From the NCBI RefSeq assembly GCF_050920415.1, contig NZ_CP169309.1: 64,000 nt of DNA, one strand, 5' to 3'. The notes below the pieces were generated by a model. It saw only the letters and a program-made list of their open reading frames with translations. It did not search any database and was not told the DNA's origin. Of this stretch, positions 1 through 64,000 are shown one piece after another. How positions within the stretch are numbered: position 1 is the first letter of the stretch; each line of letters opens with the position of its first letter. Source of the stretch: Escherichia coli. Lineage in GTDB: Bacteria; Pseudomonadota; Gammaproteobacteria; Enterobacterales; Enterobacteriaceae. The translations under genes were made by a program, and so were the position numbers.

Positions 1-820
1 TCGGGATCAGCGAACGGGCTAAATCTTCCGACAGCCGCTCGGTGGTGATCACCTGCGTGCCGCACGGCATGCTGCGTTTCGCCAGTTCCGGCTCTACTTT
101 ATCGCCCAGATACGCATTCCCGGCGACAATCACATACTTCGCCGTCACCTGACCATTGGCAGTCCGCACCACGGCTGGCGTGGTGTGCTGGATATGCGTC
201 ACGGCGGAAAGCTCATACACGCGCCCGCCGTTCAGGCGAATGGCATCGGCTTCACCAATGGCGAGGTTTAGCGGATGAATATGCCCACCGCTGTGATCCA
301 GCAGCGCACCAGTGTAGCGATCGCTGGCGACCTCGCGGCGAATAGCGTTGGCGTCCAGCAGCTCCAGCTGTTTATTGCCGTAGCGTTCCCAGTTCTCTTT
401 CTGCTCTTCGAGTGTGGCGAGTTGTTTATCATTCATCGCCACAAACAGGCCGCCGGGGCGATAGTCGCAGTCAATCTGATAACGTTTGATACGTTCGCGG
501 ATGATCTCGCCACCCTCGAACATCATGCTGCCGAGCATACGGGCGGTATCCATGCCGTAGCTTTTTTCGATAACGTCGATGTCGCGGCTGTAGGAGTTCA
601 CAAGCTGCCCGCCGTTGCGTCCGCTTGCGCCGAAGCCGATGCGTGAGGCTTCAAGAACCACCACGTCAAAGCCCGCTTCCGCCAGATGCAGCGCGGAGGA
701 AAGCCCGGTATAGCCGCCGCCGACCACGCAAACGTCGCAGGAAATCGACTCATTCAGCGTGTCGAATGGCGCGTATTTATTCGCACTGGCGGCGTAATAA
801 CTGCTGGTATGTTCGGTCAT
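1..820 (-). CDS. puuB: gamma-glutamylputrescine oxidase, N-terminal part (3' end runs off the window)
   Basis: Minus-strand ATG at 818-820 gives MTEHTSSYYAASANKYAPFDTLNES...; sits directly downstream of puuC as in the puu cluster. Confidence 0.85.
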   Translation of the reverse strand, partial: MTEHTSSYYAASANKYAPFDTLNESISCDVCVVGGGYTGLSSALHLAEAGFDVVVLEASRIGFGASGRNGGQLVNSYSRDIDVIEKSYGMDTARMLGSMMFEGGEIIRERIKRYQIDCDYRPGGLFVAMNDKQLATLEEQKENWERYGNKQLELLDANAIRREVASDRYTGALLDHSGGHIHPLNLAIGEADAIRLNGGRVYELSAVTHIQHTTPAVVRTANGQVTAKYVIVAGNAYLGDKVEPELAKRSMPCGTQVITTERLSEDLARSLIP

Positions 821-821
821 T

Positions 822-2309
822 TCAGGCCTCCAGGCTTATCCAGATGGTTTTCAGTTCGGTGAATTTTTCAAGGGCGTGCAGGGATTTGTCGCGACCGTTG
901 CCGCTCTGCTTATAGCCGCCAAACGGCACGGTCATATCACCGTCGTTGTAGTTATTGACGAAGACGGAACCGGCTTTCAGGCGGCGACTCATGCGGTGCG
1001 CGCGGGAGAGGTCGCGTGTCCATACCGCCGCGCCAAGTCCGTACTGGCTGTCGTTGGCAAGCTGTAGCGCCTGTTCTTCTGATGTGAAACGCGTGACCAC
1101 CAGCACCGGACCGAAAATCTCTTCGCGGCTTAAGGACGCATTCGGGTCTACATCTACAAAGATGGTCGGGCCGATGGCGGCAGCCAGCTCGGCGTTACGG
1201 CCATCCAGCAGCAGTTGCCCTTTGCTTTCGCCTTCCCGAATAAAGCTATGGACCGAGTCGGCGTGGGCGCAGTCGATTAAGGTGCCCATGGTGGTTGCGG
1301 GATCAAGTGGATGGCCCGGCTGCCAGTTTTGCGCCTGCTGTTTTAACAGGGCTAAGAACTCATCGGCAATGCTCTCTTCCAGCAACAAACGCGTTCCGGC
1401 GATGCACACCTGGCCCTGGTTATAGAAGATACCTGCAGCGGTGGCACTCGCGGCTTTTTGCAGATCCGGGCAGTCAGCGAAAACGATGTTGGCGCTTTTG
1501 CCGCCCGCTTCCAGCCAGACGCGTTTCATGTTGCTGTCGCCTGCATCTTTCAGCAGCTGTTTCCCGGTACGGGTCGAACCGGTAAAGGCGATGGCATCGA
1601 TATCGTTATGACGCGACAGCGCCTGCCCCGCTTCATGACCAAAACCCGTCACCACGTTCAACACGCCATCCGGCAGACCTGCTTCTTTCGCCAGCCCGGC
1701 GAGACGAATCGCGCTAAGCGGTGATTTTTCCGACGGCTTCAGGACGACACTGTTCCCTGACGCCAGCGCCGGGCCGAGTTTCCAGCAGGTCAGCAGCAGC
1801 GGGAAGTTCCACGGTACAATGGCAGCAATCACGCCCACCGGTTCACGCACGATCATCGCCAGGTCATTGCTACTGGTGGTCGCCACTTCGCCATACACTT
1901 TGTCGATTGCTTCGGCGTACCAGCGAATGGCGCGCGCCGCGCCGGGAATATCATCACGCAGACTGTGACGAATCGGTTTGCCGGTGTCGAGCGTTTCCAG
2001 CAGTGCCAGCTCTTCGGCGTTGGCTTCCATTAAATCGGCGAGTTTATTCAGTACCGCTTTACGTTTTGCCGGAGAAGAGAGTGACCAGTCGCCGCGTTCA
2101 AATACGCCGCGTGCTGCGCTCACCGCACGGTCGATATCGACGCTCTTGCCGCGGGCAATTTTCGCCAGCGGTGCCTGGGTGACCGGATCAACGGTTTCAA
2201 AAGTTTCATTTTCCGCCGCAGCAGTATATTCACCGTTAATAAATAAGCGGGTTTCAATGGCGAGACTTAACGTTTTATCCTGCCAGTAAGCCAGATGATG
2301 AAAATTCAT
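822..2309 (-). CDS. puuC: gamma-glutamyl-gamma-aminobutyraldehyde dehydrogenase (aldehyde dehydrogenase family)
   Basis: ORF 822..2405 trimmed to internal start MNFHHLAYWQDK..., giving 495 aa; aldehyde dehydrogenase sequence throughout. Confidence 0.9.
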   Translation of the reverse strand: MNFHHLAYWQDKTLSLAIETRLFINGEYTAAAENETFETVDPVTQAPLAKIARGKSVDIDRAVSAARGVFERGDWSLSSPAKRKAVLNKLADLMEANAEELALLETLDTGKPIRHSLRDDIPGAARAIRWYAEAIDKVYGEVATTSSNDLAMIVREPVGVIAAIVPWNFPLLLTCWKLGPALASGNSVVLKPSEKSPLSAIRLAGLAKEAGLPDGVLNVVTGFGHEAGQALSRHNDIDAIAFTGSTRTGKQLLKDAGDSNMKRVWLEAGGKSANIVFADCPDLQKAASATAAGIFYNQGQVCIAGTRLLLEESIADEFLALLKQQAQNWQPGHPLDPATTMGTLIDCAHADSVHSFIREGESKGQLLLDGRNAELAAAIGPTIFVDVDPNASLSREEIFGPVLVVTRFTSEEQALQLANDSQYGLGAAVWTRDLSRAHRMSRRLKAGSVFVNNYNDGDMTVPFGGYKQSGNGRDKSLHALEKFTELKTIWISLEA

Positions 2310-2458
2310 TATGACTCCTGTTTCACGTGTATCAGATATATGCAGTTTGTGAACGTCAGGGCGCAGAGATCCCCGGGCCGTATGCCCGTTTATTTCTGGC
2401 GACATTCTTTATGGATTGCCGGGCGCATTGCGCTTACCCGGCTTACAGAACAAAAAGA

Positions 2459-3016
2459 TTAAAACGTGGTGGGCGTATGGGCGCTGATAATTCGGCAAAT
2501 ACCTGCCGACGTATTACTGAAACTGTGCGGGATGCCGGTATTAATGGCATAACTTTGCCCCGCGACGAGGTGGTAATCCTGACCATTAATCGTCAGAACA
2601 ATTTCACCTTCCAGTACAGTGCCTATTTCCTCACCCTGATGCTTAATTCTTTCCCCAGTGGTTGTGCCCGGCTGGTAAGTTTCAAAGATCATCGCCAGCG
2701 TGCGATTCGGGTTACCGTTATGAACCAGCTTCATTGACACACCCTGACTGCCCATCTCAATTAAGTCGTCCTGATTAATGACGACCTGTGGCTCATCAGG
2801 TTTTTCCGGCTCGGAAAAGAATTCCGAGAGTGACAGACCATACACCTTCAGCAGCTTTTGCAGCGTACTGATGGCAGGGCTGACTTTATCTTGTTCTATC
2901 GTACTGATAGCACTGTGAGTCAGCCCGGAGAGTTCGGCGGCACGACGTTGTGAAAGCCCCTGCTGCTGGCGGATTTCCGACAAGCGTTTTCCTGGCGCCA
3001 GTCCCTCATCACTCAT
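2459..3016 (-). CDS. puuR: HTH/cupin transcriptional repressor of putrescine utilisation
   Basis: 185-aa ORF with N-terminal HTH (QQQGLSQRRAAELSGLTHSAISTIEQ) and C-terminal cupin region. Confidence 0.9.
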   Translation of the reverse strand: MSDEGLAPGKRLSEIRQQQGLSQRRAAELSGLTHSAISTIEQDKVSPAISTLQKLLKVYGLSLSEFFSEPEKPDEPQVVINQDDLIEMGSQGVSMKLVHNGNPNRTLAMIFETYQPGTTTGERIKHQGEEIGTVLEGEIVLTINGQDYHLVAGQSYAINTGIPHSFSNTSAGICRIISAHTPTTF

Positions 3017-3042
3017 ATTTGCATTTCCTTAAACTGTAGTGG

Positions 3043-3807
3043 TCAGAGTCGCTGTTTTTCAGCGATATGGTGCTGACAAGCGGTGATAAAGCCCTCGAAC
3101 AATATACGCGAAAGCGCGTACTCGCTACTGTTCCATTCCGGGTGCCACTGTACGCCCAGCGCAAAAGGATGATTGATGACGCTAACCGCCTCAACTAAGC
3201 CATCCGGCGAGCGAGCTTCAACACGCAACCGTGGGCTAACGACCTTCGCCCCTTGTCCATGCAGAGAGTTTACCCAAAAGTTGCTACATTCAGGTAACAG
3301 TGCAGACAGCAATCCCCCCTCTTCAACCTGAACTTCATGCGACGGTGCATATTGCTGTTCCACCGGCAGTTCGGGATCTTCCCGATGTTCCAGCAATTCA
3401 GGCTGTTCGCACAGCTTGCGATGCAACGAACCACCGGTTGCCACCACCAGTTCCTGTAAACCCCGGCAGATGGCGAAAATGGGGATGCGCCTTTCGAGTG
3501 CGGCATTAATTAACGCCATGCTCAGAAGATCACGCCCGGGATCGGCGTCAGGCTCATCGCCGTTTTCACCATATAGGTGCGGCTGCACATTGCTGGGACT
3601 ACCAGGAAGATAAATACCATCGAGTTTCGGCAAAAGTTGTTCAAGTAATGACGGTTCCGCCAGCGCATGTGGCAGCGCAATTGGCAAGCCGCCTGCGTGG
3701 ATGATGGCATTCAGGTACTTTTCTTGCAGAGTCTGGGTCGCATGACCCTTAAGCCTGTTCCTGCACATTACGACACCGATAACCGGATTGTTCATTATAT
3801 TTTCCAT
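3043..3807 (-). CDS. puuD: gamma-glutamyl-GABA hydrolase
   Basis: ORF trimmed to MENIMNNPVIGVV..., 254 aa; glutamine amidotransferase-like. Confidence 0.88.
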   Translation of the reverse strand: MENIMNNPVIGVVMCRNRLKGHATQTLQEKYLNAIIHAGGLPIALPHALAEPSLLEQLLPKLDGIYLPGSPSNVQPHLYGENGDEPDADPGRDLLSMALINAALERRIPIFAICRGLQELVVATGGSLHRKLCEQPELLEHREDPELPVEQQYAPSHEVQVEEGGLLSALLPECSNFWVNSLHGQGAKVVSPRLRVEARSPDGLVEAVSVINHPFALGVQWHPEWNSSEYALSRILFEGFITACQHHIAEKQRL

Positions 3808-4018
3808 GCTCAATCTCACAAAGTGGACTAAATTATCGCCATTACTGCGCTTTAAATGACCTTTATGTTCAATATTTTTTCAATTTAGCAGCGGGTTTTC
3901 ATTTTTGCAAACTCAATTTAACATTTGACAAACATTTAGTTTGCATACAGATTCGAATGGTGGTCATTATATTTTACGCTTTGATAACGAGCGGAAAACA
4001 AACCAAAGGCGAAGAATC
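3808..4018. promoter_or_regulatory. divergent puuD / puuA promoter-operator region
   Basis: AT-rich 211 bp intergenic between divergently oriented puuD and puuA; individual sites not resolved. Confidence 0.5.
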
Positions 4019-5437
4019 ATGGAAACCAATATCGTTGAAGTAGAGAACTTTGTTCAGCAGTCAGAAGAGAGGCGGGGTAGCGCCTTTACGCAGGAAGTGA
4101 AACGCTACCTGGAGCGCTACCCGAATACGCAATATGTTGATGTTTTACTTACCGATCTGAATGGTTGTTTTCGTGGGAAACGTATTCCTGTTTCAAGCCT
4201 GAAGAAGCTCGAGAAAGGGTGTTATTTCCCGGCCTCGGTGTTTGCAATGGATATTCTGGGCAACGTAGTAGAAGAAGCGGGCCTGGGTCAGGAAATGGGC
4301 GAGCCGGATCGTACCTGTGTTCCTGTTCTCGGTTCCTTAACCCCATCTGCTGCAGATCCTGAGTTTATCGGTCAGATGCTCCTGACCATGGTCGATGAAG
4401 ATGGCGCTCCCTTTGACGTTGAGCCGCGGAACGTTCTTAACCGCCTGTGGCAGCAGCTACGCCAGCGCGGATTGTTCCCGGTTGTAGCGGTAGAGCTGGA
4501 GTTCTATTTACTGGATCGCCAGCGCGACGCTGAAGGGTATCTGCAACCGCCCTGCGCGCCCGGCACCGATGACCGCAATACACAAAGTCAGGTTTACTCC
4601 GTTGATAACCTCAACCACTTCGCCGACGTGCTCAATGATATTGATGAGCTGGCGCAGTTACAGCTGATTCCGGCAGATGGCGCGGTCGCCGAGGCCTCGC
4701 CAGGTCAGTTTGAAATCAATCTTTACCATACCGATAACGTGCTGGAAGCTTGCGATGATGCGCTGGCACTAAAACGCCTGGTGCGTCTGATGGCAGAAAA
4801 GCATAAGATGCACGCCACTTTTATGGCGAAGCCGTATGAAGAGCACGCGGGCAGCGGGATGCATATCCATATCAGTATGCAAAATAATCGTGGCGAGAAC
4901 GTGCTTTCTGACGCGGAAGGCGAAGATTCGCCGCTGCTGAAAAAGATGCTCGCCGGGATGATTGACCTGATGCCGTCATCAATGGCGTTGCTGGCACCAA
5001 ACGTGAACTCGTATCGCCGCTTCCAGCCGGGGATGTATGTACCGACGCAGGCGTCGTGGGGCCATAACAACCGCACCGTCGCCCTGCGTATTCCCTGCGG
5101 CGATCGCCATAATCACCGCGTGGAATATCGCGTGGCGGGTGCCGATGCCAACCCGTATTTGGTGATGGCAGCGATTTTTGCCGGTATTTTGCACGGTCTT
5201 GATAACGCGCTGCCGTTGCAGGAAGAAGTCGAAGGCAACGGGCTGGAGCAGGAAGGCTTACCCTTCCCGATTCGCCAAAGCGATGCCCTGAGTGAGTTTA
5301 TCGAGAACGATCATCTACGCCGCTATTTAGGTGATCGCTTCTGCCATGTCTATCACGCCTGTAAAAATGATGAGCTGTTGCAGTTTGAGCGCCTCATCAC
5401 AGAAACAGAAATTGAGTGGATGCTCAAAAACGCGTAA
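4019..5437 (+). CDS. puuA: glutamate-putrescine ligase (glutamine synthetase family)
   Basis: ORF 3941..5437 trimmed to METNIVEVENF..., 472 aa. Confidence 0.9.
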   Translation: METNIVEVENFVQQSEERRGSAFTQEVKRYLERYPNTQYVDVLLTDLNGCFRGKRIPVSSLKKLEKGCYFPASVFAMDILGNVVEEAGLGQEMGEPDRTCVPVLGSLTPSAADPEFIGQMLLTMVDEDGAPFDVEPRNVLNRLWQQLRQRGLFPVVAVELEFYLLDRQRDAEGYLQPPCAPGTDDRNTQSQVYSVDNLNHFADVLNDIDELAQLQLIPADGAVAEASPGQFEINLYHTDNVLEACDDALALKRLVRLMAEKHKMHATFMAKPYEEHAGSGMHIHISMQNNRGENVLSDAEGEDSPLLKKMLAGMIDLMPSSMALLAPNVNSYRRFQPGMYVPTQASWGHNNRTVALRIPCGDRHNHRVEYRVAGADANPYLVMAAIFAGILHGLDNALPLQEEVEGNGLEQEGLPFPIRQSDALSEFIENDHLRRYLGDRFCHVYHACKNDELLQFERLITETEIEWMLKNA

Positions 5438-5739
5438 TACCCCTTACGGGGTTGTTTCATCGGCCTGAGCGGAGCCAGGCCTGACATTTGCTGGTAATCC
5501 AGACATTTCCCGGATGTCGCGTTATGGAGCGCAGGCGGCAACGGGCTTCCGTTAACGATTAAGACTGTGACGAGGAAATGAGATGATGCCGATGATTAAA
5601 TCCCCGCATGGCGAGGGAGGCTGCGTATGCGCCCCTCCTGCGACTGACTGGACTCCGCCCCCTTTGCTTCCCTTGCTAAACAGGTTTGATTTCAGGTCGA
5701 TACGACCGCAAACCTTATTACGCAGGGGAGGCAGCAATT

Positions 5740-7125
5740 ATGGCTATTAATTCACCACTGAATATTGCTGCGCAACCCGGCAAAACCCGTCTGCGAAAAT
5801 CACTGAAATTGTGGCAGGTGGTGATGATGGGTCTGGCCTATCTCACGCCGATGACTGTGTTCGATACCTTTGGCATTGTTTCCGGCATTAGCGACGGTCA
5901 CGTTCCGGCGTCCTATTTGCTGGCGCTGGCGGGTGTGCTGTTTACCGCGATCAGCTACGGCAAACTGGTTCGCCAGTTTCCGGAGGCCGGTTCGGCCTAT
6001 ACCTACGCGCAAAAGTCGATTAACCCGCACGTCGGATTTATGGTCGGCTGGTCATCGCTGCTGGATTATCTCTTTTTGCCGATGATCAACGTTTTGTTGG
6101 CGAAAATCTATCTCTCCGCCCTCTTCCCGGAAGTGCCGCCGTGGGTGTGGGTGGTAACCTTCGTCGCCATTTTAACCGCCGCGAATCTGAAGAGTGTCAA
6201 CCTGGTCGCTAACTTCAATACCCTGTTTGTGCTGGTGCAGATTTCCATCATGTTGGTGTTTATCTTCCTGGTGGTTCAGGGGCTGCATAAAGGAGAAGGC
6301 GTTGGCACCGTCTGGTCACTTCAGCCGTTTATCAGCGAGAACGCGCACCTGATCCCGATTATTACCGGGGCGACGATTGTCTGTTTCTCGTTCCTCGGTT
6401 TCGATGCGGTGACCACGCTTTCGGAAGAGACGCCGGACGCCGCACGCGTGATCCCGAAAGCCATCTTCCTGACGGCGGTATACGGCGGCGTTATCTTTAT
6501 CGCGGCGTCGTTCTTTATGCAGCTGTTCTTCCCGGATATCAGCCGCTTTAAAGATCCGGACGCCGCACTGCCGGAAATCGCACTGTACGTTGGCGGCAAG
6601 TTGTTCCAGTCGATTTTCCTCTGCACGACGTTTGTGAACACGTTAGCGTCTGGCCTGGCGTCACATGCCAGCGTGTCGCGTCTGCTGTATGTGATGGGGC
6701 GCGACAATGTGTTTCCGGAACGCGTGTTTGGCTATGTGCATCCGAAATGGCGGACTCCGGCACTGAATGTCATTATGGTCGGGATTGTCGCGTTGTCAGC
6801 GCTGTTCTTTGATTTAGTCACCGCGACAGCATTGATTAACTTCGGTGCTCTGGTGGCGTTTACCTTTGTGAATCTGTCGGTGTTTAATCATTTCTGGCGG
6901 CGTAAAGGAATGAATAAAAGCTGGAAGGAGCACTTCCACTATTTGCTGATGCCGCTGGTTGGCGCGCTGACGGTGGGTGTGCTGTGGGTTAACCTCGAGT
7001 CAACGTCACTGACACTCGGTCTGGTATGGGCTTCATTAGGCGGCGCATATTTGTGGTATCTGATCCGCCGCTATCGCAAAGTGCCGTTGTATGATGGTGA
7101 CAGAACGCCGGTGAGCGAAACGTAA
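5740..7125 (+). CDS. puuP: putrescine importer (APC-family permease)
   Basis: ORF trimmed to [14 protein letters not shown]..., 461 aa; polytopic membrane protein. Confidence 0.9.
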
Positions 7126-7133
7126 TAGTCGGA

Positions 7134-7173
7134 TGCGCGGCGCATTATCCTGCCTGAGGGTAATGCGCCGCGC
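7134..7173 (+). terminator. GC-rich hairpin just downstream of puuP
   Basis: Inverted repeat gcgcggcgcatta...taatgcgccgcgc 9 nt after the puuP stop; no strong T-tract. Confidence 0.4.
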
Positions 7174-7258
7174 CATTAACTATAAAAAGATGTATGACCC
7201 GGATCACGAGTGCTATCATCCGCCCTTATGCTTAGCGCATTAACCCCAGGGGCAAATA

Positions 7259-7504
7259 ATGAACCACGATATCCCGCTAAAATATTTTGATATTGCCGAT
7301 GAGTACGCGACCGAATGCGCAGAGCCTGTCGCAGACGCTGAACGCACACCGCTGGCCCACTACTTCCAGTTACTGCTCACCCGTTTGATGAACAATGAAG
7401 AGATCAGCGAAGAAGCCCAACATGAAATGGCTGCTGAAGCGGGGATTAATCCCGTACGCATTGATGAGATCGCAGAGTTTTTGAATCAATGGGGTAATGA
7501 GTAA
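7259..7504 (+). CDS. ymjA: small uncharacterised protein YmjA (81 aa)
   Basis: 81-aa [22 protein letters not shown]... in the expected position between puuP and sapA. Confidence 0.8.
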
Positions 7505-7537
7505 TTATTTCATTGCAGACGCTCGGTCAGTATCGTT

Positions 7538-7568
7538 GCCCGGATAAAGCGTTCACGCCGCATCCGGC
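7538..7568. repeat. REP (repetitive extragenic palindrome) element
   Basis: gcccggataaagcgttcacgccgcatccggc matches the REP consensus family (ccggataa...gcatccgg). Confidence 0.55.
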
Positions 7569-7816
7569 TAAAAATGACACGCACTGCAGCGTGCTTTAAT
7601 GGGTTTCTCACGATCGTACCGCTCTGCTCCTCGCTAAGTTGTTCTGTGAGTTATAGTTATAGAGAAATCACGGGTACGAATGTTGAACAGATGGCGACGT
7701 CACCTGTTCAACGACCAACCACACGGCCCTCATTACGACCCCTGAACACAAACGGTAATGGCAAATGTCATTAAATATTAGTAAGATAGCCTCTTTACAT
7801 AAAATCCCTTAATATT

Positions 7817-9460
7817 ATGCGCCAGGTATTATCGTCTCTTTTGGTGATTGCTGGACTTGTGAGTGGTCAGGCAATCGCCGCGCCTGAATCCCCCCCGCAT
7901 GCTGATATCCGCGACAGCGGTTTTGTCTATTGCGTCAGCGGGCAAGTCAACACCTTTAACCCATCCAAAGCGAGCAGTGGGTTAATTGTCGATACCCTTG
8001 CCGCCCAGTTTTATGATCGACTCCTGGATGTCGATCCCTATACCTATCGCCTGATGCCGGAACTTGCCGAAAGCTGGGAAGTGCTCGACAACGGCGCGAC
8101 CTATCGCTTCCACCTGCGTCGCGATGTTCCGTTTCAAAAAACCGACTGGTTTACTCCCACTCGTAAAATGAATGCCGACGATGTGGTGTTTACCTTCCAG
8201 CGAATTTTTGACCGCAACAACCCGTGGCATAACGTCAACGGCAGCAACTTCCCCTACTTCGACAGCCTGCAATTTGCCGATAACGTGAAAAGCGTCCGCA
8301 AACTGGATAATCATACCGTTGAGTTCCGACTCGCCCAGCCGGATGCTTCTTTTTTGTGGCACCTGGCGACCCATTATGCATCGGTCATGTCGGCAGAATA
8401 TGCCGGGAAGTTAGAGAAAGAAGATCGCCAGGAGCAACTCGACCGTCAACCGGTTGGCACTGGACCGTATCAGTTGTCGGAATACCGCGCCGGGCAATTT
8501 ATTCGCCTACAACGTCATGATGACTTCTGGCGCGGCAAACCGTTAATGCCGCAGGTGGTGGTGGATTTAGGCTCCGGCGGTACCGGACGTCTGTCGAAAC
8601 TCCTGACCGGGGAGTGCGACGTTCTGGCCTGGCCTGCTGCCAGCCAGCTATCTATTTTGCGTGACGACCCACGCTTGCGTTTAACGCTGCGTCCAGGGAT
8701 GAATGTCGCCTATCTGGCATTTAACACCGCTAAACCGCCGCTAAATAATCCCGCCGTGCGCCATGCGCTGGCTCTGGCGATCAATAACCAACGCCTGATG
8801 CAATCCATCTATTATGGTACGGCTGAAACGGCGGCCTCTATTTTACCGCGCGCCTCGTGGGCCTATGACAACGAGGCTAAAATTACTGAATACAATCCGG
8901 CGAAATCGCGCGAACAGTTGAAGGCGTTAGGGCTGGAAAACTTAACTCTGAAACTTTGGGTGCCCACACGTTCGCAGGCGTGGAACCCCAGCCCACTGAA
9001 AACCGCCGAACTAATTCAGGCGGATATGGCGCAGGTTGGCGTAAAAGTGGTGATTGTGCCGGTAGAAGGTCGTTTTCAGGAGGCGCGGTTGATGGATATG
9101 AGCCATGATCTGACGTTATCCGGTTGGGCGACAGACAGTAACGATCCGGACAGTTTCTTTCGTCCGCTACTGAGCTGCGCAGCAATACATTCCCAGACCA
9201 ACCTCGCCCACTGGTGCGATCCGAAATTCGACAGCGTGTTGCGTAAGGCGCTCTCCTCGCAGCAGCTAGCGGCGCGTATTGAAGCCTATGACGAAGCGCA
9301 AAGTATTCTGGCGCAGGAATTGCCCATTTTGCCGCTGGCGTCGTCATTGCGCTTGCAAGCCTACCGTTACGATATCAAAGGGCTGGTTCTTAGCCCGTTT
9401 GGTAACGCCTCCTTTGCTGGTGTGTATCGCGAGAAACAGGATGAGGTGAAAAAACCATGA
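7817..9460 (+). CDS. sapA: periplasmic substrate-binding protein of the Sap ABC transporter
   Basis: 547-aa ORF with signal peptide, family-5 SBP-like; first gene of a 5-gene ABC operon. Confidence 0.92.
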
Positions 9461-10422
9461 TTATCTTCACCTTACGCCGCATTTTGTTATTGATTGTCAC
9501 CTTGTTCCTGCTGACGTTCGTTGGCTTTAGCTTGAGCTATTTCACCCCACATGCGCCGTTACAAGGCGCGTCACTGTGGAATGCCTGGGTGTTCTGGTTT
9601 AACGGCCTGATCCACTGGGATTTTGGTGTTTCCAGCATTAACGGTCAACCGATTGCCGAACAGTTAAAAGAGGTCTTCCCGGCGACGATGGAACTGTGCA
9701 TCCTCGCCTTCGGTTTTGCGCTGATTGCTGGCATCCCCGTAGGAATGATTGCCGGGATTACGCGCCATAAGTGGCAGGATAACTTGATCAACGCCATCGC
9801 CTTACTGGGCTTTTCAATCCCGGTGTTCTGGCTGGCGCTTCTGTTGACGCTGTTTTGTTCACTCACGCTAGGTTGGTTGCCCGTTTCAGGGCGTTTCGAT
9901 CTGCTCTACGAAGTGAAACCGATTACCGGTTTTGCGTTGATTGATGCCTGGCTTTCGGACTCACCGTGGCGGGATGAAATGATCATTAGCGCAATCCGTC
10001 ATATGGTATTGCCCGTGATCACCCTGTCGGTTGCGCCAACAACTGAAGTGATCCGACTAATGCGTATCAGCACTATCGAAGTGTATGACCAGAATTATGT
10101 AAAAGCGGCGGCGACCCGCGGTTTGTCACGCTTTACTATTTTGCGTCGCCACGTTCTGCATAACGCGTTACCTCCGGTTATTCCTCGCCTGGGCTTACAG
10201 TTTTCCACCATGCTGACGCTGGCAATGATCACCGAAATGGTCTTTAGCTGGCCGGGTTTAGGGCGCTGGTTAATTAACGCCATCCGCCAGCAAGATTACG
10301 CGGCCATTTCCGCCGGAGTGATGGTGTGTGGCTCACTGGTCATTATTGTTAACGTGATTTCTGATATTTTGGGTGCCATGGCTAACCCTCTGAAACATAA
10401 GGAATGGTATGCCTTACGATAG
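9457..10422 (+). CDS. sapB: Sap ABC transporter permease
   Basis: 321-aa membrane protein; start overlaps the sapA stop by 4 nt. Confidence 0.92.
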
Positions 10423-11299
10423 CGTATACAGCGAAAAGCGCCCGCCGGGCACGCTGCGTACCGCCTGGCGCAAATTTTATAGTGATGCCTCTGCGATGGT
10501 CGGTCTGTACGGCTGCGCGGGACTGGCTGTACTGTGTATTTTTGGCGGCTGGTTTGCGCCTTACGGCATCGATCAGCAATTTCTCGGCTATCAATTATTG
10601 CCGCCTTCATGGTCACGCTATGGCGAAGTTTCTTTCTTCCTGGGGACTGACGACCTCGGACGCGATGTTTTAAGTCGTTTACTGAGTGGAGCTGCACCAA
10701 CCGTGGGGGGGGCATTTGTGGTGACGCTTGCAGCGACAATCTGTGGCCTGGTACTTGGCACCTTTGCCGGGTCGACGCACGGTCTACGCTCAGCAGTACT
10801 AAACCATATTCTGGATACCTTACTGGCGATCCCTTCTCTGCTGCTGGCAATTATCGTTGTAGCGTTTGCCGGACCGAGTTTGTCGCACGCCATGTTTGCC
10901 GTCTGGCTGGCGCTGCTGCCTCGTATGGTACGTTCGATTTACAGCATGGTGCATGACGAACTGGAAAAAGAGTACGTTATCGCCGCCCGTCTGGATGGCG
11001 CATCAACGCTGAATATTCTCTGGTTTGCTGTGATGCCAAACATCACCGCCGGGCTGGTCACCGAGATCACCCGCGCACTTTCGATGGCAATTCTCGATAT
11101 CGCCGCGCTGGGCTTTCTCGATCTCGGCGCACAACTCCCCTCGCCTGAATGGGGAGCGATGCTCGGTGATGCGCTGGAACTGATTTATGTCGCCCCGTGG
11201 ACTGTCATGCTGCCAGGTGCGGCAATTATGATTAGCGTGCTGTTGGTTAACCTCCTTGGCGACGGTGTTCGTCGTGCAATTATTGCGGGGGTGGAATAA
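10409..11299 (+). CDS. sapC: Sap ABC transporter permease
   Basis: 296-aa membrane protein; overlaps sapB. Confidence 0.92.
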
Positions 11300-12291
11300 T
11301 GCCATTACTCGATATTCGTAACCTGACCATTGAATTTAAAACCGGTGATGAGTGGGTTAAAGCCGTCGACCGCGTAAGTATGACCTTAACCGAAGGTGAA
11401 ATCCGCGGTCTTGTTGGCGAATCCGGTTCCGGCAAAAGTTTGATTGCAAAAGCAATTTGTGGGGTGAATAAAGATAACTGGCGTGTTACTGCTGACCGTA
11501 TGCGTTTTGATGATATCGATTTGCTGCGTCTCTCCGCACGCGAACGGCGCAAGCTGGTTGGTCACAACGTGTCGATGATTTTCCAGGAACCGCAGTCGTG
11601 TCTTGACCCGTCAGAACGTGTGGGTCGCCAGTTGATGCAAAACATCCCAGCCTGGACCTATAAAGGCCGTTGGTGGCAGCGTTTTGGTTGGCGCAAACGT
11701 CGCGCTATTGAACTGTTGCACCGCGTGGGGATTAAAGATCACAAAGATGCGATGCGCAGTTTTCCCTATGAGTTGACAGAAGGTGAATGTCAGAAAGTGA
11801 TGATAGCCATTGCACTGGCGAATCAACCGCGTCTGCTGATTGCTGACGAACCGACCAACTCAATGGAGCCAACAACCCAGGCGCAAATTTTTCGCCTGTT
11901 GACGCGTCTCAACCAGAACAGCAATACCACTATTTTGCTTATCAGCCATGACTTACAAATGCTTAGCCAATGGGCGGATAAAATTAACGTGCTTTACTGC
12001 GGTCAAACGGTGGAAACCGCGCCAAGTAAGGAGTTGGTGACAATGCCACATCATCCTTATACCCAGGCGCTGATCCGCGCGATACCAGACTTCGGCAGCG
12101 CGATGCCGCATAAAAGTCGCCTCAATACGCTGCCCGGCGCTATCCCACTGCTGGAACAGTTACCGATTGGGTGTCGTCTGGGGCCGCGTTGCCCGTATGC
12201 ACAACGAGAATGCATTGTGACGCCACGTTTGACGGGGGCGAAAAATCATCTCTATGCCTGTCACTTCCCGCTGAACATGGAGAAAGAGTGA
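11299..12291 (+). CDS. sapD: Sap ABC transporter ATP-binding protein
   Basis: 330 aa with Walker A (GESGSGKS) and C-terminal oligopeptide-ABC domain. Confidence 0.92.
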
Positions 12292-12292
12292 G

Positions 12293-13099
12293 ATGATCGA
12301 AACGCTGCTTGAAGTGCGTAATTTAAGTAAAACGTTCCGTTACCGGACCGGCTGGTTTCGTCGTCAGACCGTAGAAGCGGTAAAACCTTTGAGCTTTACG
12401 CTACGTGAAGGCCAGACACTGGCGATCATTGGCGAGAATGGTTCTGGTAAATCCACGCTGGCGAAAATGCTGGCGGGAATGATAGAACCGACCAGCGGCG
12501 AGTTATTGATTGACGATCATCCGCTGCATTTTGGCGATTATTCCTTCCGTAGTCAGCGTATTCGCATGATTTTTCAGGATCCTTCGACCTCGTTGAATCC
12601 CCGTCAACGTATCTCGCAGATTCTTGATTTTCCACTGCGCTTGAACACCGATCTGGAACCTGAACAGCGTCGGAAACAGATTATTGAAACGATGCGGATG
12701 GTTGGGCTGCTACCGGATCACGTCAGTTACTATCCGCATATGTTGGCACCCGGGCAAAAACAGCGTCTGGGGCTGGCGCGCGCGCTGATATTGCGCCCAA
12801 AAGTCATTATTGCCGATGAAGCCCTCGCCTCACTGGATATGTCGATGCGTTCGCAGTTGATTAATCTGATGCTGGAGTTACAGGAAAAACAGGGCATTTC
12901 GTATATTTATGTTACCCAGCATATTGGGATGATGAAGCACATTAGCGACCAGGTACTGGTGATGCATCAGGGCGAGGTTGTCGAGCGAGGTAGTACTGCG
13001 GATGTGCTCGCCTCTCCGCTGCACGACCTCACTAAACGACTGATTGCCGGTCATTTTGGCGAGGCATTGACGGCGGATGCGTGGCGTAAGGACCGTTAA
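12293..13099 (+). CDS. sapF: Sap ABC transporter ATP-binding protein
   Basis: 268 aa with Walker A (GENGSGKST). Confidence 0.92.
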   Translation: MIETLLEVRNLSKTFRYRTGWFRRQTVEAVKPLSFTLREGQTLAIIGENGSGKSTLAKMLAGMIEPTSGELLIDDHPLHFGDYSFRSQRIRMIFQDPSTSLNPRQRISQILDFPLRLNTDLEPEQRRKQIIETMRMVGLLPDHVSYYPHMLAPGQKQRLGLARALILRPKVIIADEALASLDMSMRSQLINLMLELQEKQGISYIYVTQHIGMMKHISDQVLVMHQGEVVERGSTADVLASPLHDLTKRLIAGHFGEALTADAWRKDR

Positions 13100-13169
13100 T
13101 TTTCTGAATCAAGCTTGCAGAATATTCACCTCATTCTGACAGGGAAATTCATCCTGTCAGAATGAAGGG

Positions 13170-13532
13170 ATGGATAAAATAAAAGCAAATGCCCGCGATT
13201 TAAGACGCAACCTCACCCCGCAGGAGCGAAAGTTCTGGCGATATCTTCGCAGCCGACGTTTTGCTGATTTCAAATTTCGCCGTCAACATCCGGTGGGGAA
13301 TTACATTCTCGATTTTGCCTGTTGCTCTGCACGTTTAGCGGTAGAGCTTGATGGTGGGCAACATGATTCAGCTATCGCGTATGATACCAGGCGCACGCGC
13401 TGGCTTGAGTCCCAGGGCTGGACCGTGCTGCGTTTCTGGAATAACGAGATCGATCATAATGAAGAGGCGGTTCTGGGGGAGATTCTGCAGGAACTGAGCC
13501 GCCGGTCACCCTCACCCCAACCCTCTCCCTGA
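13170..13532 (+). CDS. ycjD: DUF559-family protein YcjD; 3' end runs into a repeat element
   Basis: 120-aa ORF MDKIKANARDLRRNLTPQERKFWRYL...; C-terminal codons lie inside the repeat region 13478-13568. Confidence 0.75.
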   Translation: MDKIKANARDLRRNLTPQERKFWRYLRSRRFADFKFRRQHPVGNYILDFACCSARLAVELDGGQHDSAIAYDTRRTRWLESQGWTVLRFWNNEIDHNEEAVLGEILQELSRRSPSPQPSP

Positions 13533-13740
13533 AAGGGCGAGGGGGCTGTATGTGCCTGTTTGTTGCTGCGCAGGCAAATGAACAAGCGGTGCCGGGGATC
13601 ATTCTGCAGGAACTGAGCCGCCTGTTACCCTCTCCCTGAAAGGGCATGGGGGCTGTATGTGCCTGTTTGTTGCTGGGGTGACAACGCGCACAATCGGTCC
13701 CCTCGCCCCTCTGGGGAGAGGGTTAGGGTGAGGGGAAAAG
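13478..13740. repeat. cluster of hairpin repeats: two direct copies (~13482-13568 and ~13601-13676) plus an inverted copy of the ccctcacccNaaccctctccc motif (13713-13736)
   Basis: Direct reading: attctgcaggaactgagccgcc...ccctctccctgaaagggc(g/a)(a/t)gggggctgtatgtgcctgtttgttgctg occurs twice; ggggagagggttagggtgagggg is the reverse complement of the motif at 13509-13529. Confidence 0.7.
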
Positions 13741-13888
13741 CGCACACCCGTGCCCACATTCCTGCCAACTATAGCCACTCACACCCAGGTTGATTATAAT
13801 AACCGTTTATCTGTTCGTACTGTTTATTCAAACGACGAATCGCCTGATTTTCAGGCAACAACAAGCATCAACAATAAGGATTAAAGCT

Positions 13889-14677
13889 ATGGGTTTTCTT
13901 TCCGGTAAGCGCATTCTGGTAACCGGTGTTGCCAGCAAACTGTCCATCGCCTACGGTATCGCTCAGGCGATGCACCGCGAAGGAGCTGAACTGGCATTCA
14001 CCTACCAGAACGACAAACTGAAAGGCCGCGTAGAAGAATTTGCCGCTCAATTGGGTTCTGACATCGTTCTGCAGTGCGATGTTGCAGAAGATGCCAGCAT
14101 CGACACCATGTTCGCTGAACTGGGTAAAGTTTGGCCGAAATTTGACGGCTTTGTACATTCCATTGGTTTTGCACCGGGCGATCAGCTGGATGGTGACTAT
14201 GTTAACGCCGTTACTCGTGAAGGCTTCAAAATTGCCCACGACATCAGCTCCTACAGCTTCGTTGCAATGGCAAAAGCTTGCCGCTCCATGCTGAATCCGG
14301 GCTCTGCCCTGCTGACCCTTTCCTACCTTGGCGCTGAGCGCGCTATCCCGAACTACAACGTTATGGGTCTGGCAAAAGCGTCTCTGGAAGCGAACGTGCG
14401 CTATATGGCGAACGCGATGGGTCCGGAAGGTGTGCGTGTTAACGCCATCTCTGCTGGTCCGATCCGTACTCTGGCGGCTTCCGGTATCAAAGACTTCCGC
14501 AAAATGCTGGCTCATTGCGAAGCCGTTACCCCGATTCGCCGTACCGTTACTATTGAAGATGTGGGTAACTCTGCGGCATTCCTGTGCTCCGATCTCTCTG
14601 CCGGTATCTCCGGTGAAGTGGTCCACGTTGACGGCGGTTTCAGCATCGCTGCAATGAACGAACTCGAACTGAAATAA
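13889..14677 (+). CDS. fabI: enoyl-ACP reductase (NADH)
   Basis: ORF trimmed to [26 protein letters not shown]..., 262 aa. Confidence 0.95.
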
Positions 14678-14820
14678 TCGTTCTGTTGGTCAAGATGGGC
14701 GGCGTTCTGCCGCCCATTATCTCTGTTATACCTTTCTGATATTTGTTATCGCCGATCCGTCTTTCTCCCCTTCCCGCCTTGCGTCAGGATAACGATTTCC
14801 TTCACGACCAAGGAGCGCCC

Positions 14821-15948
14821 ATGGAACAACGCCACATCACCGGCAAAAGCCACTGGTATCATGAAACGCAATCCAGTACTGCGGAGAATGACGTTCTGCC
14901 TCTGGTCCCGGAAGCCGCAAAGGTTCGCGATCCCTTTCTGCTCGACGTGATCCTTGATGAAGAAACGCTGGCCCCCTTCCTTTCATGGATGGTCCCGGCG
15001 CGCATTCTTGCAGCGGAGTTGTTCCCTGACCAGCTTACTGTGACCCGTTCACAGACCTTCACCGCTTATGAACGCTTGACGACGGCCCTGACGGTTGCTC
15101 AGGTTTGCGGCGTCCAGCGGTTATGTAACTACTATTCGGCGCGACTTACGCCGCTCCCCGGGCCTGATTCCTCCAGGGAAAGTAATCATCGGTTGGCACA
15201 AATCACGCAATATGCCCGCCAACTGGCCAGCTCGCCTTCTATTATCGACAACCGATCGCGCCAACATCTGAATGACGTCGGTCTTACTGCCTGGGACTGT
15301 GTGATAATCAACCAAATAATTGGTTTTATTGGCTTTCAGGCGCGGACAATTGCGACATTTCAGGCTTATCTCGGGCATTCGGTACGCTGGTTACCCGGTC
15401 TGGAGATACAAAACTACGCCGACGCGTCACTGTTTGCTGATGAATCAATACGCTGGCGAAGCAGCTATGAGGTGGAAAAACTACCTGAAGAGCACACAAA
15501 AAGTTCTAATGCAGAACTTTGCCAACTGACCGAAACACTCTCTCTCCACCCTATTTCACTTTCCCTTCTCGAAAAGTTGTTAAACAGCACACGGGTCAAT
15601 ACACAGCCGGATAATAAGCTTGCGGCGTTGTTATGCGCGCGTATTAATGGCAGTCCTGCCTGTTTTGCTGCCTGTATGAATTCATCAAATGAATATAAAA
15701 AAATCAGCCCCCTTCTGCGCAAGGGCGAAAATGAAATTAACCAATGGGCTGACCGTGATTCTGTTGAGCGCGCTACCGTTCAGGCGATACAATGGCTGAC
15801 CCGAGCACCCGATCGCTTTAGCGCCGCCCAGTTCAGCCCATTACTCGAACACGAAAAATCATCAACGCAGATTATTAATCTGCTGGTATGGAGCGGGCTG
15901 TGTGGCTGGATAAATCGCTTAAAAATCGCGTTGGGTGAGACATATTAA
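14821..15948 (+). CDS. yciW: uncharacterised protein YciW (CMD/peroxidase-related fold predicted)
   Basis: ORF trimmed to [17 protein letters not shown]..., 375 aa. Confidence 0.8.
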
Positions 15949-16015
15949 CCTTGCCGCGTCAGACAGATTCGCGTAAAACTGTCAGCCGCTCTAATGGCCA
16001 CCAAAATAGACAATT

Positions 16016-17950
16016 ATGTTTCAGGACAACCCGCTGCTAGCGCAGCTTAAACAGCAACTGCATTCCCAGACGCCACGCGCTGAAGGGGTGGTAAAAGCCA
16101 CAGAAAAAGGCTTTGGCTTCCTGGAAGTCGACGCGCAAAAAAGTTATTTCATTCCGCCGCCGCAGATGAAAAAAGTCATGCATGGCGACCGAATTATCGC
16201 GGTGATCCACAGTGAAAAAGAACGTGAATCCGCAGAGCCAGAAGAACTGGTTGAACCGTTTCTGACTCGTTTCGTGGGTAAAGTTCAGGGCAAAAATGAC
16301 CGTCTGGCCATCGTTCCTGATCATCCACTCTTAAAAGACGCCATTCCTTGCCGCGCAGCCCGTGGCCTGAACCACGAGTTTAAAGAAGGCGACTGGGCGG
16401 TTGCCGAAATGCGCCGTCATCCGCTGAAAGGCGATCGTTCTTTCTATGCTGAACTAACACAATACATCACTTTTGGTGACGACCACTTTGTACCGTGGTG
16501 GGTTACCCTGGCGCGCCATAACCTGGAAAAAGAAGCACCAGACGGCGTCGCTACCGAAATGCTCGATGAAGGTCTGGTTCGTGAAGATCTGACAGCGCTG
16601 GATTTTGTCACCATCGACAGTGCCAGCACTGAAGATATGGATGACGCCCTTTTCGCTAAGGCGTTGCCGGATGACAAACTTCAGCTGATTGTGGCGATTG
16701 CCGATCCAACCGCGTGGATTGCTGAAGGCAGCAAGCTGGACAAAGCCGCGAAAATTCGCGCATTCACCAACTATCTGCCTGGCTTCAACATCCCTATGCT
16801 GCCTCGCGAGCTTTCTGACGATCTCTGCTCACTGCGCGCCAATGAAGTCCGCCCGGTACTGGCATGCCGCATGACGCTCTCCGCTGATGGCACCATTGAA
16901 GATAATATCGAATTCTTTGCCGCCACCATCGAATCCAAAGCGAAGCTGGTGTATGACCAGGTCTCTGACTGGCTGGAAAATACCGGTGACTGGCAGCCTG
17001 AAAGTGAAGCAATTGCCGAACAAGTCCGTTTGTTAGCGCAAATTTGCCAACGCCGTGGCGAGTGGCGTAATAACCACGCACTGGTATTTAAAGATCGCCC
17101 GGATTACCGCTTTATTCTCGGTGAAAAAGGTGAAGTGCTGGATATCGTCGCCGAGCCTCGTCGCATTGCCAATCGTATCGTCGAAGAAGCGATGATTGCC
17201 GCTAACATTTGTGCGGCCCGCGTACTGCGCGATAAGCTCGGTTTTGGCATCTATAACGTGCATATGGGCTTTGATCCGGCGAATGCCGACGCGCTGGCGG
17301 CGTTGCTGAAAACCCATGGTCTGCATGTCGATGCCGAAGAAGTGCTCACGCTGGACGGTTTCTGCAAACTGCGTCGTGAACTGGATGCGCAACCAACTGG
17401 TTTCCTCGACAGCCGCATTCGTCGCTTCCAGTCATTTGCTGAAATTAGCACTGAACCCGGTCCTCACTTTGGCCTCGGTCTGGAAGCATACGCCACCTGG
17501 ACTTCGCCAATCCGTAAATATGGCGACATGATCAACCACCGTCTGCTGAAAGCGGTTATCAAAGGCGAAACTGCGACGCGTCCGCAGGATGAAATCACTG
17601 TCCAAATGGCCGAGCGTCGCCGTCTCAACCGAATGGCAGAACGTGATGTTGGCGACTGGTTATACGCACGCTTCCTGAAAGACAAAGCCGGGACCGACAC
17701 CCGTTTCGCGGCGGAAATTGTCGATATCAGCCGTGGCGGCATGCGTGTGCGTTTGGTTGATAACGGCGCTATCGCCTTTATTCCAGCACCTTTCTTACAC
17801 GCTGTGCGCGATGAACTGGTTTGCAGCCAGGAAAACGGCACTGTACAAATTAAAGGTGAAACGGCTTACAAAGTGACCGACGTTATTGACGTCACCATTG
17901 CCGAAGTCCGCATGGAAACCCGCAGCATTATTGCACGCCCGGTCGCGTAA
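16016..17950 (+). CDS. rnb: exoribonuclease II
   Basis: 644-aa [42 protein letters not shown]..., RNB domain. Confidence 0.95.
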
Positions 17951-17960
17951 TCTCCTTTCA

Positions 17961-17992
17961 CGGCCCATTCCTCATGAATGGGCCGTTTATTT
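17961..17992 (+). terminator. rho-independent terminator of rnb
   Basis: Hairpin ggcccatt-cctcatg-aatgggcc followed by tttattt. Confidence 0.7.
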
Positions 17993-18184
17993 CCCCGCTC
18001 CACCTTCGCCATATCCCGGCAGATTTTTAACTGACTTTCGTTTGAAAACTGGCGTTTTTCCAAAACTGGATTACAAATAAATAGATAAAAAAAACAATGC
18101 GTTTAGCCGCCGTTAATTTCATGTAAGTCATGTTGTTCCTTTTATTTAACCGCGAACTCCGCTGTTAACCGGAGGATATGCATC

Positions 18185-20170
18185 ATGAAAACCGTTAGGG
18201 AGTCCACAACGTTGTACAACTTTCTCGGATCGCACAATCCATACTGGCGGTTGACGGAAAGCAGCGATGTTTTGCGCTTTTCTACCACCGAAACCACAGA
18301 ACCTGAACGTACGTTGCAGTTATCTGCCGAACAGGCTGCTCGCATCAGGGAAATGACGGTCATCACTTCCAGCCTGATGATGAGTCTGACCGTCGATGAA
18401 AGCGATCTTTCTGTGCATCTGGTAGGACGAAAAATCAATAAACGGGAATGGGCTGGCAACGCGTCGGCATGGCATGACACACCGGCGGTTGCTCGTGATT
18501 TATCACACGGGCTTTCCTTTGCTGAGCAGGTAGTTTCTGAAGCACATTCCGCAATAGTGATTCTCGACAGTCGGGGGAATATCCAACGCTTCAATCGGTT
18601 ATGTGAAGATTACACAGGGTTGAAAGAACACGACGTCATTGGGCAAAGCGTGTTTAAACTGTTTATGAGCCGTCGTGAAGCTGCGGCATCCAGGCGCAAT
18701 AACCGTGTATTTTTTCGAAGCGGCAATGCATATGAAGTCGAACTGTGGATACCAACACGTAAAGGCCAGCGGCTGTTTCTGTTTCGCAATAAATTTGTCC
18801 ACAGCGGCAGTGGCAAGAACGAGATTTTTTTAATCTGTTCCGGCACCGACATTACCGAAGAGCGCCGCGCTCAGGAGCGACTGCGTATTCTGGCAAATAC
18901 CGACAGTATCACCGGACTGCCGAATCGTAACGCAATGCAGGAGTTAATCGATCACGCCATTAATCAGGCAGATAACAATAAAGTTGGGGTTGTGTATCTT
19001 GATTTGGATAATTTTAAAAAGGTCAACGACGCTTATGGGCATTTGTTTGGTGACCAGCTATTACGCGAAGTGTCATTGGCCATTTTAAGCTGTCTCGAAC
19101 ATGATCAGGTGTTGGCGCGTCCAGGTGGCGATGAGTTTCTGGTACTGGCATCCAATACCTCACAAAGCGCGCTGGAAGCAATGGCATCACGAATTTTGAC
19201 CCGCTTACGACTCCCCTTCCGCATTGGTTTAATTGAAGTTTATACCAGCTGTTCAGTGGGTATTTCACTCTCTCCCGAACATGGTTCGGACAGCGCGGCT
19301 ATTATTCGTCACGCCGACACAGCAATGTACACAGCGAAGGAAGGCGGACGAGGACAATTTTGCGTTTTTACCCCAGAAATGAATCAGCGGGTATTTGAAT
19401 ATCTCTGGCTGGATACCAACTTGCGTAAAGCACTGGAAAACGATCAGTTGGTTATTCACTATCAACCGAAAATCACTTGGCGTGGCGAAGTACGCAGTCT
19501 GGAAGCTTTAGTACGTTGGCAGTCACCTGAACGTGGGTTGATTCCACCGTTGGACTTTATTTCCTACGCCGAAGAGTCAGGGCTAATTGTGCCTTTAGGC
19601 CGTTGGGTGATTCTCGATGTCGTACGCCAGGTGGCGAAGTGGCGGGATAAAGGCATTAACCTGCGAGTGGCGGTAAACATTTCTGCACGTCAGCTCGCCG
19701 ATCAAACCATTTTCACCGCCCTGAAACAGGTTCTCCAGGAACTCAATTTTGAATACTGCCCTATTGATGTTGAACTGACGGAGAGCTGCCTGATTGAGAA
19801 TGATGAACTGGCACTGTCTGTTATTCAACAATTTAGCCAACTAGGTGCGCAAGTGCATCTGGACGATTTTGGTACCGGCTACTCTTCACTTTCGCAACTG
19901 GCGCGCTTTCCGATCGATGCGATTAAACTTGACCAGGTTTTTGTTCGAGATATTCACAAACAACCTGTATCGCAGTCGCTGGTCCGGGCGATCGTCGCTG
20001 TGGCCCAGGCATTGAATCTTCAGGTGATCGCTGAAGGAGTGGAGAGTAAAAAGGAAGATGCTTTTTTAACCAAGAACGGGATCAATGAGCGGCAAGGATT
20101 TTTGTTTGCCAAACCGATGCCCGCCGTCGCCTTCGAACGCTGGTATAAACGCTATCTGAAGCGCTCATAA
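18185..20170 (+). CDS. pdeR: c-di-GMP phosphodiesterase with PAS-GGDEF-EAL architecture
   Basis: 661 aa; degenerate GGDEF region followed by an EAL domain. Confidence 0.9.
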   Translation: MKTVRESTTLYNFLGSHNPYWRLTESSDVLRFSTTETTEPERTLQLSAEQAARIREMTVITSSLMMSLTVDESDLSVHLVGRKINKREWAGNASAWHDTPAVARDLSHGLSFAEQVVSEAHSAIVILDSRGNIQRFNRLCEDYTGLKEHDVIGQSVFKLFMSRREAAASRRNNRVFFRSGNAYEVELWIPTRKGQRLFLFRNKFVHSGSGKNEIFLICSGTDITEERRAQERLRILANTDSITGLPNRNAMQELIDHAINQADNNKVGVVYLDLDNFKKVNDAYGHLFGDQLLREVSLAILSCLEHDQVLARPGGDEFLVLASNTSQSALEAMASRILTRLRLPFRIGLIEVYTSCSVGISLSPEHGSDSAAIIRHADTAMYTAKEGGRGQFCVFTPEMNQRVFEYLWLDTNLRKALENDQLVIHYQPKITWRGEVRSLEALVRWQSPERGLIPPLDFISYAEESGLIVPLGRWVILDVVRQVAKWRDKGINLRVAVNISARQLADQTIFTALKQVLQELNFEYCPIDVELTESCLIENDELALSVIQQFSQLGAQVHLDDFGTGYSSLSQLARFPIDAIKLDQVFVRDIHKQPVSQSLVRAIVAVAQALNLQVIAEGVESKKEDAFLTKNGINERQGFLFAKPMPAVAFERWYKRYLKRS

Positions 20171-20317
20171 GTAGATGAATATATATACTTAGCGATGTAT
20201 TCCGTCATTATATATCGTATTCCCGGATGATAATTAGCCGTTGCCGTTAAACACTTCTCTTTTAGCGGCAATTTTTGCATTATTCACTTTCCCCCTTTTG
20301 CTATAAGGATGTCCTTG

Positions 20318-20491
20318 ATGTCTGAATTTGATGCCCAGCGCGTTGCCGAACGTATTGATATTGTGTTAGATATCCTTGTGGCAGGCGATTACCACTCTGC
20401 GATCCATAATCTCGAGATACTTAAAGCAGAACTCTTGCGCCAGGTTGCTGAATCTACGCCAGACATCCCGAAGGCACCGTGGGAGATTTAA
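20318..20491 (+). CDS. yciZ: UPF0509 small protein YciZ
   Basis: ORF trimmed to [42 protein letters not shown]..., 57 aa. Confidence 0.75.
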
Positions 20492-20580
20492 CAATCGTGC
20501 CTTCAGGTTTTCCTATTTGAGGATGCCCGGCGCGTCAGTATTTTTTTATTAAGTATTATAACGTTATAAGAATTACAGCG

Positions 20581-21330
20581 ATGAATTCCCGACAACAAAC
20601 TATTCTACAGATGGTCATTGACCAGGGTCAGGTTAGCGTAACCGATCTGGCAAAAGCCACTGGAGTTTCTGAAGTTACCATTCGCCAGGATCTCAACACC
20701 CTCGAAAAACTGAGTTACCTCCGCCGTGCACATGGCTTTGCAGTTTCGCTTGATAGTGATGACGTCGAAACCCGTATGATGAGCAACTATACACTGAAGC
20801 GTGAACTCGCCGAGTTTGCCGCGTCACTGGTTCAACCGGGCGAAACTATCTTTATCGAAAATGGCAGCAGCAATGCCCTACTCGCCCGGACTCTGGGCGA
20901 GCAGAAGAAAAACGTCACTATCATCACGGTCAGCAGCTATATTGCACATTTGCTGAAAGACGCGCCTTGTGAAGTCATTTTACTCGGTGGCGTGTACCAG
21001 AAAAAAAGCGAAAGTATGGTTGGCCCTTTGACACGTCATTGCATCCAACAGGTGCATTTCAGCAAGGCATTTATTGGTATTGATGGCTGGCAGCCTGAAA
21101 CTGGGTTTACCGGTCGCGATATGATGCGTACCGATGTGGTCAATGCCGTGCTGGAAAAAGAGTGCGAAGCGATAGTCCTGACTGACAGTTCGAAATTTGG
21201 TGCTGTACATTCATACTCCATCGGCCCCGTTGAGCGATTCAATCGCGTGATTACCGATTCGAAAATACGCGCCAGCGATCTGATGCATCTTGAGCACAGT
21301 AAACTCACCGTTCACGTCGTTGACATTTAA
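20581..21330 (+). CDS. yciT: DeoR-family transcriptional regulator
   Basis: 249 aa with N-terminal HTH ([25 protein letters not shown]) and DeoR C-terminal sugar-binding region. Confidence 0.88.
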
Positions 21331-21598
21331 CCATTTCCCTTCTCTACGGATGATTTGCTGTTTTGCAAATCATCCGCTCTAAGATGATTCCTGGTTGATA
21401 ATTAAGACTATTTACCTGTTATTAACACTCTCAAGATATAAAATTATTATCAGCGATATAACAGGAAGTCATTATCACCTGCGTGATATAACCCTGCGCG
21501 CGAGCGGATTTCACGGAATAATTTCACCAGGCTTATTCTTAGCTATTATAGTTATAGAGAGCTTACTTCCGTGAATCATAAATTCAGGAGAGAGTATT

Positions 21599-21817
21599 AT
21601 GTTTGTAACGAGCAAAAAAATGACCGCGGCTGTTCTGGCAATTACCCTGGCAATGTCTCTGAGTGCCTGTTCTAACTGGTCTAAACGAGACCGTAACACC
21701 GCAATTGGCGCGGGCGCAGGTGCATTAGGCGGTGCAGTACTGACCGATGGCAGTACGCTGGGTACATTAGGTGGTGCAGCCGTCGGTGGTGTTATTGGTC
21801 ACCAGGTCGGTAAATAA
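21599..21817 (+). CDS. osmB: osmotically inducible lipoprotein B
   Basis: 72 aa; lipobox LSAC, glycine-rich repeats GAGAGALGGAV. Confidence 0.92.
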   Translation: MFVTSKKMTAAVLAITLAMSLSACSNWSKRDRNTAIGAGAGALGGAVLTDGSTLGTLGGAAVGGVIGHQVGK

Positions 21818-21912
21818 TCGTAAATAAATGTCGATTATCGACTCGCAATTATAATACGCTTGATTCTGTTCAGTACGAAATAACTGAATAATACACACAG
21901 TAAAATATTCTA

Positions 21913-21940
21913 AAGCCACGGATATATCCGTGGCTTTTTA
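21913..21940. terminator. bidirectional intrinsic terminator (osmB on +, pyrF-yciH on -)
   Basis: agccacggatatatccgtggct hairpin followed by ttttt on +; it lies 3 nt from the yciH stop on -. Confidence 0.7.
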
Positions 21941-21942
21941 TG

Positions 21943-22272
21943 TTAACCGCCGGCGAGTTTTACCTTCATCCCTTTCGCTTCAAGCAGTGATTTTAATAAA
22001 TCGCGCTTATCACCCTGGATTTCAATAATTCCATCTTTAACTGCCCCGCCGCAGCCGCATTTTTTCTTCAGTTCCGCTGCCAGTTTTGTCAGTTCGGCAT
22101 CATCGAGATCGACACCGGTAATCAAGCAAACGCCCTTACCTTTACGTCCACTGGTCTGACGCTGAATACGCACCACACCGTCGCCTTTAGGGCGTACAGG
22201 GGCCGCTTTTGGCTCATCAATACGTCCGGTTTCCGTTGAGTAGACCAGACGGCTGTTGGAATCACTCATCAT
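21943..22272 (-). CDS. yciH: SUI1-family translation initiation factor homologue
   Basis: 108/109-aa [25 protein letters not shown]...; first ATG overlaps the pyrF stop (ATGA). Confidence 0.88.
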
Positions 22273-23006
22273 GCACTCCGCTGTAAAGAGGCGTTGATCG
22301 CTTTCAGCGTTTGCGCTGGATCTACCGATTGCGTTACCGGGCGACCAATCACCATATAATCAACACCAGCCGCCAACGCCTGTTCTGGCGTCATAATGCG
22401 GCGCTGGTCACCAGCTTCACTCCCCTGCGGACGAATGCCCGGCGTAACCAGTTTGAACTCCTGACCGAATACCTGTTTAAAGCGCACAGCTTCCTGAGCA
22501 GAACACACCACACCATCAAGGCCACATTTTTGCGTCAGTGCCGCCAGACGTTCTGCATAATCTGCAGGTGACAGCGTCACGCCAAGATCGGCCAGGTCGC
22601 TGGCTTCCATGCTGGTCAACACCGTCACAGCAATCAAAAGCGGTGCATCTTTGCCAAACGGGACGAGTGCCTCACGCGCTGCGGTCATCATACGCGCCCC
22701 ACCGGAGGCGTGAACATTCACCATCCACACGCCTAAGTCAGCTGCAGCAGCGACAGCGTGCGCTGCAGTGTTGGGAATATCGTGAAATTTCAGGTCGAGG
22801 AAGATATCAAAACCACGCTGTTGAAGTTCGCGTACAAATTGAGGTCCAAACAGCGTAAACATCTCTTTGCCGACTTTCAGACGACAATCGCGTGGGTCGA
22901 TCTTGTCGACAAAGGCCAGCGCGGCATCACGATTATGATAATCAAGGGCAACAACCACAGGAGAATTCGTAACAGCGCGGGAAGAAGATGAAGCAGTTAA
23001 CGTCAT
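22269..23006 (-). CDS. pyrF: orotidine-5'-phosphate decarboxylase
   Basis: ORF trimmed to [23 protein letters not shown]..., 245 aa. Confidence 0.93.
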
Positions 23007-23197
23007 GACCAGACCTTCTTGATGATGGGCACCGGAAGTGGCGCGAAACAGGTAAACGGCGAGCATTCTACCCGTGGAAATAAAAAATTAACAGTTGCGA
23101 TTTCTCCCCTGGCAGGCTTTTCTGCGCCCGAGTTACCGGAGCACAATGGAACATTAATAATAAGTATGTTGTAACTAAAGTCGGATTTTTTTAAAAA

Positions 23198-24367
23198 TTA
23201 CAGGCCATCAAGACCGCGAATCGGTTTAATGGTTGACCAGGCCCGACAAGATGGACAATGCCAGTAGAGGGTGTATGCGGTAAAACCACATTTCTGGCAG
23301 CGATAACGAGGCTTACTACGCACCTTCTCGCCAACCATGTCACGCAGCACCATCAGACTCTCTTTGGCACGCCCTTCTTCCGCTTCATTTAAGTGGTAAT
23401 CCATTAGCTTATGGAACACACGCATGGTCGGATGACGCTGAAGCTGACGCGTAATATAGACCTGTGCGGCCTCACTACCGTCGCGCGCTTCGATGATGTC
23501 CGCAAGCATTAGTTCAGCATCGGCACCGGTGTTCTCTTCCACCGCGCGCTGCAGGAACTCAGCCCATTCGGCAGTTTTACCCAACTGCTGGTAGCAGGTT
23601 TGCAGCATTTCCAGCGTTTCGCTGACCAGTTCTCTGTCCTGGGATATCACGCGTTGCAAACTTTCGACGGCTTTGGCGTATTCTCCTTTCGCCATAAATA
23701 CGCGTCCCATCATGATGGATACGCGGGCGCTGTTTTTATCTGCCGCTGCACCTTTTTTTAACAAGGCCATGGCACGATCGAGATCGTCGCTGGCCATATG
23801 CTGTAGGGCTAACTCGCAGTAGAAATGAGCAATTTCGACGCGCTGCTTATCTTTACCCAGCTTCACCAGGCGTTCGGCAACATCAATTGCTTTCTGCCAC
23901 TCGCTGGTAGCCTGGTAGATTTGTAGCAGTTGTTGCAGCGCACCAATGCGGAAGTCAGTTTCATCGGTCAACTGATTGAACATGTCTTCCGCGCGGTCGT
24001 ATAACCCGGCGGCCATGTAATCACGCCCCAGTTGTTGAATCGCCAACAGACGCTGTTCATAGGTCAGCGAGGCGCTTTCCATTAGGGTCTGATGGATGCG
24101 AATAGCGCGATCAACTTCGCCACGCGAACGGAACAGGTTTCCGAGCGTAAGGTGGGCTTCAACGGTACCCGTATCCTCTTTAAGCATATCGAGAAACAGG
24201 TCTACCGCTTTATCCTGTTGATTACTAAGCAGAAAGTTAACCCCCGCTACGTAATCACGCGACAAGCGGTTGGCTTCATCTTGCTTGTTTTGTTGCGCAC
24301 TTCTGCGGCCCATATACCAGCCATAGGCAGCGGCTACAGGCAAAAGCAGAAACAACAACTCCAGCAT
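23198..24367 (-). CDS. lapB: LPS assembly protein B (TPR repeats plus C-terminal rubredoxin-like CxxC...CxxC)
   Basis: 389 aa; N-terminal TM, TPR-like repeats, C-terminal CQKCGFTAYTLYWHCPSC. Confidence 0.92.
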   Translation of the reverse strand: MLELLFLLLPVAAAYGWYMGRRSAQQNKQDEANRLSRDYVAGVNFLLSNQQDKAVDLFLDMLKEDTGTVEAHLTLGNLFRSRGEVDRAIRIHQTLMESASLTYEQRLLAIQQLGRDYMAAGLYDRAEDMFNQLTDETDFRIGALQQLLQIYQATSEWQKAIDVAERLVKLGKDKQRVEIAHFYCELALQHMASDDLDRAMALLKKGAAADKNSARVSIMMGRVFMAKGEYAKAVESLQRVISQDRELVSETLEMLQTCYQQLGKTAEWAEFLQRAVEENTGADAELMLADIIEARDGSEAAQVYITRQLQRHPTMRVFHKLMDYHLNEAEEGRAKESLMVLRDMVGEKVRSKPRYRCQKCGFTAYTLYWHCPSCRAWSTIKPIRGLDGL

Positions 24368-24373
24368 AGAAAG

Positions 24374-24682
24374 TTATTCCTTCGCCGCTGACGAATGCGG
24401 CGCTACAGCCACGTCAGTCGCGGGTGAAAGCTGGTTTTCCAGTCGCTTTATTTTACGTTCAGCGCGCGCCAGGGAAACACGAACTCGCAGCCAGAACAGG
24501 CCGCAAATCAGCCAACCGATAGCAAACCCCGCAGCAAACAATACCGCCAGCAATGTGGAAATACGGTACTCCCCTTGCGCTAACAGATAATTAAACGTCA
24601 CCTGTTGATCGTTCTGCGCACCCAACGTGACCGAAATCACGAAGATCGCTAACACCAGTAAGAAAATGAGTAAATATTTCAC
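24374..24682 (-). CDS. lapA: LPS assembly protein A
   Basis: 102-aa small membrane protein immediately upstream of lapB. Confidence 0.88.
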   Translation of the reverse strand: MKYLLIFLLVLAIFVISVTLGAQNDQQVTFNYLLAQGEYRISTLLAVLFAAGFAIGWLICGLFWLRVRVSLARAERKIKRLENQLSPATDVAVAPHSSAAKE

Positions 24683-24830
24683 ATTACTTCCCGTTATGTG
24701 GTTAGAGCGAATAAATTATGGTCAACTTACCGCAATAGCCCTTTAAAGTACCATTTTCGCGCCGTCTGCGAAATGGCAACCACGCGCATTGTTGATGATT
24801 TAAGGGCTAAATTCAGAAAATCAACCAGCG

Positions 24831-25595
24831 TTAACTTTCTTGTTCTCGTTGTGCAATTTCGCGATTTTCTTCCGCAGGTGGTGTTAATGGCCCACAAATT
24901 CGTTGCGCAAGCCACGTTGCCACCGCCACCAGCGCCCACGAAATCAACGTAGCTACCACCAGATCGCGTGGCCAATGCATCCCGAGCAGCAGGCGGCTTC
25001 CCATGACTCCGGTTGCCCAGACCAGCAAGATAGCAATAGTTAACGTTCGCCGACGCGGCCATAGCAAACCAACGGCCAGCAGCGCCCAACTGGCAGCAAA
25101 CATCGTGTGACCGGAAGGAAAGGCAAACCCCGTCTCTTTCTGCCAGTGTGAACGCAAATATTGTGGGATATTATTCTCTTCAGCCAACTGTTCTTTCACT
25201 AAATTTCCGCGTTCTGCTCGCTTTAAAGTGTAGAACTCATCAACCGGAATATGATGTGTTTTTTCCAGCCAGATTACAAAAGGTCGTGGTTCCTGGACTT
25301 TGTCTTTGATCCAGGATTTAACGCCTTGTCCCACAAGGATTGCCGCCGCCAGAATGGCAAATAACATAATGGCAGCCTTAATGCGAAAACGCAGACACCA
25401 GAGAAACCAGCCGAATAAAATCAAATGTGTAATGACGCCCCAGGGCTGAGTGACAGTTTCAGTAACCCAAAAAGCCGCTTTTAGTAGCCAACTTTGTTCT
25501 CCAGGTTGCCAACGCCAGCCAGAAATCCATACGGCTACCGGCATAACAAGCAATAGTGCAGCTCCCACTGCGGTACGTCTGGCAATCGAACGCAT
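24831..25595 (-). CDS. pgpB: phosphatidylglycerophosphatase B (PAP2 family)
   Basis: 254-aa polytopic membrane protein with PAP2 motifs (PSGH, SRLLLGMHWPRD). Confidence 0.92.
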   Translation of the reverse strand: MRSIARRTAVGAALLLVMPVAVWISGWRWQPGEQSWLLKAAFWVTETVTQPWGVITHLILFGWFLWCLRFRIKAAIMLFAILAAAILVGQGVKSWIKDKVQEPRPFVIWLEKTHHIPVDEFYTLKRAERGNLVKEQLAEENNIPQYLRSHWQKETGFAFPSGHTMFAASWALLAVGLLWPRRRTLTIAILLVWATGVMGSRLLLGMHWPRDLVVATLISWALVAVATWLAQRICGPLTPPAEENREIAQREQES

Positions 25596-25764
25596 GGCAT
25601 CTCCTTTTTGATAAGTCCCACAATCATAACTGAAAATGCCAGTTCCAGGAAAAATTGACAGATTTGTGCCATTCCGTGAACGATCGACGCGTCGTGATTA
25701 GGTGAACCCCTTCTCGTTATGGCAAAATAAGCCAATACAGAACCAGCATTATCTGGAGAATTTC

Positions 25765-26355
25765 ATGCAGCTTAAACGTGTGGCAGAAGCCAAACTGCCA
25801 ACCCCATGGGGCGATTTCCTGATGGTGGGATTTGAAGAACTGGCAACCGGACACGATCATGTCGCGCTAGTCTATGGCGATATTTCCGGGCATACCCCGG
25901 TACTTGCGCGCGTCCATTCCGAATGTCTGACCGGTGACGCCCTGTTCAGCTTGCGCTGCGATTGTGGCTTCCAGCTCGAAGCGGCACTGACGCAAATTGC
26001 CGAAGAAGGCCGTGGTATTTTGCTGTATCACCGTCAGGAAGGTCGTAACATTGGTCTGCTGAATAAAATCCGCGCTTATGCACTGCAGGATCAAGGTTAC
26101 GATACTGTAGAGGCTAACCACCAGTTAGGCTTCGCCGCTGATGAGCGCGACTTCACTCTTTGCGCTGATATGTTCAAACTCCTTGGCGTCAATGAAGTCC
26201 GCTTGTTAACCAACAACCCGAAAAAAGTCGAAATTCTGACCGAAGCAGGGATTAATATTGTTGAACGCGTACCGTTGATTGTAGGTCGTAACCCCAATAA
26301 CGAACATTATCTCGATACCAAAGCCGAGAAAATGGGTCATTTGCTGAACAAATAA
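25765..26355 (+). CDS. ribA: GTP cyclohydrolase II
   Basis: ORF trimmed to [18 protein letters not shown]..., 196 aa; CxxC...C zinc motif. Confidence 0.93.
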
Positions 26356-26375
26356 CCCTCTTGCATTGTTTAATT

Positions 26376-26413
26376 CATTTGCTTGCCGGAAGCAAAATAA
26401 CCGGCAAGCAAAT
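26376..26413. terminator. bidirectional hairpin between convergent ribA and acnA
   Basis: Inverted repeat catttgcttgccgg / ccggcaagcaaat. Confidence 0.6.
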
Positions 26414-26418
26414 ACTCG

Positions 26419-29094
26419 TTACTTCAACATATTACGAATGACATAATGCAAAATGCCGTCGTTCTGGTAGTAAGTCAACTCCGTCGCGGTGTCGATACGA
26501 CAACAGCAGGGTACGACTTCCTGGCTACCATCCGCGCGCGTAAACGTCACCGGAACCGTCGCACCGGGTTGTAGACTTTGCAGATCGACAATATCAATCT
26601 TCTCTTCCCCGATTAGCCCTAACGTTTTACGCGTCACGCCTAGCGGAAATTCCAGCGGCAGGATGCCCATGCCAATTAAATTCGAACGGTGAATTCGTTC
26701 AAACGATTCGGCAATCACAACACGAATACCAAGCAGACGCGGACCTTTTGCTGCCCAGTCACGGCTGGAGCCTGATCCATACTCTTTCCCGGCAATCACC
26801 GCCAGCGGCGTTTGCTCCTGCTTATAGCGCATCGCGGCATCATAAATAGAGACGACATCACTGTCAGGTAGATGCCGCGTCATCCCCCCTTCAACGCCAG
26901 GCACCATTTCATTACGAATGCGAATATTGGCGAAGGTGCCGCGCATCATCACTTCATGGTTACCACGCCGCGAACCGTAGGAGTTAAAGTCTTTGCGCTC
27001 AACACCCCGACCTTGTAGATATCGCCCCGCCGGGCTATCGGGCTTAATGCTGCCCGCCGGAGAAATGTGGTCAGTGGTAACCGAATCCCCCAGCATTGCG
27101 AGGATCCGCGCACCGTGAATATCTTCCACAGGTGCTGGTGTTGCCTGCATTTCATCAAAGAAAGGCGATAAGCGAATATAGGTTGAATCCTCCTGCCAAC
27201 CGTAGGTATCGGATCGCGCAACGTTAATCTCTTTCCATTCCGCCGTGCCTTCAAAAACTTCTGCGTACTCTTTGCGGAACATTTCTGTGGAGACTTGTTC
27301 TACCGCACGGGCAATTTCTTGTGCCGATGGCCAGATATCTTTCAGATATACCGGATCGCCTTTACGATCGTGACCAATAGGCTCAGAAGTGAGGTTAATA
27401 TTCATATTTCCCGCCAGCGCATAGGCAACCACCAGCGGCGGCGAGGCCAGCCAGTTAGTTTTAACCAGCGGATGGATACGGCCTTCAAAGTTACGGTTGC
27501 CGGACAGCACCGCACCGACGGTTAAATCGCCTTTTTTGATTGCCGTTTCGATAGGATCGGGCAATGGACCAGAGTTACCAATACAGGTGGTACAACCGTA
27601 TCCCACAAGGTTAAATCCCAGTTCATCCAGATACGGTGTCAGTTTCGCTTTTGCCAGATAATCAGAAACGACTTTCGAGCCTGGTGCCAGCGACGCTTTG
27701 ACCCACGGTTGCCGCTTGAGGCCCAGAGTTACAGCTTTTTTCGCCAGCAAACCTGCGGCCATCAGCACACTTGGGTTAGAGGTGTTGGTGCACGACGTTA
27801 TCGCAGCAATGACCACCGCGCCATCAGGTAACTGATACTGATGTCCGTTCATAACATAATCGACCGGCTGGCGATCTTTATGCGTGGCATTTACTTCCAG
27901 TTCGTTACTGGCGGCAAATGCTTTTGGTACATCGGGCAGTGCAACGCGATCCTGTGGGCGTTTTGGCCCTGCCAGGCTCGCTTCAACGTCATTCATATCC
28001 AGTTCTAACGTACTGGTAAAAATCGGTTCATCGCCCGGGTTACGCCACATGCCCTGCGCTTTGGCATATTTTTCGACCAACTCGACCTGATCTTCGCTGC
28101 GCCCGCTTAAACGCATGTAATCGAGGGTGACAGCATCGATTGGGAAGAAGCCACAGGTGGCACCATATTCTGGCGACATATTGGCAATGGTGGCGCGATC
28201 CGCCAGCGGTAGTGAATCCAGCCCATCACCATAAAATTCGACGAATTTCCCCACCACGCCATGTTTGCGCAGCATTTGGGTAACGGTGAGAACCAGGTCT
28301 GTGGCGGTAATACCTTCACGTAATTTTCCGGTGAGTTTAAAGCCCACTACGTCCGGGATAAGCATGGAAACCGGCTGGCCTAACATTGCGGCTTCGGCTT
28401 CGATCCCACCAACGCCCCACCCCAGCACGCCAAGGCCGTTGATCATGGTGGTGTGCGAGTCAGTACCAACGAGTGTATCCGGATAAGCAATCCATTCACC
28501 GTCCTGCAATTCGCTCCACACTGCTTTGCCGAGATATTCGAGGTTAACCTGATGGCAAATGCCTGTGCCTGGCGGCACGACGCTAAAACGACTGAACGCC
28601 TGCTTTCCCCATTTCAGGAACACATAACGTTCGTGGTTGCGCTCCATTTCCAGGCGCACGTTTTCTTCAAATGCCTCATCATCACCAAAACGATCGACGG
28701 TCACCGAGTGGTCAATGACCAGGTCGACCGGTGAGAGCGGGTTAACCTTTGCAGTATCGCCGCCGAGGCGTTTAACCGCTTCGCGCATTGCCGCCAGATC
28801 AACAACGGCAGGTACGCCGGTAAAGTCCTGCATCAGCACCCTTGCCGGGCGGTAGGCAATTTCACGGTCAGCATGGGCATTTTTCAGCCATCCCACCAGC
28901 GCGTAGATATCCTCTTCGGTAACCGAGTTACCATCCTGCCAGCGCAGCAGGTTTTCGAGCAAAACTTTGAGTGACTTAGGCAGACGGGTGATATCGCCCA
29001 GTGATTTGGCAGCAAGCGGCAGGCTGTAGTAGTGGTAAGTTTTATCTTTGGCCTGCAACGTGTCCTTACTGGCTTCTCGTAGGGTTGACGACAT
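26419..29094 (-). CDS. acnA: aconitate hydratase A
   Basis: 891-aa ORF; aconitase/IRP family. Confidence 0.96.
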
Positions 29095-29466
29095 AGCTCC
29101 TCCTTAATGACAGGGTTGCGAAGCCCTGATTCTCTTCAGGGTGAATATTAAAGATAACACAAACATTGCGTAACGATTTGATAACAACCCAAATTGATAA
29201 AAGAGGAGAAACCTTGTGGCAAAGCAAATGAAAACCCCGCCGCAGCGGGGTCAGGGATCAGTGAGTAATGATCCAGAGGAGTTCGGCCCAGAAGAGCATC
29301 GACAGAGAAAATGCGCCCATCCAGGACCAATATTTCATATTTGTGTTGATCATAGGCTACACCCTTAACGGTTATTACTTTGTGTTGAGATAACTCAACC
29401 TGTTATTGCTGCGGTGTATTAAAAGCCCTTTAATTCATTAAAAATGGGTAATAAGAATGATGATAA

Positions 29467-29634
29467 TTATTGTTTCGGCTGATCATCTTCAGCAAACAGT
29501 TCTATAAAGGCTTGCTGCTGCGTTGTTAGTTGCCAGTCGTCTGGAATAACGACGGAACATTCCCGTTTCGTTACTGGTTCATTGTCACTATGCTGACATA
29601 ATTGTGACGACTCCAGTTGCTCCTGACCGACCAT
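29467..29634 (-). CDS. yciX: small protein YciX
   Basis: ORF trimmed to MVGQEQLESSQLCQHSDNEPVTKRECS..., 55 aa; directly downstream of ymiA. Confidence 0.7.
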   Translation of the reverse strand: MVGQEQLESSQLCQHSDNEPVTKRECSVVIPDDWQLTTQQQAFIELFAEDDQPKQ

Positions 29635-29636
29635 AG

Positions 29637-29765
29637 TTATCCCCACACTTTCCAAATCAGCAGTGCGACAACCCCCCAGAAAAGTGCAGAACCAAGAAAT
29701 ACCGCTAGCCAGGCTTTGCGTTTTAATTCAGGGTCCCGGCGGGGTTCCTGATTTCCAGAAGGCAT
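29637..29765 (-). CDS. ymiA: small membrane protein YmiA
   Basis: 42-codon ORF below the ORF-track threshold, read by hand: MPSGNQEPRRDPELKRKAWLAVFLGSALFWGVVALLIWKVWG. Confidence 0.7.
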   Translation of the reverse strand: MPSGNQEPRRDPELKRKAWLAVFLGSALFWGVVALLIWKVWG

Positions 29766-30049
29766 TGCTAACCTCATATAATCGCCATCACTTATCAGCA
29801 AGACGTTGAACGATTGGTGTAATTAATCATACGATGAGACAAATCCTAAAGAAACTTTAGTCAAAAATCCAGCGAATTTACGAATCGTCTCCAGTGAATA
29901 ATTCAATCTTTTGACCTGAAATAGATATTTGAAAACTGGAGTTTGCGAGGCGGGTAATTAGACACTACTTTACAGGTGATTTACCCTATAAATATGAGGG
30001 ATAAAAATATTGTGCACGGTATACAAATAAGCAACAAAAGAGAATATAT

Positions 30050-30080
30050 TCCGGCACCTTCGCTACATAAAAGGTGCCGA
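30050..30080 (-). terminator. hairpin downstream of cysB
   Basis: cggcacctt...aaggtgccg inverted repeat 16 nt after the cysB stop. Confidence 0.5.
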
Positions 30081-30095
30081 AAATAACGCAAGAAA

Positions 30096-31094
<999 letters not shown>

Positions 31095-31221
31095 TCAGAA
31101 CATCGTTTTTTCGTCACACCTGGCGGGTGACTAATACGATTTAATAATAAAAAATGTGCTAACTATAACCACTATATCATTTATAGCCTTAGTGTATAGG
31201 TGTGAAGAAAAAATAATATGC

Positions 31222-31252
31222 AATAAAAAAGGGCCGCTTTCGCGACCCTTTG
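31222..31252 (-). terminator. rho-independent terminator of topA
   Basis: Minus-strand hairpin aagggtcgcg-aaa-gcggccctt followed by tttttt. Confidence 0.7.
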
Positions 31253-31279
31253 TTTATAATAACCTGACAGGATTAAAGG

Positions 31280-33877
31280 TTATTTTTTCCCTTCAACCCA
31301 TTTGCCATCAACATAAAATGCTGACCAGCCAGTCGCCTTTCCGTCTTTTTCCGAAGAGACATATTGCTGTTTGGTTTTACGGCTAAAGCGAACCATGGTC
31401 TTATTACCTTCCGGATCCTGCTGTGGCGCATCGGCCAGATAACGCAGTTTTTCCGGCAGACGGTCGCGGAAGCGATAAAGCTCTTCCACCAGTGGCGCAC
31501 GTGTTTCACGCGATTTCGGGAAGGTATTGGCCGCCAGGAACACACCGGCAGCACCGTCACGCAGCACGAAATAAGCATCTGATTTTTCGCACGGCAGCTC
31601 CGGTAATGGCACCGGATCTTCCTTCGGTGGTGCCACTTCGCCGTTACGTAAAATCTTACGTGTGTTTTTACACTCTTCGTTAGTGCAGGCCATGTATTTA
31701 CCGAAACGCCCCATTTTCAGGTGCATTTCAGATCCACATTTTTCACACTCAACGATCGGGCCGTCATAACCTTTAATGCGGAATTCGCCCTCTTCGATCT
31801 CGTAACCGTCGCAGGTTGGGTTATTACCACAGACATGCAACTTACGTTTCGGATCGATGAGATAGCTGTCCATCGCCGTGCCGCATTTCGGGCAACGACG
31901 TTTTGCGCGCAGCGCGTTGGTTTCAGCGTCTTCACCTTCCAGCACGTTTAGCACTTCGTTTTCCGGCACCAGGTTGATGGTGGTTTTGCAACGCTCTTTC
32001 GGTGGCAGAGCGTAGCCGGAACAGCCAAGGAATACCCCGGTGCTCGCTGTGCGAATACCCATTTTGCGACCACAGGTCGGGCAGTCGATGCTGGTCAGAA
32101 CCATCTGGTTCGGGCGCATACCCCCCTCTTCGGGATCTTTTTCAGCTTTATCTAACTGCTGGGTGAAATCCGAGAAGAAGTGATCCAGTACAGCTTTCCA
32201 CTCTGCTTCGTGATTTGCCACCTGGTCGAGGCTGTTTTCCATCTGTGCGGTGAAGTCGTAGTTCATTAACTCACGGAAATTCTCTTCCAGGCGATCGGTG
32301 ACGATTTCGCCCATTTTTTCCGCATAGAAACGACGATTTTCTACTCGCACATAGCCACGATCCTGAATGGTCGAAATGATCGACGCGTAGGTAGACGGAC
32401 GACCGATACCGCGTTTTTCCAGCTCTTTAACCAGCGATGCTTCACTGAAACGGGCTGGCGGCTTGGTAAAGTGCTGGGCTGGTGTCAGTTCAACGAGCGT
32501 CAGAGCATCGCCTTTATCGACTGCCGGTAAGATACGATCTTCATCGCCTTTACGCAGCGCAGGCATCACTTTCGTCCAGCCATCAAAGCGCAAAATACGA
32601 CCGCGTGCTTTCAGGCGGAAATCGCCCGCACCAACGGTCAGCGTCGTGGAGTCATATTTCGCTGGGGTCATCTGGCAGGCAACGAACTGACGCCAGATTA
32701 ACTGGTACAGTTTCTGCGCATCTGCTTCCATATCCTTCAGCGATTCCGCCATCACATTGACGTCAGAAGGACGAATCGCTTCGTGCGCTTCCTGTGAGTT
32801 TTCTTTGCTGGCGTACTGATTCGGACTTTCCGGCAGATATTTCTTACCAAAATTATCGCTGATATAACCGCGAACCATATTTACTGCGTCCTGACTCAGG
32901 TTGGTGGAGTCGGTACGCATGTAAGTGATATAGCCTGCTTCATACAAACGCTGCGCCATCATCATGGTTTTTTTCACGCCAAAACCAAGACGGGTGCTGG
33001 CAGCTTGTTGCAGCGTAGAGGTAATAAAAGGAGCGCCAGGTTTACTGGTTGTCGGTTTGTCTTCACGTTCCAGCACGCTGTAGCGCGCTTTTTCCAGCAG
33101 ACTTACCGCAGCCTGAGTTTGTTCTTTGTTGACCGGGCGGAACGGTTTGTCGTTCTGATGAGTCACCTGCAACGCCAACGCATCACCAGATGGCGTGGTC
33201 GTGCTGGCATCGACTTCCCAGAACTCTTCCGGTACGAACGCTTTAATTTCACGCTCACGCTCGACCACCAGGCGGACCGCCACCGACTGCACACGACCTG
33301 CAGACAGACCACGAGCGATCTTTTTCCACAGCAGCGGCGAAACCATATATCCCACCACGCGGTCCATAAAGCGACGCGCCTGCTGGGCATTAACACGATC
33401 AATATTCAGCTCACCTGGTTTGTTAAATGCCTGGCGGATCGCGTTTTTAGTAATTTCGTTAAACACCACTCGGCTATAGCGCGCATCATCACCACCAATC
33501 ACTTCCCGCAGGTGCCATGCAATGGCTTCCCCTTCGCGGTCAAGGTCGGTTGCGAGATAGATGTGGTCTGCTTTTTCAGCCAGTTGTTTCAGTTCAGAGA
33601 CGACCTTCTCTTTACCAGGCAGCACTTCATAGTGCGCCTCCCAATTGTGCCACGGGTCAACCCCCATACGGTTGACGAGAGCGCCACGTTCATCCTTTTT
33701 AGGCTTTTTAGCCGTCTTGGTGGAGGTAGAGTCGGCACTCTTTTTGGCAGCTGAGCCACTGGTCGGCAAATCGCGGATGTGACCGACGCTGGATTTCACC
33801 ACGTAGTCACTACCCAGATACTTGTTGATCGTTTTGGCTTTTGCCGGGGACTCAACGATGACAAGAGCTTTACCCAT
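31280..33877 (-). CDS. topA: DNA topoisomerase I
   Basis: ORF trimmed to [22 protein letters not shown]..., 865 aa; C-terminal zinc ribbons. Confidence 0.96.
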
Positions 33878-34256
33878 ATTCACCTTACCTAATTTGATTC
33901 TTCCAGGAATGCGTCGCACGTTGATAAACCTTCCACTGGCAACGAGTTACCGATATGGACTCGTTCTCTGCGGATATCAACCCCTTGTCGTGACTCTGTT
34001 CACGAAAATTCAGGTGACTGAGTTAACAGGTCTTGGCCTACAGGCGCTATAGCACGACGGAATTTTGGTCGAATGTCAAGCAAATCTATTGCCAGATTGA
34101 CGAAAGCGTCACACTGTACCTGATAAAATCCGATACGCAACTTTATTAGCATGCAAAATCCAAAGTTACCAGTAAGGCGCTCTTGCCACCAGCGTGGTAT
34201 ATTTGTCTGCAAGCCATGCCTGGCGTAGACTAATGTCCTTGTTTAAGGAGTAAATA

Positions 34257-34508
34257 ATGAACAAAGAGACACAACCCATCGACCGCGAAACGCTGTTGAA
34301 AGAGGCCAATAAAATCATTCGTGAGCATGAGGATACGCTCGCAGGGATTGAAGCCACCGGCGTCACGCAGCGTAATGGCGTGCTGGTATTTACCGGCGAC
34401 TACTTTTTAGATGAACAAGGATTGCCAACAGCCAAAAGCACCGCGGTGTTTAATATGTTCAAACACCTGGCCCATGTGCTTTCAGAAAAATATCACCTGG
34501 TTGATTAA
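34257..34508 (+). CDS. yciN: small protein YciN (DUF2498)
   Basis: 83-aa [30 protein letters not shown]... Confidence 0.85.
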
Positions 34509-34511
34509 AGC

Positions 34512-34545
34512 AAAACGCGAGGTCTTACCCTCGCGTTTGTCTTTT
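34512..34545 (+). terminator. intrinsic terminator of yciN (overlaps the sohB stop)
   Basis: aaacgcgagg-tcttac-cctcgcgttt hairpin followed by gtctttt. Confidence 0.7.
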
Positions 34546-35593
34546 ACATCAATGGCTTTTGCCCCCGCTGCCACCAGCGTAGCAACAATCGATCAGCGCT
34601 CTCTGCCGCGCTGCCGGTGAATCGGTCAATGAGTCGTTTACGCTGCATATAGCGTACATTGACCACTTCACGGCCTTCCATCAGGCTAAGAATAACTTCA
34701 TCACTGGTGTTGATTTCATCAACCAGGCCTTTCTCTACCGCCTGTTGTCCGTACCAGTGTTCACCCGTTGCCACCTGTTCAATATCCAGAGACGGACGCA
34801 TACGCTTCACAAAATCTTTAAATAACTGATGCGTTTCGTTCAGCTCTTCGCGGAATTTCTCCCGCCCTTCTTCGGTGTTTTCACCCAGCAAGGTCAGCGT
34901 GCGCTTATACTGCCCGGCGGTGTGCAGTTCGATATCAATATCTTTGCTTTTCAGGAAGCGGTTAAAGTTGGGCATTTGCGCCACCACCCCAATGGAACCC
35001 ACAATAGCAAACGGTGCGGAAACAATTTTGTCCGCCACACAGGCCATCATGTAACCGCCGCTGGCAGCAACTTTGTCTACCGTAACAGTTAAAGGAATGT
35101 TTTTATCACGCAGACGCTGCAGCTGCGAAGCCGCCAGCCCGTAACCATGCACCATGCCACCAGGGCTTTCCAGACGTAGCACAACCTGATCCTGCGGTTT
35201 AAATGCTGCGAGTACCGCCGTTATCTCTTCACGTAGCGAGTTCACTTCATGGGCGTCCATGCTGCCTTTAAAATCCAGCACCCAGACGCGAGGTTTACTG
35301 TCAGTTGCCACCTCGCCCAGTTTGGCTTTCGCTTTTGCGGCTTTCGCTTCTTGCTTGTGCTTTTTCTTCTGCGCTTTATGCCACTGTTTTTGCTGATGAG
35401 TGTCCATCAGCGCCGCGGCCAGTTCTTCTTTCATCTCCTTATACTGTTCGCTGAGATTGTTGACCCGTAACTCGCCACGCTGGCGTTTATTACGTTGAGC
35501 AACATTGACAATAATGGCGGCAATCGCCGCAATCGCTAGCACAACGGTAACGATTTTCGCCAAAAACAAACCATATTCAGACAACAATTCCAC
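34544..35593 (-). CDS. sohB: S49-family inner-membrane peptidase
   Basis: 349-aa ORF with N-terminal TM and ClpP/SppA-like domain. Confidence 0.92.
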   Translation of the reverse strand: MELLSEYGLFLAKIVTVVLAIAAIAAIIVNVAQRNKRQRGELRVNNLSEQYKEMKEELAAALMDTHQQKQWHKAQKKKHKQEAKAAKAKAKLGEVATDSKPRVWVLDFKGSMDAHEVNSLREEITAVLAAFKPQDQVVLRLESPGGMVHGYGLAASQLQRLRDKNIPLTVTVDKVAASGGYMMACVADKIVSAPFAIVGSIGVVAQMPNFNRFLKSKDIDIELHTAGQYKRTLTLLGENTEEGREKFREELNETHQLFKDFVKRMRPSLDIEQVATGEHWYGQQAVEKGLVDEINTSDEVILSLMEGREVVNVRYMQRKRLIDRFTGSAAESADRLLLRWWQRGQKPLM

Positions 35594-35812
35594 GAGTCCC
35601 CACCTTGGTTAAACAACGCTTTGGCTCACAGTTTACAACAGGCATGTTAAGCCGTCTCGCAGAGATGTTATTGCAGCGAAAGTATGACAAAGTATCCATT
35701 TTGCGGTGTTATCGCCCCAGGCTGATTGAAATGCCCTTCTGTTTCAGGCATAAAGCCCCAAAGTCTTAAAGTACACTGGCAGCGCGACAGACAACGTCGT
35801 TGAGGAGTAGCC

Positions 35813-36571
35813 ATGCATTACCAGCCAAAACAAGATTTACTCAATGATCGCATTATCCTGGTGACGGGAGCCAGCAATGGTATTGGTCGTGAAGCCGCGA
35901 TGACGTATGCACGCTATGGTGCGACAGTGATTCTGTTGGGCCGTAATGAAGAAAAATTACGTCAGGTAGCCAGCCACATAAACGAAGAAACTGGGCGTCA
36001 GCCACAGTGGTTTATTCTCGATTTGCTGACCTGCACGTCCGAAGATTGCCAACAACTGGCACAGCGCATTGCCGTTAATTATCCGCGTCTGGATGGTGTT
36101 TTGCATAATGCCGGATTGCTCGGCGATGTTTGCCCAATGAGCGAGCAAAACCCGCAGGTCTGGCAGGACGTCATGCAGGTCAACGTTAATGCCACCTTTA
36201 TGCTCACCCAGGCACTGCTTCCTTTATTACTCAAATCGGACGCCGGTTCACTGGTCTTTACTTCATCAAGCGTTGGACGTCAGGGGCGTGCAAACTGGGG
36301 CGCTTATGCAGCGTCGAAATTTGCCACCGAAGGGATGATGCAGGTACTGGCCGATGAATATCAGCAGCGCCTGCGCGTCAACTGCATTAACCCAGGTGGT
36401 ACGCGCACCGCAATGCGCGCAAGCGCCTTCCCGACCGAAGATCCACAGAAACTTAAAACACCCGCTGATATCATGCCGCTCTACCTCTGGCTGATGGGCG
36501 ATGACAGCCGCCGTAAAACCGGCATGACCTTTGACGCCCAACCGGGCCGTAAACCAGGAATATCCCAATGA
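35813..36571 (+). CDS. yciK: short-chain dehydrogenase/reductase
   Basis: 252 aa; TGASNGIGRE Rossmann motif. Confidence 0.9.
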   Translation: MHYQPKQDLLNDRIILVTGASNGIGREAAMTYARYGATVILLGRNEEKLRQVASHINEETGRQPQWFILDLLTCTSEDCQQLAQRIAVNYPRLDGVLHNAGLLGDVCPMSEQNPQVWQDVMQVNVNATFMLTQALLPLLLKSDAGSLVFTSSSVGRQGRANWGAYAASKFATEGMMQVLADEYQQRLRVNCINPGGTRTAMRASAFPTEDPQKLKTPADIMPLYLWLMGDDSRRKTGMTFDAQPGRKPGISQ

Positions 36572-37158
36572 GTGATGAACGCTACCAACAGCGTCAGCAG
36601 CGTGTAAAAGATAAAGTGGATGCCCGTGTGGCCCAGGCCCAGGATGAACGCGGTATTATCATCGTCTTTACCGGCAATGGAAAAGGCAAAACCACCGCGG
36701 CATTTGGTACAGCAGCTCGCGCAGTTGGTCACGGAAAAAAAGTGGGCGTCGTGCAGTTTATTAAAGGCACCTGGCCTAATGGCGAACGAAAACTGCTGGA
36801 GCCACACGGCGTTGAGTTTCAAGTGATGGCAACGGGCTTTACCTGGGATACGCAAAACCGCGAATCTGATACCGCAGCCTGCCGTGAAGTCTGGCAACAT
36901 GCCAAACGAATGCTGGCAGATGCTTCACTGGATATGGTTTTGCTCGATGAGCTGACGTATATGGTGGCGTATGACTATTTACCACTGGATGAAGTGGTGC
37001 AGGCGTTAAATGAACGTCCACATCAACAGACGGTGATTATCACGGGTCGTGGTTGTCATCGGGATATTCTTGAACTGGCGGATACGGTAAGTGAATTACG
37101 CCCTGTCAAACATGCGTTTGATGCCGGTGTTAAGGCGCAAATCGGGATTGATTATTAA
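36568..37158 (+). CDS. btuR: cob(I)yrinic acid a,c-diamide / corrinoid adenosyltransferase
   Basis: 196 aa; P-loop GNGKGKTTAAFG; start overlaps the yciK stop by 4 nt. Confidence 0.93.
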   Translation: MSDERYQQRQQRVKDKVDARVAQAQDERGIIIVFTGNGKGKTTAAFGTAARAVGHGKKVGVVQFIKGTWPNGERKLLEPHGVEFQVMATGFTWDTQNRESDTAACREVWQHAKRMLADASLDMVLLDELTYMVAYDYLPLDEVVQALNERPHQQTVIITGRGCHRDILELADTVSELRPVKHAFDAGVKAQIGIDY

Positions 37159-37163
37159 GGGAA

Positions 37164-37197
37164 AGCACCTCAAAAGATCGCCTCTTGAGGTGCTTTA
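37164..37197. terminator. hairpin downstream of btuR (also downstream of the 102-aa minus-strand ORF)
   Basis: agcacctcaa...ttgaggtgct inverted repeat followed by tttaat. Confidence 0.55.
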
Positions 37198-37210
37198 ATC
37201 ATAATTATAT

Positions 37211-37519
37211 TCAAGCGGCAATAGCAAAACTCAGAATCCGTTTAATCTCATTCAAATGTCCCGGATATGCTTCATGATTCTCAGCGTCAACATCTTCAAT
37301 AAATAATATCAGTTCAGTAATTAACGCATTGGCATCTTCATAACTGATTCCGCTTAACTCTGGCGAAGTTTCAGTACCGTAGTTAATCGTCAGATTGTTC
37401 ATCACCGTGAGGATAAGGATAAAATATTTATGACAAACCTTGCAAGTGGTTTTGTTGCCCAGAGTATTATACAGCATATCAAGTAATGCCAGTATTCTAC
37501 GGTTTTGTACATCGTTCAT
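37211..37519 (-). CDS. hypothetical 102-aa protein, second gene of an AT-rich two-gene module; function unknown
   Basis: Uninterrupted ORF in ~35% GC DNA; strong SD (taGGAGGggc) 7 nt upstream of ATG; starts 12 nt after the upstream lipoprotein stop; single CxxC (CKVCH), acidic C-terminal half. Confidence 0.6.
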   Translation of the reverse strand: MNDVQNRRILALLDMLYNTLGNKTTCKVCHKYFILILTVMNNLTINYGTETSPELSGISYEDANALITELILFIEDVDAENHEAYPGHLNEIKRILSFAIAA

Positions 37520-37531
37520 AAAAAGCCCCTC

Positions 37532-38533
37532 CTATAACATTATTCCGCTGGCAATAAGTAATTTCGCCAGCCCCTCAGACGCCTTTAACCCACTAATGAC
37601 CTGTGCGCGTAATATTTCATTTAATCTGTTTTGTTCAGCTGCCGTGCGTGTTTTATTAGTGTATAAACCTTTTAGATAATCACCCTTATCTATAAAGGCA
37701 TTTAAAGCTTCAATCGCGGGCATTGCAGCAGCCGATGCCTGTAGTCTGGTTTCATTCACATTGATTACTGAACTTAGAAACTCCTTCCTGTTTTTCAGAG
37801 TGTTAAACTCTGTATTCTTAGAGTTTTTAGATACCGCATTATAATAAAGCATATTATTATGTACATTCGCAAAGGTATAATTTTCAATCTTATCGCCTTT
37901 TGTATAAATATCATTACGCAAAACAGTCATGTTTTTTATAAGTCTTACCCAATTTTTATCCGCCGTTTTACCTATTTTCCCAGCATTGACCTTTATTATA
38001 TATAACTCGTTGAAATAACTTACTAAATCTTTAACTGCCGCTGCCGATTCAGCTAAATCTTTGCTATGTGAAACATCAAGTAGTGTTTGCGCGTTGTTTG
38101 CGTGATCCAGAGCCTGTTTAAGTAATGTCACTTGCTGACTTTCTGTAGTTTTTATGTCTTCAGTCAAGAGCTCTACATAAGCACTCATGCTATTAATGAC
38201 TTCCATTGAAGCCAGTAGTTTCTCTTTTTCGAATGGGACTAATTGTACTTTATCTGTTTTTTCTTCAGGGGGCCTGCATAATTTTCCACCCTGACCATCG
38301 TTCGCAACATCAATGGTATAATCAGGTCGCAATGCACAATCCGGATTAGTCGCATAAAAATTAACAAGGAAGTTTTCACGAGAAGCATAGTATTGTTTAA
38401 AGAAACTTGCATTCGCCGCAACCGCCTTGTTACCCGCAGTAATAACAGTTTCAGCTTGCTCATTTTTCAATGCTTCAGTTGCACAACCTGAAAGCATTAA
38501 CAGCGATAGAAATAATCCACTATATCTAATCAT
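37532..38533 (-). CDS. hypothetical 333-aa lipoprotein (predicted outer-membrane-targeted), first gene of the AT-rich module
   Basis: N-terminus MIRYSGLFLSLLMLSGC-ATEA (signal peptide plus lipobox LSGC, Ala at +2); SD agaGGTGG upstream; 1 kb ORF in AT-rich DNA where stop codons are frequent. Confidence 0.7.
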   Translation of the reverse strand: MIRYSGLFLSLLMLSGCATEALKNEQAETVITAGNKAVAANASFFKQYYASRENFLVNFYATNPDCALRPDYTIDVANDGQGGKLCRPPEEKTDKVQLVPFEKEKLLASMEVINSMSAYVELLTEDIKTTESQQVTLLKQALDHANNAQTLLDVSHSKDLAESAAAVKDLVSYFNELYIIKVNAGKIGKTADKNWVRLIKNMTVLRNDIYTKGDKIENYTFANVHNNMLYYNAVSKNSKNTEFNTLKNRKEFLSSVINVNETRLQASAAAMPAIEALNAFIDKGDYLKGLYTNKTRTAAEQNRLNEILRAQVISGLKASEGLAKLLIASGIML

Positions 38534-38654
38534 AACCCACCTCTTGACGTTGAGTTTATCTCAGATAATTAAATAGTAATGTGGCTATTCCCTGGCATTA
38601 TTCATAAGCAAGTATGAAATTAAATTAAAATACTGCGACTATTTATCATGCTTC

Positions 38655-38690
38655 AAATGAAGAAAAGGCCCCGCAGGGCCTTTATTTAAT
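38655..38690 (-). terminator. rho-independent terminator of rluB
   Basis: aaaggccc-cgca-gggccttt hairpin 20 nt after the rluB stop, followed on the minus strand by ttttcttcattt. Confidence 0.7.
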
Positions 38691-38702
38691 ACTTAACTTA
38701 AA

Positions 38703-39578
38703 TTAACCGTTATTATTACGTCCACCAGAACGACGACCGCCGCTGACCTGGCTGTGACGTTTCACCGCACGACGAATTTGATTCGCCTTCATACGACGAC
38801 GGTCTTTTTCTACAGCAACTTTAGAGCTGGTTTCTGGCGGTAGTTCCACCAGCTCACGCAGATAGTTAGTCTGGGCAAGATCCAGCTCAGTCCAGCCACC
38901 GCGTGGCAGACCTTTCGGCAGTGGGATATCACCGTAACGCACGCGGATCAGACGGCTCACCTGCACACCAACAGCTTCCCAAAGACGACGAACTTCACGG
39001 TTACGGCCTTCGGTCAGAGTAACATTGTACCACTGGTTGATCCCTTCGCCGCCGCTGAACTTAATGGTTTTAAAGGCTGCCGGACCATCTTCCAGCTGCA
39101 CGCCACGACTCAAATCACGCAGTTTCGCGTCGTCAACCTGACCAAATACACGCACGGCATATTCACGTTCAACTTCACGGCTTGGATGCATTAGACGGTT
39201 TGCCAGTTCACCGTCGGTGGTAAACAGCAGGAGACCGCAGGTGTTAACGTCCAGACGACCTACGGCAATCCAGCGTGCACCGCGCAGTTTTGGCAGACGG
39301 TCAAATACCGTTGGACGCCCTTCCGGATCGTTACGGGTACACAACTCACCTTCCGGTTTGTAATAGGCCAGAACGCGACAAATTTGTTCAGCGGACTCAC
39401 GTACCGAAATCAGGTGACCATCGATACGGATTTTCAATCCAGGGGTAATTTCAACACGATCGCCGAGTTTAGCAATTTTGCCATCAACACTCACACGACC
39501 GGCTTCAATAATAGATTCGATTTCACGGCGAGAACCGTGGCCGGCACGCGCCAGCACTTTCTGTAGCTTTTCGCTCAT
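38703..39578 (-). CDS. rluB: 23S rRNA pseudouridine(2605) synthase
   Basis: 291 aa; S4 domain at the N-terminus, pseudouridine synthase core, basic RG-rich tail. Confidence 0.93.
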
Positions 39579-39678
39579 AGAGCTTCCTTTTGGTGTCGCC
39601 TTCCCAGGCGTCGAACAGGAGAATCAATGGCGCAGTAGAGCGCCATTTTAAGGCCGCGTAGTATACAGAGTTAATCAC

Positions 39679-40299
39679 TTATAAAAAAGGCTTCACATCA
39701 CCTACACCTTCACGCAATACGACTGGCGTATCATCGGTGAGATCAATAACCGTTGTCGGTTTCTGCCCGAGATAGCCGCCGTGAATAATCAAATCCACCT
39801 GTTTTTCCAGACGGTCTTTAATTTCTTCCGGGTCAGACTCGGTAAATTCGCTGCCAGGTAGCATCAGTGATGTGGAAAGCATCGGTTCGCCCAATGCTTC
39901 AAGCAACGCCTGCGCAATCGGGTTAGAAGGCACACGCATACCGATGGTTTTGCGTTTTTCCTGCAACAGACGGCGTGGCACTTCCTTCGTCCCCTTCAGG
40001 ATGAAAGTGTAGTTACCCGGCGTATTGTTTTTCATCAAACGAAACGCAACGTTATCGACAAATGAATAGGTCGAGAGTTCAGAAAGATCGCGACACATCA
40101 GGGTAAAGTTGTGACCGTCCGGCAGCTGGCGAATACGACAAATACGCTCCATGGCGTTTTTATCTTCAATTTTACAGCCGAGCGCATAGCCGGAATCAGT
40201 TGGATAAACAATCACCCCGCCTTTACGCACGATCTCCACCGCCTGGTTGATCAGACGTTGCTGCGGGTTATCAGGATGAATATAAAAAAACTGGCTCAT
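39679..40299 (-). CDS. yciO: YrdC/Sua5-family dsRNA-binding protein
   Basis: ORF trimmed to MSQFFYIHPDNPQQRLINQAVEIVRKGGVIVYPTDSGYALGC..., 206 aa. Confidence 0.88.
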   Translation of the reverse strand: MSQFFYIHPDNPQQRLINQAVEIVRKGGVIVYPTDSGYALGCKIEDKNAMERICRIRQLPDGHNFTLMCRDLSELSTYSFVDNVAFRLMKNNTPGNYTFILKGTKEVPRRLLQEKRKTIGMRVPSNPIAQALLEALGEPMLSTSLMLPGSEFTESDPEEIKDRLEKQVDLIIHGGYLGQKPTTVIDLTDDTPVVLREGVGDVKPFL

Positions 40300-41177
40300 A
40301 ATTCCCTCTCTGTGGTGTTCTGCGGCTGTTCCCATAGCTGCCAGACGCCTTCAACGCCTGCGGGCAGCCAGAGTTTACGACCCAGTTCGATCCACGGGCA
40401 TGGCTGATGAAAATCAGATCCTTGTGATGCCCATAAATGGTGCTGGCGGGCAAGCGTCGCCAGTTGGGTGCGTTCATTGGGCGATTGCTGGCACTGCGCG
40501 ACTTCCATCGCGTCGCCGTGGTGTTCGGCAAAATGCGCAACCAATCTTTTCAGCCATTTAGCACTAAGATTGTACCGCCCAGGATGAGCAAGCACTGCCT
40601 TACCGCCAGAATGATGAATGACATCAATAGCTTGTTCTATTGTACACCACTGTGGCGGAACGTATCCGGTTTTCCCGCGTGCCAGATATTTTTTAAAGAC
40701 ATCCGCTATTGAACTGGCTTTGCCACATTCAACCAAGAAACGCGCAAAATGACCGCGCGTCACCGCACCGCCCTGCGCCAGTCGTTGCGCGCCTTCCAGC
40801 GCCCCAGGTATTTGCGCTTTTTCAAGTCTTTCGGCAATTAACTTCGCCCGCTGATTGCGCCGTTCTGTCTGCTGCGCGAGGAACTCACTCATTGCCGAAT
40901 GTGCAATATCAATATTCAGCCCGACAATATGAATTTCATGATTTTCCCAGACGGTGGATATTTCCACGCCAGGAATAAGATTCAGTGCCAGTCCTGAACG
41001 TGAAATTTCTTCTCTTGCTGGCGCGATTGCCGCTGTGGTGTCATGGTCGGTGATCGCCAGGGTGCCGACGCGCATCTCGACTGCACGGTGCACCAATGCT
41101 TCTGGCGTCAGGCAGCCATCGGAAGCTGTGGTATGGCTGTGCAGGTCATAAATCACTGCGTAATTCGTGTCGCTCAA
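40296..41177 (-). CDS. trpH: PHP-domain 5'-3' exoribonuclease / phosphoesterase (TrpH / YciV / RNase AM)
   Basis: PHP motif HSHTTASDG; proposed TTG start (plus-strand caa at 41175-41177) gives 293 aa; an alternative ATG lies upstream. Confidence 0.85.
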   Translation of the reverse strand: MSDTNYAVIYDLHSHTTASDGCLTPEALVHRAVEMRVGTLAITDHDTTAAIAPAREEISRSGLALNLIPGVEISTVWENHEIHIVGLNIDIAHSAMSEFLAQQTERRNQRAKLIAERLEKAQIPGALEGAQRLAQGGAVTRGHFARFLVECGKASSIADVFKKYLARGKTGYVPPQWCTIEQAIDVIHHSGGKAVLAHPGRYNLSAKWLKRLVAHFAEHHGDAMEVAQCQQSPNERTQLATLARQHHLWASQGSDFHQPCPWIELGRKLWLPAGVEGVWQLWEQPQNTTEREL

Positions 41178-41251
41178 GGCGCACTCCCGTTTTGGATAAT
41201 GTTTTTGCGCCGACATCATAACGGTTCTGGCAAATATTCTGAAATGAGCTG

Positions 41252-41290
41252 TTGACAATTAATCACCGGACTAGTTAACTAGTACGCAAG
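41252..41290 (+). promoter_or_regulatory. trp promoter (-35 TTGACA 41252-41257, -10 TTAACT 41275-41280) with overlapping TrpR operator
   Basis: Direct reading: ttgaca-17 bp-ttaact; palindromic actagttaactagt operator core. Confidence 0.85.
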
Positions 41291-41313
41291 TTCACGTAAA
41301 AAGGGTATCGACA

Positions 41314-41358
41314 ATGAAAGCGATTTTCGTACTGAAAGGTTGGTGGCGCACTTCCTGA
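41314..41358 (+). CDS. trpL: trp operon leader peptide
   Basis: [14 protein letters not shown] with tandem Trp codons. Confidence 0.9.
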
Positions 41359-41400
41359 AACGGGCAGTGTATTCACCATGCGTAAAGCAATCAGATACCC

Positions 41401-41428
41401 AGCCCGCCTAATGAGCGGGCTTTTTTTT
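41401..41428 (+). terminator. trp attenuator (3:4 terminator hairpin)
   Basis: agcccgcctaatgagcgggc followed by tttttttt, 22 nt before the trpE ATG. Confidence 0.9.
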
Positions 41429-41449
41429 GAACAAAATTAGAGAATAACA

Positions 41450-43012
41450 ATGCAAACACAAAAACCGACTCTCGAACTGTTAACCTGCGAAGGTGCTTAT
41501 CGCGATAATCCGACCGCGCTTTTTCATCAGTTGTGTGGGGATCGTCCGGCAACGCTGCTGCTTGAATCCGCAGATATCGACAGCAAAGATGATTTAAAAA
41601 GCCTGCTGCTGGTGGACAGTGCGCTGCGCATTACAGCATTAGGTGACACTGTCACTATTCAGGCACTTTCCGGCAATGGCGAAGCTCTGCTGGCATTACT
41701 GGATAACGCCCTGCCTGCGGGTGTGGAAAATGAACAATCACCAAACTGCCGCGTGCTGCGCTTCCCTCCTGTCAGTCCATTGCTGGATGAAGACGCCCGC
41801 TTATGCTCTCTTTCGGTTTTTGACGCTTTTCGCTTATTGCAGAATCTGTTGAATGTACCGAAGGAAGAACGAGAAGCAATGTTCTTCGGCGGCCTGTTCT
41901 CTTATGACCTTGTGGCGGGGTTTGAAGATTTACCGCAATTGTCAGCGGAAAATAACTGCCCTGATTTCTGTTTTTATCTCGCTGAAACGCTGATGGTTAT
42001 CGATCATCAGAAAAAAAGTACCCGTATTCAGGCCAGTCTTTTTGCTCCCAATGAAGAAGAAAAACAACGTCTCACTGCTCGCCTGAACGAACTTCGCCAG
42101 CAACTGACCGAAACCGCGCCGCCGCTGCCGGTAGTTTCCGTGCCGCATATGCATTGTGAATGTAATCAGAGCGATGAAGAGTTCGGTGGCGTAGTGCGTT
42201 CGTTGCAAAAAGCGATTCGCGCCGGAGAAATTTTCCAGGTCGTACCATCTCGCCGTTTCTCACTGCCCTGCCCGTCATCGCTGGCGGCCTATTACGTGCT
42301 GAAAAAGAGTAATCCCAGCCCGTACATGTTTTTTATGCAGGATAATGATTTCACCCTGTTCGGCGCGTCGCCGGAAAGTTCGCTCAAGTATGACGCCTCC
42401 AGCCGCCAGATTGAGATCTACCCGATTGCCGGAACACGCCCACGAGGACGTCGCGCCGATGGTTCACTGGACAGAGACCTGGACAGCCGCATTGAACTGG
42501 AGATGCGTACCGACCATAAAGAGCTTTCTGAACATCTGATGCTGGTGGATCTCGCCCGTAATGACCTTGCGCGCATTTGCACTCCTGGCAGCCGCTACGT
42601 TGCCGACCTGACCAAAGTTGACCGTTACTCTTACGTGATGCATCTCGTCTCCCGCGTTGTCGGTGAGCTGCGCCACGATCTTGACGCCCTGCACGCTTAC
42701 CGCGCCTGTATGAATATGGGCACGTTAAGCGGTGCCCCGAAAGTGCGCGCCATGCAGTTAATTGCCGAAGCGGAAGGTCGTCGACGCGGCAGCTACGGCG
42801 GTGCGGTAGGTTATTTCACCGCACATGGCGATCTCGACACCTGCATTGTCATCCGTTCGGCGCTGGTGGAAAACGGTATCGCCACCGTGCAAGCCGGTGC
42901 TGGCGTAGTCCTTGATTCTGTTCCGCAGTCGGAAGCCGACGAAACCCGTAATAAAGCCCGCGCTGTACTGCGCGCTATCGCCACCGCGCATCATGCACAG
43001 GAGACTTTCTGA
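41450..43012 (+). CDS. trpE: anthranilate synthase component I
   Basis: 520-aa [57 protein letters not shown]... Confidence 0.96.
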
Positions 43013-44607
43013 TGGCTGACATTCTGCTGCTCGATAATATCGACTCTTTTACTTATAACCTGGCAGATCAGTTGCGCAGCAATGGGCATAACGTGGTGAT
43101 TTACCGCAACCATATTCCGGCGCAAACCTTAATTGAACGTCTTGCGACCATGAGCAATCCGGTGCTGATGCTTTCTCCTGGCCCCGGAGTGCCGAGTGAA
43201 GCGGGTTGTATGCCGGAACTCCTCACCCGTTTGCGTGGCAAGCTGCCAATTATTGGCATTTGCCTCGGACATCAGGCGATTGTCGAAGCTTACGGGGGCT
43301 ATGTCGGTCAGGCGGGAGAAATTCTTCACGGTAAAGCGTCGAGCATTGAACATGACGGTCAGGCGATGTTTGCCGGATTAACAAACCCATTGCCGGTAGC
43401 GCGTTATCACTCGTTGGTTGGCAGTAACATTCCGGCAGGTTTAACCATCAATGCCCATTTTAACGGCATGGTGATGGCGGTGCGTCATGATGCGGATCGC
43501 GTTTGTGGATTCCAGTTCCATCCGGAATCCATTCTCACCACCCAGGGCGCTCGCCTGCTGGAACAAACGCTGGCCTGGGCGCAACAGAAGCTGGAGCCGA
43601 CCAACACACTGCAACCAATTCTGGAAAAACTGTATCAGGCGCAGACGCTTAGCCAACAAGAAAGCCACCAGCTGTTTTCAGCGGTGGTGCGTGGCGAGCT
43701 GAAACCGGAACAACTGGCGGCTGCATTGGTCAGCATGAAAATTCGCGGCGAGCACCCGAACGAAATCGCCGGGGCAGCAACTGCCCTTCTGGAAAATGCT
43801 GCGCCGTTCCCACGCCCTGATTATCTGTTTGCCGATATCGTCGGCACCGGCGGTGACGGCAGCAACAGTATCAATATTTCTACCGCCAGTGCGTTTGTCG
43901 CCGCGGCCTGTGGGCTGAAAGTGGCGAAACACGGTAACCGCAGCGTCTCCAGTAAATCCGGCTCGTCGGATCTGCTGGCGGCATTCGGTATTAATCTTGA
44001 TATGAACGCCGATAAATCGCGCCAGGCGCTGGATGAGTTAGGCGTCTGTTTCCTCTTTGCGCCGAAATATCACACCGGATTTCGCCATGCGATGCCGGTT
44101 CGCCAGCAACTGAAAACCCGCACCCTGTTCAATGTGCTGGGGCCATTGATTAACCCGGCGCATCCTCCGCTGGCGTTAATTGGTGTTTATAGTCCGGAAC
44201 TGGTGCTGCCGATTGCCGAAACCTTGCGCGTGCTGGGGTATCAACGCGCGGCGGTGGTGCACAGCGGCGGGATGGATGAAGTTTCATTACACGCGCCGAC
44301 AATCGTTGCCGAACTGCATGACGGCGAAATTAAGAGCTATCAGTTGACCGCTGAAGATTTTGGCCTGACTCCCTACCATCAGGAGCAACTGGCAGGCGGA
44401 ACACCGGAAGAAAACCGTGACATTTTAACACGCTTGTTACAAGGTAAAGGCGACGCCGCCCATGAAGCAGCTGTCGCGGCGAATGTCGCCATGTTAATGC
44501 GCCTGCATGGCCAGGAAGATCTGCAAACCAATGCGCAAACCGTTCTTGAGGTACTGCGCAGTGGTTCCGCTTACGACAGAGTCACCGCACTGGCGGCACG
44601 AGGGTAA
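43012..44607 (+). CDS. trpD: bifunctional anthranilate synthase component II / anthranilate phosphoribosyltransferase
   Basis: 531 aa; start overlaps the trpE stop (tgATGg). Confidence 0.96.
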
Positions 44608-45969
44608 ATGATGCAAACCGTTTTAGCGAAAATCGTCGCAGACAAGGCGATTTGGGTAGAAGCCCGCAAACAGCAGCAACCGCTGGCCAGTTTTCAGAAT
44701 GAGGTTCAGCCGAGCACGCGACATTTTTATGATGCACTGCAAGGCGCACGCACGGCGTTTATTCTGGAATGCAAAAAAGCGTCGCCGTCAAAAGGCGTGA
44801 TCCGTGATGATTTCGATCCGGCACGCATTGCCGCCATTTATAAACATTACGCTTCGGCAATTTCGGTGCTGACTGATGAGAAATATTTTCAGGGGAGCTT
44901 TGATTTCCTCCCCATCGTCAGCCAAATCGCCCCGCAGCCGATTTTGTGTAAAGACTTTATTATCGACCCTTACCAGATCTATCTGGCGCGCTATTACCAG
45001 GCCGATGCCTGTTTATTAATGCTGTCGGTGCTGGACGACGATCAGTATCGCCAGCTCGCTGCTGTAGCCCACAGTCTGGAGATGGGCGTGCTGACCGAAG
45101 TCAGTAATGAAGAGGAGCTGGAGCGCGCCATTGCATTGGGAGCAAAAGTCGTTGGTATCAACAACCGTGATCTGCGTGATTTGTCGATTGATCTTAACCG
45201 TACCCGCGAGCTTGCGCCGAAACTGGGGCACAACGTGACGGTGATCAGCGAATCCGGCATTAATACTTACGGCCAGGTGCGTGAGTTAAGCCACTTCGCT
45301 AACGGCTTTTTAATTGGTTCGGCGTTGATGGCCCATGACGATTTGAACGCCGCCGTGCGCCGGGTGTTGCTGGGTGAGAATAAAGTATGTGGTCTGACGC
45401 GTGGGGAAGATGCTAAAGCAGCCTATGACGCGGGTGCGATTTACGGTGGATTGATATTTGTTACAACGTCACCGCGTTGCGTCAGCATTGAAGAGGCGCA
45501 GGAAGTGATGGCTGCGGCACCGTTGCAATACGTTGGCGTGTTCCGCAATCACGATATTGCCGATGTGGTGGACAAAGCTAAGGTGTTATCGCTGGCGGCA
45601 GTGCAACTGCATGGTAATGAAGATCAGCTGTATATCGATACGCTGCGTGAGGCTCTGCCAGCAAACGTCGCCATCTGGAAGGCTTTAAGTGTCGGTGAAA
45701 CTCTTCCCGCGCGCGATTTTCAGCACATCGATAAATATGTATTCGACAATGGTCAGGGCGGGAGCGGACAACGTTTCGACTGGTCACTGTTAAACGGTCA
45801 ATCTCTTGGCAACGTTCTGCTGGCGGGTGGCTTAGGCGCAGATAACTGCGTGGAAGCGGCACAAACCGGCTGCGCCGGGCTTGATTTTAATTCTGCTGTA
45901 GAGTCGCAACCGGGCATCAAAGACGCACGTCTTTTGGCCTCGGTTTTCCAGACGCTGCGCGCATATTAA
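44608..45969 (+). CDS. trpC: bifunctional indole-3-glycerol-phosphate synthase / phosphoribosylanthranilate isomerase
   Basis: 453-aa ORF immediately after the trpD stop. Confidence 0.95.
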
Positions 45970-45980
45970 GGAAAGGAACA

Positions 45981-47174
45981 ATGACAACATTACTTAACCC
46001 GTATTTTGGTGAGTTTGGCGGCATGTACGTGCCACAAATCCTGATGCCTGCTCTGCGCCAGCTGGAAGAAGCTTTTGTCAGCGCGCAAAAAGATCCTGAA
46101 TTTCAGGCCCAGTTCAACGACCTGCTGAAAAACTATGCCGGGCGCCCAACCGCGCTGACCAAATGTCAGAACATTACAGCCGGGACGAACACCACACTGT
46201 ATCTGAAGCGTGAAGATTTACTGCACGGCGGCGCGCATAAAACTAACCAGGTTCTGGGCCAGGCTTTGCTGGCGAAGCGGATGGGTAAAACCGAAATCAT
46301 TGCCGAAACCGGTGCAGGTCAGCATGGCGTGGCTTCTGCGCTTGCAAGCGCCCTGCTCGGCCTGAAATGCCGTATTTATATGGGTGCCAAAGACGTTGAA
46401 CGCCAGTCGCCTAACGTTTTTCGTATGCGTTTGATGGGTGCGGAAGTGATCCCGGTGCATAGCGGTTCCGCGACGCTGAAAGATGCCTGTAATGAGGCGC
46501 TACGCGACTGGTCCGGCAGTTATGAAACCGCGCACTATATGCTGGGCACTGCAGCTGGCCCGCATCCTTACCCGACCATTGTGCGTGAGTTTCAGCGGAT
46601 GATTGGCGAAGAAACGAAAGCGCAGATTCTGGAAAGAGAAGGTCGTCTGCCGGATGCCGTTATTGCTTGTGTTGGCGGCGGTTCGAATGCCATCGGCATG
46701 TTTGCTGATTTCATCAACGAAACCGACGTCGGGCTGATCGGCGTGGAGCCTGGTGGTCACGGTATCGAAACTGGCGAGCACGGCGCACCGTTAAAACATG
46801 GTCGCGTGGGCATCTATTTCGGTATGAAAGCGCCAATGATGCAAACCGAAGACGGGCAGATTGAAGAATCTTACTCGATTTCTGCCGGACTGGATTTCCC
46901 GTCAGTCGGCCCGCAACACGCTTATCTCAACAGCATTGGACGCGCTGATTATGTGTCAATCACCGATGATGAAGCTCTGGAGGCCTTCAAAACGCTGTGC
47001 CTGCACGAAGGGATTATCCCGGCGCTGGAATCCTCACATGCGCTGGCCCATGCGCTGAAAATGATGCGCGAAAACCCGGAAAAAGAGCAGCTACTGGTGG
47101 TTAACCTTTCCGGTCGCGGCGATAAAGACATCTTCACCGTTCACGATATTTTGAAAGCACGAGGGGAAATCTGA
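45981..47174 (+). CDS. trpB: tryptophan synthase beta chain
   Basis: 397-aa [28 protein letters not shown]... Confidence 0.96.
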
Positions 47175-47980
47175 TGGAACGCTACGAATCTCTGTTTGCC
47201 CAACTGAAGGAGCGCAAAGAAGGCGCATTCGTTCCTTTCGTCACCCTCGGTGATCCGGGCATTGAGCAGTCGCTGAAAATTATCGATACGTTAATTGAAG
47301 CCGGTGCTGACGCGCTGGAGTTAGGTATCCCCTTCTCCGACCCACTGGCAGATGGCCCGACGATTCAAAACGCCACACTGCGTGCCTTTGCGGCAGGTGT
47401 GACCCCGGCGCACTGCTTTGAGATGCTGGCACTCATTCGCCAGAAGTACCCGACCATTCCGATCGGCCTTTTGATGTATGCCAACCTGGTGTTTAACAAA
47501 GGCATTGATGAGTTTTATGCCGAGTGCGAGAAAGTCGGCGTCGATTCGGTGCTGGTTGCCGATGTGCCCGTGGAAGAGTCTGCGCCCTTCCGCCAGGCCG
47601 CGTTGCGCCATAACGTCGCACCTATCTTCATCTGCCCGCCGAATGCTGATGATGATTTACTGCGCCAGATTGCCTCTTACGGTCGTGGTTACACCTATTT
47701 ATTGTCGCGTGCGGGTGTGACCGGAGCTGAAAACCGTGCCGCGTTACCTCTCAATCATCTGGTTGCGAAGCTGAAAGAGTACAACGCTGCGCCTCCATTG
47801 CAAGGATTTGGTATTTCCGCCCCGGATCAGGTAAAAGCAGCGATTGATGCAGGAGCGGCGGGCGCGATTTCTGGTTCGGCAATTGTTAAAATCATCGAGC
47901 AACATATTAATGAGCCAGAGAAAATGCTGGCGGTACTGAAAGCTTTTGTACAACCGATGAAAGCAGCGACGCGCAGTTAA
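47174..47980 (+). CDS. trpA: tryptophan synthase alpha chain
   Basis: 268 aa; start overlaps the trpB stop (tgATGg). Confidence 0.96.
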
Positions 47981-47987
47981 TCCCACA

Positions 47988-48014
47988 GCCGCCAGTTCCG
48001 CTGGCGGCATTTTA
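47988..48014 (+). terminator. trp operon terminator (trp t)
   Basis: gccgccag-ttccg-ctggcggc hairpin followed by atttt. Confidence 0.8.
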
Positions 48015-48360
48015 ACTATCTTTAATGAAGCAGGAAAAATCCTAAATTCATTTATTATTTATCTTTTTACCGTTTCGCTTACCCCTGACGTACGTTAACT
48101 TACGTCATTTTTCCGCCCAAAAGTAATATAATCAAACAAATTAATCCCGCAACAAAACACTACTAAAATCAATAATTTTCTCTAACCCACTTATTTCTTG
48201 GGTATTTATGAATATATCGAAACTCTTTTTCAAAATATATTTTTCACATTCCTTCTCACTTTGCTCAATTTGACTAATTCTCATTACCGACTAATTTTAA
48301 TGAGTGTCGACACACAACACTCATATTAATGAAACAATGCAACGCAACGGGAGAAATAAC

Positions 48361-48540
48361 ATGGCCGAACATCGTGGTGGTTCAGGAAATTTCGCCGAAG
48401 ATCGTGAGAAGGCATCCGACGCAGGCCGTAAAGGCGGTCAACACAGCGGCGGTAATTTTAAAAATGATCCGCAACGCGCATCCGAAGCGGGTAAAAAAGG
48501 CGGTCAGCACAGCGGTGGAAATAAATCAGGAAAATCCTGA
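48361..48540 (+). CDS. yciG: small glycine-rich stress protein YciG
   Basis: ORF trimmed to MAEHRGGSGNFAEDREKASDAGRKGGQHSGGNF..., 59 aa with KGG repeats. Confidence 0.85.
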   Translation: MAEHRGGSGNFAEDREKASDAGRKGGQHSGGNFKNDPQRASEAGKKGGQHSGGNKSGKS

Positions 48541-48632
48541 TCCGCCGTTAATTATTAATATCAGCTGACGTTGATAAAGATAATTGCCTCTGCGGGCCGT
48601 ATGGCTCGCAGTGATTTCACTGGAGTAAAAAT

Positions 48633-49133
48633 ATGAATATGAAGTCCATTGAAGATGTATTTATTCACCTGCTTTCAGACACCTACAGTGCAGAAAAACA
48701 ATTAACACGGGCACTGGCAAAACTCGCCAGAGCAACATCAAACGAAAAATTAAGTCAGGCTTTTCATGCGCACCTCGAGGAAACTCATGGACAGATTGAA
48801 CGTATTGATCAAGTTGTGGAATCTGAACCGAATCTGAAAATTAAGCGCATGAAATGTGTGGCAATGGAAGGTCTCATTGAAGAAGCTAATGAGGTCATCG
48901 AAAGCACCGAGAAAAACGAAGTGCGTGATGCCGCACTGATTGCCGCGGCACAGAAAGTCGAGCACTATGAGATCGCCAGTTACGGGACCTTAGCGACGCT
49001 GGCTGAACAATTAGGTTATCGTAAAGCAGCGAAGCTTCTGAAAGAAACCCTGGAAGAAGAAAAGGCCACCGACATCAAATTGACTGATCTGGCCCTTAAT
49101 AACGTAAATAAGAAAGCAGAAAATAAAGCCTGA
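48633..49133 (+). CDS. yciF: DUF892 ferritin-like stress protein YciF
   Basis: 166-aa ORF. Confidence 0.88.
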   Translation: MNMKSIEDVFIHLLSDTYSAEKQLTRALAKLARATSNEKLSQAFHAHLEETHGQIERIDQVVESEPNLKIKRMKCVAMEGLIEEANEVIESTEKNEVRDAALIAAAQKVEHYEIASYGTLATLAEQLGYRKAAKLLKETLEEEKATDIKLTDLALNNVNKKAENKA

Positions 49134-49178
49134 AATATGAACTTTAACTTTTAGTCATTTTATAAAGAGGACATTTTC

Positions 49179-49685
49179 ATGAATCGTATTGAACATTATC
49201 ATGACTGGTTACGTGACGCCCACGCAATGGAAAAGCAAGCAGAATCTATGCTTGAATCCATGGCCAGCCGCATAGATAATTATCCTGAGCTACGCGCTCG
49301 TATTGAACAACATGTTAGTGAAACCAAAAACCAGATTGTACAACTGGAAACTATTCTTGATCGTAATGACATTTCACGCTCAGTCATTAAAGATTCTATG
49401 AGTAAAATGGCTGCACTTGGGCAGTCAATCGGTGGTATATTCCCTTCTGATGAAATAGTCAAAGGCTCTATTAGCGGATATGTCTTCGAGCAATTTGAAA
49501 TCGCCTGTTACACCTCACTATTAGCAGCAGCAAAAAATGCCGGTGATACAGCTTCAATTCCAACCATCGAAGCGATTTTAAATGAGGAAAAAGAAATGGC
49601 CGAGTGGCTGATTCAGCATATTCCGCAAACAACTGAGAAATTTTTAATACGCTCTGAAACTGATGGCGTAGAAGCGAAGAAATAA
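49179..49685 (+). CDS. yciE: DUF892 ferritin-like stress protein YciE
   Basis: 168-aa ORF, paralogous to yciF. Confidence 0.88.
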   Translation: MNRIEHYHDWLRDAHAMEKQAESMLESMASRIDNYPELRARIEQHVSETKNQIVQLETILDRNDISRSVIKDSMSKMAALGQSIGGIFPSDEIVKGSISGYVFEQFEIACYTSLLAAAKNAGDTASIPTIEAILNEEKEMAEWLIQHIPQTTEKFLIRSETDGVEAKK

Positions 49686-49708
49686 TACCCTTTATACCAT
49701 GTCCTTAT

Positions 49709-49737
49709 TGACCCCGTATATTACGGGGTCGTTTTTA
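49709..49737. terminator. bidirectional terminator between convergent yciE and ompW
   Basis: accccgta-tat-tacggggt hairpin followed by cgttttta. Confidence 0.7.
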
Positions 49738-49744
49738 TGCGGAA

Positions 49745-50383
49745 TTAAAAACGATATCCTGCTGAGAACATAAACACCCACGGATCGAGGCGTACGCTAT
49801 CGTGTTGCTGTGCACCGCCCAGTTTATAATTGGCGGTGGTGTCAATATCCATGTACCACACTGACATATTCACCAACCAGTCACGGTTAATCAGATAATC
49901 AACCCCCACCTGCCCGGCAGCTCCCCAGGAATCTTTCAGACTGAGATCGGAAAGCCCCGCCTCTTTGCCATGATCGTTAAATCCATTATCAAAGAAGGTG
50001 GTGTAGTTAATACCTGCCCCAACGTAAGGACGGAATTTGCTGCTGGCATCACCAAAATACCACTGCGCCATCAGTGTTGGCGGCAGATGATGAACGGTTG
50101 CAATATCACCGGTCGCCCGGGTACCGATTTTATGGCGGAACGGCGTAGCTGCCAGTAATTCCACACCAATATTGTCGGTCGCCATATAAGTAAACGTCAG
50201 GCCCAGTTGAGTGTTATTGGTTACGCTAAATCCACCCAGACTTCCTAATGTACCACCAGCACCTTCTGTTGGACGTACAGTTGCAGAACCTGCACGCATA
50301 AAAAATTCGCCTGCTTCATGCGCAAAGGCACTGCCAGAGAGAAGAGTTGTTACTGCCAAAGCCGCCACTGTTAACTTTTTCAT
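49745..50383 (-). CDS. ompW: outer membrane protein W
   Basis: ORF trimmed to MKKLTVAALAVTTLLSGSAFA..., 212 aa; C-terminal GYRF. Confidence 0.93.
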   Translation of the reverse strand: MKKLTVAALAVTTLLSGSAFAHEAGEFFMRAGSATVRPTEGAGGTLGSLGGFSVTNNTQLGLTFTYMATDNIGVELLAATPFRHKIGTRATGDIATVHHLPPTLMAQWYFGDASSKFRPYVGAGINYTTFFDNGFNDHGKEAGLSDLSLKDSWGAAGQVGVDYLINRDWLVNMSVWYMDIDTTANYKLGGAQQHDSVRLDPWVFMFSAGYRF

Positions 50384-50737
50384 ATCCGCTCCGTCGTTAT
50401 GGTTATAAAAACGTGACGAATATACCCACATTGGAGTAACAAATGATCCTACACAGATCACATTATATATGATAATTCACCCTTTATTGATCTGGATTAA
50501 TTTAGAAGTTGCACTGTGAATCCTGGTTAATGTGATTTAAATCAATTCCTATATATTTCACTACGCAAACATTAACTCGCTCGCCACTTGCTGCGGTTTG
50601 CCCATAGCTTAGACCCGCAATTACCTCCGCTTTACAAAGATATGCTTTTCCATACAAGACCTGATGCTGCCACCCGAGGCTTAACCAGGGTACAATTGCC
50701 CGCTAATTAACACCTGCATAAAACTCAAGGAGAGTGC

Positions 50738-51481
50738 ATGTCTATCACGGCGCAGTCCGTATACCGTGACACCGGAAATTTCTTCCGTAATCAATTTATG
50801 ACCATTCTGTTGGTATCGTTGCTATGTGCGTTTATCACAGTGGTGTTAGGGCATGTTTTCTCACCCAGTGATGCACAGCTTGCACAGCTCAATGACGGCG
50901 TGCCCGTTAGCGGCAGTAGTGGGTTGTTCGACCTGGTTCAGAATATGTCACCTGAACAGCAACAAATTTTGCTGCAGGCTTCAGCGGCGTCCACTTTTTC
51001 AGGATTAATCGGTAACGCCATTCTCGCCGGAGGCGTAATATTAATTATCCAACTGGTGTCTGCGGGTCAGAGAGTCAGTGCGCTTCGAGCTATTGGTGCC
51101 AGTGCGCCGATATTGCCAAAGTTATTTATTCTGATTTTTCTGACTACCCTTTTAGTACAGATTGGCATCATGCTGGTGGTCGTTCCGGGAATTATCATGG
51201 CCATTTTACTGGCTCTGGCACCGGTGATGTTGGTACAGGACAAAATGGGCATTTTTGCCTCGATGCGTAGCAGTATGCGGCTGACATGGGCGAATATGCG
51301 TCTGGTGGCACCCGCAGTACTGAGCTGGTTGCTGGCAAAAACACTATTGCTACTTTTTGCCTCTTCTTTTGCCGCATTAACCCCGGAAATTGGTGCCGTA
51401 CTGGCGAACACTTTGAGCAACATGATTTCAGCCGTACTGCTCATCTATCTGTTCCGCCTGTATATGTTGATTCGCCAATAA
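50738..51481 (+). CDS. yciC: UPF0259 inner-membrane protein YciC
   Basis: 247-aa polytopic membrane ORF. Confidence 0.85.
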
Positions 51482-51510
51482 CCTTAAGCATTTGATTACG
51501 GAATCGTAAA

Positions 51511-52050
51511 ATGAAGCAGTTTCTTGATTTTTTACCGCTGGTTGTCTTTTTCGCGTTTTACAAGATTTATGACATCTATGCGGCTACTGCGGCGCTGATC
51601 GTCGCCACGGCGATTGTGCTTATATATAGCTGGGTTCGCTTTCGTAAGGTTGAGAAGATGGCCCTGATCACTTTTGTTCTGGTGGTCGTCTTCGGTGGCT
51701 TGACGCTGTTCTTCCACAATGATGAGTTTATTAAATGGAAGGTTACTGTCATTTATGCCCTGTTTGCAGGTGCCCTGTTAGTCAGCCAATGGGTGATGAA
51801 AAAGCCGCTAATTCAGCGGATGCTGGGTAAAGAACTCACGCTGCCGCAACCGGTATGGTCGAAGCTGAATCTGGCCTGGGCTGTTTTCTTTATCCTTTGC
51901 GGTCTGGCAAACATCTACATCGCATTCTGGCTGCCGCAAAATATTTGGGTCAACTTTAAAGTGTTTGGCCTGACCGCTCTTACCTTAATCTTCACATTGT
52001 TAAGCGGTATCTATATCTACCGCCACATGCCGCAGGAAGATAAATCCTAA
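51511..52050 (+). CDS. yciB: inner-membrane protein YciB (intracellular septation protein A family)
   Basis: 179-aa membrane ORF. Confidence 0.88.
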
Positions 52051-52154
52051 CCAGACTGCCAGTCCTTCGGGGCTGGCACTGTATCTCCTCTGTTCTCCTC
52101 AGGAAAATCATAGTAGCATCGCGCCTGTGATTTTCCTTTTAAGTCGGTTTTACC

Positions 52155-52553
52155 ATGTCTACAACACATAACGTCCCTCAGGGCGATCTTGTTTTACGTA
52201 CTTTAGCCATGCCCGCCGATACCAATGCCAATGGTGACATCTTTGGTGGTTGGTTAATGTCACAAATGGATATTGGCGGCGCTATTCTGGCGAAAGAAAT
52301 TGCGCACGGTCGCGTAGTGACCGTGCGGGTTGAAGGAATGACTTTCTTACGACCGGTTGCGGTCGGCGATGTGGTGTGCTGCTATGCACGCTGTGTCCAG
52401 AAAGGGACGACATCGGTCAGCATTAATATTGAAGTGTGGGTGAAAAAAGTCGCGTCTGAACCCATCGGGCAACGCTATAAAGCGACAGAAGCATTATTTA
52501 AGTATGTCGCGGTTGATCCTGAAGGAAAACCTCGCGCCTTACCTGTTGAGTAA
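52155..52553 (+). CDS. yciA: acyl-CoA thioesterase (hotdog fold)
   Basis: 132-aa ORF. Confidence 0.9.
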   Translation: MSTTHNVPQGDLVLRTLAMPADTNANGDIFGGWLMSQMDIGGAILAKEIAHGRVVTVRVEGMTFLRPVAVGDVVCCYARCVQKGTTSVSINIEVWVKKVASEPIGQRYKATEALFKYVAVDPEGKPRALPVE

Positions 52554-52555
52554 TA

Positions 52556-52586
52556 GTCAAAAGCCTCCGGTCGGAGGCTTTTGACT
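52556..52586. terminator. bidirectional terminator between convergent yciA and tonB
   Basis: tcaaaagcctccg-gtc-ggaggcttttga palindromic hairpin. Confidence 0.8.
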
Positions 52587-52592
52587 TTCTGC

Positions 52593-53312
52593 TTACTGAA
52601 TTTCGGTGGTGCCGTTAATTTTAAACAGGATATTCACCACAATCCCACTGCCTGGCTTACCCGGCTCATAACGCCATCTGCGCATCGCATTTTTCACCTC
52701 ACGCTCAAACATGTTCGCAGGCTTGGCTGAGAGGATTTGCACGTTATCCACGCGACCATCCGGCGTGACATCAAATTTAACTTTAACCTGCCCTTCAATG
52801 CGCAATGCCTGTGCTCGTGCCGGATACTGCGGCTGATTGCGACTTAATGCGCGTGGTCCTGAAGCCACACTTGTAACCGGCTTGCTGGTTGCAGCCGTCG
52901 CCGTACTTGATGTCGGGCGCGCGGGTGCCGTATTTTCAAACGGTGATGCCGGACGCGACTCTACGGGTTTGACATCGCGTTTTGGCTGCTCCTGTACCTT
53001 TTTCACCGGCTTCGGTTTTGGCTTAGGTTTCGGCTTAGGCTTTTCAATGACCACCGGTGCTTCTTTTGGCGGTTCAGGGATCGGCTCAGGTTCCGGTTCT
53101 GGCTCTACCACCGGCTCCGGTGGCGGCTGAACGGCTTGTGGCGGTTCGAGATCCGCAGGCGCAACCATCGTGACAGAAATTGGCTGCGCAGGCGCAGGTA
53201 GTTCAATAACCTGATGTACCGAGGTATAGAGCAGACCCGCCACAACAGCACCATGAATGCAGACCGAAAGTAACGTCGGCCAGGGGAAGCGGCGAGGTAA
53301 ATCAAGGGTCAT
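52593..53312 (-). CDS. tonB: TonB energy-transducing protein
   Basis: ORF trimmed to [17 protein letters not shown]..., 239 aa; (EP)n and (KP)n proline-rich repeats. Confidence 0.95.
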
Positions 53313-53535
53313 TGAAGTCATAATCATTTCAGCAGAAAAACCAGGCCTCGATTTTAAATGCAAATAGCAATCATATTCAATAAGGCAAGACGATCAGGAT
53401 CAGTGAAAATGTCATTTTTGGCGTAATTGACCTTACTTTATGCATGGTCTTAACAAAGACATCATCTTTCCGTTGCAGATCTTCGCCCTTTCAAATAACG
53501 TACTTTACAACTTTCCCGAACAAGGAGTTGTGCCC

Positions 53536-53832
53536 GTGTTGTATGTTATTTACGCTCAAGACAAAGCTGATAGCCTCGAAAAACGCCTTTCCGTTCGTCC
53601 GGCACATTTAGCACGTTTACAGTTACTGCATGATGAAGGTCGATTGTTGACCGCCGGTCCAATGCCAGCAGTAGACAGTAACGATCCAGGGGCTGCGGGA
53701 TTTACTGGCTCAACCGTTATTGCTGAATTTGAATCGCTGGAAGCAGCTCAGGCCTGGGCCGATGCTGACCCGTACGTGGCGGCAGGAGTCTATGAACACG
53801 TTTCAGTGAAACCATTTAAGAAAGTGTTCTGA
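53536..53832 (+). CDS. yciI: YciI-like protein (98 aa), GTG start
   Basis: SD caaGGAGtt then GTG at 53536; product (M)[27 protein letters not shown]... Confidence 0.8.
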
Positions 53833-54132
53833 ATAGAGATTCAATATTTAAGGGCACGGTTTTAGCAACCGTGTTCTAGTTTGGCCTTTCCTTATAGGTC
53901 TGTCAGTGCATTCACCCCCACAAGCAGATAATAACTTTATCTGTATTTCTTTATATGATGTGAGCATATTCAGGAAAAATGCCCTTTCCTGACGCAGAGT
54001 TGCTCACTCAAAACCTTTGATTACTTCAGATAAAGTCATCTACTATTGTTTAACACATTCACGTGCTGCATGTATGTTCAGAAAATGTGCACGTTGAGAT
54101 AATTAAACAAAATTGTGGTTACAGAGGTATCA

Positions 54133-55386
54133 GTGAGTCACTGGACTACATTCAAACAAACAGCAACAAATTTATGGGTGACCCTACGGCACGACATTCT
54201 CGCGCTGGCCGTCTTTTTAAATGGATTGCTTATTTTTAAAACAATCTATGGTATGTCGGTCAATTTGCTTGATATTTTCCATATCAAAGCCTTTTCAGAG
54301 TTAGATCTCTCCTTGCTGGCAAATGCCCCACTCTTTATGCTCGGCGTCTTTCTTGTCCTGAACTCCATTGGCTTACTGTTCCGGGCAAAGCTCGCATGGG
54401 CAATCAGTATCATTTTGTTGTTGATAGCGCTAATTTACACCCTGCATTTTTATCCCTGGCTGAAATTTAGTATTGGATTTTGCATTTTTACGCTGGTGTT
54501 TTTGCTGATACTGCGCAAAGACTTCTCCCACAGTAGCGCCGCAGCCGGGACAATTTTCGCATTTATTAGTTTCACGACGTTACTGTTTTACTCCACCTAC
54601 GGTGCGCTTTATTTAAGCGAAGGTTTTAATCCGCGAATAGAAAGTTTGATGACCGCGTTCTATTTTTCGATAGAAACCATGTCAACCGTCGGCTATGGCG
54701 ATATTGTCCCTGTTTCTGAATCAGCACGATTGTTCACTATTTCGGTCATTATTTCCGGCATTACCGTTTTTGCCACCTCCATGACTTCAATTTTTGGTCC
54801 GCTTATCCGCGGGGGATTCAACAAACTTGTAAAAGGAAAAAATCATACAATGCATCGTAAAGATCATTTTATTGTTTGCGGGCATTCGATTCTCGCCATC
54901 AATACGATTCTGCAACTGAATCAACGCGGACAAAATGTAACGGTTATCAGCAACTTGCCTGAAGATGATATCAAGCAACTTGAGCAACGCTTAGGTGATA
55001 ACGCTGATGTTATCCCCGGTGACAGTAATGACAGTTCAGTATTAAAGAAAGCAGGAATCGATCGATGCCGGGCCATTCTGGCGCTGAGTGATAACGATGC
55101 TGATAACGCGTTTGTTGTACTATCGGCAAAAGATATGAGCAGTGATGTCAAAACAGTTCTCGCCGTCAGTGATAGCAAAAACCTGAATAAGATTAAGATG
55201 GTACATCCGGATATCATTCTCTCGCCGCAACTGTTTGGCAGCGAAATTCTGGCACGAGTTTTAAATGGTGAAGAGATTAATAATGATATGCTCGTTTCAA
55301 TGTTGTTGAACTCCGGTCATGGTATTTTCAGCGATAACGATGAACAAGAAACGAAAACTGACAGCAAAGAATCGGCGCAAAAATAG
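54133..55386 (+). CDS. kch: voltage-gated potassium channel Kch
   Basis: K+ selectivity filter TVGYGD; RCK/TrkA-N domain; GTG start proposed (417 aa). Confidence 0.9.
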   Translation: MSHWTTFKQTATNLWVTLRHDILALAVFLNGLLIFKTIYGMSVNLLDIFHIKAFSELDLSLLANAPLFMLGVFLVLNSIGLLFRAKLAWAISIILLLIALIYTLHFYPWLKFSIGFCIFTLVFLLILRKDFSHSSAAAGTIFAFISFTTLLFYSTYGALYLSEGFNPRIESLMTAFYFSIETMSTVGYGDIVPVSESARLFTISVIISGITVFATSMTSIFGPLIRGGFNKLVKGKNHTMHRKDHFIVCGHSILAINTILQLNQRGQNVTVISNLPEDDIKQLEQRLGDNADVIPGDSNDSSVLKKAGIDRCRAILALSDNDADNAFVVLSAKDMSSDVKTVLAVSDSKNLNKIKMVHPDIILSPQLFGSEILARVLNGEEINNDMLVSMLLNSGHGIFSDNDEQETKTDSKESAQK

Positions 55387-55440
55387 AGTTTGAAGACGAA
55401 AGGGCAAACTTATTGGGCACCGCAATGGTGCCCAGAACAT

Positions 55441-55614
55441 TTAGATATTGTAGATCGCAAACAATAACGAGTTACGCTGTTTGTTTAGAATGCACTTCCT
55501 GATGCTGTGGATACGCATATTTCGGCGCGACTGCCCCTCAAGCCAACGCGATTTACGTCGGCTAGCCTGACGCTGCATGCGCCAGCGCCCCACTTCCGTT
55601 CTACTCCGCTTCAT
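55441..55614 (-). CDS. yciY: small basic protein YciY (57 aa)
   Basis: Internal start of the 94-aa ORF gives MKRSRTEVGRWRMQRQASRRKSRW..., 57 aa, matching my recollection of YciY; no strong SD seen. Confidence 0.45.
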   Translation of the reverse strand: MKRSRTEVGRWRMQRQASRRKSRWLEGQSRRNMRIHSIRKCILNKQRNSLLFAIYNI

Positions 55615-55756
55615 GTTAACTACTCTATGCAATAACAGAATGGTCATTATACCCCCGACCCCGACGCTGACCAGTGCTTTTCCCGCGTTTTTATTTGCCA
55701 GATGAATCCATATGCGTAAACTCATAACAATGCGCTTTCAAAAGGATTTCTAATCT

Positions 55757-57581
<1,825 letters not shown>

Positions 57582-57602
57582 ATAATCGCTTTTGCCATGA
57601 AA

Positions 57603-57632
57603 AAGGGCTGACAACTGTCAGCCCTTATTTTG
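57603..57632. terminator. bidirectional terminator between convergent yciU and oppF
   Basis: gggctgaca-ac-tgtcagccc hairpin followed by ttattttgttt. Confidence 0.7.
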
Positions 57633-57633
57633 T

Positions 57634-58638
57634 TTAAAGCGGATCGACTTTCAGGCAAGACACGGCGTGTCTGAAACTCCCCTCCAGCACAGGACGTGTT
57701 TTGGCACACTCTGGACCGGCAATCGGGCAACGGGTACGGAAAACACAACCGGAAGGCGGGTTGATCGGCGACGGTAATTCCCCTTCCAGTAACTGGATAG
57801 TTTTGTTCTTCTCCAGATCCGGATCAGGTATGGGGACTGCCGACATCAATGCCCTGGTGTAAGGATGTAGCGGATTGTGGTAGACCTCATCATAGGTCCC
57901 CAGTTCTACCGCATGGCCGAGATACATCACCAGCACACGATCGGAAATGTGTTTTACCACGGCCAGGTCGTGAGCGATAAAAATTAATGACAATCCCATC
58001 TCGCGTTGCAGCTGCTGGAGCAGGTTGACCACCTGCGCCTGAATTGACACGTCCAGCGCCGACACCGGCTCATCACAGATAATCAGCTTCGGTTCAAGAA
58101 TAAGAGCACGAGCAATCCCGATACGCTGGCACTGCCCACCAGAGAACTCATGCGGATAGCGGTTAATCAGGTTAGGCAATAACCCGACTTTCAGCATCAT
58201 CGCCTTCACGCGCTCGCGAACTTCCTGGCGTGACATTTTCGGATGATAAGTACGCAGTGGTTCAGCGATGATCTCGCCGATGGTCATACGCGGGTTAAGC
58301 GATGCCAATGGATCCTGGAAAATCATCTGAATATCACTGCGAACGGCACGCCATTCATCGGGCTTCATGCCCAGCAACTCTTTACCTAACCAGGCAACAT
58401 GACCGTCGGTCGCTTTAACCAGGCCAATGATGGCGCGAGCAAAGGTGGACTTACCGCATCCCGACTCCCCTACCACACCTAATGTTTCCCCTTCATACAG
58501 GCGAAGAGTTACACCATCTACGGCTTTGAGCGTTTTCGGCGGTTGCCAGAACCACTGTTTGCCATCTTTGATTTCAAAGTGCACTTTCAGATCGGCGATT
58601 TCGAGGAGGACTTTTCTTCCTTCGGTTACAGCATTCAT
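57634..58638 (-). CDS. oppF: oligopeptide ABC transporter ATP-binding protein
   Basis: 334 aa; Walker [10 protein letters not shown]. Confidence 0.95.
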
Positions 58639-59648
58639 AACAGTTCCTCCACCGGTTTAAAGCAAGCACGCAGACGGCCAGGCGTAAACTCTTCCAGCGG
58701 CGGTGCGCTACTACAAATTTCCATCGCATGCGGACAACGTGGCTGGAACGGGCAACCTTTCGGTAATCGCAACAGGTTTGGCGGATTACCCGGGATGGTC
58801 AACATTGTTTCACCTTCCGCATCGAGACGCGGCACCGCGTTGAGTAAACCGATAGAATAAGGATGAACGGGTTGATAAAAGACATCGCGCGCGTTGCCAT
58901 ATTCCATCGTGCGCCCGGCGTACATTACCAGCACTTTGTCGCAGATCCCTGCCACCACGCCAAGATCGTGGGTGATCATAATGATGGCGGTATTAAATTC
59001 CCGCTTCAGTTCATTCAATAGCGTCATGATCTGCGCCTGTACGGTGACGTCCAACGCAGTAGTGGGTTCATCAGCAATCAGCAGCTTAGGTCGACATAGC
59101 AATGCCATCGCAATCATGACTCTTTGACGCATGCCGCCAGAAAATTCATGCGGAAACATCTTCATGCGTTTACGCGCTTCCGGCATTTTTACCGCATCGA
59201 GCATCCGCACCGACTCTTCAAACGCCTCAGATTTGCTCATGTTCTTATGCAACATCAGCACTTCCATCAACTGCTCACCGACGCGCATATAGGGATTCAA
59301 CGAAGTCATCGGATCCTGAAAAATCATTGAGATTTGTTCAGCACGCAGTCTATTGAGTTCACGCTCTGGCAAATTGAGGATTTCACGCCCATTGAAGGTT
59401 GCCGATCCGCCAATACGTCCGTTGGCAGCCAGCAGGCCCATCAACGCAAATGCAGTTTGCGATTTACCCGAACCAGACTCACCTACAATGCCCAGCGTTT
59501 CTCCGGCACGTAGGGAAAAATTCAAATCATTGACCGCCGTGACGTCGCCGTCCGGGGTACTAAAGGTGACACGCAAATCTTTCACGTTCAGCAGTGCGTC
59601 AGCCTGTTGTTGTGCGAGCGGCACAGTTGCAGTTTCAATTACGCTCAT
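58635..59648 (-). CDS. oppD: oligopeptide ABC transporter ATP-binding protein
   Basis: 337 aa; Walker [10 protein letters not shown]; overlaps oppF by 4 nt. Confidence 0.95.
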
Positions 59649-59659
59649 GGCTGCACTCC

Positions 59660-60568
59660 TTAACGATCTTTCGGGTCGAGGGCATCACGCAAGCCATCGC
59701 CGATAAAGTTGAAACAAAATAGCGTCACCACGAGGAATCCCGCTGGGAACAACAGTAACCATGGAGAGACTTCCATCGAGTTCGCGCCATCACTCAGCAA
59801 TGCGCCCCAGCTGCTTAACGGCTCTTGCGTCCCCAACCCCAGGAAGCTAAGGAAAGATTCAAAGAGGATCATGCTGGGCACCAATAGCGATGCGTAGACC
59901 ACCACCACACCGAGAACGTTCGGTACAATGTGGCGAATAACAATGCCCGGCGTCGATACACCGCCAACTTGTGCCGCCTCAATAAACTCTTTACGCTTCA
60001 GACTCAGGGTTTGCCCACGCACAATACGAGCCATATCCAGCCAGGAAACCATGCCAATCGCCACGAAAATCAGCAGGATGTTTTGACCGAAAAAGGTCAC
60101 CAGCAAAATGACGAAGAACATGAATGGGAAGGAGTTGAGGATTTCCAGCAGACGCATCATTACCGAATCCACTTTACCGCCCAGATAACCGGAAAGCGAA
60201 CCATAAAGTGTCCCCACGACCACTGCCACCAGTGCCGCAGCAACACCGACCATGAGTGAGATACGCCCGCCAATCGCAACACGCACAAGCAGGTCGCGAC
60301 CGGATGAGTCAGTACCAAAGTAGTGACCGGACTCCATATCTGGGGCGCTGGACATCATCGCCCAGTCAGTATCGTCATAGGCAAACTGCGAAAGCATCGG
60401 TGCCAGGATTACAAATAACGCGATTAGCACCAGCACTATCAGACTGGCAACCGCCGCACGGTTATGCATAAAACGTCGACGTGCGTCCTGCCACAAGCTG
60501 CGCCCTTCGACCTCCAGCTTTTCACTGAAATTTTCCAGCGTCTCGCTGTTTTTCTTACTTAACATCAT
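59660..60568 (-). CDS. oppC: oligopeptide ABC transporter permease
   Basis: 302-aa membrane ORF. Confidence 0.95.
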
Positions 60569-60582
60569 CGCGAGCTCCAGTA

Positions 60583-61503
60583 TCAGTAACGGATTTTCGG
60601 GTCGATAACCGCATATAGCACATCGACAATGGCATTAAACAAAATGGTTAACGCGCCAACCAGAATGGTCAGACTTAACACTAAGGAATAGTCACGATTC
60701 AATGCGCCATTAACGAACAATTGCCCAATCCCCGGTAAACCATAAATGGTTTCGATGACCATAGAACCGGTAATAATGCCGACAAATGCAGGGCCCATAT
60801 AGGAGAGCACGGGTAACAGAGCAGGTTTTAATGCGTGGCGTAAAATGATCCGCCGCATAGGTAACCCTTTCGCCCGGGCAGTACGTATAAAGTTGGAGTG
60901 TAATACTTCAATCATAGAGCCACGGGTAATACGCGCAATACTGGCGATATAGGCGAGTGACAACGCCACCATTGGCAGTATCATGAATTTAAGCGCACCA
61001 CCATTCCAGCCACCGCCCGGCAGCCAATGCAAAATGATCGCAAATATCATGACTAATAATGGCGCAACCACAAAACTGGGGATAACAACCCCGGTCATTG
61101 CCAGCCCCATCACGGTATAGTCCCATTTGGTGTTTTGTTTTAATGCGGCAATAACGCCAGCACTAACACCCAGTATTACCGCAAGGAAAAATGCTGCGGC
61201 TCCCAGTTTGGCAGAAACGGGAAAACTGGATGCAACCAGGTCGTTGACCGAATAATCTTTATATTTAAACGATGGACCGAAATCGCCATGCGCCAGTTGT
61301 TTCAGGTAGCTGAAATACTGTGTCATGATCGGATCATTAAGATGATATTTCGCTTCGATATTGGCCATCACTTCTGGCGGTAAAGTACGTTCGCCGGTAA
61401 AAGGGCTTCCCGGCGCGAGGCGCATCATGAAGAACGAAATAGTAATAAGAATAAATAGCGTCGGAATCGCTTCCAGACAGCGACGTAGAATAAATTTTAA
61501 CAT
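60583..61503 (-). CDS. oppB: oligopeptide ABC transporter permease
   Basis: 306-aa membrane ORF. Confidence 0.95.
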   Translation of the reverse strand: MLKFILRRCLEAIPTLFILITISFFMMRLAPGSPFTGERTLPPEVMANIEAKYHLNDPIMTQYFSYLKQLAHGDFGPSFKYKDYSVNDLVASSFPVSAKLGAAAFFLAVILGVSAGVIAALKQNTKWDYTVMGLAMTGVVIPSFVVAPLLVMIFAIILHWLPGGGWNGGALKFMILPMVALSLAYIASIARITRGSMIEVLHSNFIRTARAKGLPMRRIILRHALKPALLPVLSYMGPAFVGIITGSMVIETIYGLPGIGQLFVNGALNRDYSLVLSLTILVGALTILFNAIVDVLYAVIDPKIRY

Positions 61504-61588
61504 TGCCCTACCTTCTGGCCTGTGCCTTCTGTAATGCGATAAAAATCAGACACCGTGGAGCAGGACACTCCTGCCCCACGTATTGCCA

Positions 61589-63220
61589 TTAGTGCTTCAC
61601 AATGTACATATTCCGGGTGTAGGTATTATCCAGCGGATCTTTGCCGGTATAGCCACCAACCCACGGTTTCACCAGACGCGCATTCACGTAGTAATAAACA
61701 GGAACAATGGCCGAATCCTTATCCAGCTGTTGTTCTGCTTTAGTGTACAGAGCTGTGCGCTGCGCCTCGTCAGTCGCTTTCAGCGTTTCCGCCATAATGC
61801 TGTCAAAGGCCGGGCTCTTATAATGCGCGGTATTCATCGAGCTGTTCGACAGCATGGTGTTCAGGAAGGAAGTTGGTTCGTTGTAGTCTGCACACCAGCC
61901 TGCACGGGCCACATCAAAAGTGCCCTGGTGACGGGTGTCGAGGAACGTTTTCCACTCCTGGTTAACCAGTTTGACGTTTACACCAATGTTTTTCTTCCAC
62001 AATGAAGAGGCAGCAATCGCCAGCTTTTTATGCAGATCGGAGGTGTTATACAACAGGTTGATGGTCAACGGTTTGTCTGCGGTATAACCCGCTTCAGCCA
62101 GCAGTTTTTTCGCTTCTTCGTTACGTTTTTCCTGGCTCCAGCCAAACCATTCCGGCTGAGTCAATTTTGCGCCATCAGTATACGGTGGAGTGTAACCATA
62201 GGCGGGCATGTCGCCCTGCGCTTTCACTTTATTAACAATGATATCGCGGTCCATACCCAGTTTCAGTGCGGTACGCACACGTACATCGTTGAATGGCGGT
62301 TTCTGGTTGTTAATTTCGTAATAATAAGTGCACAGGTATGGATCAACGTGAACTTCGTCCGGGATCTCTTTTTTCAGCTTCTGGAACAATTCGATCGGCA
62401 TGTTGTTATAAGTCATGTCGATTTCACCACTACGGTAGCGGTTGACATCGGTAACTTCAGAAGCAATAGGCAAATAGGTTACCTGGTTAATAACGGTTTT
62501 CGCGTTGTTCCAGTAGGTTGGGCTGCGTTCAAGAACGATTCGTTCGTTTACGACCCAATCTTTTAAGGTATAGGCACCGTTGGTGATGATATTACCAGGC
62601 TGGGTCCATTTTTCGCCGAATTTCTCGATAGCGGCTTTTGGCACCGGTGAAGTTGATGGGTGAACAAGTAATTTATAGAAGTACGGAACAGGTTCACTTA
62701 AGGTGACTTCTAATGTGTGATCATCAATAGCTTTCACGCCGAGATCGGTAATCGGTTTTTTCCCTTCAAGAATTTCATCAATACCGGCGATATGCCCATA
62801 TTGCAGATAACTGGCATACGGAGAAGCGGTGTTTGGATCAACAGAACGTTGCCAGCTATACACAAAGTCTTGTGCTGTGACTGGCGTGCCATCAGACCAT
62901 TTCGCATCTTTACGCAAATGGAAGGTCCAGACTTTCGCGTCTTTATTATCCCAGGATTCAGCGACGCCAGGTGCCGGATGACCGTCAAGATCGCTGACCA
63001 GTAAGCCTTCAAACAGGTCTCGGCTGATATTAGACTCCGGAACACCTTCAATTTTATGCGGATCTAATGACTGAACTTCTGAACCATTGTTACGTACCAG
63101 CGTTTGTTTTTCCGCCAGTGTGACGCCTGCGGGTACATCAGCTGCCAGCGCGACATTCCCTGCCATAAGCGCAGCCAGAACGCCAGCTGCTACTAAACTT
63201 CTCTTGGTGATGTTGGTCAT
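61589..63220 (-). CDS. oppA: periplasmic oligopeptide-binding protein
   Basis: ORF trimmed to MTNITKRSLVAAGVLAALMAGNVALA..., 543 aa. Confidence 0.95.
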   Translation of the reverse strand: MTNITKRSLVAAGVLAALMAGNVALAADVPAGVTLAEKQTLVRNNGSEVQSLDPHKIEGVPESNISRDLFEGLLVSDLDGHPAPGVAESWDNKDAKVWTFHLRKDAKWSDGTPVTAQDFVYSWQRSVDPNTASPYASYLQYGHIAGIDEILEGKKPITDLGVKAIDDHTLEVTLSEPVPYFYKLLVHPSTSPVPKAAIEKFGEKWTQPGNIITNGAYTLKDWVVNERIVLERSPTYWNNAKTVINQVTYLPIASEVTDVNRYRSGEIDMTYNNMPIELFQKLKKEIPDEVHVDPYLCTYYYEINNQKPPFNDVRVRTALKLGMDRDIIVNKVKAQGDMPAYGYTPPYTDGAKLTQPEWFGWSQEKRNEEAKKLLAEAGYTADKPLTINLLYNTSDLHKKLAIAASSLWKKNIGVNVKLVNQEWKTFLDTRHQGTFDVARAGWCADYNEPTSFLNTMLSNSSMNTAHYKSPAFDSIMAETLKATDEAQRTALYTKAEQQLDKDSAIVPVYYYVNARLVKPWVGGYTGKDPLDNTYTRNMYIVKH

Positions 63221-64000
63221 TGTTTTTTGGACTCCCTCATTATAATTACTGGTATTAACCAGCATGTGTAATCCCGGATTGGGACCCTGCACAGGCTCGG
63301 AGACTTTCTGCTGTCAGGTTACTTTATCGTTACGGATTGCTATCACCGACTTTATTTATTCTGGTGATTCAGACGATCACCTTATGTCGATTCGTACTGT
63401 GTCTCCCCTGTCGAGACACATTATTCTTTTGCGACGCTCTTTAATTGTTAATTATTCTCATTACCAATAAAAATCGCCTGGCGGTTGGTCGGAAAGTACC
63501 AAATGCGCTTCTTACTCGCCAATACATTTTGCAAAATTGTTAAGCAATTCTCTTTTATTGACAGTGTCAGAATCTACAGCGCGCGTCCATGCTTTAACAA
63601 ACATCTTTCAATTCAATCAAATAGAGAACTGTTAAGCATGTCTATCTTTTCTGGCTATAGATTAAGTCGTGAAATACACAATAATTTAACAAACGATTAT
63701 TATTTAGCACTTTCCTCTACCAAAGGCAGTGGAATTACTAATATCATTTCAATTATTCTTCAGCAAGCCCAGGATTATGATGTGGCGAAAATAACATGAT
63801 GGTGAGGCGAAGCAGTTAAGGAAATCCTTATAACTAACTGTAATTTCAGAGGAATATTCTTACCTATTCCTTTTGCCTTTGCTTTTGATAACTGCGCGGG
63901 AACAAAGTAAAAATAATGACGAAAAAACGGAGCATGTCAGCTCCGTTTCATTTGAAAGGAATTAATTAAGCAGGCCGGGGAAAATCCCCTTAATACCAGT

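Follow-up and report, generated by a model that had tools for sequence, protein, structure and literature searches.

Quasi-palindromes are mutation hotspots as a result of template switching during replication (PMC7202029), and in Escherichia coli and its relatives template switching preferentially turns imperfect inverted repeats into perfect ones (PMC5941160). The inverted repeat at positions 7682–7712 of the window (the whole 64,000-nucleotide stretch of E. coli chromosomal DNA analyzed here) lies upstream of sapA and resembles these hotspots in its imperfect arms of about 15 nt, its short loop, and the concentration of variation within it. Here too, some derived alleles pair what was mismatched, one of them to give a perfect palindrome, and neighboring sites have been hit more than once. 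Unlike in the described hotspots, it is natural variants alone that point to a mechanism at this repeat, and several of these variants lower complementarity.

A second kind of described element to which this locus can be compared is the prophage integrase pseudogene or att remnant, of which Rac IntR-like remnants are an example. An integrase gene that is intact in Citrobacter amalonaticus occupies the identical position, its 3′ end collinear with the DNA around the repeat, and relics of the same C terminus are present 5′ of sapA in several genera. In E. coli, however, only about 110 nt are kept, the frame is broken, protein-level searches are negative, and both sapA promoters are aboard.

Two kinds of regulatory element are also similar in part. 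Stem-loops of mRNAs, such as ompA-type 5′ stems, REP stabilizers, and RNase III sites, share with the repeat a stable stem in a transcribed leader or intercistronic region with no U-tract, but the repeat is not 5′-terminal, is unconserved and single-copy, and shows no covariation, and no processing site or 3′ end has been mapped to it. Palindromic operators of dimeric repressors share its dyad symmetry near a promoter, whereas the repeat is not conserved with the promoters and its symmetry is continuous over 31 bp. Wherever a defining feature could be checked, the repeat has those of a quasi-palindrome hotspot and of a prophage integrase remnant, and it lacks those of an intrinsic terminator, a dispersed REP-type repeat, an Rfam family, a covarying RNA, and a conserved operator. 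We put at roughly 0.6 the probability that it is a lineage-specific, mutation-prone quasi-palindrome in an integrase remnant, without a dedicated function.

The repeat and its neighborhood

The repeat, GTTGAACAGATGGCGACGTCACCTGTTCAAC, lies in the 312-nt spacer between ymjA and sapA (7505–7816), which 5,421 of 5,426 complete E. coli genomes carry at 94–100% identity. In K-12 and in a 100%-identical strain, RefSeq annotates the genes around the spacer in the order puuA, ymjE, puuP, ymjA, sapA, sapB (Table 1). Seven of 5,425 spacer matches fall on plasmid-labeled records, and a few genomes have two copies. The original prediction had described a perfect 9-bp inverted repeat with a 13-nt spacer, about 105 bp 5′ of the sapA ATG and downstream of a REP element, and this description is accurate. 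The arms read GTTGAACAG-N13-CTGTTCAAC, the 3′ end of the repeat is 105 nt from the ATG, and a REP-like palindrome lies 5′ of it.

Table 1. Coordinates of the features discussed, in window positions
Feature	Position	Strand	Remarks
puuP	5686–7125	+	Window ORF coordinates
ymjA (DUF2543)	7259–7504	+	Promoter starts 7226 and 7228 also feed read-through into sapA
REP-like palindrome 3′ of ymjA	7540–7568		Sequence and repeat finder
Short G+C-rich hairpin between REP and integrase relic	7577–7594		Terminator-like on − strand
Decayed 3′ end of lambdoid (IntR-like) prophage integrase gene	7633–7744	+	Repeat inside
P2, weak distal sapA promoter	7652–7669	+	Candidate −10 TATAGT 7652–7657 or TATAGA 7658–7663
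Inverted repeat/quasi-palindrome	7682–7712		Arms 7682–7690 and 7704–7712
Conserved block GGTAATGGCAAATGTCATTAAATATTAGTAAGATAGC	7754–7790	+	Invariant in Escherichia; carries P1
P1, main proximal sapA promoter	−35 7759–7764; −10 7782–7787; start 7794	+	Candidate −35 TGGCAA and −10 TAAGAT, N17 spacing
sapA, first gene of sapABCDF	7817–9460	+	ATG at 7817

A repeat finder extends the two perfect arms to arms of 15 nt that are complementary at 13 of 15 positions around a single central base, A7697. How unusual such a structure is depends on which of its two descriptions is taken. First-order Markov simulations of the window, which supply all chance expectations for inverted repeats given here, yield 5.2 ± 2.3 loci whose arms pair perfectly over 9 bp or more across a spacer no longer than 20; the 64-kb window itself holds 18. 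With about five perfect 9-bp repeats expected per 64 kb, the bare 9-bp repeat is not itself beyond chance. Arms of 15 nt with at least 13 matches are expected only 0.77 times per window, so the extended palindrome, unlike the bare 9-bp repeat, is rare by chance.

Folded as RNA, the repeat gives one stem-loop, with −14.4 kcal/mol for the + strand and −15.4 kcal/mol for the − strand. The hairpin has a z score of −4.6 against shuffled sequences, none of 200 of which folds equally well. Downstream of the stem the + strand reads CGACCAACC and the − strand ATTCGTACC, neither with a U-tract, and a terminator scan found no terminator-like site at 7682–7712 on either strand. We therefore rejected the repeat as an intrinsic terminator of ymjA; a separate hairpin with a T-rich tail is present at 7577–7600. 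An Rfam covariance-model scan gave no match overlapping 7682–7712 even at E ≤ 10, which removes a known RNA family from consideration. The repeat is single-copy in the window with three mismatches allowed and is found at a median of one place per genome (5,421 of 5,426 E. coli genomes), and it is thus neither a dispersed repeat nor the end of a mobile element.

The remaining hairpins in the neighborhood are of a more familiar kind. The palindrome 3′ of ymjA, which we take to resemble the REP consensus, draws from Rfam a weak, sub-threshold match to naRNA4, a REP-derived family. The short hairpin that follows is succeeded on the + strand by TTTAATGGGTTT and, to judge from these letters, may be a weak ymjA terminator. 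Directly 3′ of the puuP stop codon is a 12-bp perfect inverted repeat at 7136–7172, CGCGGCGCATTA-N13-TAATGCGCCGCG, which is probably the puuP terminator or a stabilizing hairpin.

Upstream regions of sapA in related genera

A comparative set of 80 loci was obtained by scanning one genome per species with the SapA N terminus. The upstream regions are of two main kinds, with about 15 of the 80 loci fitting neither. The first, that of Salmonella, Enterobacter, some Citrobacter, and others, has the end of pspF 93–156 nt 5′ of sapA and a spacer unrelated to that of E. coli. In Escherichia, many Citrobacter, and Klebsiella/Raoultella, sapA is preceded by the block that in E. coli carries P1, with 0–3 mismatches in Escherichia and Citrobacter and 6–8 in Klebsiella and Raoultella.

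The repeat does not follow this distribution of the block. It is absent where pspF lies directly 5′ of sapA (for example, in Salmonella and Enterobacter), and it was not found in Citrobacter, Salmonella, Klebsiella, or Enterobacter; no relative outside Escherichia with an intact sap operon carries it. Palindrome scores, which are 12–15/15 for the common E. coli alleles, are 14/15 in Escherichia sp. E1V33, 12/15 in Escherichia sp. MOD1-EC7003, 10/15 in the L014 species, and 8/15 in E. whittamii, and they are 3–8/15 in Citrobacter. The hairpins of L014 and E. whittamii reach only −5 to −6 kcal/mol. By contrast, the sequences of P1 and P2 are invariant across Escherichia, and that of P1 is also kept in Citrobacter, whereas the repeat is degenerate or absent. 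The original prediction had looked to conservation across the Enterobacteriaceae for support and had named absence or variation in close relatives with an intact sap operon as evidence against it. What we found is absence outside Escherichia, degeneration in two of its species (E. whittamii and L014), and variation within E. coli.

An operator for a dimeric transcription factor, as the original prediction had suggested, would be expected to fare differently. Bound at such a site, the factor could be a P2 roadblock, at +19 to +49, or could act on P1 from a position centered at −97. The sequence is symmetric and lies in a promoter region, it is single-copy, and once extended it is well above chance. 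The conservation of both promoters where the repeat has degenerated or been lost argues against such a site, as does the fact that the repeat is a polymorphism hotspot within the species. Moreover, the symmetry covers the full 31 bp, center included, as is usual for hairpin-forming DNA but not for a pair of short half-sites. Class I activator sites have usual spacings, and a center at −97 lies outside them; in terms of position, a P2 roadblock is possible, and the site would be atypical for activation. Full-text literature searches that combined sapA with genomic SELEX or ChIP-exo returned no report of binding. We regard an operator as most improbable.

An integrase remnant upstream of sapA

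What the repeat lies in is suggested by the loci of Citrobacter. Where the conserved block is present in that genus, the DNA aligned by MAFFT reads as the C terminus of a tyrosine integrase (..QMGHENAKMVYEVYSKWIAGMNVDQV..). A profile built from non-Escherichia relic DNA 5′ of the block has its top nhmmer match in the window at 7633–7701 (E = 8e-4). An independent profile built from intact IMG/VR integrase 3′ ends has its top match at 7633–7744 (E = 0.026), about 50-fold better than the next. Both matches are collinear with the integrase 3′ end, and the left arm of the repeat, GTT GAA CAG, corresponds to the integrase-tail codons V-D/E-Q of ..N-V-D/E-Q... For the integrase homology under the repeat itself these E-values are modest, and the collinearity supports it. 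In E. coli, decay has gone too far for tblastn and blastn, which did not reach beyond 7731–7816. A 66-aa ORF at 7574–7774 was rejected as a coding sequence; it has no Pfam match and represents the broken integrase frame.

Two strains of C. amalonaticus provide the comparison from which the origin of this DNA can be read. In strain S646 (L009), an intact 421-aa integrase with Arm-DNA-bind_2 and Phage_integrase Pfam domains is encoded with a DUF1233 excisionase directly 5′ of sapA (L009 1169–2500), its stop codon 66 nt before the sapA ATG. Its identity to Rac IntR is about 51%, and to Stx-phage integrases, one of which is named for the wrbA site (PPwrbA_EC3734), about 45%. Strain ku-bf3 (L008) has no prophage; pspF lies directly 5′ of sapA, and the site is empty (L008 2300–2500). 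The two sequences are identical from ACCTTAAAAATTATG onward, and the sequence in common with the empty site starts about 17 nt before the ATG. This convergence indicates that the attachment site overlaps the start of sapA and that, in loci with a prophage or relic, DNA 5′ of about −17 is phage-side. At the place equivalent to P1, L009 has the similar TGGATA-N17-TAGGAT.

By tblastn, integrase C-terminal relics (residues ~345–420) are found 5′ of sapA in Citrobacter, Enterobacter, Lelliottia, Klebsiella, and Raoultella. Our view of the prophage origin is based on the distribution of these relics and on the comparison of L009 with L008; the viral contigs used end at the integrase stop, excluding attP. 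The E. coli repeat alleles were not found in viral contigs. In outline, these comparisons show the 5′ edge of sapA to be a prophage attachment site, at which E. coli keeps only about 110 nt of integrase homology and the integrase-proximal att arm. Both mapped E. coli sapA promoters thus appear to be on prophage-derived DNA: the integrase tail would hold P2, and this att arm P1. The repeat was considered as an old phage att-arm binding site and rejected, as it lies beyond the ~50–80 nt of the integrase-proximal arm and within the former integrase coding tail.

The arrangement of the neighboring genes is also informative. In MOD1-EC7003 (L003) and the L014 species, the order is pspF-ymjA-relic-sapA, without puu genes, and the distance from the end of pspF to sapA is 572 nt in L003 and 797 nt in L014. 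The puuPADRCBE genes of E. coli therefore form a separate block between pspF and ymjA, and an arrival of the puu cluster with the prophage is not supported, given that these two genomes have ymjA and the relic without it. The K-12 spacer between pspF and puuE (L087 5817–5935) contains only REP-like sequences and no trace of a native sapA promoter.

If phage-derived DNA has replaced the native pspF-sapA spacer, as present in Salmonella and Enterobacter, in this way, then E. coli and Salmonella do not have orthologous sapA control regions, and regulation of sapA need not be comparable between the two. The locus would then clearly exemplify how a decayed prophage at a 5′-end integration site can replace a promoter. 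This probable origin of the promoter region is more notable than the repeat, which itself matters little.

Variation within E. coli

Alleles of the repeat were counted as exact matches of a 48-nt query in 5,422 E. coli records. The allele of K-12 and the window (1712 records) is 13/15 palindromic, an allele with T7700C (1663 records) is 14/15, and an allele with T7700C and C7703T, which includes that of O157:H7 (743 records), is a perfect 15+1+15 palindrome at 15/15. A B2-type allele with A7689T, T7700C, and C7712T (1045 records, ~19%) has a broken arm and scores 12/15. Rarer alleles include that of N96, at 10/15, and that of L092, which combines T7700 with T7703; all four 7700/7703 haplotypes are present at these two sites, 3 bp apart. 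The perfect 9-bp arms are kept in about 76% of E. coli records, and in those the hairpin folds at −14 to −22 kcal/mol.

Variation is not spread evenly over the spacer, in which no stretch varies more than the repeat. Among 13 E. coli sequences, 8 of 31 sites are polymorphic in the repeat versus 10 of 188 in the rest of 7598–7816 (Fisher p = 0.001), a concentration of about five-fold. Most of this variation is in the right arm; the left arm is almost invariant. Some changes favor pairing: C7703T leads to the perfect 15/15 palindrome, and another gain in pairing comes from G7708T on the E. coli stem. C7700T and C7712T convert G-C to G-U and keep pairing in the sense-strand RNA.

This pattern bears on the simplest view, that the repeat is an ordinary inverted repeat that arose by coincidence and has no special mutational or functional property. 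Such a view is in keeping with the number of perfect 9-bp repeats (spacer ≤20) that a stretch of 64 kb should hold, about five, and with a location in a decaying remnant. It sits poorly with the expectation of only ~0.8 per window for the extended palindrome (13–15 of 15), with the five-fold concentration of polymorphism, and with derived alleles that raise complementarity, in some cases up to the perfect 15+1+15 form. We therefore judge coincidence very unlikely.

A mutation-prone quasi-palindrome in an integrase remnant would have come about as follows. A lambdoid prophage would have integrated at the 5′ edge of sapA and then decayed to the 3′ end of its integrase gene and an att arm, which left the DNA around the repeat without a coding function. 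The partial self-complementarity of the integrase tail would have become more perfect in the E. coli lineage, and the variant pattern suggests that template switching during replication copies one arm from the other. A template switch in an imperfect repeat would explain the concentration of variation there, the changes that raise complementarity, and the four 7700/7703 haplotypes. We infer this origin from natural variants, among which the polarity of some substitutions is ambiguous. A 7-nt hairpin-templated insertion, indicated by one nhmmer alignment, was rejected because Citrobacter Res13 aligns gap-free through GCGAAGTCACAT. Understood in this way, the repeat is a neat natural example of an inverted repeat drifting toward perfection in neutral DNA.

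Among the nine distinct Escherichia sequences, a set with low power for such comparisons, there are no compensatory changes: in none of the 14 pairs have both partners changed, and seven of these pairs are lost in at least one lineage. For the same nine sequences, and with the same low power, the covariation score of the repeat is 0.060, not above that of shuffled sequences. With no conservation, no compensatory change, and polymorphism in E. coli, the function put forward in the original prediction, as an operator or a regulatory hairpin, is left without support.

Transcription through the repeat

Whether a hairpin could act in RNA depends on where transcription of sapA begins. Published starts were placed in the window with the K-12 annotation and a gap-free alignment, by which the window position is 1364927 minus the NC_000913.3 coordinate. 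By SMRT-Cappable-seq, sapA units start at NC_000913.3 1357133 (7794), a second sapA unit starts at 1357263 (7664), and ymjA-sapA(-sapB) units start at 1357699 and 1357701 (7228 and 7226), from the ymjA promoter (PMC6131387). Kim et al. (2012) reported a single sapA start at NC_000913.2 1355282 (7669), with 2 reads and a 148-nt leader (PMC3415461). Romero et al. (2014) reported a 5′ end at 1355288 (7663), of class II, TAP-enriched and not a leading edge (PMC4681348). The Cappable-seq 2016 and Adams 2021 supplements have no entry for the sapA locus. A genomic SELEX study by Shimada gives a predicted sapA promoter, ATGACA-15-TTTAAT, at 7574–7600 (PMC3946193), which we set aside because no mapped start lies there in the three searchable start-site sets.

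The hexamers that we assign to P1 and P2 (Table 1) are our own reading of the sequence and fit the mapped starts. The P2 5′ ends at 7663, 7664, and 7669 lie inside the integrase relic. Start-site data, which the original prediction had proposed as a check, divide on the repeat: the weak P2 ends are 5′ of it, and the main start at 7794 is 3′ of it. The repeat thus occupies −112 to −82 relative to P1, outside the P1 transcript, and +19 to +49 relative to P2, inside the P2 leader, and it is also inside the ymjA read-through RNA. The suggestion of a 5′-UTR hairpin in the sap operon accordingly holds for P2 and read-through transcripts and fails for the main one; with the main start 3′ of the repeat, a leader hairpin can be present only in minor transcripts. 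It would form in a minor fraction of sapA mRNAs, and nothing points to selection for it. The listing of ymjA-sapA units in PMC6131387 also implies that the REP element and the small hairpin after ymjA terminate incompletely.

These minor transcripts would be the setting for an E. coli-specific functional RNA hairpin that acts post-transcriptionally, both in the long leader of sapA and between ymjA and sapA. Its possible roles are those of a site for RNase III or other processing that splits ymjA from sapA, a barrier to 3′-exonucleases by which the RNA 5′ of it is stabilized, or a stabilizer of the P2 leader. That the repeat is transcribed is clear from the P2 starts mapped at 7663–7669 and from the existence of ymjA-sapA units. 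Its stem is stable (z = −4.6) and persists in the fold of the 153-nt P2 leader, although that fold as a whole is unremarkable (z = −1.3). Two observations count against the reading without function: about 76% of records have perfect 9-bp arms and a strong hairpin transcribed from P2 and the ymjA promoter, and the retention of G-U pairing at C7700T and C7712T is also expected under weak constraint at the RNA level. Other Escherichia, however, share P2 and the leader sequence and yet reach only −5 to −6 kcal/mol, and the B2 allele, in 19% of records, has extra mismatches. The absence of covariation and the pairs broken in some lineage likewise weigh against a functional stem.

The position and abundance of the transcripts provide further arguments against this hairpin. 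Classical protective stems, as in ompA-type leaders, sit at the 5′ terminus. The stem of the repeat starts 18 nt from the 5′ end, too far for a stem of that type. No U-tract follows it, and the Term-seq supplement that was searched has no 3′ end or entry for sapA or ymjA. P2 is weak: one map has 2 reads for it, and a second puts it in class II. Taken together, these points make a functional hairpin unlikely, although it merits consideration. A more specific form of the proposal is that a young, E. coli-specific regulatory hairpin was born from dead integrase coding DNA and exapted for processing or stabilizing read-through and long-leader transcripts, with alleles from 12/15 to 15/15 tuning the SapBCDF putrescine exporter by phylogroup; this we consider quite unlikely. 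Most likely, the quasi-palindrome has no dedicated regulatory role, and any effect on how stable the minor transcripts are or how they are processed would be small and would depend on the allele. Its annotation as a sap operator or riboregulator is unwarranted on present evidence.

Other features of the two promoters vary or persist in their own right. The −10 region of P2 (7651–7663) is a tandem TTATAG TTATAG, to which strain YP3 (L088) adds a third unit through a 6-nt insertion, TTATAA. In B2 strains L085, L090, and L091, G7662A changes TATAGA to TATAAA, a better −10. On the basis of these hexamers, the strength of P2 probably differs between lineages. Overlapping the −35 of P1 is a near-palindrome, AATGGCAAATGTCATT, at 7757–7772, which is 12/16 self-complementary and which the fold of the P2 leader includes as a small hairpin. 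Its sequence is unchanged throughout Escherichia and in nearly all relic-carrying Citrobacter loci. This near-palindrome is a far stronger candidate than the repeat at 7682–7712, whether for a genuine operator or for a one-time Int/IHF arm site.

Follow-up and report, generated by a model that had tools for sequence, protein, structure and literature searches.

The DNA analysed here is a window of 64,000 nucleotides from Escherichia coli, identical to strain 2013C-4282, in which the last gene of the sapABCDF operon is followed on the same strand by ycjD, a small gene of the DUF559 family. The spacer between the two genes carries a strong inverted repeat that extends as far as the first letter of the ycjD start codon. 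Table 1 lists the features of the locus with their coordinates.

Table 1. Features of the sapF–ycjD locus, in window coordinates.
Feature	Position	Strand	Remarks
sapF	12293..13099	+	last gene of the sapABCDF operon; 268-aa open reading frame, annotated SapF in NZ_CP027579, the identical strain; any read-through RNA would come from it
sapF–ycjD spacer, 70 nt	13100..13169	+	conserved 5′ flank of a DUF559 (YcjD-family) cassette; cross-genus gapless alignment
degenerate first small inverted repeat, TTCTG...CAGAA	13103..13123	+	weak (−2.7 kcal/mol, z = −0.2)
extended imperfect stem-loop	13126..13170	+	last pair takes the A of the ycjD ATG
left arm of perfect 13-bp repeat	13131..13143		
mirror-image promoter-like site, CTGACA-16-CAGAAT	13133..13160	-	predicted start near 13126, antisense into sapF; promoter scans
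−35-like hexamer, CTGACA	13136..13141	+	within left arm; promoter scan; same hexamer in PMC3946193
loop, GAAATTCAT	13144..13152		
right arm of perfect 13-bp repeat	13153..13165		
extended −10-like element, TGtCAGAAT	13155..13163	+	within right arm; 16-nt spacer from −35; promoter scan
predicted transcription start, A of ATG	13170	+	7 nt past −10; would give a leaderless mRNA
ycjD, 120 aa	13170..13532	+	DUF559, Vsr-like PD-(D/E)xK nuclease fold; Pfam match
GC-rich palindromic repeats and duplicated ycjD 3′ end	13500..13765		3′ part of the cassette

A sequence-only reading of this DNA had described a 12-bp inverted repeat at 13132–13165, placed 33 nt after the sapF stop and 5 nt before the ycjD ATG. 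The repeat is indeed there, as cattctgacagg-gaaattcat-cctgtcagaatg at 13132–13164, and its 3′ arm stops 5 nt short of the ATG as claimed. The end coordinate 13165 is valid only if the additional pair T13131–A13165 is counted, which turns the repeat into a perfect 13-bp one with a 9-nt loop, and the distance from the sapF stop (13097–13099) to the 12-bp arm measures 32 nt. An imperfect extension lengthens the arms to 18 nt (13126–13143 and 13153–13170, 89% complementary) and touches the A of the ATG; the stem-loop lies 26–32 nt past the stop, and contiguous pairs in the stem of the window allele number merely 13–14. In minimum-energy structures, G13144 and T13152 of the loop GAAATTCAT can form a G-U pair, leaving a 7-nt loop. 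The window contains six perfect inverted repeats that are 12 bp or longer and have loops of 3–20 nt, compared with a mean of 0.125 and a maximum of 1 in 40 dinucleotide shuffles, and the repeat therefore exceeds chance. The 45-nt hairpin (13126–13170) folds stably as RNA, a check that the sequence-only reading had proposed, at −23.7 kcal/mol (z = −5.0) on the plus strand and −24.3 kcal/mol (z = −6.0) on the minus strand; as single-stranded DNA it folds at −13.8 kcal/mol (z = −5.1). A scan of positions 12000–15000 against Rfam 15 gave nothing relevant, the sole match being a chance PrrB/RsmZ hit elsewhere (E = 0.5).

The YcjD protein matches the Pfam DUF559 profile over its full length (E = 6.6e-47), with residues 3–109 covering profile positions 2–108 of 109, and this near-complete match from residue 3 onwards identifies the ATG at 13170 as the natural N-terminus. 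In comparison with K-12 ycjD, dN/dS is 0.17 at a dS of 0.48, which indicates purifying selection; ycjD must therefore be expressed somehow. In the identical strain NZ_CP027579, PGAP calls the gene a pseudogene with its C-terminus missing. The sequence AAGGG directly abuts the ATG with zero spacing, and there is no Shine-Dalgarno sequence at a functional distance. By RNA folding, the 5′ end of the coding region (13170–13229) is unstructured.

The arms of the palindrome coincide with the −35 and extended −10 hexamers of a listed sigma-70 promoter, a correspondence that the sequence-only reading missed. Promoter scans found CTGACA-16-CAGAAT with an upstream TG on both strands, in the window and in K-12. 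The site has 9 of 12 hexamer matches and a 16-nt spacer, and its −10 carries the A and the T expected of sigma-70 at positions 2 and 6; this −10 hexamer is weak, with 4 of 6 consensus matches (2–3 of 6 in other genera), and promoter-like sites as a class are not enriched in this region, at 3 compared with a mean of 1.4 in shuffles. Using genomic SELEX with the RpoD holoenzyme, Shimada et al. (2014; PMC3946193) listed CTGACA-16-CAGAAT as the constitutive promoter of K-12 ycjD, from in vitro binding to K-12 fragments of 200–300 bp in which the hexamers were chosen in silico. Hexamers, spacer length and position within the sapF–ycjD spacer are identical in the window, although the window allele differs from the K-12 promoter allele in having GG/CC at the top of the stem and ATG instead of ATA, and their study makes no mention of the palindrome, of a predicted start at the ATG or of an RNA hairpin. 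Because the arms coincide with hexamers listed as a sigma-70 promoter, the protein that binds the palindrome is probably RNA polymerase. In a comparison by eye with the consensus sequences, spacing or hexamers fit neither sigma-E (TCTGA), sigma-32 and sigma-54 nor a LexA box.

As the −10 ends at 13163 and transcription would begin 7 nt later, A13170 is the predicted start, and the promoter geometry thus predicts a leaderless ycjD mRNA that begins with its own start codon. The same arrangement, with no usable Shine-Dalgarno sequence and an AUG at the predicted +1, is found in nine aligned loci described below; the K-12 allele lacks it, having ATA at the predicted +1. Such messages are rare in E. 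coli, at about 0.4% of mapped starts (PMC4782308). The start table of Kim 2012 has no entry at the predicted position or the hairpin, nor for the Klebsiella homologue, and the starts it assigns to ycjD, with 3–4 reads, lie 151–648 nt upstream, inside sapF. The accessible part of the supplementary tables of Ettwiller 2016 and Yan 2018 has no entry for the locus.

YcjD homologues in other genera are 60–70% identical, about 120 aa long and encoded at unrelated genomic sites. Those of Kluyvera and Klebsiella are flanked by a solute-binding-protein gene and a Dyp-peroxidase gene, those of Enterobacter, Leclercia and Franconibacter come after a hemN-like gene, and those of Phytobacter and Enterobacteriaceae BIT-l23 follow divergent genes and adjoin DUF2884/yggL. 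In seven genera other than Escherichia, the 70 nt 5′ of the homologue ATG align without gaps to window positions 13100–13169; the eight genera together represent at least four flanking-gene contexts. The spacer is therefore the conserved 5′ flank of a DUF559 cassette, which had also escaped the sequence-only reading. A −10-like CAnnnT hexamer (CAGAAT, CAGAGT or CACTGT) ends 6 nt before the ATG in nine of ten loci, the nine spanning eight genera, and 7 nt before it in the tenth (L171, BIT-l23), and a −35-like block, cTGACa or TTsTGA, is conserved across genera 16 nt upstream of it. No YcjD-family upstream sequence that we inspected has a Shine-Dalgarno sequence at usable spacing. Upstream of the more distant DUF559 genes at L169 and L170 the sequence is unrelated, which restricts the flank to the YcjD subfamily of Enterobacteriaceae. 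In a search for plasmid-borne copies of the cassette, the closest matches were either distant homologues or records of chromosome size.

The first small inverted repeat of the spacer is likewise conserved across genera, as ttctGAAg.c.G.TTccaga, and its Enterobacter counterpart, AAAATCCTGAAGGCTGATTCAGGATTTT, combines an A-tract, a hairpin and a T-tract, so that we read it as an intrinsic terminator. Pairing in the register of the large Escherichia palindrome is another matter: 17–19 of 19 pairs form in Escherichia versus 4–8 of 19 in other genera. At the 3′ side of the cassette, GC-rich palindromic repeats also come after YcjD homologues in other genera. In E. coli, the GC-rich unit at 13690–13745 is dispersed (median, 17 places per genome), and the 3′ end of ycjD is single copy. 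A MITE-like relationship of parent and derivative between the DUF559 3′ end and the GC-rich repeat was accordingly rejected for E. coli, as only the GC-rich unit is dispersed.

Within E. coli, the ycjD-type spacer with its hairpin occurs in 3,377 of 5,426 complete genomes, one copy in each, so the conservation across strains that the sequence-only reading had wished to see checked is borne out; the exact spacer allele of the window is found in five of the 5,426. In the other complete genomes the match ends at the end of sapF, and an efflux island of about 8 kb, eefRABCD, lies between sapF and fabI, a polymorphism that has been described previously (PMC12817139). By blastn, the homology between ycjD-type and eef-type spacers is confined to the hairpin, on the left, and to the final 125–150 nt ahead of fabI, on the right, and these limits place the hairpin at the left edge of the ycjD/eef replacement. 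No remnant of the eef operon was detected by blastn inside the ycjD-type spacer. Outside Escherichia, the sequence after sapF (77 loci examined) is unrelated and holds either a hairpin-plus-T-tract terminator or the fabI promoter region directly, and neither ycjD nor eefD was found there. A search for ycjD behind sapF in other genera likewise gave none among 80 loci, where sapF and fabI are usually adjacent. The hairpin at the sapF locus is thus specific to Escherichia.

Alleles were collected from 72 metagenomic loci together with the genome loci, giving 18, with two further ones from E. albertii and an Escherichia sp.; all alleles of this set fold at −20 to −34 kcal/mol. The common ycjD-type allele has 18-bp arms, CACCTCATTCTGACAAGA and TCTTGTCAGAATGAGGTG, with the ATG directly after them, and reaches 19 pairs when the flanking T-A is counted (−32.2 kcal/mol). 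The K-12-type allele (about 1,481 genomes) has one stem mismatch, and as ATA replaces ATG at the predicted +1, its sole start codon is the annotated GTG, which lies within the 3′ arm and upstream of the predicted transcription start. The window allele carries its GG/CC at the stem top together with a weaker stem base. In eef-type alleles the core arms ACCTCATCCTGA and TCAGGATGAGGT are retained, indels vary the distance between them from 10 to 17 nt, and the centre, shortened to 10–15 nt, contains a variable G/C run.

Persistence of the hairpin behind sapF in these strains without ycjD was a further point that the sequence-only reading missed. It folds there at −20 to −29 kcal/mol and sits between convergent stop codons, 8 nt past that of sapF and 5 nt past that of eefD, followed by the T-rich GTTCATTACTTTTGATTG. 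The spacing of the hexamers falls to 9–14 nt, which leaves no promoter: eef-type strains retain the structure and not the promoter. The hairpin derives from the flank of the ycjD cassette, and its presence in eef-type strains therefore suggests that the cassette was in place before the efflux island.

Compensatory change has accompanied the retention of the stem. Among 15 Escherichia alleles, 86% of pair cells are paired versus 35–49% when partners are slid by 1–3 columns; five pairs show two-sided changes, with pair 12/38 being C-G in eight alleles and U-A in seven with zero mispairs, and the covariation score, which reflects few independent events, was reached by 0 of 500 shuffles. The hairpin is kept in this way across E. 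coli, E. ruysiae, E. albertii and a cryptic lineage, at an adjacent-gene dS of about 0.5. It is a conserved secondary structure maintained by compensatory substitutions, with palindrome-specific mutational correction a possible contributor. DNA palindromes can gain compensatory changes without selection, through templated quasi-palindrome correction.

To compare the structure among cassettes at different sites, we scored folding over −45 to +1 relative to the ATG and took the orientation of the upstream gene from gene tables (Table 2). A strong hairpin is present at all six loci with a co-directional upstream gene and at none of the five with a divergent one, though the independent lineages behind this split number only about two on the one side and two to three on the other. 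Across this interval the hairpins of Enterobacter, Leclercia and Franconibacter form in a register that differs from that of Escherichia. As strong hairpins accompany only co-directional upstream genes, the folding comparison points to an RNA-level role for the hairpin on read-through transcripts. On these grounds and on those of the compensatory changes, it is plausible that an RNA hairpin acts on ycjD initiation or on the 3′ end of the sap mRNA, one of the two functions suggested in the sequence-only reading.

Table 2. Folding of the −45 to +1 segment in YcjD-family loci, by orientation of the upstream gene.
Locus	Upstream gene	Energy (kcal/mol)	z
window	co-directional	−23.7	−5.0
E. ruysiae	co-directional	−24.2	−6.6
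common E. coli allele	co-directional	−32.2	−10.1
Enterobacter	co-directional	−21.1	−3.1
Leclercia	co-directional	−27.1	−5.2
Franconibacter	co-directional	−27.5	−4.2
Kluyvera	divergent	−9.6	−1.1
K. oxytoca	divergent	−9.8	+0.2
K. quasipneumoniae	divergent	−9.2	+1.3
Phytobacter	divergent	−2.3	+0.7
BIT-l23	divergent	−11.7	−0.2

We tentatively favour a reading in which the palindrome could well be a dual element, one that holds the ycjD promoter as DNA and folds, as RNA, into a hairpin with an insulating role. At the DNA level, the two arms would hold the ycjD core promoter, with the −35 in the left arm and the extended −10 in the right arm at a 16-nt spacing (Table 1), and RNA polymerase would start at or beside A13170 to give a leaderless or nearly leaderless mRNA. 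A message born at this promoter would lack the 5′ arm, would form no hairpin and would present an open, A-rich 5′ end. RNA reading through from sapF would instead carry both arms and form a stem of about −24 kcal/mol, the 3′ arm of which would span −18 to the A of the AUG. The stem would thereby bury the ycjD initiation region, and the nuclease-like protein would not be made from sap operon RNA. Following termination further downstream, the stem-loop, which has no U-tract, could be left as an exonuclease-resistant 3′ end of the sap mRNA. Within this scheme we infer the start at the ATG, the leaderless translation, the translational block and the 3′-end protection from the arrangement of the elements. 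Several points count against it: the missing start in the Kim 2012 table and the missing 3′ end in the Term-seq tables of Adams 2021, the weak −10 hexamers and unenriched promoter scan, the ATA of the K-12 allele, the rarity of leaderless messages in E. coli, the few lineages behind the orientation split, the possibility of compensatory change without selection and the modest C/G ratio downstream.

A broader version, which we regard as possible but doubtful, would apply the same logic to the YcjD-family DUF559 cassette as a travelling, self-insulated unit. The cassette would bring a terminator on its upstream side, a promoter with its start at the ATG and, on its downstream side, GC-rich palindromes; where it comes to lie behind a co-directional gene, its promoter region would evolve into a palindrome, so that read-through RNA would fold and stay silent and only the leaderless RNA from the promoter would be translated. 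A single segment would then serve as a promoter and as a conditional off-switch in RNA, according to the point at which the transcript was initiated.

The hexamers may instead simply drive ycjD, with the long complementarity a by-product and the RNA hairpin without a selected role. This we consider unlikely. CTGACA and TGTCAG are reverse complements of each other, a symmetry that quasi-palindrome correction could lengthen; the hexamers and their spacing are conserved across genera while the long palindrome is specific to Escherichia, and polymerase binding was observed by SELEX (PMC3946193). It leaves unexplained why hairpins of a different register should have arisen in Enterobacter, Leclercia and Franconibacter, only with a co-directional upstream gene, and why the hairpin of eef-type strains should survive the loss of promoter spacing.

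Conversely, the structure may be no more than the 3′-end stem-loop of the sap operon, which would serve as a barrier to exonucleases or as a terminator that is weak or depends on a factor and which the convergent eefD would share in eef-type strains, with the promoter likeness a coincidence. The chance that this is the whole explanation also seems to us low. Every Escherichia allele, whether or not ycjD is present, has the hairpin behind the sapF stop, and in eef-type strains the hairpin lies near the stops of both sapF and eefD ahead of the T-rich GTTCATTACTTTTGATTG; the failure of promoter-like sites to exceed chance numbers would fit a coincidence. Dar and Sorek (2018; PMC6061677) described stable stem-loops without a U-tract as the steady-state 3′ ends of Rho-dependent E. 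coli transcripts, and the hairpin here is likewise stable, without a U-rich tract and just past the last gene of an operon. The hairpin behind sapF in eef-type strains also has this structure. Unlike the members of that class, the present hairpin is known from sequence, the RNA downstream of it is coding and its stem shares sequence with a promoter and a start codon; in that downstream RNA the C/G ratio is a modest 1.07–1.35, so there is no clear Rho-loading site. The Term-seq tables of Adams 2021 list no 3′ end between fabI and puuD, which counts against a sap 3′ end at the hairpin. A 3′-end role by itself also leaves unexplained why the hexamers, at loci without sapF, are conserved across genera without gaps and at a constant distance from the ATG, and why polymerase binds in vitro (PMC3946193).

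Four other explanations are improbable even when taken jointly. The sequence-only reading had raised a protein-binding palindrome, and its arms are indeed perfectly symmetrical, with four TCTGA/TCAGA half-sites in alternating orientation along the spacer (13103, 13118, 13134 and 13157), as might suit an operator for a dimeric transcription factor. As a transcription-factor site the palindrome fares badly, since the arms are non-complementary in other genera that share the flank (4–8 of 19 pairs) and the inter-arm distance in eef-type alleles varies from 10 to 17 nt, and an operator is accordingly very improbable. We know of no E. coli regulator with a TCTGA/TCAGA palindrome as its consensus.

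It is similarly hard to credit that the stem, of 17–19 bp, serves mainly as a processing site, at which RNase III or another endonuclease would cut the sap–ycjD read-through RNA and so uncouple sap mRNA decay from ycjD or produce a ycjD mRNA with a short leader. A 19-bp stem approaches the length of known RNase III substrates, and the common E. coli allele has 19 consecutive pairs at −32.2 kcal/mol; against this, the window allele has just 13–14 contiguous pairs, and a literature search found no RNase III cleavage-site study that names sapF.

A canonical Rho-independent terminator of the sap operon is scarcely credible: the stem is stable and just past the last gene, and hairpin-plus-T-tract terminators do occupy this position behind sapF in other genera (L009, L012, L022, L029, L060 and L062), but the stem here is followed by AAGGGAUGGAUAAAA / AAGGGATGGATAAAA with no U-run, and a terminator scan found no T-tract or terminator site at the hairpin on either strand, in keeping with the earlier view that this is not a simple intrinsic terminator. 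No more credible is a non-functional relic or neutral palindrome, which agrees with there being no experimental phenotype or transcript end known for the hairpin and is opposed by its compensatory changes across E. coli, E. ruysiae, E. albertii and the cryptic lineage in spite of the divergence of the adjacent gene.

The dual element that we favour would share traits with several known kinds of element. Intercistronic hairpins that occlude a start site offer one parallel, since the 3′ arm covers −18 to +1, with the differences that ycjD has no Shine-Dalgarno sequence to mask and that occlusion here is predicted. Intrinsic terminators also place a stem-loop past a stop codon, yet the U-tract that defines them is absent here on both strands. 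Like REP and BIME elements, the hairpin is a stable extragenic palindrome at the end of an operon and could stabilise the mRNA upstream; unlike these dispersed repeats it is single copy, hairpin and whole spacer each being found at a median of one place per E. coli genome, and identity with a REP/BIME-like dispersed repeat was rejected for this reason. Nor was any resemblance to the REP consensus seen. Among leaderless mRNAs, of which lambda cI transcribed from PRM is an example, ycjD would resemble other members in lacking a usable Shine-Dalgarno sequence, in having a −10-like hexamer 6 nt before its ATG and in opening with an A-rich, unpaired 5′ coding region; its start differs in being predicted from sequence alone, and the K-12 allele has ATA at +1.

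If the favoured reading is right, a small and possibly harmful nuclease-like gene without a ribosome-binding site would be expressed as a leaderless mRNA from a conserved promoter; the reading would likewise account for the shielding of ycjD from an operon whose transcription runs into the gene. E. coli, in which leaderless messages are rare, would gain a conserved family of leaderless genes, and the palindrome would be a clean natural case of a sequence that works as a promoter at the DNA level and insulates as a hairpin at the RNA level. Gene insulation of this kind is tidy but fairly ordinary, and no major paradigm would change; the value would lie in annotation, namely of the start codon, the promoter and pseudogene calls, and in a testable case of translation that depends on where the transcript originates. 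The promoter hexamers had been published before, and both leaderless mRNAs and protective stem-loops are established types of element. What is new is the recognition of palindrome and promoter as the same sequence, the cross-genus cassette flank with a fixed distance from −10 to ATG, the tie between the hairpin and the orientation of the upstream gene, and the retention of the hairpin in eef-type strains.

Signals of 'antisense' transcription and translation near the 5′ end of ycjD are reported to be present in public browser tracks (PMC12817139). The one promoter-like site nearby that would read antisense is the palindrome's own mirror image.

The interval between sapF and fabI in E. coli holds one of two alternative cassettes: ycjD and its downstream repeats (~0.67 kb; window 13100-13765 and the K-12 locus L001) or the efflux island eefRABCD (~8 kb; the O157 loci L003 and L005). 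Apart from the hairpin that follows sapF at the left edge and the final 125-150 nt leading up to fabI at the right edge, the ycjD-type and eef-type intervals share nothing. A published drawing of the region marks 'fragment conservation' of eef in the ycjD-type spacer (PMC12817139); in our comparison of the two types of interval, however, no eef remnants were found there. The hairpin arms match the flank of the DUF559 cassette, a ycjD-family gene with a conserved 5′ flank and GC-rich 3′ repeats, in other genera, and because of this match the cassette is probably older than eef at the sapF-fabI site. At the top of the eef-type hairpin lies a G/C homopolymer run, the length of which differs among isolates (L003, L004, L088 and others).

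Across many other genera of Enterobacteriaceae, fabI begins within ~120 nt after sapF, and this short interval contains a conserved AGTGGTCGGATTAAC...GATAGAATCGCCGCGTTTTAACGACG segment, often without a terminator (sapF loci L006-L085). Such close spacing fits the co-transcription of sapABCDF-fabI that has been shown in Dickeya (PMC9239193). In Escherichia, the adjacency is broken by insertions. The promoter-like site that precedes fabI in the window is consistent with the fabI transcript start of Kim 2012, 81 nt upstream of the gene.

The exact spacer allele of the window is rare, occurring in 5 of 5,426 genomes, and its ycjD differs from that of K-12 with a dS of 0.48, far above the values for the flanking sapF (0.21) and fabI (0.06; window 12293-14677). 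Together, this rarity and excess divergence suggest an allele that was either imported or anciently maintained. The K-12-type allele forms a class of 78.6% identity, with ~1,481 genomes. It carries one mismatch in the hairpin stem and has ATA at the site of the ATG start of other alleles; the annotation therefore takes as its start a GTG within the 3′ arm of the hairpin. Expression of ycjD in K-12 may be low or absent.

The spacer contains four TCTGA/TCAGA half-sites: the first two make up a degenerate inverted repeat, the first small one of the spacer, and the last two make up the palindrome itself. We know of no protein that binds these half-sites. Owing to the symmetry of the palindrome, the promoter-like site CTGACA-16-CAGAAT, proposed to serve ycjD, is also present on the opposite strand, where it is directed into the 3′ end of sapF. 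An 83-aa ORF antisense to sapF begins in K-12 with a GTG in the outer arm of the hairpin, and PMC12817139 mentions antisense signals, from start-site mapping and ribosome profiling, close to the 5′ end of ycjD.

At the other end of the gene, the last ~60 nt of ycjD and the next 58 nt each occur twice as a tandem duplication, the second copy being a truncated DUF559 3′ end. The ycjD reading frame enters the repeat and yields the C-terminus SPSPQPSP; in an identical strain, NCBI's annotation pipeline (PGAP) calls ycjD an incomplete pseudogene. Further downstream is a GC-rich palindromic unit dispersed through E. coli at a median of 17 places per genome, unlike the DUF559 3′ end, which is single-copy. 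This unit resembles the boxC-type repeats. In other genera, where YcjD homologues occupy unrelated loci, units of a similar kind come after the stop codon of the homologue (L160, L162-L164).

Coordinates of features in and around the sapF-fabI interval
Feature	Position	Strand	Detail
fabI promoter-like site	window 13772-13800		TAGCCA-17-TATAAT; 10/12 matches
TCTGA/TCAGA half-sites	starts 13103, 13118, 13134, 13157 (spacer 13103-13163)	alternating	four
Mirror promoter-like site	window 13133-13160	minus	CTGACA-16-CAGAAT
Mirror promoter-like site	L001 2268-2295	plus	CTGACA-16-CAGAAT
eef-type hairpin-top variants			GGCCCCCC, GGGCCCCCC, GGGGAACCCCCC, GGGCCCCCCCC
Tandem copies, ycjD end	13458-13517 vs 13577-13636		83-90% identity
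Tandem copies, following segment	13520-13577 vs 13627-13684		83-90% identity
GC-rich palindromic unit	window 13690-13745		CCCCTCGCCCCTCTGGGGAGAGGGTTAGGGTGAGGGG
K-12 ATA site	L001 2256-2261; NC_000913.3 about 1351755-1351760	minus
Other perfect inverted repeats	7135-7173, 21347-21376, 26377-26413, 37162-37196, 52555-52586

Besides the ycjD palindrome, the window contains five perfect inverted repeats of 12-14 bp. The repeat at 21347 coincides with the yciT 3′ end in the Term-seq table of Adams 2021, an end that lacks a U-tract, and the repeat at 52555 (AGTCAAAAGCCTCC..GGAGGCTTTTGACT) resembles a terminator that acts in both directions.

What the first reader, a model, noticed from the sequence alone, without database searches (positions are those of the whole stretch)
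13478..13740. ycjD 3' end is built from a duplicated hairpin repeat, with a second orphan copy of the gene end downstream
Seen in sequence: the last ~18 codons of ycjD (GEILQELSRRSPSPQPSP*) lie inside a repeat (13482-13568) that recurs about 119 bp downstream (13601-13676). The second copy would encode a near-identical tail, GIILQELSRLLPSP* (translated by hand), and differs mainly by a short indel. Both copies contain the imperfect hairpin ccctctccc-tgaaa-gggcgaggg, and a third, inverted copy of the ccctcacccNaaccctctccc motif sits at 13713-13736. This looks like a REP/BIME-like element that has been duplicated and has supplied or altered the C-terminus of a protein, a small-scale example of a repeat element remodelling a coding end.
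Basis: seen in the sequence. Interest (0 to 1): 0.4.

Follow-up and report, generated by a model that had tools for sequence, protein, structure and literature searches.

The report
Box C repeats capping the ycjD nuclease gene
The repeat is real but is the long-known E. coli "Box C" element at the locus where it was first described; the new lead is that small YcjD-type nuclease genes across bacteria are bracketed by inverted copies of this repeat, which suggests the orphan repeat family has a partner enzyme.

Summary
Observation confirmed. ycjD (13170-13532) ends inside a repeat. A 119/107-bp tandem duplication (13458-13576, 13577-13684; 82% identical, one 12-nt indel) re-creates the gene's last ~17 codons. 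A third, inverted copy lies at 13700-13735.

The repeat is not REP/BIME. It is Box C, also published as PIT, TMECO and HPG1/2: CCCTCNCCC-N3-6-GGGNGAGGG-N3-GGGNGAGGG. Copy 3 is identical to MG1655 TMECO no. 9.

Box C supplies the last 7 codons and the stop of YcjD. Gain or loss of repeat units and loop changes give at least five different YcjD C-termini among E. coli strains. In some strains the "orphan" copy is the real gene end.

The overlap is not a local accident. In 80 homologous loci from many phyla, a motif of this kind overlaps the 3' end in 61 and lies just upstream in inverted orientation in 50. Distal flanks hold 58 hits in 390 kb. The 3' repeat is read in all three frames, so what is conserved is DNA, not peptide.

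I infer that YcjD-family Vsr-like nucleases are the cognate enzymes of Box C, analogous to RAYT and REP. This is untested. I found no such link in the searchable literature.

The parts
13170..13532 (+). ycjD CDS, 120 aa. The DUF559 (Vsr-like PD-(D/E)XK nuclease) domain covers residues 3-109. Residues 114-120 (PSPQPSP) and the TGA stop are encoded by Box C copy 1.
   Evidence: ORF. Pfam DUF559 E = 7.5e-47, residues 3-109. NCBIfam NF007294, 233.8 bits against a cutoff of 218. PDB 3HRL E = 2e-28. dN/dS 0.19 against the K-12 allele.
13458..13576 (+). Tandem unit 1 (119 nt): the last 51 nt of ordinary ycjD coding sequence, a complete Box C, and about 30 nt of tail.
13577..13684 (+). Tandem unit 2 (107-108 nt): an orphan copy of the ycjD 3' end (would read GIILQELSRLLPSP*, stop at 13637-13639), a Box C hairpin lacking the outer block, and a tail.
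   Evidence: This unit is exactly deleted in strain 2017-02-2CC. The homologous unit is the real gene end in the P0016 locus.
13509..13543 (-). Box C / TMECO copy 1, complete. Minus strand: CCCTCGCCC-TTTCA-GGGAGAGGG-TTG-GGGTGAGGG. The ycjD stop codon TGA (13530-13532) lies in the hairpin loop.
   Evidence: Exact pattern match. Loop 1 is the same as MG1655 TMECO no. 10.
13628..13650 (-). Box C copy 2, partial. Only the hairpin CCCTCTCCC-TGAAA-GGGCATGGG is present, with two stem mismatches and no third block.
   Evidence: No full-pattern match at this position.
13700..13735 (+). Box C / TMECO copy 3, complete, type 'A mm': CCCTCGCCCCTCTGGGGAGAGGGTTAGGGTGAGGGG.
   Evidence: Identical to TMECO no. 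9 (29 min) of MG1655 in Table 1 of PMC4666352. The 63-nt region has a median of 17 places per E. coli genome.
13509..13734 (.). Long imperfect palindrome. The extended Box C copy 1 (13509-13560) pairs with the extended copy 3 (13683-13734), enclosing unit 2.
   Evidence: Inverted repeat I1, 52 nt, 79% complementary. RNA fold -135.8 kcal/mol, z = -6.4.
13132..13164 (+). A 12-bp perfect hairpin (CATTCTGACAGG / CCTGTCAGAATG) 6 nt upstream of the ycjD start. It sits where homologues in other phyla carry the 5' inverted Box C-like repeat. It is kept in the K-12 allele through a GG:CC to AA:TT double change.
   Evidence: It has no T-run, so it is not a canonical terminator.
13772..13800 (+). fabI promoter-like site (context only). 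It marks the right-hand end of the hypervariable ycjD/Box C cassette.
   Evidence: Homology with ycjD-less genomes resumes at about 13776.

Best explanation
SHOWN.

The repeats between ycjD and fabI are three copies of the known dispersed element Box C (also called PIT, TMECO, HPG1/2). Each is a C-rich block, a loop, a complementary G-rich block, and a second G-rich block.
- Copy 1 is on the minus strand and is complete. It overlaps the last 7 codons and the stop codon of ycjD.
- Copy 3 is on the plus strand and forms a long inverted repeat with copy 1.
- Copy 2 exists because a ~119-bp segment was tandemly duplicated. That segment comprises 51 nt of ycjD coding end, Box C and a tail.

The duplication predates the split of the two deeply diverged E. 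coli ycjD alleles. In the window allele it has been partly homogenised by gene conversion. It still gains and loses units by recombination between the copies, which swaps the protein's C-terminus between strains.

The overlap of gene and repeat is the normal layout of the YcjD subfamily of DUF559 nucleases. Across Proteobacteria, Cyanobacteria, Melainabacteria, Chloroflexi, Deinococcota and candidate phyla, the ~115-130 aa gene is bracketed by inverted Box C-like repeats about 315-400 bp apart. The 3' repeat starts at a fixed point about 22 residues after the RFWN motif.

INFERRED.

Gene and repeat form one evolutionary unit. YcjD is the cognate nuclease of Box C, much as RAYT transposases are single-copy, vertically inherited genes flanked by the REP repeats they act on.

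Proposed mechanism: when single-stranded, a Box C folds. The Vsr-like nickase recognises the fold, possibly through the built-in G.T or G.A mispair of the commonest 'mm' subtype. The nick is repaired by copying from another Box C. That would keep the dispersed copies nearly identical, occasionally seed new ones, and provoke local slippage, duplication and deletion of the kind seen in this window.
For: Identity as Box C/TMECO:
- The full pattern matches exactly at 13509-13543 (-) and 13700-13734 (+), with 0 expected by chance.
- Copy 3 equals MG1655 TMECO no. 9.
- The 63-nt copy-3 region has a median of 17 and up to 31 places per E. coli genome.

Local tandem duplication:
- The ycjD-derived part and the tail of the unit occur only at this locus.
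- The K-12 allele has the same architecture.
- Copy identities are: window c1-c2 82%, K-12 c1-c2 69%, c1-c1 78%, c2-c2 73%.
- Strain 2017-02-2CC has an exact one-unit deletion.
- In the P0016 locus a deletion fuses ycjD to the copy-2 tail. In the P0001 locus a loop change removes the stop codon.

Family-wide unit:
- Enterobacterial homologues end in PSPRPSP*, which is the reverse complement of a type-B TMECO.
- In Enterobacter and allied genera the gene sits at hemW|yggM, not sapF|fabI.
- In L007 the two flanking 40-nt repeats are inverted copies differing at one base.
- In 23 loci the left and right repeats co-vary within each locus.
- Structural scan of 80 loci: 3'(-) in 61, 5'(+) in 50, both in 41. 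Distal flanks hold 58 hits in 390 kb.
- Most loci that the scans missed carry AT-shifted variants of the same three-block design.
- The 3' repeat is read in all three frames (18/20/23).
- 97 of 137 cluster representatives have repeat-like tail peptides. In 67 of them the tail starts a median of 22 aa after RFWN, interquartile range 20-23.
- Independent loci in Deinococcus, Azospirillum, Picosynechococcus, Synechocystis, Neisseria and Klebsiella carry such motifs on at least one side of the gene.

The nuclease is probably active:
- D48, E59, D61 and H65 are invariant in the alignment.
- dN/dS is 0.19.

Hints of a gene-repeat relationship:
- The predicted DNA fold of copy 3 pairs the C block with the outer G block.
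- In a spread sample, ycjD+ E. coli genomes have 14-36 places matching the query and ycjD- genomes have 1-18.
- [Erwinia] mediterraneensis has about eight tandem 103-bp units after the gene, the same phenomenon as here.
Against: - No biochemical evidence links YcjD to Box C.
- E. coli and other enterics lack the 5' repeat. Their layout is gene, then (-), then (+). Orientation is reversed in Deinococcus.
- Paralogues within one genome are only 65-73% identical, so no recent movement of the gene unit is seen.
- No target-site duplication is evident.
- ycjD-less E. coli such as O157:H7 still keep about 14 copies. The copy-number contrast is confounded by phylogeny.
- Published work found no promoter, terminator or in vivo polymerase-blocking activity for the motif, and no in vivo triplex (PMC4666352).
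- I could search only open-access literature, so the link may already be published elsewhere.
Confidence: 0.72

Rival explanations
1. One reading: a REP/BIME-like element landed at the end of ycjD in E. coli, was duplicated, and thereby recently replaced the protein's C-terminus.
For: The repeat does encode the tail and stop codon. Tails differ between strains.
Against: - The sequence fits the Box C/TMECO pattern, not REP. True REPs look quite different, for example at E. coli hemW-yggM.
- The same gene-end and repeat overlap is found in homologues at other loci and in other phyla. It is therefore ancestral, not a recent local capture.
Confidence: 0.05
2. The link is passive. Box C-like repeats insert preferentially next to DUF559 genes, or those genes sit in recombination-prone gaps where such repeats collect. 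The nuclease does not act on them.
For: - Repeats also cluster in the wider flanks, and in both orientations: 5'(-) in 25 loci and 3'(+) in 32 loci.
- Enterics lack the 5' copy.
- Box C persists in ycjD-less E. coli.
Against: - The position of the 3' repeat is fixed relative to the domain end (median 22 aa, interquartile range 20-23).
- The spacing between repeats is 315-400 bp, and left and right repeats co-vary across phyla. Independent insertions would scatter.
- Enrichment near the gene is large: in the orientation-specific windows next to the gene about 1 locus in 80 would be expected from the distal density, against 50 and 61 observed.
Confidence: 0.2
3. The repeats are cis-regulatory parts of the gene itself. 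They could be mRNA-stabilising or terminating hairpins, or an insulator shielding neighbours such as the fabI promoter. The dispersed copies would then be by-products.
For: The 3' UTR folds into a very stable long hairpin (z = -6.4). The repeats sit between ycjD and the fabI promoter-like site.
Against: - There is no T-run and no terminator-like site in the repeats.
- Earlier experiments, summarised in PMC4666352, found no promoter or terminator activity.
- This idea does not explain the upstream inverted copy, or the tens to over a hundred dispersed copies per genome.
Confidence: 0.08
4. The proline-rich tail (PSPxPSP) is a functional peptide kept by selection on the protein, and the DNA repeat is a consequence of that.
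For: PSPRPSP* is identical in many enterobacterial genera.
Against: - Across 61 loci the repeat is read in all three frames (18/20/23). This gives unrelated tails such as PHPSPLPQAGEG and LSPSPSPASGRGE, and variable stop positions.
- The same DNA occurs upstream and in non-coding places.
- E. coli strains tolerate five different tails.
Confidence: 0.02

Closest known systems
Box C / PIT element / TMECO / HPG1-HPG2 (E. coli dispersed G/C-rich three-block repeat: Bergler 1992; Hoyne and Maher 2000; Holder 2015, PMC4666352; Kaplan 2016, PMC5100583)
   Same: Same sequence pattern. Copy 3 is letter-for-letter MG1655 TMECO no. 9. The element is multi-copy in E. coli genomes, occurs as inverted pairs of a type-A and a type-B-like copy, and sits in a hypervariable locus.
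   Different: Published descriptions say the motif is 'always intergenic' in MG1655 and is not linked to any mobile element or gene class. Here a complete copy overlaps a coding end. The neighbouring gene family turns out to be flanked by the motif in many phyla.
REP / REPIN with RAYT (REP-associated tyrosine transposase)
   Same: A single-copy, mostly chromosomal and vertically inherited nuclease gene is flanked by inverted copies of a short, structured repeat. That repeat is dispersed through the same genome, partly as inverted doublets.
   Different: The enzyme is a ~120-aa Vsr-like PD-(D/E)XK nuclease, not an HUH Y1 transposase. The repeat has three blocks (a hairpin plus an extra arm), not a simple REP hairpin with a GTAG/CGTC tag. 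The 3' repeat overlaps the coding end. No activity has been shown.
Vsr-like (EDxHD) homing endonucleases such as I-Bth0305I, and Vsr itself
   Same: Same fold family (DUF559/Vsr clan; PDB 3HRL is a close relative). PMC3424549 lists Vsr, DUF559 and a group I intron homing endonuclease in one clade. The genes are small and free-standing.
   Different: This gene is not inside an intron or intein. No empty target site was identified. Vsr's partner methyltransferase is absent at this locus.
MITEs (miniature inverted-repeat transposable elements)
   Same: Terminal inverted repeats bracket a short segment. Gene-less inverted pairs of the same repeat exist in MG1655 (five pairs; PMC4666352).
   Different: No target-site duplication was seen. 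No classical transposase is present. Gene-carrying copies are old and diverged.

Membership tests
Box C / TMECO | Sequence pattern 5'-CCCTCNCCC N3-6 GGGNGAGGG N3 GGGNGAGGG-3' (PMC4666352) | tested here: met
   Exact matches at 13509-13543 (-) and 13700-13734 (+), with 0 expected by chance. Copy 2 (13628-13650) has only the hairpin and fails the pattern.
Box C / TMECO | Dispersed, multi-copy and highly similar within E. coli genomes | tested here: met
   The 63-nt copy-3 query matches 5,425 of 5,426 genomes, with a median of 17 places per genome and up to 31. Copy 3 is identical to MG1655 no. 9.
Box C / TMECO | Intergenic location ('always located intergenically' in MG1655) | tested here: not met
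   Copy 1 covers ycjD codons 114-120 and the stop codon. This is a descriptive property in the paper, not a structural requirement of the family.
Box C / TMECO | Forms an intrastrand triplex or G-quadruplex/hairpin switch | not testable with these tools
   Only Watson-Crick folding could be predicted. In vitro triplex formation was reported in PMC4666352.
REP / BIME | REP consensus hairpin (GCCGGATGCGGCG... type with a GTAG/CGTC tag), clustered as BIMEs | tested here: not met
   The sequence read has no REP consensus. For contrast, genuine REPs are seen at E. coli hemW-yggM.
RAYT/REPIN-like system (works like) | Nuclease gene flanked by inverted copies of the dispersed repeat | tested here: met
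   Both flanks carry the motif in 41 of 80 loci, and at least one flank in 70 of 80. Paired repeat sequences are shown. In the window itself only the 3' side carries repeats.
RAYT/REPIN-like system (member of) | HUH Y1 transposase fold | tested here: not met
   The only Pfam matches are DUF559 and REase_MTES_1575, which have the PD-(D/E)XK fold.
RAYT/REPIN-like system (works like) | The enzyme binds or cleaves its repeat, and repeat populations depend on the gene | tested here: inconclusive
   Only a confounded copy-number contrast is available: ycjD+ genomes have 14-36 places and ycjD- genomes have 1-18. Biochemistry is not testable here.
DUF559 / Vsr-like PD-(D/E)XK nuclease | Profile match and conserved catalytic-type residues | tested here: met
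   Pfam E = 7.5e-47. NCBIfam NF007294 scores above its cutoff. PDB 3HRL E = 2e-28. D48, E59, D61 and H65 are invariant.
Homing endonuclease gene | Presence/absence polymorphism at a defined target site, or residence in an intron or intein | tested here: inconclusive
   The gene is free-standing. E. coli genomes without ycjD carry the eefRABCD island instead, which is not a clean empty site. The hemW-yggM gap in E. coli shows no relic.
MITE / IS-like transposon | Target-site duplication and recent identical copies | tested here: not met
   No direct repeats flank the inverted repeats. Paralogues are 65-73% identical. The gene is rare on plasmids and phages.
Intrinsic terminator | GC-rich hairpin followed by a T-run | tested here: not met
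   No terminator-like site lies in 13500-13750.

The most novel reading that the evidence does not exclude
YcjD-family DUF559 proteins are the missing partner enzymes of Box C/PIT/TMECO repeats. This would be a second, independent REP/RAYT-like partnership, built on a ~120-aa Vsr-like PD-(D/E)XK nickase instead of an HUH transposase. The nickase would recognise a folded three-block repeat, possibly through its built-in G.T mispair. It would maintain, homogenise and occasionally spread the repeat in genomes from many bacterial phyla.
Probability: 0.35. Interest if true: 0.8.

Novelty: new variant of a known kind. Interest (0 to 1): 0.55.

Why it matters
Box C has been described four times under four names since 1992 without a function, origin or partner protein. 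YcjD is an uncharacterised E. coli K-12 gene.

A conserved physical coupling between the two gives both a concrete, cheap test: does YcjD nick Box C DNA, and do Box C copies decay or stop changing without it? If the coupling holds, several things would follow.
- The REP/RAYT idea of long-lived, vertically inherited repeat-enzyme partnerships would extend to a second nuclease superfamily.
- The unusual near-identity of Box C copies, and the hypervariability reported around them, would be explained.
- Thousands of odd proline/glycine-rich tails annotated on small "endonuclease domain" proteins would be accounted for.

At the level of this window alone, the feature is ordinary and already known.

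Tried and rejected
- Rfam scan of 12800-14200: only a chance hairpin hit at E = 0.72.
- Tandem Repeats Finder did not report the two-copy, 82% identical, indel-bearing duplication. The repeat finder did.
- Terminator scan: nothing in the repeats.
- Small-hairpin stability: not better than shuffles for copies 1 and 2, so "stable hairpin" is not the defining property.
- Recent transposition: paralogous DUF559 loci within single MAGs are only 65-73% identical or not alignable.
- Relic at the Enterobacter-type site in E. coli (hemW-yggM): only REPs, no Box C.
- Carriage on plasmids or phages: 41 plasmid records, several of them multi-megabase replicons of chromosome or chromid size, and 2 phage records. 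These are not an obvious vehicle.
- Defence-system models (PADLOC): only marginal partial hits.
- Copy number against ycjD presence in E. coli: a trend exists but it is confounded by phylogroup. B2 strains have 1-5 places and O157:H7 has 14 without ycjD. It is not decisive.
- Literature searches for DUF559, ycjD, COG2852/PF04480, TMECO/PIT/BoxC, the repeat's literal sequence, and Vsr-like+REP/REPIN found no paper connecting the gene family to the repeat. Only open-access papers and bioRxiv are covered.
Full report
**1. What is in the window**

The locus is sapF (12293-13099), ycjD (13170-13532) and fabI (from 13890). YcjD is a 120-aa DUF559 protein. DUF559 is a Vsr-like PD-(D/E)XK nuclease domain.
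- Pfam matches residues 3-109 at E = 7.5e-47.
- NCBIfam NF007294 scores above its cutoff.
- The closest solved structure is 3HRL at E = 2e-28.

- 13458-13576 recurs at 13577-13684 in two blocks, 83% and 90% identical, separated by a 12-nt indel. Overall identity is 82%.
- A 22-mer is shared exactly, with none expected by chance.
- Copy 2 would read GIILQELSRLLPSP*.
- An inverted copy sits at 13700-13735.
- Copies 1 and 3, with about 17 nt of extra flank each, form a 52-nt, 79% complementary inverted repeat.
- The whole 3' region therefore folds into one long hairpin (-135.8 kcal/mol, z = -6.4).

**2. What the repeat is**

It is not REP/BIME. It matches the pattern CCCTCNCCC-N3-6-GGGNGAGGG-N3-GGGNGAGGG. 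This pattern was published as TMECO and earlier as Box C and PIT (PMC4666352). It was published again as a "G-quadruplex-hairpin-duplex switch" (PMC5100583).

- The pattern occurs exactly twice in the 64 kb window: 13509-13543 on the minus strand and 13700-13734 on the plus strand.
- Copy 3 is letter-for-letter TMECO no. 9 of MG1655 at 29 min.
- The copy-3 region occurs at a median of 17 places per E. coli genome.
- The reference given for Box C in PMC4666352 is the 1992 envM (= fabI) sequence paper. From my own recollection, Box C was first defined in this very intergenic region. I could not read that paper.
- Copy 2 has only the hairpin and lacks the outer block.

**3. Two different things are repeated**

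The 51 nt upstream of Box C in each unit is ordinary ycjD coding sequence. It lies partly inside the Pfam domain. It is found nowhere else in E. coli genomes. The tail of the unit is also specific to this locus. So the 119/107-bp unit is a local tandem duplication that happens to contain a Box C. It is not a larger mobile element.

The K-12-type allele is present in about 3,370 of 5,426 genomes. It is only 82% identical to the window over 800 bp but has the same architecture, with more decayed copies.

Copy identities are as follows.

| Comparison | Identity |
|---|---|
| Window copy 1 vs copy 2 | 82% |
| K-12 copy 1 vs copy 2 | 69% |
| Copy 1 vs copy 1 across alleles | 78% |
| Copy 2 vs copy 2 across alleles | 73% |

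These fit one old duplication followed by partial gene conversion in the window lineage. Consistent with that, the tail of copy 1 in the window is identical to the tail of copy 2.

**4. The repeat really does remodel the protein end**

Box C copy 1 encodes residues 114-120 (PSPQPSP). The TGA stop lies in its hairpin loop. Among E. coli strains I found the following variants.

| YcjD length | C-terminus | Cause |
|---|---|---|
| 117 aa | ...RRSPSP* | K-12 allele; outer block absent |
| 120 aa | ...PSPQPSP* | This window |
| 134 aa | ...PQRGEGAVCACLLLG* | Loop change removes the stop, plus deletion of one unit |
| 147/148 aa | Different tail throughout | Deletion with a crossover inside ycjD fuses the gene body to the "orphan" copy-2 tail; reading continues into copy 3 |
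| 159 aa | Read-through form | Read-through |

- The 12-nt difference between the 117-aa and 120-aa forms was also noted for ST69 and ST182 in PMC12817139.
- Strain 2017-02-2CC has the window allele with exactly one 107-bp unit deleted.

**5. The overlap is not a local accident**

- Homologues from Klebsiella, Kluyvera, Enterobacter, Lelliottia, Phytobacter and others are 120 aa and end in PSPRPSP*. That is the reverse complement of a type-B TMECO.
- In Enterobacter, Pluralibacter, Phytobacter and Pseudocitrobacter the gene lies between hemW and yggM, not between sapF and fabI.
- In an unrelated MAG (57% protein identity) the gene is bracketed by two 40-nt inverted repeats of this type that differ at one base. 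One overlaps the start and the other overlaps the stop.

I then fetched 80 homologous loci from species-representative genomes. They include alpha-, beta- and gamma-proteobacteria, cyanobacteria, Melainabacteria, Chloroflexi, Elusimicrobia, Dadabacteria and a CPR bacterium.
- A strict pattern with up to 2 substitutions found a motif at the 3' end in 53 loci and upstream in 39.
- A structure-based scan (C block, loop, complementary G block, second G block) found 3'(-) in 61, 5'(+) in 50, both in 41 and neither in 10. Distal flanks held 58 hits in 390 kb.
- Most loci that the scans missed have AT-shifted versions of the same design, for example CCTTCCC-loop-GGGAAGG-TT-GGGATGGG.
- Left and right repeats co-vary within each locus and lie 315-400 bp apart.
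- The 3' repeat is read in all three frames (18/20/23). This yields PSPRPSP*, PHPSPLPQAGEG... or LSPSPSPASGRGE*. The conservation is therefore in the DNA, not the peptide.
- In an independent sample, 97 of 137 representatives have such tails. These are 50%-identity cluster representatives from 1.84 billion proteins.
- In 67 of them the tail starts a median of 22 residues after the RFWN motif, with an interquartile range of 20-23.
- Further loci in Deinococcus, Azospirillum, Picosynechococcus, Synechocystis, Neisseria and Klebsiella carry such motifs on at least one side of the gene. Orientation varies.
- Tandem amplification behind the gene recurs elsewhere. [Erwinia] mediterraneensis has about eight 103-bp units, each starting with the repeat, closed by an inverted copy.

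**6. How it most likely works**

Shown:
- the gene and the repeat are coupled with fixed geometry across phyla;
- the nuclease is under purifying selection (dN/dS 0.19 at dS 0.43 between the two E. coli alleles);
- catalytic-type residues are invariant;
- the gene is chromosomal and rarely on plasmids or phages;
- paralogues are old.

This profile resembles RAYT genes and their REP/REPIN repeats more than an insertion sequence.

Inferred: YcjD is the cognate nickase of Box C. A specific, testable idea follows from two facts. The commonest subtype ('A mm', the type of copy 3) cannot pair perfectly. Against the inner G block it has a G.A mispair, and against the outer G block it has a G.T mispair. 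The predicted fold of copy 3 uses the outer block. From established knowledge, Vsr is a T:G-mismatch nickase. Nick-induced repair from another copy would explain three things:
- the near-identity of dispersed copies;
- the hypervariability reported around them (PMC4666352);
- the slippage, duplication, conversion and deletion seen here.

I put about 0.35-0.5 on this mechanistic step.

**7. Evidence against, and limits**

- Enterobacterial loci, including this window, have no recognisable 5' repeat. Their layout is gene, (-), (+). A different hairpin at 13132-13164 sits where the 5' repeat would be.
- No target-site duplications were seen.
- No clean empty site was found.
- E. coli lacking ycjD keeps up to 18 copies. 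B2 strains have 1-5. The contrast with ycjD+ genomes (14-36) is confounded by phylogeny.
- Earlier experiments found no promoter, terminator or in vivo blocking activity and no in vivo triplex.

**8. Novelty**

The window-level feature (Box C copies between ycjD and fabI) is already known. The four published descriptions of the motif that I could read or see summarised do not mention ycjD, DUF559 or any nuclease. One states that the motif is always intergenic and not associated with mobile elements.

Searches for DUF559, ycjD, COG2852/PF04480, the motif names and its literal sequence found no paper making the link. The library covers only open-access papers and bioRxiv, so prior description elsewhere cannot be excluded.

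I rate the finding as a new variant of a known kind: a REP/RAYT-like partnership with a different enzyme and a different repeat. The interest is moderate because the central functional claim is untested.

Noticed in passing
window 13132-13164: A perfect 12-bp hairpin (CATTCTGACAGG / CCTGTCAGAATG, 9-nt loop) sits 6 nt upstream of the ycjD start. The K-12 allele keeps it through a double change (GG:CC to AA:TT). It has no T-run, and a weak promoter-like match appears on both strands. It occupies the place of the 5' inverted repeat seen in other phyla.
   Followed up: partly
window 13111-13790: The whole sapF-fabI spacer, including ycjD, is a deeply diverged cassette. It is 82% identical to the K-12 allele (dS 0.43 in ycjD), whereas in two genomes representing the two allele classes fabI encodes the same protein accession and SapF carries adjacent accessions. 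Only 4-5 of 5,426 complete E. coli genomes carry the window allele. The closest non-E. coli protein is from Escherichia ruysiae (88%).
   Followed up: partly
L003 (E. coli ZLWT) 1-2500, against window 13100-13776: About 2,050 E. coli genomes have no ycjD. They carry a TetR-family regulator and an RND efflux operon (eefRABCD) at the same site. This was already published (PMC12817139). No Box C was seen at the fabI-proximal junction.
   Followed up: yes
L046 ([Erwinia] mediterraneensis) 3330-4130: About eight tandem 103-bp units follow the DUF559 gene. Each begins with a minus-strand Box C-like repeat and ends with a few nucleotides resembling the gene's 3' end. A plus-strand copy closes the array. 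This is a larger version of the window's two-unit array.
   Followed up: partly
L035 (Methylococcus capsulatus) 1190-4550: Ten Box C-like motifs lie within 6.3 kb around the DUF559 gene. A long downstream ORF reads through tandem repeat-encoded peptide units (ENESPSPAGSGG...). Annotated proteins in such genomes may often be repeat read-through artefacts.
   Followed up: no
window 13740-13775, against L002 and L090: Directly after Box C copy 3 the window lacks about 14 nt (GCCTGCTCCGGTCG/AGA) that is present in the K-12-type and 2017-02-2CC alleles. This is another small indel next to the repeat, just upstream of the fabI promoter-like site at 13772-13800.
   Followed up: no
P0058 (Shigella dysenteriae, 158 aa): This YcjD variant has repeat-derived sequence (ADHPHPERARGPTEPNSCC...) inserted inside the nuclease domain after residue ~86. 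The insertion is followed by the copy-2-type tail, so the gene is probably inactivated.
   Followed up: no

Follow-up and report, generated by a model that had tools for sequence, protein, structure and literature searches.

The question raised by this locus is what kind of element lies between yciX and acnA in the window, by which we mean the whole stretch of 64,000 nucleotides of Escherichia coli DNA analysed here: a chance reading frame, a regulatory RNA, a control element of acnA or a gene for a small membrane protein. The original prediction had described a candidate micro-ORF of 26 codons, hydrophobic, oriented as ymiA and yciX, located 128 nt downstream of yciX and followed by an intrinsic terminator of its own. 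The central idea is borne out: a real and translated gene for a hydrophobic small protein with one helix lies on the strand of ymiA and yciX and has a terminator behind it, and the 128 nt are indeed found between the yciX stop (29467) and ATG 29338. The candidate is not new, because the feature coincides with the annotated gene ymiC, which is described by the family models NF041484 and PF23694 and has been published; we put the probability that it is this named E. coli gene at about 0.97. Coordinates of the features discussed are collected in the table.

The identification is based on annotation, family models and exact matches. RefSeq places the product WP_001310756.1, "small membrane protein YmiC", at exactly 29353..29258, and the 96-nt coding sequence is found between yciX and acnA in three divergent lineages, namely the nearest relative of the window, a K-12-like strain and Nissle 1917. 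The NCBIfam equivalog NF041484 scores 66.3 bits (cut-off 42) over YmiC residues 3-31, and the Pfam family PF23694, "YmiC-like", scores 87.5 bits (cut-off 27) over residues 1-31 on a model of 31 positions. An exact-sequence look-up of the 31-aa protein returned "Protein YmiC ... YMIC_ECOLI" on at least 1,000 contigs, and the 31-aa YmiC sequence given in PMC6001520 is identical to that of the window. By megablast, a 601-nt region is matched in 5,421 of the 5,426 complete RefSeq E. coli genomes, the features annotated beneath the match being ymiA, yciX and ymiC, with ymiC annotated in 5,400+ of the RefSeq genomes. YmiC of E. coli K-12 (UniProt YMIC_ECOLI) has the identical protein sequence, and its gene lies in the same orientation between yciX and acnA, with the same Shine-Dalgarno (SD) sequence; the differences from the K-12-like strain are one synonymous change at Ala14 (GCA here vs GCG) and a cleaner terminator U-tract in this strain (TTTT vs TTGT). 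ymiC is, hence, already known: a named and experimentally validated gene for which both NCBIfam and Pfam hold a dedicated model.

Table. Features of the ymiC locus and its surroundings, in window coordinates.
Feature	Coordinates	Strand	Description and source
acnA (aconitase A)	26419..29094	minus	downstream neighbour; starts 163 nt past the ymiC stop
Terminator U-rich tail	29224..29234	minus	TTTTCATTTGC here; TTGTCATTTGC in K-12-like strains
Rfam RF02079 STnc180 sRNA match	29224..29426	minus	ymiC leader, coding sequence and terminator
Intrinsic terminator hairpin	29233..29252	minus	8 bp, 6 of them G-C, tetraloop; scan and fold
26-codon sub-ORF	29258..29338	minus	begins at internal Met6 of YmiC
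ymiC coding sequence	29258..29353	minus	31 codons and TGA, MINTNMKYWSWMGAFSLSMLFWAELLWIITH; ORF list and RefSeq
Shine-Dalgarno-like TAAGGGTG	29360..29367	minus	upstream of ATG 29353
Perfect palindrome GTTGAG-TTAT-CTCAAC	29384..29399		yciX-ymiC spacer
yciX	29467..29634	minus	second operon gene; RefSeq
ymiA	29637..29777	minus	first operon gene, 46-aa membrane protein; RefSeq, NCBIfam NF000536, Pfam PF22868

In E. coli, ymiC is the third and last gene of ymiA-yciX-ymiC, an operon located between cysB and acnA. For yciX (55 aa) neither a Pfam nor an NCBIfam match was obtained; a 56-aa ORF occupies the yciX position in Kosakonia and Enterobacter, and no gene is called there in the Yokenella locus. 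The spacer that separates yciX from ymiC carries a palindrome whose two arms have changed together, to CTGAG...CTCAG, in Salmonella arizonae and Citrobacter amalonaticus, and a conserved ACACCGCAGCAATAA motif adjoins it at 29405-29420. On the other side of the gene, downstream of the terminator and proximal to the acnA promoter, positions 29140-29215 (minus strand) are nearly invariant among E. coli lineages and hold repeated TTATCAA / TGTTA-like motifs (TTTATCAATTTGGGTTGTTATCAAATCGTTACGCAATGTTTGTGTTATC), plausibly binding sites of a regulator of acnA. Two observations concern the integrity of the region: in one genome (NZ_CM130001.1) it matches at two separate places and only from ~29418 downstream, which points to an insertion or rearrangement in the yciX-ymiC interval, and of the 5,435 places where the ymiA-ymiC region matches, 6 lie on plasmid-labelled records.

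To follow the gene beyond E. coli we combined protein and DNA searches. An exhaustive phmmer search recovered YmiC-annotated homologs in Kosakonia, Enterobacter and Yokenella, in all of which the order topA-cysB-ymiA-yciX-ymiC-acnA-ribA is kept. The cluster representatives obtained are few (10) because gene finders rarely call ORFs of this size, and unannotated genomes were therefore scanned with a degenerate DNA pattern. Run on 100,044 species-representative genomes, the pattern, which forces nine invariant residues so that invariance at those columns holds by construction, yielded 78 loci, nearly all of them in Enterobacteriaceae and spread over ~25 genera, among which are Salmonella, Citrobacter, Enterobacter, Kosakonia, Leclercia, Lelliottia and Cedecea, as well as Trabulsiella, Siccibacter, Franconibacter, Atlantibacter and Buttiauxella. 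The ymiC frame is intact across the 78 loci: a start codon stands 5-9 codons ahead of the conserved Lys in every one of them, and the stop comes exactly 25 codons past this Lys in 76, the other two being a locus truncated at its end and one that is a codon shorter. A mid-helix column that the pattern does not force is occupied by Gln or Glu in 75 of the 78. The start of acnA is found 156-284 nt downstream of ymiC in 69 loci; among the remaining nine, five extend no farther than ~340 nt beyond the ymiC stop, while four are longer and gave no match to the acnA N-terminal motif.

Substitutions between genera follow the reading frame. Over the ungapped core of 25 codons, Nei-Gojobori estimates range from 0.59 to 0.94 for pS and from 0.17 to 0.35 for pN, so that pN/pS is ~0.2-0.4 in frame vs 0.6-1.8 in the other two frames of the same alignment, and mismatches fall on the three codon positions as 79/52/131. 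As judged from this pattern, the YmiC amino-acid sequence is under purifying selection. The check on conservation and synonymous substitution that accompanied the original prediction thus gives a positive answer (78 intact loci, pN/pS 0.2-0.4), and a chance ORF was rejected as an explanation, given a frame that is conserved, syntenic and under purifying selection in ~25 genera.

A few individual loci deserve separate mention. Two belong to non-enterobacterial assemblies: Terrisporobacter mayombei carries a YmiC identical to that of E. coli on a 454-bp contig of low coverage, and Chryseobacterium sp. 18061 has a ymiC locus close to that of Citrobacter sp. 18056, which belongs to the same project; in either case contamination or a wrong label seems to be the cause. 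Within E. coli, one rare variant (P0001) has lost its stop by a TGA to TGC change, which extends YmiC to 63 aa through a region where the terminator is deleted, and another (P0006) encodes a 28-aa form with a C-terminal frameshift.

Translation of ymiC is documented by published experiments, and the purifying selection seen here (pN/pS 0.2-0.4) lends it indirect support. VanOrsdel et al. 2018 (PMC6001520), who placed the gene between yciX and acnA, saw chromosomal YmiC-SPA by immunoblot, and according to the same work ymiC had already turned up as a positive, without being identified, when Nakahigashi et al. applied tetracycline start-site profiling (TetRP). Retapamulin start-site profiling (Ribo-RET; PMC11429745) likewise includes YmiC in a set of 17 small proteins that low Mg2+ induces. 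Start-site ribosome profiling, which had been put forward as a way to check the candidate, is hence already in print with a positive outcome (PMC6001520, PMC11429745). Concerning expression, PhoQ-dependent activity was seen with the DNA that precedes the ymiA-yciX-ymiC operon and negligible activity with the region immediately 5' of ymiC; GFP-YmiC fluorescence is seen at the cell periphery, indicating membrane localisation, and neither deletion nor overexpression of ymiC had an effect (all PMC11429745). In hydropathy, the Kyte-Doolittle peak of YmiC is 1.54 with a 19-residue window, slightly short of the classical threshold of 1.6 owing to the low value of Trp on this scale, and 1.77 with a 15-residue window; the GRAVY value is 0.61. 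These values agree with a single transmembrane helix but are borderline by that threshold. A scan for PhoP boxes upstream of ymiA (KGTTTA-N5-KGTTTA, up to 3 mismatches) gave no convincing site, the matches there being 3-mismatch ones at 29836-29863, and with 185 matches vs 142 expected the scan is uninformative.

The intrinsic terminator that had been predicted after the stop codon is real in this strain, with a stem that begins 5 nt past the stop when the stem of the scan is taken, or 7 nt when counted to its CCCCGC core. The hairpin, GACCCCGC-TGCG-GCGGGGTT at 29252..29233, is followed by TTTTCATTTG, and folding of the 41-nt segment gives -16.4 kcal/mol vs -9.6 +/- 2.4 kcal/mol for its dinucleotide shuffles, none of which, out of 200, is as stable (z = -2.88). 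Its tail in the window, UUUUCAUUUG, is short and interrupted vs orthologs with U6-7. A hairpin with a T-rich tail after ymiC was found in 68 of the 78 loci, with T-runs that are usually longer (T6-7); of the ten loci without a match, Citrobacter sedlakii at least has its hairpin just past the 70-nt search window. Since the stems of these 68 loci differ in sequence, the terminator is ancestral to the locus across genera.

Within E. coli the same terminator is polymorphic, at window positions 29224-29252 (minus strand) and at 1043-1191 of locus L003. In Nissle 1917 a 14-nt deletion takes out the 3' arm and the T-tract, and what is left of the hairpin region no longer folds (-3.5 kcal/mol, z = +0.6). 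This deletion is present in 1,138 of the 5,426 complete E. coli genomes (21%), including Nissle 1917, UPEC129 and ST131-like strains. The G-interrupted tail of the K-12-like strain, UUGUCAUUUG, is carried by 3,317 genomes (61%) and the window-like tail (TTTT) by 966; the three classes were assigned by junction-specific searches and together account for each of the 5,421 matching genomes. The terminator is eroding within E. coli, and it is not an obligatory part of ymiC, because genomes of all three classes keep the gene annotated throughout. For K-12, the validated small ORFs to which Adams et al. 2021 (PMC7815308) assign an RNA 3' end at a downstream distance below 200 nt include ymiC-acnA.

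With the gene identified, the precise product and the nature of the locus can be weighed against alternatives. The ORF first proposed does run in the minus frame from ATG 29338 to the TGA at 29260-29258 (MKYWSWMGAFSLSMLFWAELLWIITH), but its true start lies upstream, as the same frame is open for five further codons, as far as another ATG at 29353, giving 31 aa; in K-12 coordinates the annotated ATG lies at 1,335,572 and the internal one at 1,335,587. A 26-residue peptide made from ATG 29338, instead of the 31-residue form or besides it, is very improbable, although this ATG exists in frame, a Met is found at the equivalent position in 25 of the 78 loci, and a five-residue difference is below the resolution of the published tags, a C-terminal SPA and an N-terminal GFP with an added RBS, which cannot separate the two starts. 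Against it, the remaining 53 loci have V, L, H, A, I or Y at this position whereas the upstream start is universal (78 of 78; 77 ATG and 1 GTG), which settles that translation starts at ATG 29353. ATG 29338 also lacks an SD (0 to -2.8 kcal/mol), its best anti-SD duplex lying 16 nt away; for ATG 29353, in contrast, the SD core AAGG ends 9 nt ahead of the start and the duplex reaches -5.1 kcal/mol, to be compared with -5.5 for yciX and -3.1 for ymiA. The earlier remark that no obvious SD is present and that translation is uncertain therefore applies to ATG 29338 and fails for ATG 29353, which has an SD and a published translation product (PMC6001520, PMC11429745). Moreover, the Pfam model covers residues 1-31 and the NCBIfam model 3-31, RefSeq and PMC6001520 both list YmiC with 31 aa, and Ribo-RET density was scored at the annotated ymiC start (PMC11429745); the choice of start rests on the SD, on this profiling and on the conservation counts. 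The other alternative concerns the type of gene. A non-coding regulatory sRNA, STnc180, in which the ORF would be incidental, has in its favour the full-length and high-scoring match to RF02079 (cmscan, 202.7 bits for a gathering score of 50, model positions 1-208 of 208) and the origin of the STnc180 cDNAs in Hfq co-immunoprecipitation from Salmonella (Sittka et al. 2008, PMC2515195). The same authors, however, detected bands of 500-2000 nt and no discrete small RNA, and called STnc180 a likely processed mRNA; these bands fit an operon transcript of ~600 nt. Furthermore, the RF02079 consensus itself translates to MINTNMKYWSWIGAFSVSILFWAELIWIVFH, a 31-aa YmiC ortholog, the substitutions are codon-periodic with a low pN/pS in one frame only, and the leader fold in the style of Rfam does no better than shuffled sequences (z = -0.77), so that an incidental ORF is extremely improbable. 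Thus, while RF02079 and ymiC are the same locus from end to end, the Rfam type is an sRNA gene and the evidence gathered here is that of a protein-coding mRNA; the family appears to be a mis-typed segment of such an mRNA. The literature search found no paper that names both STnc180 and ymiC.

A further alternative is that ymiC acts mainly in cis, as an upstream ORF (uORF) whose terminating ribosome masks the 5' arm of the hairpin and sets read-through into acnA. The geometry would suit it, as stop and stem are separated by 5 nt here and by a short distance, mostly 3-9 nt, in the majority of orthologs, with acnA downstream, co-oriented and at the conserved spacing of 156-284 nt. Cunningham, Gruer and Guest are said to have located, in 1997, a distal acnA promoter, P1, ~407 nt upstream of acnA, and this position (-407) would fall upstream of ymiC. 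Adams et al. list ymiC-acnA as a possible uORF regulator (PMC7815308), and like regulatory uORFs described there, e.g. mdtU-mdtJI, ymiC is a validated small ORF that precedes a larger gene in the same orientation and has an RNA 3' end <200 nt downstream. Unlike them, YmiC is a conserved membrane protein that ends its own operon, and its effect on acnA is putative. For a purely cis-acting uORF, the purifying selection on YmiC with its conserved Trp, Ser and Gln/Glu would be superfluous, and so would the accumulation of the protein in the membrane (PMC11429745); in addition, the 21% of E. coli genomes without the hairpin still encode an identical YmiC. A mainly cis-acting role is accordingly unlikely. 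The uORF role and the protein role are compatible and not mutually exclusive, and the former is best kept as a secondary possibility of low probability alongside a YmiC protein.

It should be noted that the translation start region varies in places. The SD-like element is unchanged in four divergent E. coli lineages; most orthologs among the 78 loci have a weak SD, typically -2.8 kcal/mol. In Escherichia whittamii (L066, ~525-545) a ~17-nt segment with the SD-like TAAGGGTG is absent directly upstream of the ATG and the ymiC ORF is intact. Escherichia sp. MOD1-EC7003 (L069, 13468-13561) starts ymiC with GTG behind a stronger SD (AAGGGGGT), shows E-to-K and L-to-R replacements within the helix as well as a disrupted terminator downstream, and may represent a decaying or diverging copy. 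Sequestration of the SD in the leader, with ACACC paired to an SD-like GGGUGU, was considered and rejected: it is part of the MFE fold, but the fold stands at z = -0.77 vs shuffles.

Returning to ymiC as a gene for a 31-residue membrane protein, a working mechanism can be outlined. Low Mg2+ induces ymiA-yciX-ymiC in a PhoQ-dependent manner from a promoter upstream of ymiA, and translation from ATG 29353, with its modest TAAGG SD, yields YmiC. The protein, which is located in the inner membrane, consists of a short polar N-terminus (MINTNMK) followed by one predicted transmembrane helix, rich in Trp, Phe and Leu. In strains bearing the hairpin the transcript would end at this structure, which begins 5 nt past the ymiC stop, before acnA. 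Because a single Lys precedes the helix, the positive-inside rule suggests an N-in/C-out topology, which is consistent with the N-terminus having been tagged as cytoplasmic in PMC11429745. YmiC may dock helix-to-helix on a larger inner-membrane protein and tune it during Mg2+ limitation. From residue conservation, the contact face would likely comprise the KYWSW motif, two Ser, further Trp residues and the mid-membrane Gln/Glu (E24 in E. coli); the conserved pattern KYWSW...F..S.LFW.(Q/E)L.W looks like a helix-helix interaction face.

The proposed partner role is drawn by analogy with MgtS, MgrB and PmrR. Like these proteins, YmiC is an inner-membrane protein, predicted to be single-pass, of at most 50 residues and induced by low Mg2+, and it comes from the same Ribo-RET screen, with PhoQ dependence (PMC11429745), yet it has no sequence similarity to any of them. 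Partners are known for MgtS (MgtA/PitA), MgrB (PhoQ) and PmrR (LpxT), and some of the three have phenotypes (PMC11429745 and established knowledge), whereas YmiC deletion or overexpression is without phenotype (PMC11429745). On balance, we regard it as an even chance that YmiC modulates a larger inner-membrane protein under Mg2+ limitation in the way that these three do.

Concerning acnA, variation of the ymiC terminator could in principle rewire its expression, with transcription of the low-Mg2+ operon reading through in the deletion strains and, in the hairpin-bearing ones, the ribosome that terminates 5 nt ahead of the stem modulating this read-through, an unlikely scenario; perhaps the genomes with a G-interrupted tail (61%) also read through in part into acnA. 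If it were true, operon transcription induced by PhoQP and low Mg2+ would reach aconitase A in 21% of E. coli genomes.

Taken as a whole, ymiC is a 31-codon gene that was overlooked by standard gene finders until 2018, and that RF02079 corresponds to its coding region and terminator is a by-product at the level of curation. For the biology of E. coli, the terminator polymorphism described here could matter in studies of acnA regulation or of the output of the PhoQP regulon across strains.

Follow-up and report, generated by a model that had tools for sequence, protein, structure and literature searches.

A few described systems come close to the locus analysed here. Cor, T5 Llp, TraT and lambda Bor are accessory outer-membrane exclusion or conversion lipoproteins of roughly 60-240 aa, each encoded by a single gene. 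The flagellin gene fliC and the O-antigen clusters are hypervariable surface-antigen loci of E. coli that are maintained as old alleles. The CdiA-CT/CdiI and Rhs-CT/RhsI pairs are polymorphic toxin-immunity cassettes, in which a conserved 5' region gives way abruptly to a divergent 3' one, with a small acidic ORF that co-varies with it. Finally, proteins of the DUF3829 type, such as YiiG, carry a lipoprotein signal, are about 330-350 aa long and form an elongated all-alpha bundle.

The locus that we compare with these is a cassette of two genes, one for a putative lipoprotein and one for a small acidic partner, between cobO (btuR) and rluB. With Cor, Llp, TraT and Bor it shares an accessory lipoprotein of the outer-membrane type, one copy of whose family is found in a P2-like prophage, and the idea of exclusion at the level of the envelope fits the population pattern of the cassette. 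However, it is unrelated to these proteins in sequence, and members of its family are very rare on phages and plasmids. As in the case of fliC and the O-antigen clusters, the allele classes are much older than the species and are exchanged via recombination in conserved flanks, but the cassette is tiny (two genes), is often wholly absent and has a surface position that is only putative. The likeness to CdiA-CT/CdiI and Rhs-CT/RhsI lies in the same order of conserved part, sharp switch and co-varying small acidic ORF. Against this, the divergent parts of the cassette are homologous to each other, there is neither a toxin domain nor secretion machinery, and the larger product, a lipoprotein, has only 333 aa. 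DUF3829 provides the best structural neighbour outside the family. YiiG differs in being a single core gene without a small partner, and DUF3829 is itself without known function, so the resemblance yields no mechanism.

The window, by which we mean the whole 64-kb stretch of E. coli DNA that was analysed, holds the cassette in the gap between the end of btuR/cobO at 37158 and the rluB stop at 38703. The gap contains two co-oriented genes on the minus strand, of 333 aa and 102 aa, with 12 nt between them, and the following features:

37162-37196, no strand assigned: cobO-side hairpin, just 3' of the cobO/btuR stop and 3' of the small gene
37211-37519, minus strand: 102-aa gene, the partner gene
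37520-37534, minus strand: 12-nt spacer and TAG stop of the lipoprotein gene, from direct reading of the sequence
37532-38533, minus strand: 333-aa gene, the lipoprotein gene
38534-38662, minus strand: upstream control region, which holds the GAGGTGGG Shine-Dalgarno and is 95-99% identical across Escherichia species
38664-38683, minus strand: rluB intrinsic terminator, a GGCCC-N4-GGGCC stem followed by a T-rich tail

The original prediction had described an AT-rich stretch of about 1.5 kb between btuR and rluB with two ORFs of this size, spacing and orientation and with good ribosome-binding sites, and all of this was borne out. The GC content of 37198-38660 is 0.366 compared to 0.500 for the window, which is the lowest value among 626 sliding windows of 1463 nt (mean 0.500, sd 0.036). 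In a 300-nt profile the cassette runs at 0.31-0.41 and its flanks at 0.47-0.56, and GC3 is 0.31 and 0.37 for the two cassette genes against 0.45-0.46 for cobO and rluB. The windowed GC that had been proposed as a check of the region, together with GC3, finds it compositionally distinct. Reading the sequence directly, both genes have a strong Shine-Dalgarno, which for the lipoprotein gene lies ahead of the ATG at about 38537-38544 and for the small gene is AGGAGG. Since this AGGAGG overlaps the TAG stop of the lipoprotein gene, the small gene may plausibly be translationally coupled to the gene before it. We are highly confident of the overall anatomy and evolutionary history set out here, that of a self-contained bicistronic accessory cassette with old, diverged alleles.

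Two intrinsic-terminator hairpins had been predicted to bracket the genes. Both hairpins exist, but only the one on the rluB side (dG -15.7, z -3.0) passes the terminator scan, with an 8-bp stem followed by a T-rich tail. This terminator is conserved in Escherichia and Citrobacter and insulates the cassette from rluB. On both strands the cobO-side hairpin, whose 15-nt arms are 93% complementary, has a dG of -19 to -22 kcal/mol and a z of about -4.5 to -4.7. A clear U-tract is missing from each strand and the hairpin fails the scan, so we can only infer its role as an intrinsic terminator; it is likely the 3' end of both convergent transcripts. It is kept in the occupied Escherichia alleles, and strains with an empty site have another hairpin.

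A promoter belonging to the cassette itself had also been predicted. The conserved terminator that separates it from rluB and the conserved upstream blocks fit independent regulation, but a consensus promoter was not found. We infer that the region 38534-38662 must contain the promoter. In the promoter scan nothing ahead of the lipoprotein gene matched sigma-70 at 9/12 or better, and the sole candidate found by eye, TTGAAG-18-TATTTT at about 38655-38626, is weak. Additionally, the 5' UTR of the lipoprotein gene has no RNA structure beyond chance (z 0.29). Within this region there are two candidate control elements:

38601-38618, no strand assigned: palindrome TTCATA-N6-TATGAA, a candidate operator
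38633-38641, minus strand: block TAGTCGCAG, a candidate promoter or regulator element

The palindrome occurs once in the window (chance expectation 0.13) and is retained as TTCAT-N8-ATGAA in Citrobacter, and the TAGTCGCAG block is invariant from Escherichia through Citrobacter. An Rfam match to STnc130 at 38557-38692 on the plus strand, with 24 bits against a gathering score of 55, was rejected because STnc130 adjoins dmsA in Salmonella (PMC3632133).

Three features go beyond the original prediction: a lipoprotein signal, allelic divergence that is deep and has its breakpoint within a gene, and the recurrence of the pair architecture in distant Proteobacteria. Judged from its sequence, the product of the first gene is a Sec/Lol-type lipoprotein, the lipidation itself being predicted. 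The window protein has the lipobox L-S-G-C with Cys17 and an Ala at +2, and a strict [LVI][ASTVI][GAS]C is found in 34 of the 39 family members, with a near-lipobox in the remaining five. In these 39, position +2 is occupied by A, G, S or T and never by D, so by the sorting rule of E. coli the anchor is predicted to be in the outer membrane. AF2, run on the 39 sequences (pLDDT 82), models the mature lipoprotein as an elongated all-alpha bundle plus a short beta-hairpin, whose strands are residues 73-77 and 93-97; an alignment of 11 close sequences gave a pLDDT of 47 and was unusable. Two parts of the gene are needed for what follows:

38234-38317, minus strand: hypervariable hairpin/loop, codons 73-100, in the region of the invariant Cys66 and Cys86
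38331-38533, minus strand: signal peptide and first helix, codons 1 to about 68, homogenised between allele classes

The hairpin region varies in length (333-aa versus 340-aa alleles) and holds an entropy peak of 1.64 in the alignment. Over 38251-38330 the nucleotide identity is 38-43% to the B2-class and E. albertii alleles compared to 71% to the E. whittamii allele. The only residues that are invariant across the 39 aligned members are Cys17, Cys66, Cys86 and Tyr119. The 102-aa partner is acidic (pI 4.8) and has no signal peptide, and its residues C26-x-x-C29-H30 and H88 are invariant in the enteric homologues. Partners are acidic throughout and have in common an N-terminal helix motif ending in Cys.

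Neither product had been recognised in the original prediction, and our searches agree. Scans of Pfam, NCBIfam, PHROGs and PADLOC returned no match for either protein, nor did the same libraries return anything for ten distant lipoprotein homologues and four partner proteins. No phage protein family in PHROGs matched either one, and the defence models of PADLOC-DB 2.0 gave no match except for one spurious 13-bit match to DRT. Nothing significant came from the BFVD viral fold search, and PDB sequence profiles gave only marginal coiled-coil noise. Both proteins are labelled 'hypothetical' in all the databases queried, and no literature on either was found by accession, by gene neighbours or by guessed CFT073 locus tags. 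The lipoprotein and its partner appear to form new, undescribed protein families.

A profile search found distant full-length homologues of the lipoprotein in other Proteobacteria. In 8 of the 9 distant contexts with readable downstream sequence a gene of about 96-107 aa follows directly, the exception being a gene for 269 aa whose product is hydrophobic in its C-terminal part. Given that the pairing recurs at this distance, the lipoprotein and its partner of about 100 aa very probably work together. There are no conserved neighbours of the cassette across the distant contexts, and in low-GC hosts its GC equals that of the flanks. One homologue adjoins a DDE transposase, another has VapBC, Fic and a Y1 transposase in its surroundings, and a third sits between the tail genes gpS and gpV of a P2-like prophage, a position that in P2 corresponds to the orf30 moron site. 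No member of the family was found in 50,697 phage genomes, in IMG/VR or on genuine plasmids, so the link to mobile elements amounts to one prophage copy and one transposase neighbour. Apparent plasmid matches were rejected as chromosome-sized records or mis-assembled fragments of chromosomes.

The allele classes differ from each other at about 37% of their DNA compared to 3-7% in the flanks, and within one class the divergence is about equal to that of core genes. Two classes (333-aa and 340-aa) each occur in more than one species, and between two Citrobacter loci the islet is again far more diverged than its flanks. There is a sharp breakpoint at about 38330 (codon ~70), with nucleotide identities of 96-100% before it and 38-80% after it, and dS is 0.09 in codons 1 to about 68 against 1.56 downstream. 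The promoter region and the first ~68 codons are kept near-identical between the classes by recombination, and the cassette persists as deeply diverged and very old allele classes that are older than the species. From codon 71 to the end of the lipoprotein gene dN is 0.335 and dS is 1.56 (ratio 0.22), and the partner compared with its B2 allele gives a dN of 0.149 and a pS of 0.82, with synonymous sites saturated. Both frames are intact from Escherichia to Citrobacter despite the saturated synonymous divergence. On these sequence comparisons both genes look real and under purifying selection, and with a dN/dS of about 0.2 there is no overall positive selection.

The function of the pair is a more tentative matter. 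The reading that we favour, with low confidence, is that the lipoprotein is an envelope protection or recognition factor directed against a co-evolving external partner, which could be a phage, a bacteriocin, a competitor effector or a host factor. Contact would be made by the variable hairpin and the faces of the helices, and the divergent alleles would be held by negative frequency-dependent or balancing selection. The AT-rich promoter would probably be silenced or regulated, and the acidic partner may be a helper in the cytoplasm that serves only the lipoprotein allele it belongs with, as a chaperone, regulator or neutraliser. A role of this kind would explain the long-lived alleles, the dispensability, the AT-rich promoter and the copy in the P2-like prophage. 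Several observations run counter to it: there is no defence, phage-family or viral-structure match, the family is all but missing from phages and plasmids, the dN/dS is about 0.2, the lipoprotein gene is easily lost, and a cytoplasmic partner has no obvious role for a periplasmic or outer-membrane protein. A wider version, in which the pair would be an undescribed and widespread two-component envelope system of the Proteobacteria for exclusion or recognition of phages, bacteriocins or competitors, and the hairpin and helix alleles would be ancient balanced polymorphisms in Escherichia, including pandemic ST131, seems to us improbable.

One could instead regard the lipoprotein as a divergent branch of the DUF3829/YiiG type with a physiological role (ligand binding, envelope organisation or sensing), the partner as a dedicated cytoplasmic factor and the variability as a sign of weak constraint. 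This is possible, if rather doubtful. Outside the family, Foldseek matched DUF3829-named proteins (Yokenella, E 8e-8, TM 0.62) among others, along with lipoproteins of 330-350 aa and weak matches to imelysin-like and PilJ/NarX-like helical sensors. The signal type and the all-alpha architecture are alike, and the family is almost wholly chromosomal. However, membership was not borne out at the sequence level, as neither the window protein nor any of the 39 members matches PF12889 or another Pfam family. An hhalign comparison to K-12 YiiG, which has the limited sensitivity of a single-sequence template, aligned only the signal peptide, with a probability of 6%. Weak constraint alone also fails to explain a dN/dS of about 0.2 together with saturated dS, classes that cross species and a homogenised 5' end.

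Another reading would make the cassette a polymorphic pair akin to toxin and immunity protein, in which the lipoprotein has a conserved N-terminal part for export and anchoring, its variable C-terminal part is the effector and the acidic partner is the cognate immunity or neutralising factor. It would account for the way in which a conserved promoter and N-terminus abruptly give way to a divergent C-terminal 80% and a divergent small ORF, for a small, acidic partner placed directly downstream in all but one of the readable distant contexts, and for an autonomous cassette. We nevertheless consider it unlikely. Homology covers the whole of the variable part in 39/39 aligned members without domain swaps, searches for toxin or enzyme domains and catalytic motifs found none (the invariant residues being just three Cys and one Tyr), and none of the contexts contains T5/T6/T7 or Rhs genes. 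A cytoplasmic immunity protein would moreover be mismatched to a toxin exported to the envelope. The lipoprotein gene is found disrupted by IS1 with the partner intact; the converse case was not seen, and the disruption is uninformative for addiction.

The original prediction had taken the module to be horizontally acquired at a convergent junction that is a typical integration spot. Its accessory nature is clear, as 1234 of 5426 complete E. coli genomes (~23%), ST131-type B2 strains among them, carry the cassette and about 77% lack it, and in K-12 MG1655 the site is empty with an rluB-btuR spacer of 39 nt. The atypical composition also holds, with GC 13-19 points under the flanks in enterics. 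What does not hold are insertion signatures and recent arrival. No integrase, transposase, att-like features or insertion scars were found around the cassette, and its edges have no flanking direct repeats beyond short chance-level matches. A recent lateral spread of the window allele was likewise rejected, since the genomes that reach 99% identity, 7 in all, share the lineage of the window. A narrow-alignment profile search of genome contigs gave matches only in E. whittamii and E. albertii.

A recently acquired islet with no particular history at its site is accordingly hard to maintain. Low GC and GC3, a patchy distribution in E. coli and a composition like that of the low-GC gammaproteobacterial hosts of the distant homologues would suit it, but it is largely contradicted by a junction occupied in three Escherichia species and Citrobacter, by within-class divergence at about core level and by the lack of scars and mobility genes. 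Since E. albertii, E. whittamii and Citrobacter carry the same gene pair at the same cobO-rluB junction, the cassette appears to be an old resident there and not a recent insertion. The shared junction, the core-like divergence and the missing insertion features together mean that ancient residence, with the cassette later lost or replaced in K-12-like lineages, suits the data no worse than gain does. The IS1 insertion and the many truncated or partial copies among the cassette loci show that the lipoprotein gene is easily lost. These same copies, along with the absence from most E. coli, might suggest a decaying, functionless remnant with chance open frames, but this is scarcely credible given that both frames are unbroken in Escherichia and Citrobacter alike and dN is far below dS, that the two-gene architecture is kept across Proteobacteria, and that ribosome-binding sites and upstream blocks are conserved.

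These results define a new pair of protein families with a usable structural model. Allele classes older than the species, combined with a breakpoint inside a gene, are a signature typical of loci in conflict with phages, competitors or the host. Should no phenotype be found, the cassette would be one among many accessory genes of E. coli without an assigned function. If a phenotype is found, the cassette would be a new envelope-level accessory system, and its alleles would provide a natural set for dissecting specificity.

The cobO-rluB interval was predicted to be an AT-rich islet holding two co-oriented minus-strand ORFs with good ribosome-binding sites. The computed composition and the gene layout bear this out, and the elements are as follows.

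Features of the islet and its flanks in the window
36568-37158, plus strand: cobO (btuR), core gene, one flank of the islet
37162-37196: cobO-side hairpin, very stable (dG -19 to -22 kcal/mol, z about -4.5 to -4.7)
37211-37519, minus strand: ORF of the partner, 102 aa
37532-38533, minus strand: ORF of the lipoprotein, 333 aa
38664-38683: rluB-side hairpin, canonical terminator of rluB
38703-39578, minus strand: rluB, core gene, other flank of the islet

GC content over the 1463 nt that separate the two hairpins is 36.6%, compared to 50.0% for the whole window, and this is the minimum among 626 sliding windows of that size. In a 300-nt profile the values are 0.31-0.41 and the drop coincides exactly with the cobO-rluB interval. 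Two more low-GC stretches (0.40-0.42 in 1463-nt windows) lie downstream of the trp operon region, at about 47800-49700 and about 53800-55500. The two ORFs are 12 nt apart and each is preceded by a strong Shine-Dalgarno sequence (SD), that of the small gene overlapping the lipoprotein stop codon as read from the sequence. Of the two intrinsic terminators originally proposed to bracket the islet, both are real hairpins and the rluB one stands as a terminator; because the cobO-side hairpin has no proper U-tract, its terminator role is putative.

The 333-aa product begins MIRYSGLFLSLLMLSGC-A, a lipobox with Cys17 followed by Ala at +2. With Ala there, the sorting rule of E. coli predicts an outer-membrane location. 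As the original prediction had it, neither islet protein resembles a recognised one, with no match in Pfam, NCBIfam, PADLOC, PHROGs or the PDB sequences. Word-indexed searches returned relatives from Escherichia and Citrobacter only, and when 1.84 billion cluster representatives were searched exhaustively with a profile, 55 matches came out, about thirty of them full-length homologues (324-357 aa, 16-25% identity). An alignment of 39 members leaves just four positions without variation, Cys17, Cys66, Cys86 and Tyr119; each of the 39 carries a lipobox or near-lipobox, in no case with Asp at +2. From this deeper alignment AlphaFold2 (pLDDT 82, pTM 0.76) predicts an elongated all-alpha bundle in which one helix runs to 78 residues; a short beta-hairpin occupies residues 73-97, with Cys66 lying just ahead of it and Cys86 inside its loop. 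From the invariance of both cysteines in an exported protein we infer a disulfide between them.

The partner is without a signal peptide, has a pI of 4.8, and its residues C26-x-x-C29-H30 and H88 are invariant among enteric homologues. Eleven distant lipoprotein homologues were inspected, in two of which the contig ends at or just past the lipoprotein gene. In eight of the nine readable contexts an ORF of 96-107 aa starts within about 25 nt downstream, and in the ninth (locus L012, 2171-2980) the gene that follows codes for a 269-aa product, hydrophobic and probably membrane-spanning in its C-terminal half, which may be a fusion or may stand in for the usual partner. Nearly all partners are acidic, and they form small sequence groups, the window partner matching the prophage-borne one at E about 5e-7. 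An N-terminal helix pattern ending in Cys is common to them, and homology of all partners is plausible. No conserved gene neighbourhood surrounds the distant copies. A P2-like prophage carries one copy between gpS and gpV, which we take to be the site of the nonessential orf30 in P2; another adjoins a DDE transposase, and a third has VapBC, Fic and a Y1 transposase in its region. The family was not found in phage genomes, IMG/VR or genuine plasmids. Against the DNA around it, the cassette is 13-19 GC points lower in E. coli, in Citrobacter and in the host of the prophage, and level with it in low-GC hosts.

By a sensitive DNA search, 1234 of the 5426 complete E. coli genomes carry the islet, with identities to the window of at least 99% in 7, 90-95% in 417, 80-90% in 34 and 60-80% in 776, ST131 among the last. 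It is missing from K-12 MG1655, as expected of an accessory module; there, and likewise in strain 2014C-3011, the rluB-btuR spacer is only 39 nt and holds one hairpin, different from those at occupied sites. Every sampled occupied locus has the gene pair between cobO and rluB. Among 100,044 species genomes searched with two family peptide patterns, the only representatives matched were those of E. whittamii and E. albertii, which carry the pair. All database entries seen for the pair are annotated as hypothetical protein.

The comparison of the window with a B2-type allele (340-aa class) shows an unusual distribution of divergence. In cobO and rluB the two sequences are 89-100% identical. From the rluB terminator to about codon 68 of the lipoprotein gene, promoter region included, they agree at 96-100%; beyond that point, across the remaining lipoprotein codons, the partner gene and the 3' spacer, the value falls abruptly to 38-80%. 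At synonymous sites divergence is 0.09 for codons 1-70 and 1.56 (saturated) downstream, compared to 0.15-0.32 for the core genes on either side. Variation is greatest in the hairpin (residues 73-100), whose length varies too. The protein of a further, third class (340 aa) is about 65% identical to each of the other two.

Nucleotide identity of the variable part and of core genes
333-aa class, window and E. whittamii: variable part 90%; core genes 90-93%
340-aa class, B2 and E. albertii: variable part 82%; core genes 86-89%
Between the two classes within E. coli: variable part 63%; core genes 93-97%
Two Citrobacter loci: variable part 69-71%; core genes 91-94%

The intergenic region upstream of the lipoprotein gene (38534-38702) is 95-99% identical among the E. 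coli allele classes, E. albertii and E. whittamii, which exceeds the adjacent core genes (86-97%) and may reflect a constrained regulatory region, or a recent sweep or gene conversion. Escherichia and Citrobacter have in common the blocks TAGTCGCAG, a palindrome TTCATA-N6-TATGAA, ATTAC...ATATCTG and the SD; the region contains neither notable RNA structure nor a consensus sigma-70 promoter. A weak full-length Rfam match to STnc130 at 38557-38692 (plus strand) was rejected as chance, since it scores 24 bits against a gathering score of 55 and STnc130 adjoins dmsA in Salmonella (PMC3632133). We judge it to be driven by a shared terminator-like hairpin.

The gene yciQ (DUF2207, about 1.9 kb) is missing from the window between rluB and yciO (39579-39678), where K-12 and several islet-bearing strains (loci L001, L003, L027) have it; L002 (2014C-3011), L025 and L026 lack it too, and it is a second, independent presence/absence polymorphism directly beside the islet. 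RluB is 291 aa long in the window and in those islet-bearing strains that were sampled, as it is in K-12 with its empty site, and 290 aa in 2014C-3011; the alleles (window 38703-38720, L002 4099-4115) differ in the C-terminal Asn/Gly-rich tail beside the junction. Across the core stretch 39600-43600 (yciO-rnm-trpL-trpE-trpD) the window agrees with nearly all other E. coli genomes at no more than about 95.2-95.8%, and identity over 39598-44397 is patchy (92.7-100% per 300 nt) even against same-lineage genomes, which suggests that the trp region has taken in segments by recombination. In E. coli MS 21-1 (locus L029, 2723-3420) IS1A sits at about codon 60 of the lipoprotein gene, and many database entries break off at a contig end or are truncated to 225-293 aa, which suggests frequent disruption of, or assembly breaks inside, this AT-rich gene.

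We are highly confident that this is an autonomous bicistronic accessory cassette whose products are a helical lipoprotein of outer-membrane type and a small, acidic, cytoplasmic partner, an old resident of the junction that K-12-like lineages have lost, with ancient allele classes whose 5' end was homogenised. As to its role, we tentatively suggest an envelope factor that would face a co-evolving external partner, be it phage, bacteriocin, competitor or host. Such a factor fits the long-lived divergent alleles, the hypervariable hairpin near the invariant Cys pair, the dispensability seen in IS1 disruption and truncated copies, the AT-rich and putatively regulated promoter, and the one prophage-borne copy.

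That the protein has a physiological role, as an envelope lipoprotein remotely akin to DUF3829, is possible though doubtful. Fold searches returned generic helical bundles from the PDB, nothing among viral proteins, and from AFDB the family itself and lipoproteins named DUF3829 at modest TM-scores; because no family member matches PF12889 and hhalign to K-12 YiiG aligned the signal peptide alone, we treat the modelled likeness as one of fold and not of membership. A polymorphic toxin-immunity-like pair is unlikely, as the divergent parts are homologous and both a toxin domain and a secretion system are missing. That the horizontally acquired module originally proposed came by a recent insertion is quite improbable: it is accessory, but Citrobacter has the same two genes at the same junction and the flanks carry no direct repeats, integrase or transposase. 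A functionless remnant is the least credible reading by far; dN/dS is about 0.2, which indicates from codon comparison that both genes are under purifying selection.

By their defining tests the cassette could be assigned to none of the named families considered (DUF3829, known defence systems, phage exclusion lipoproteins, polymorphic toxins); it falls into generic categories only (lipoprotein, accessory islet), and our literature search found no paper mentioning it. It is a small accessory envelope-lipoprotein operon of two undescribed protein families with an unusual population-genetic pattern. Clinically important E. coli commonly carry it, and its role is directly testable.
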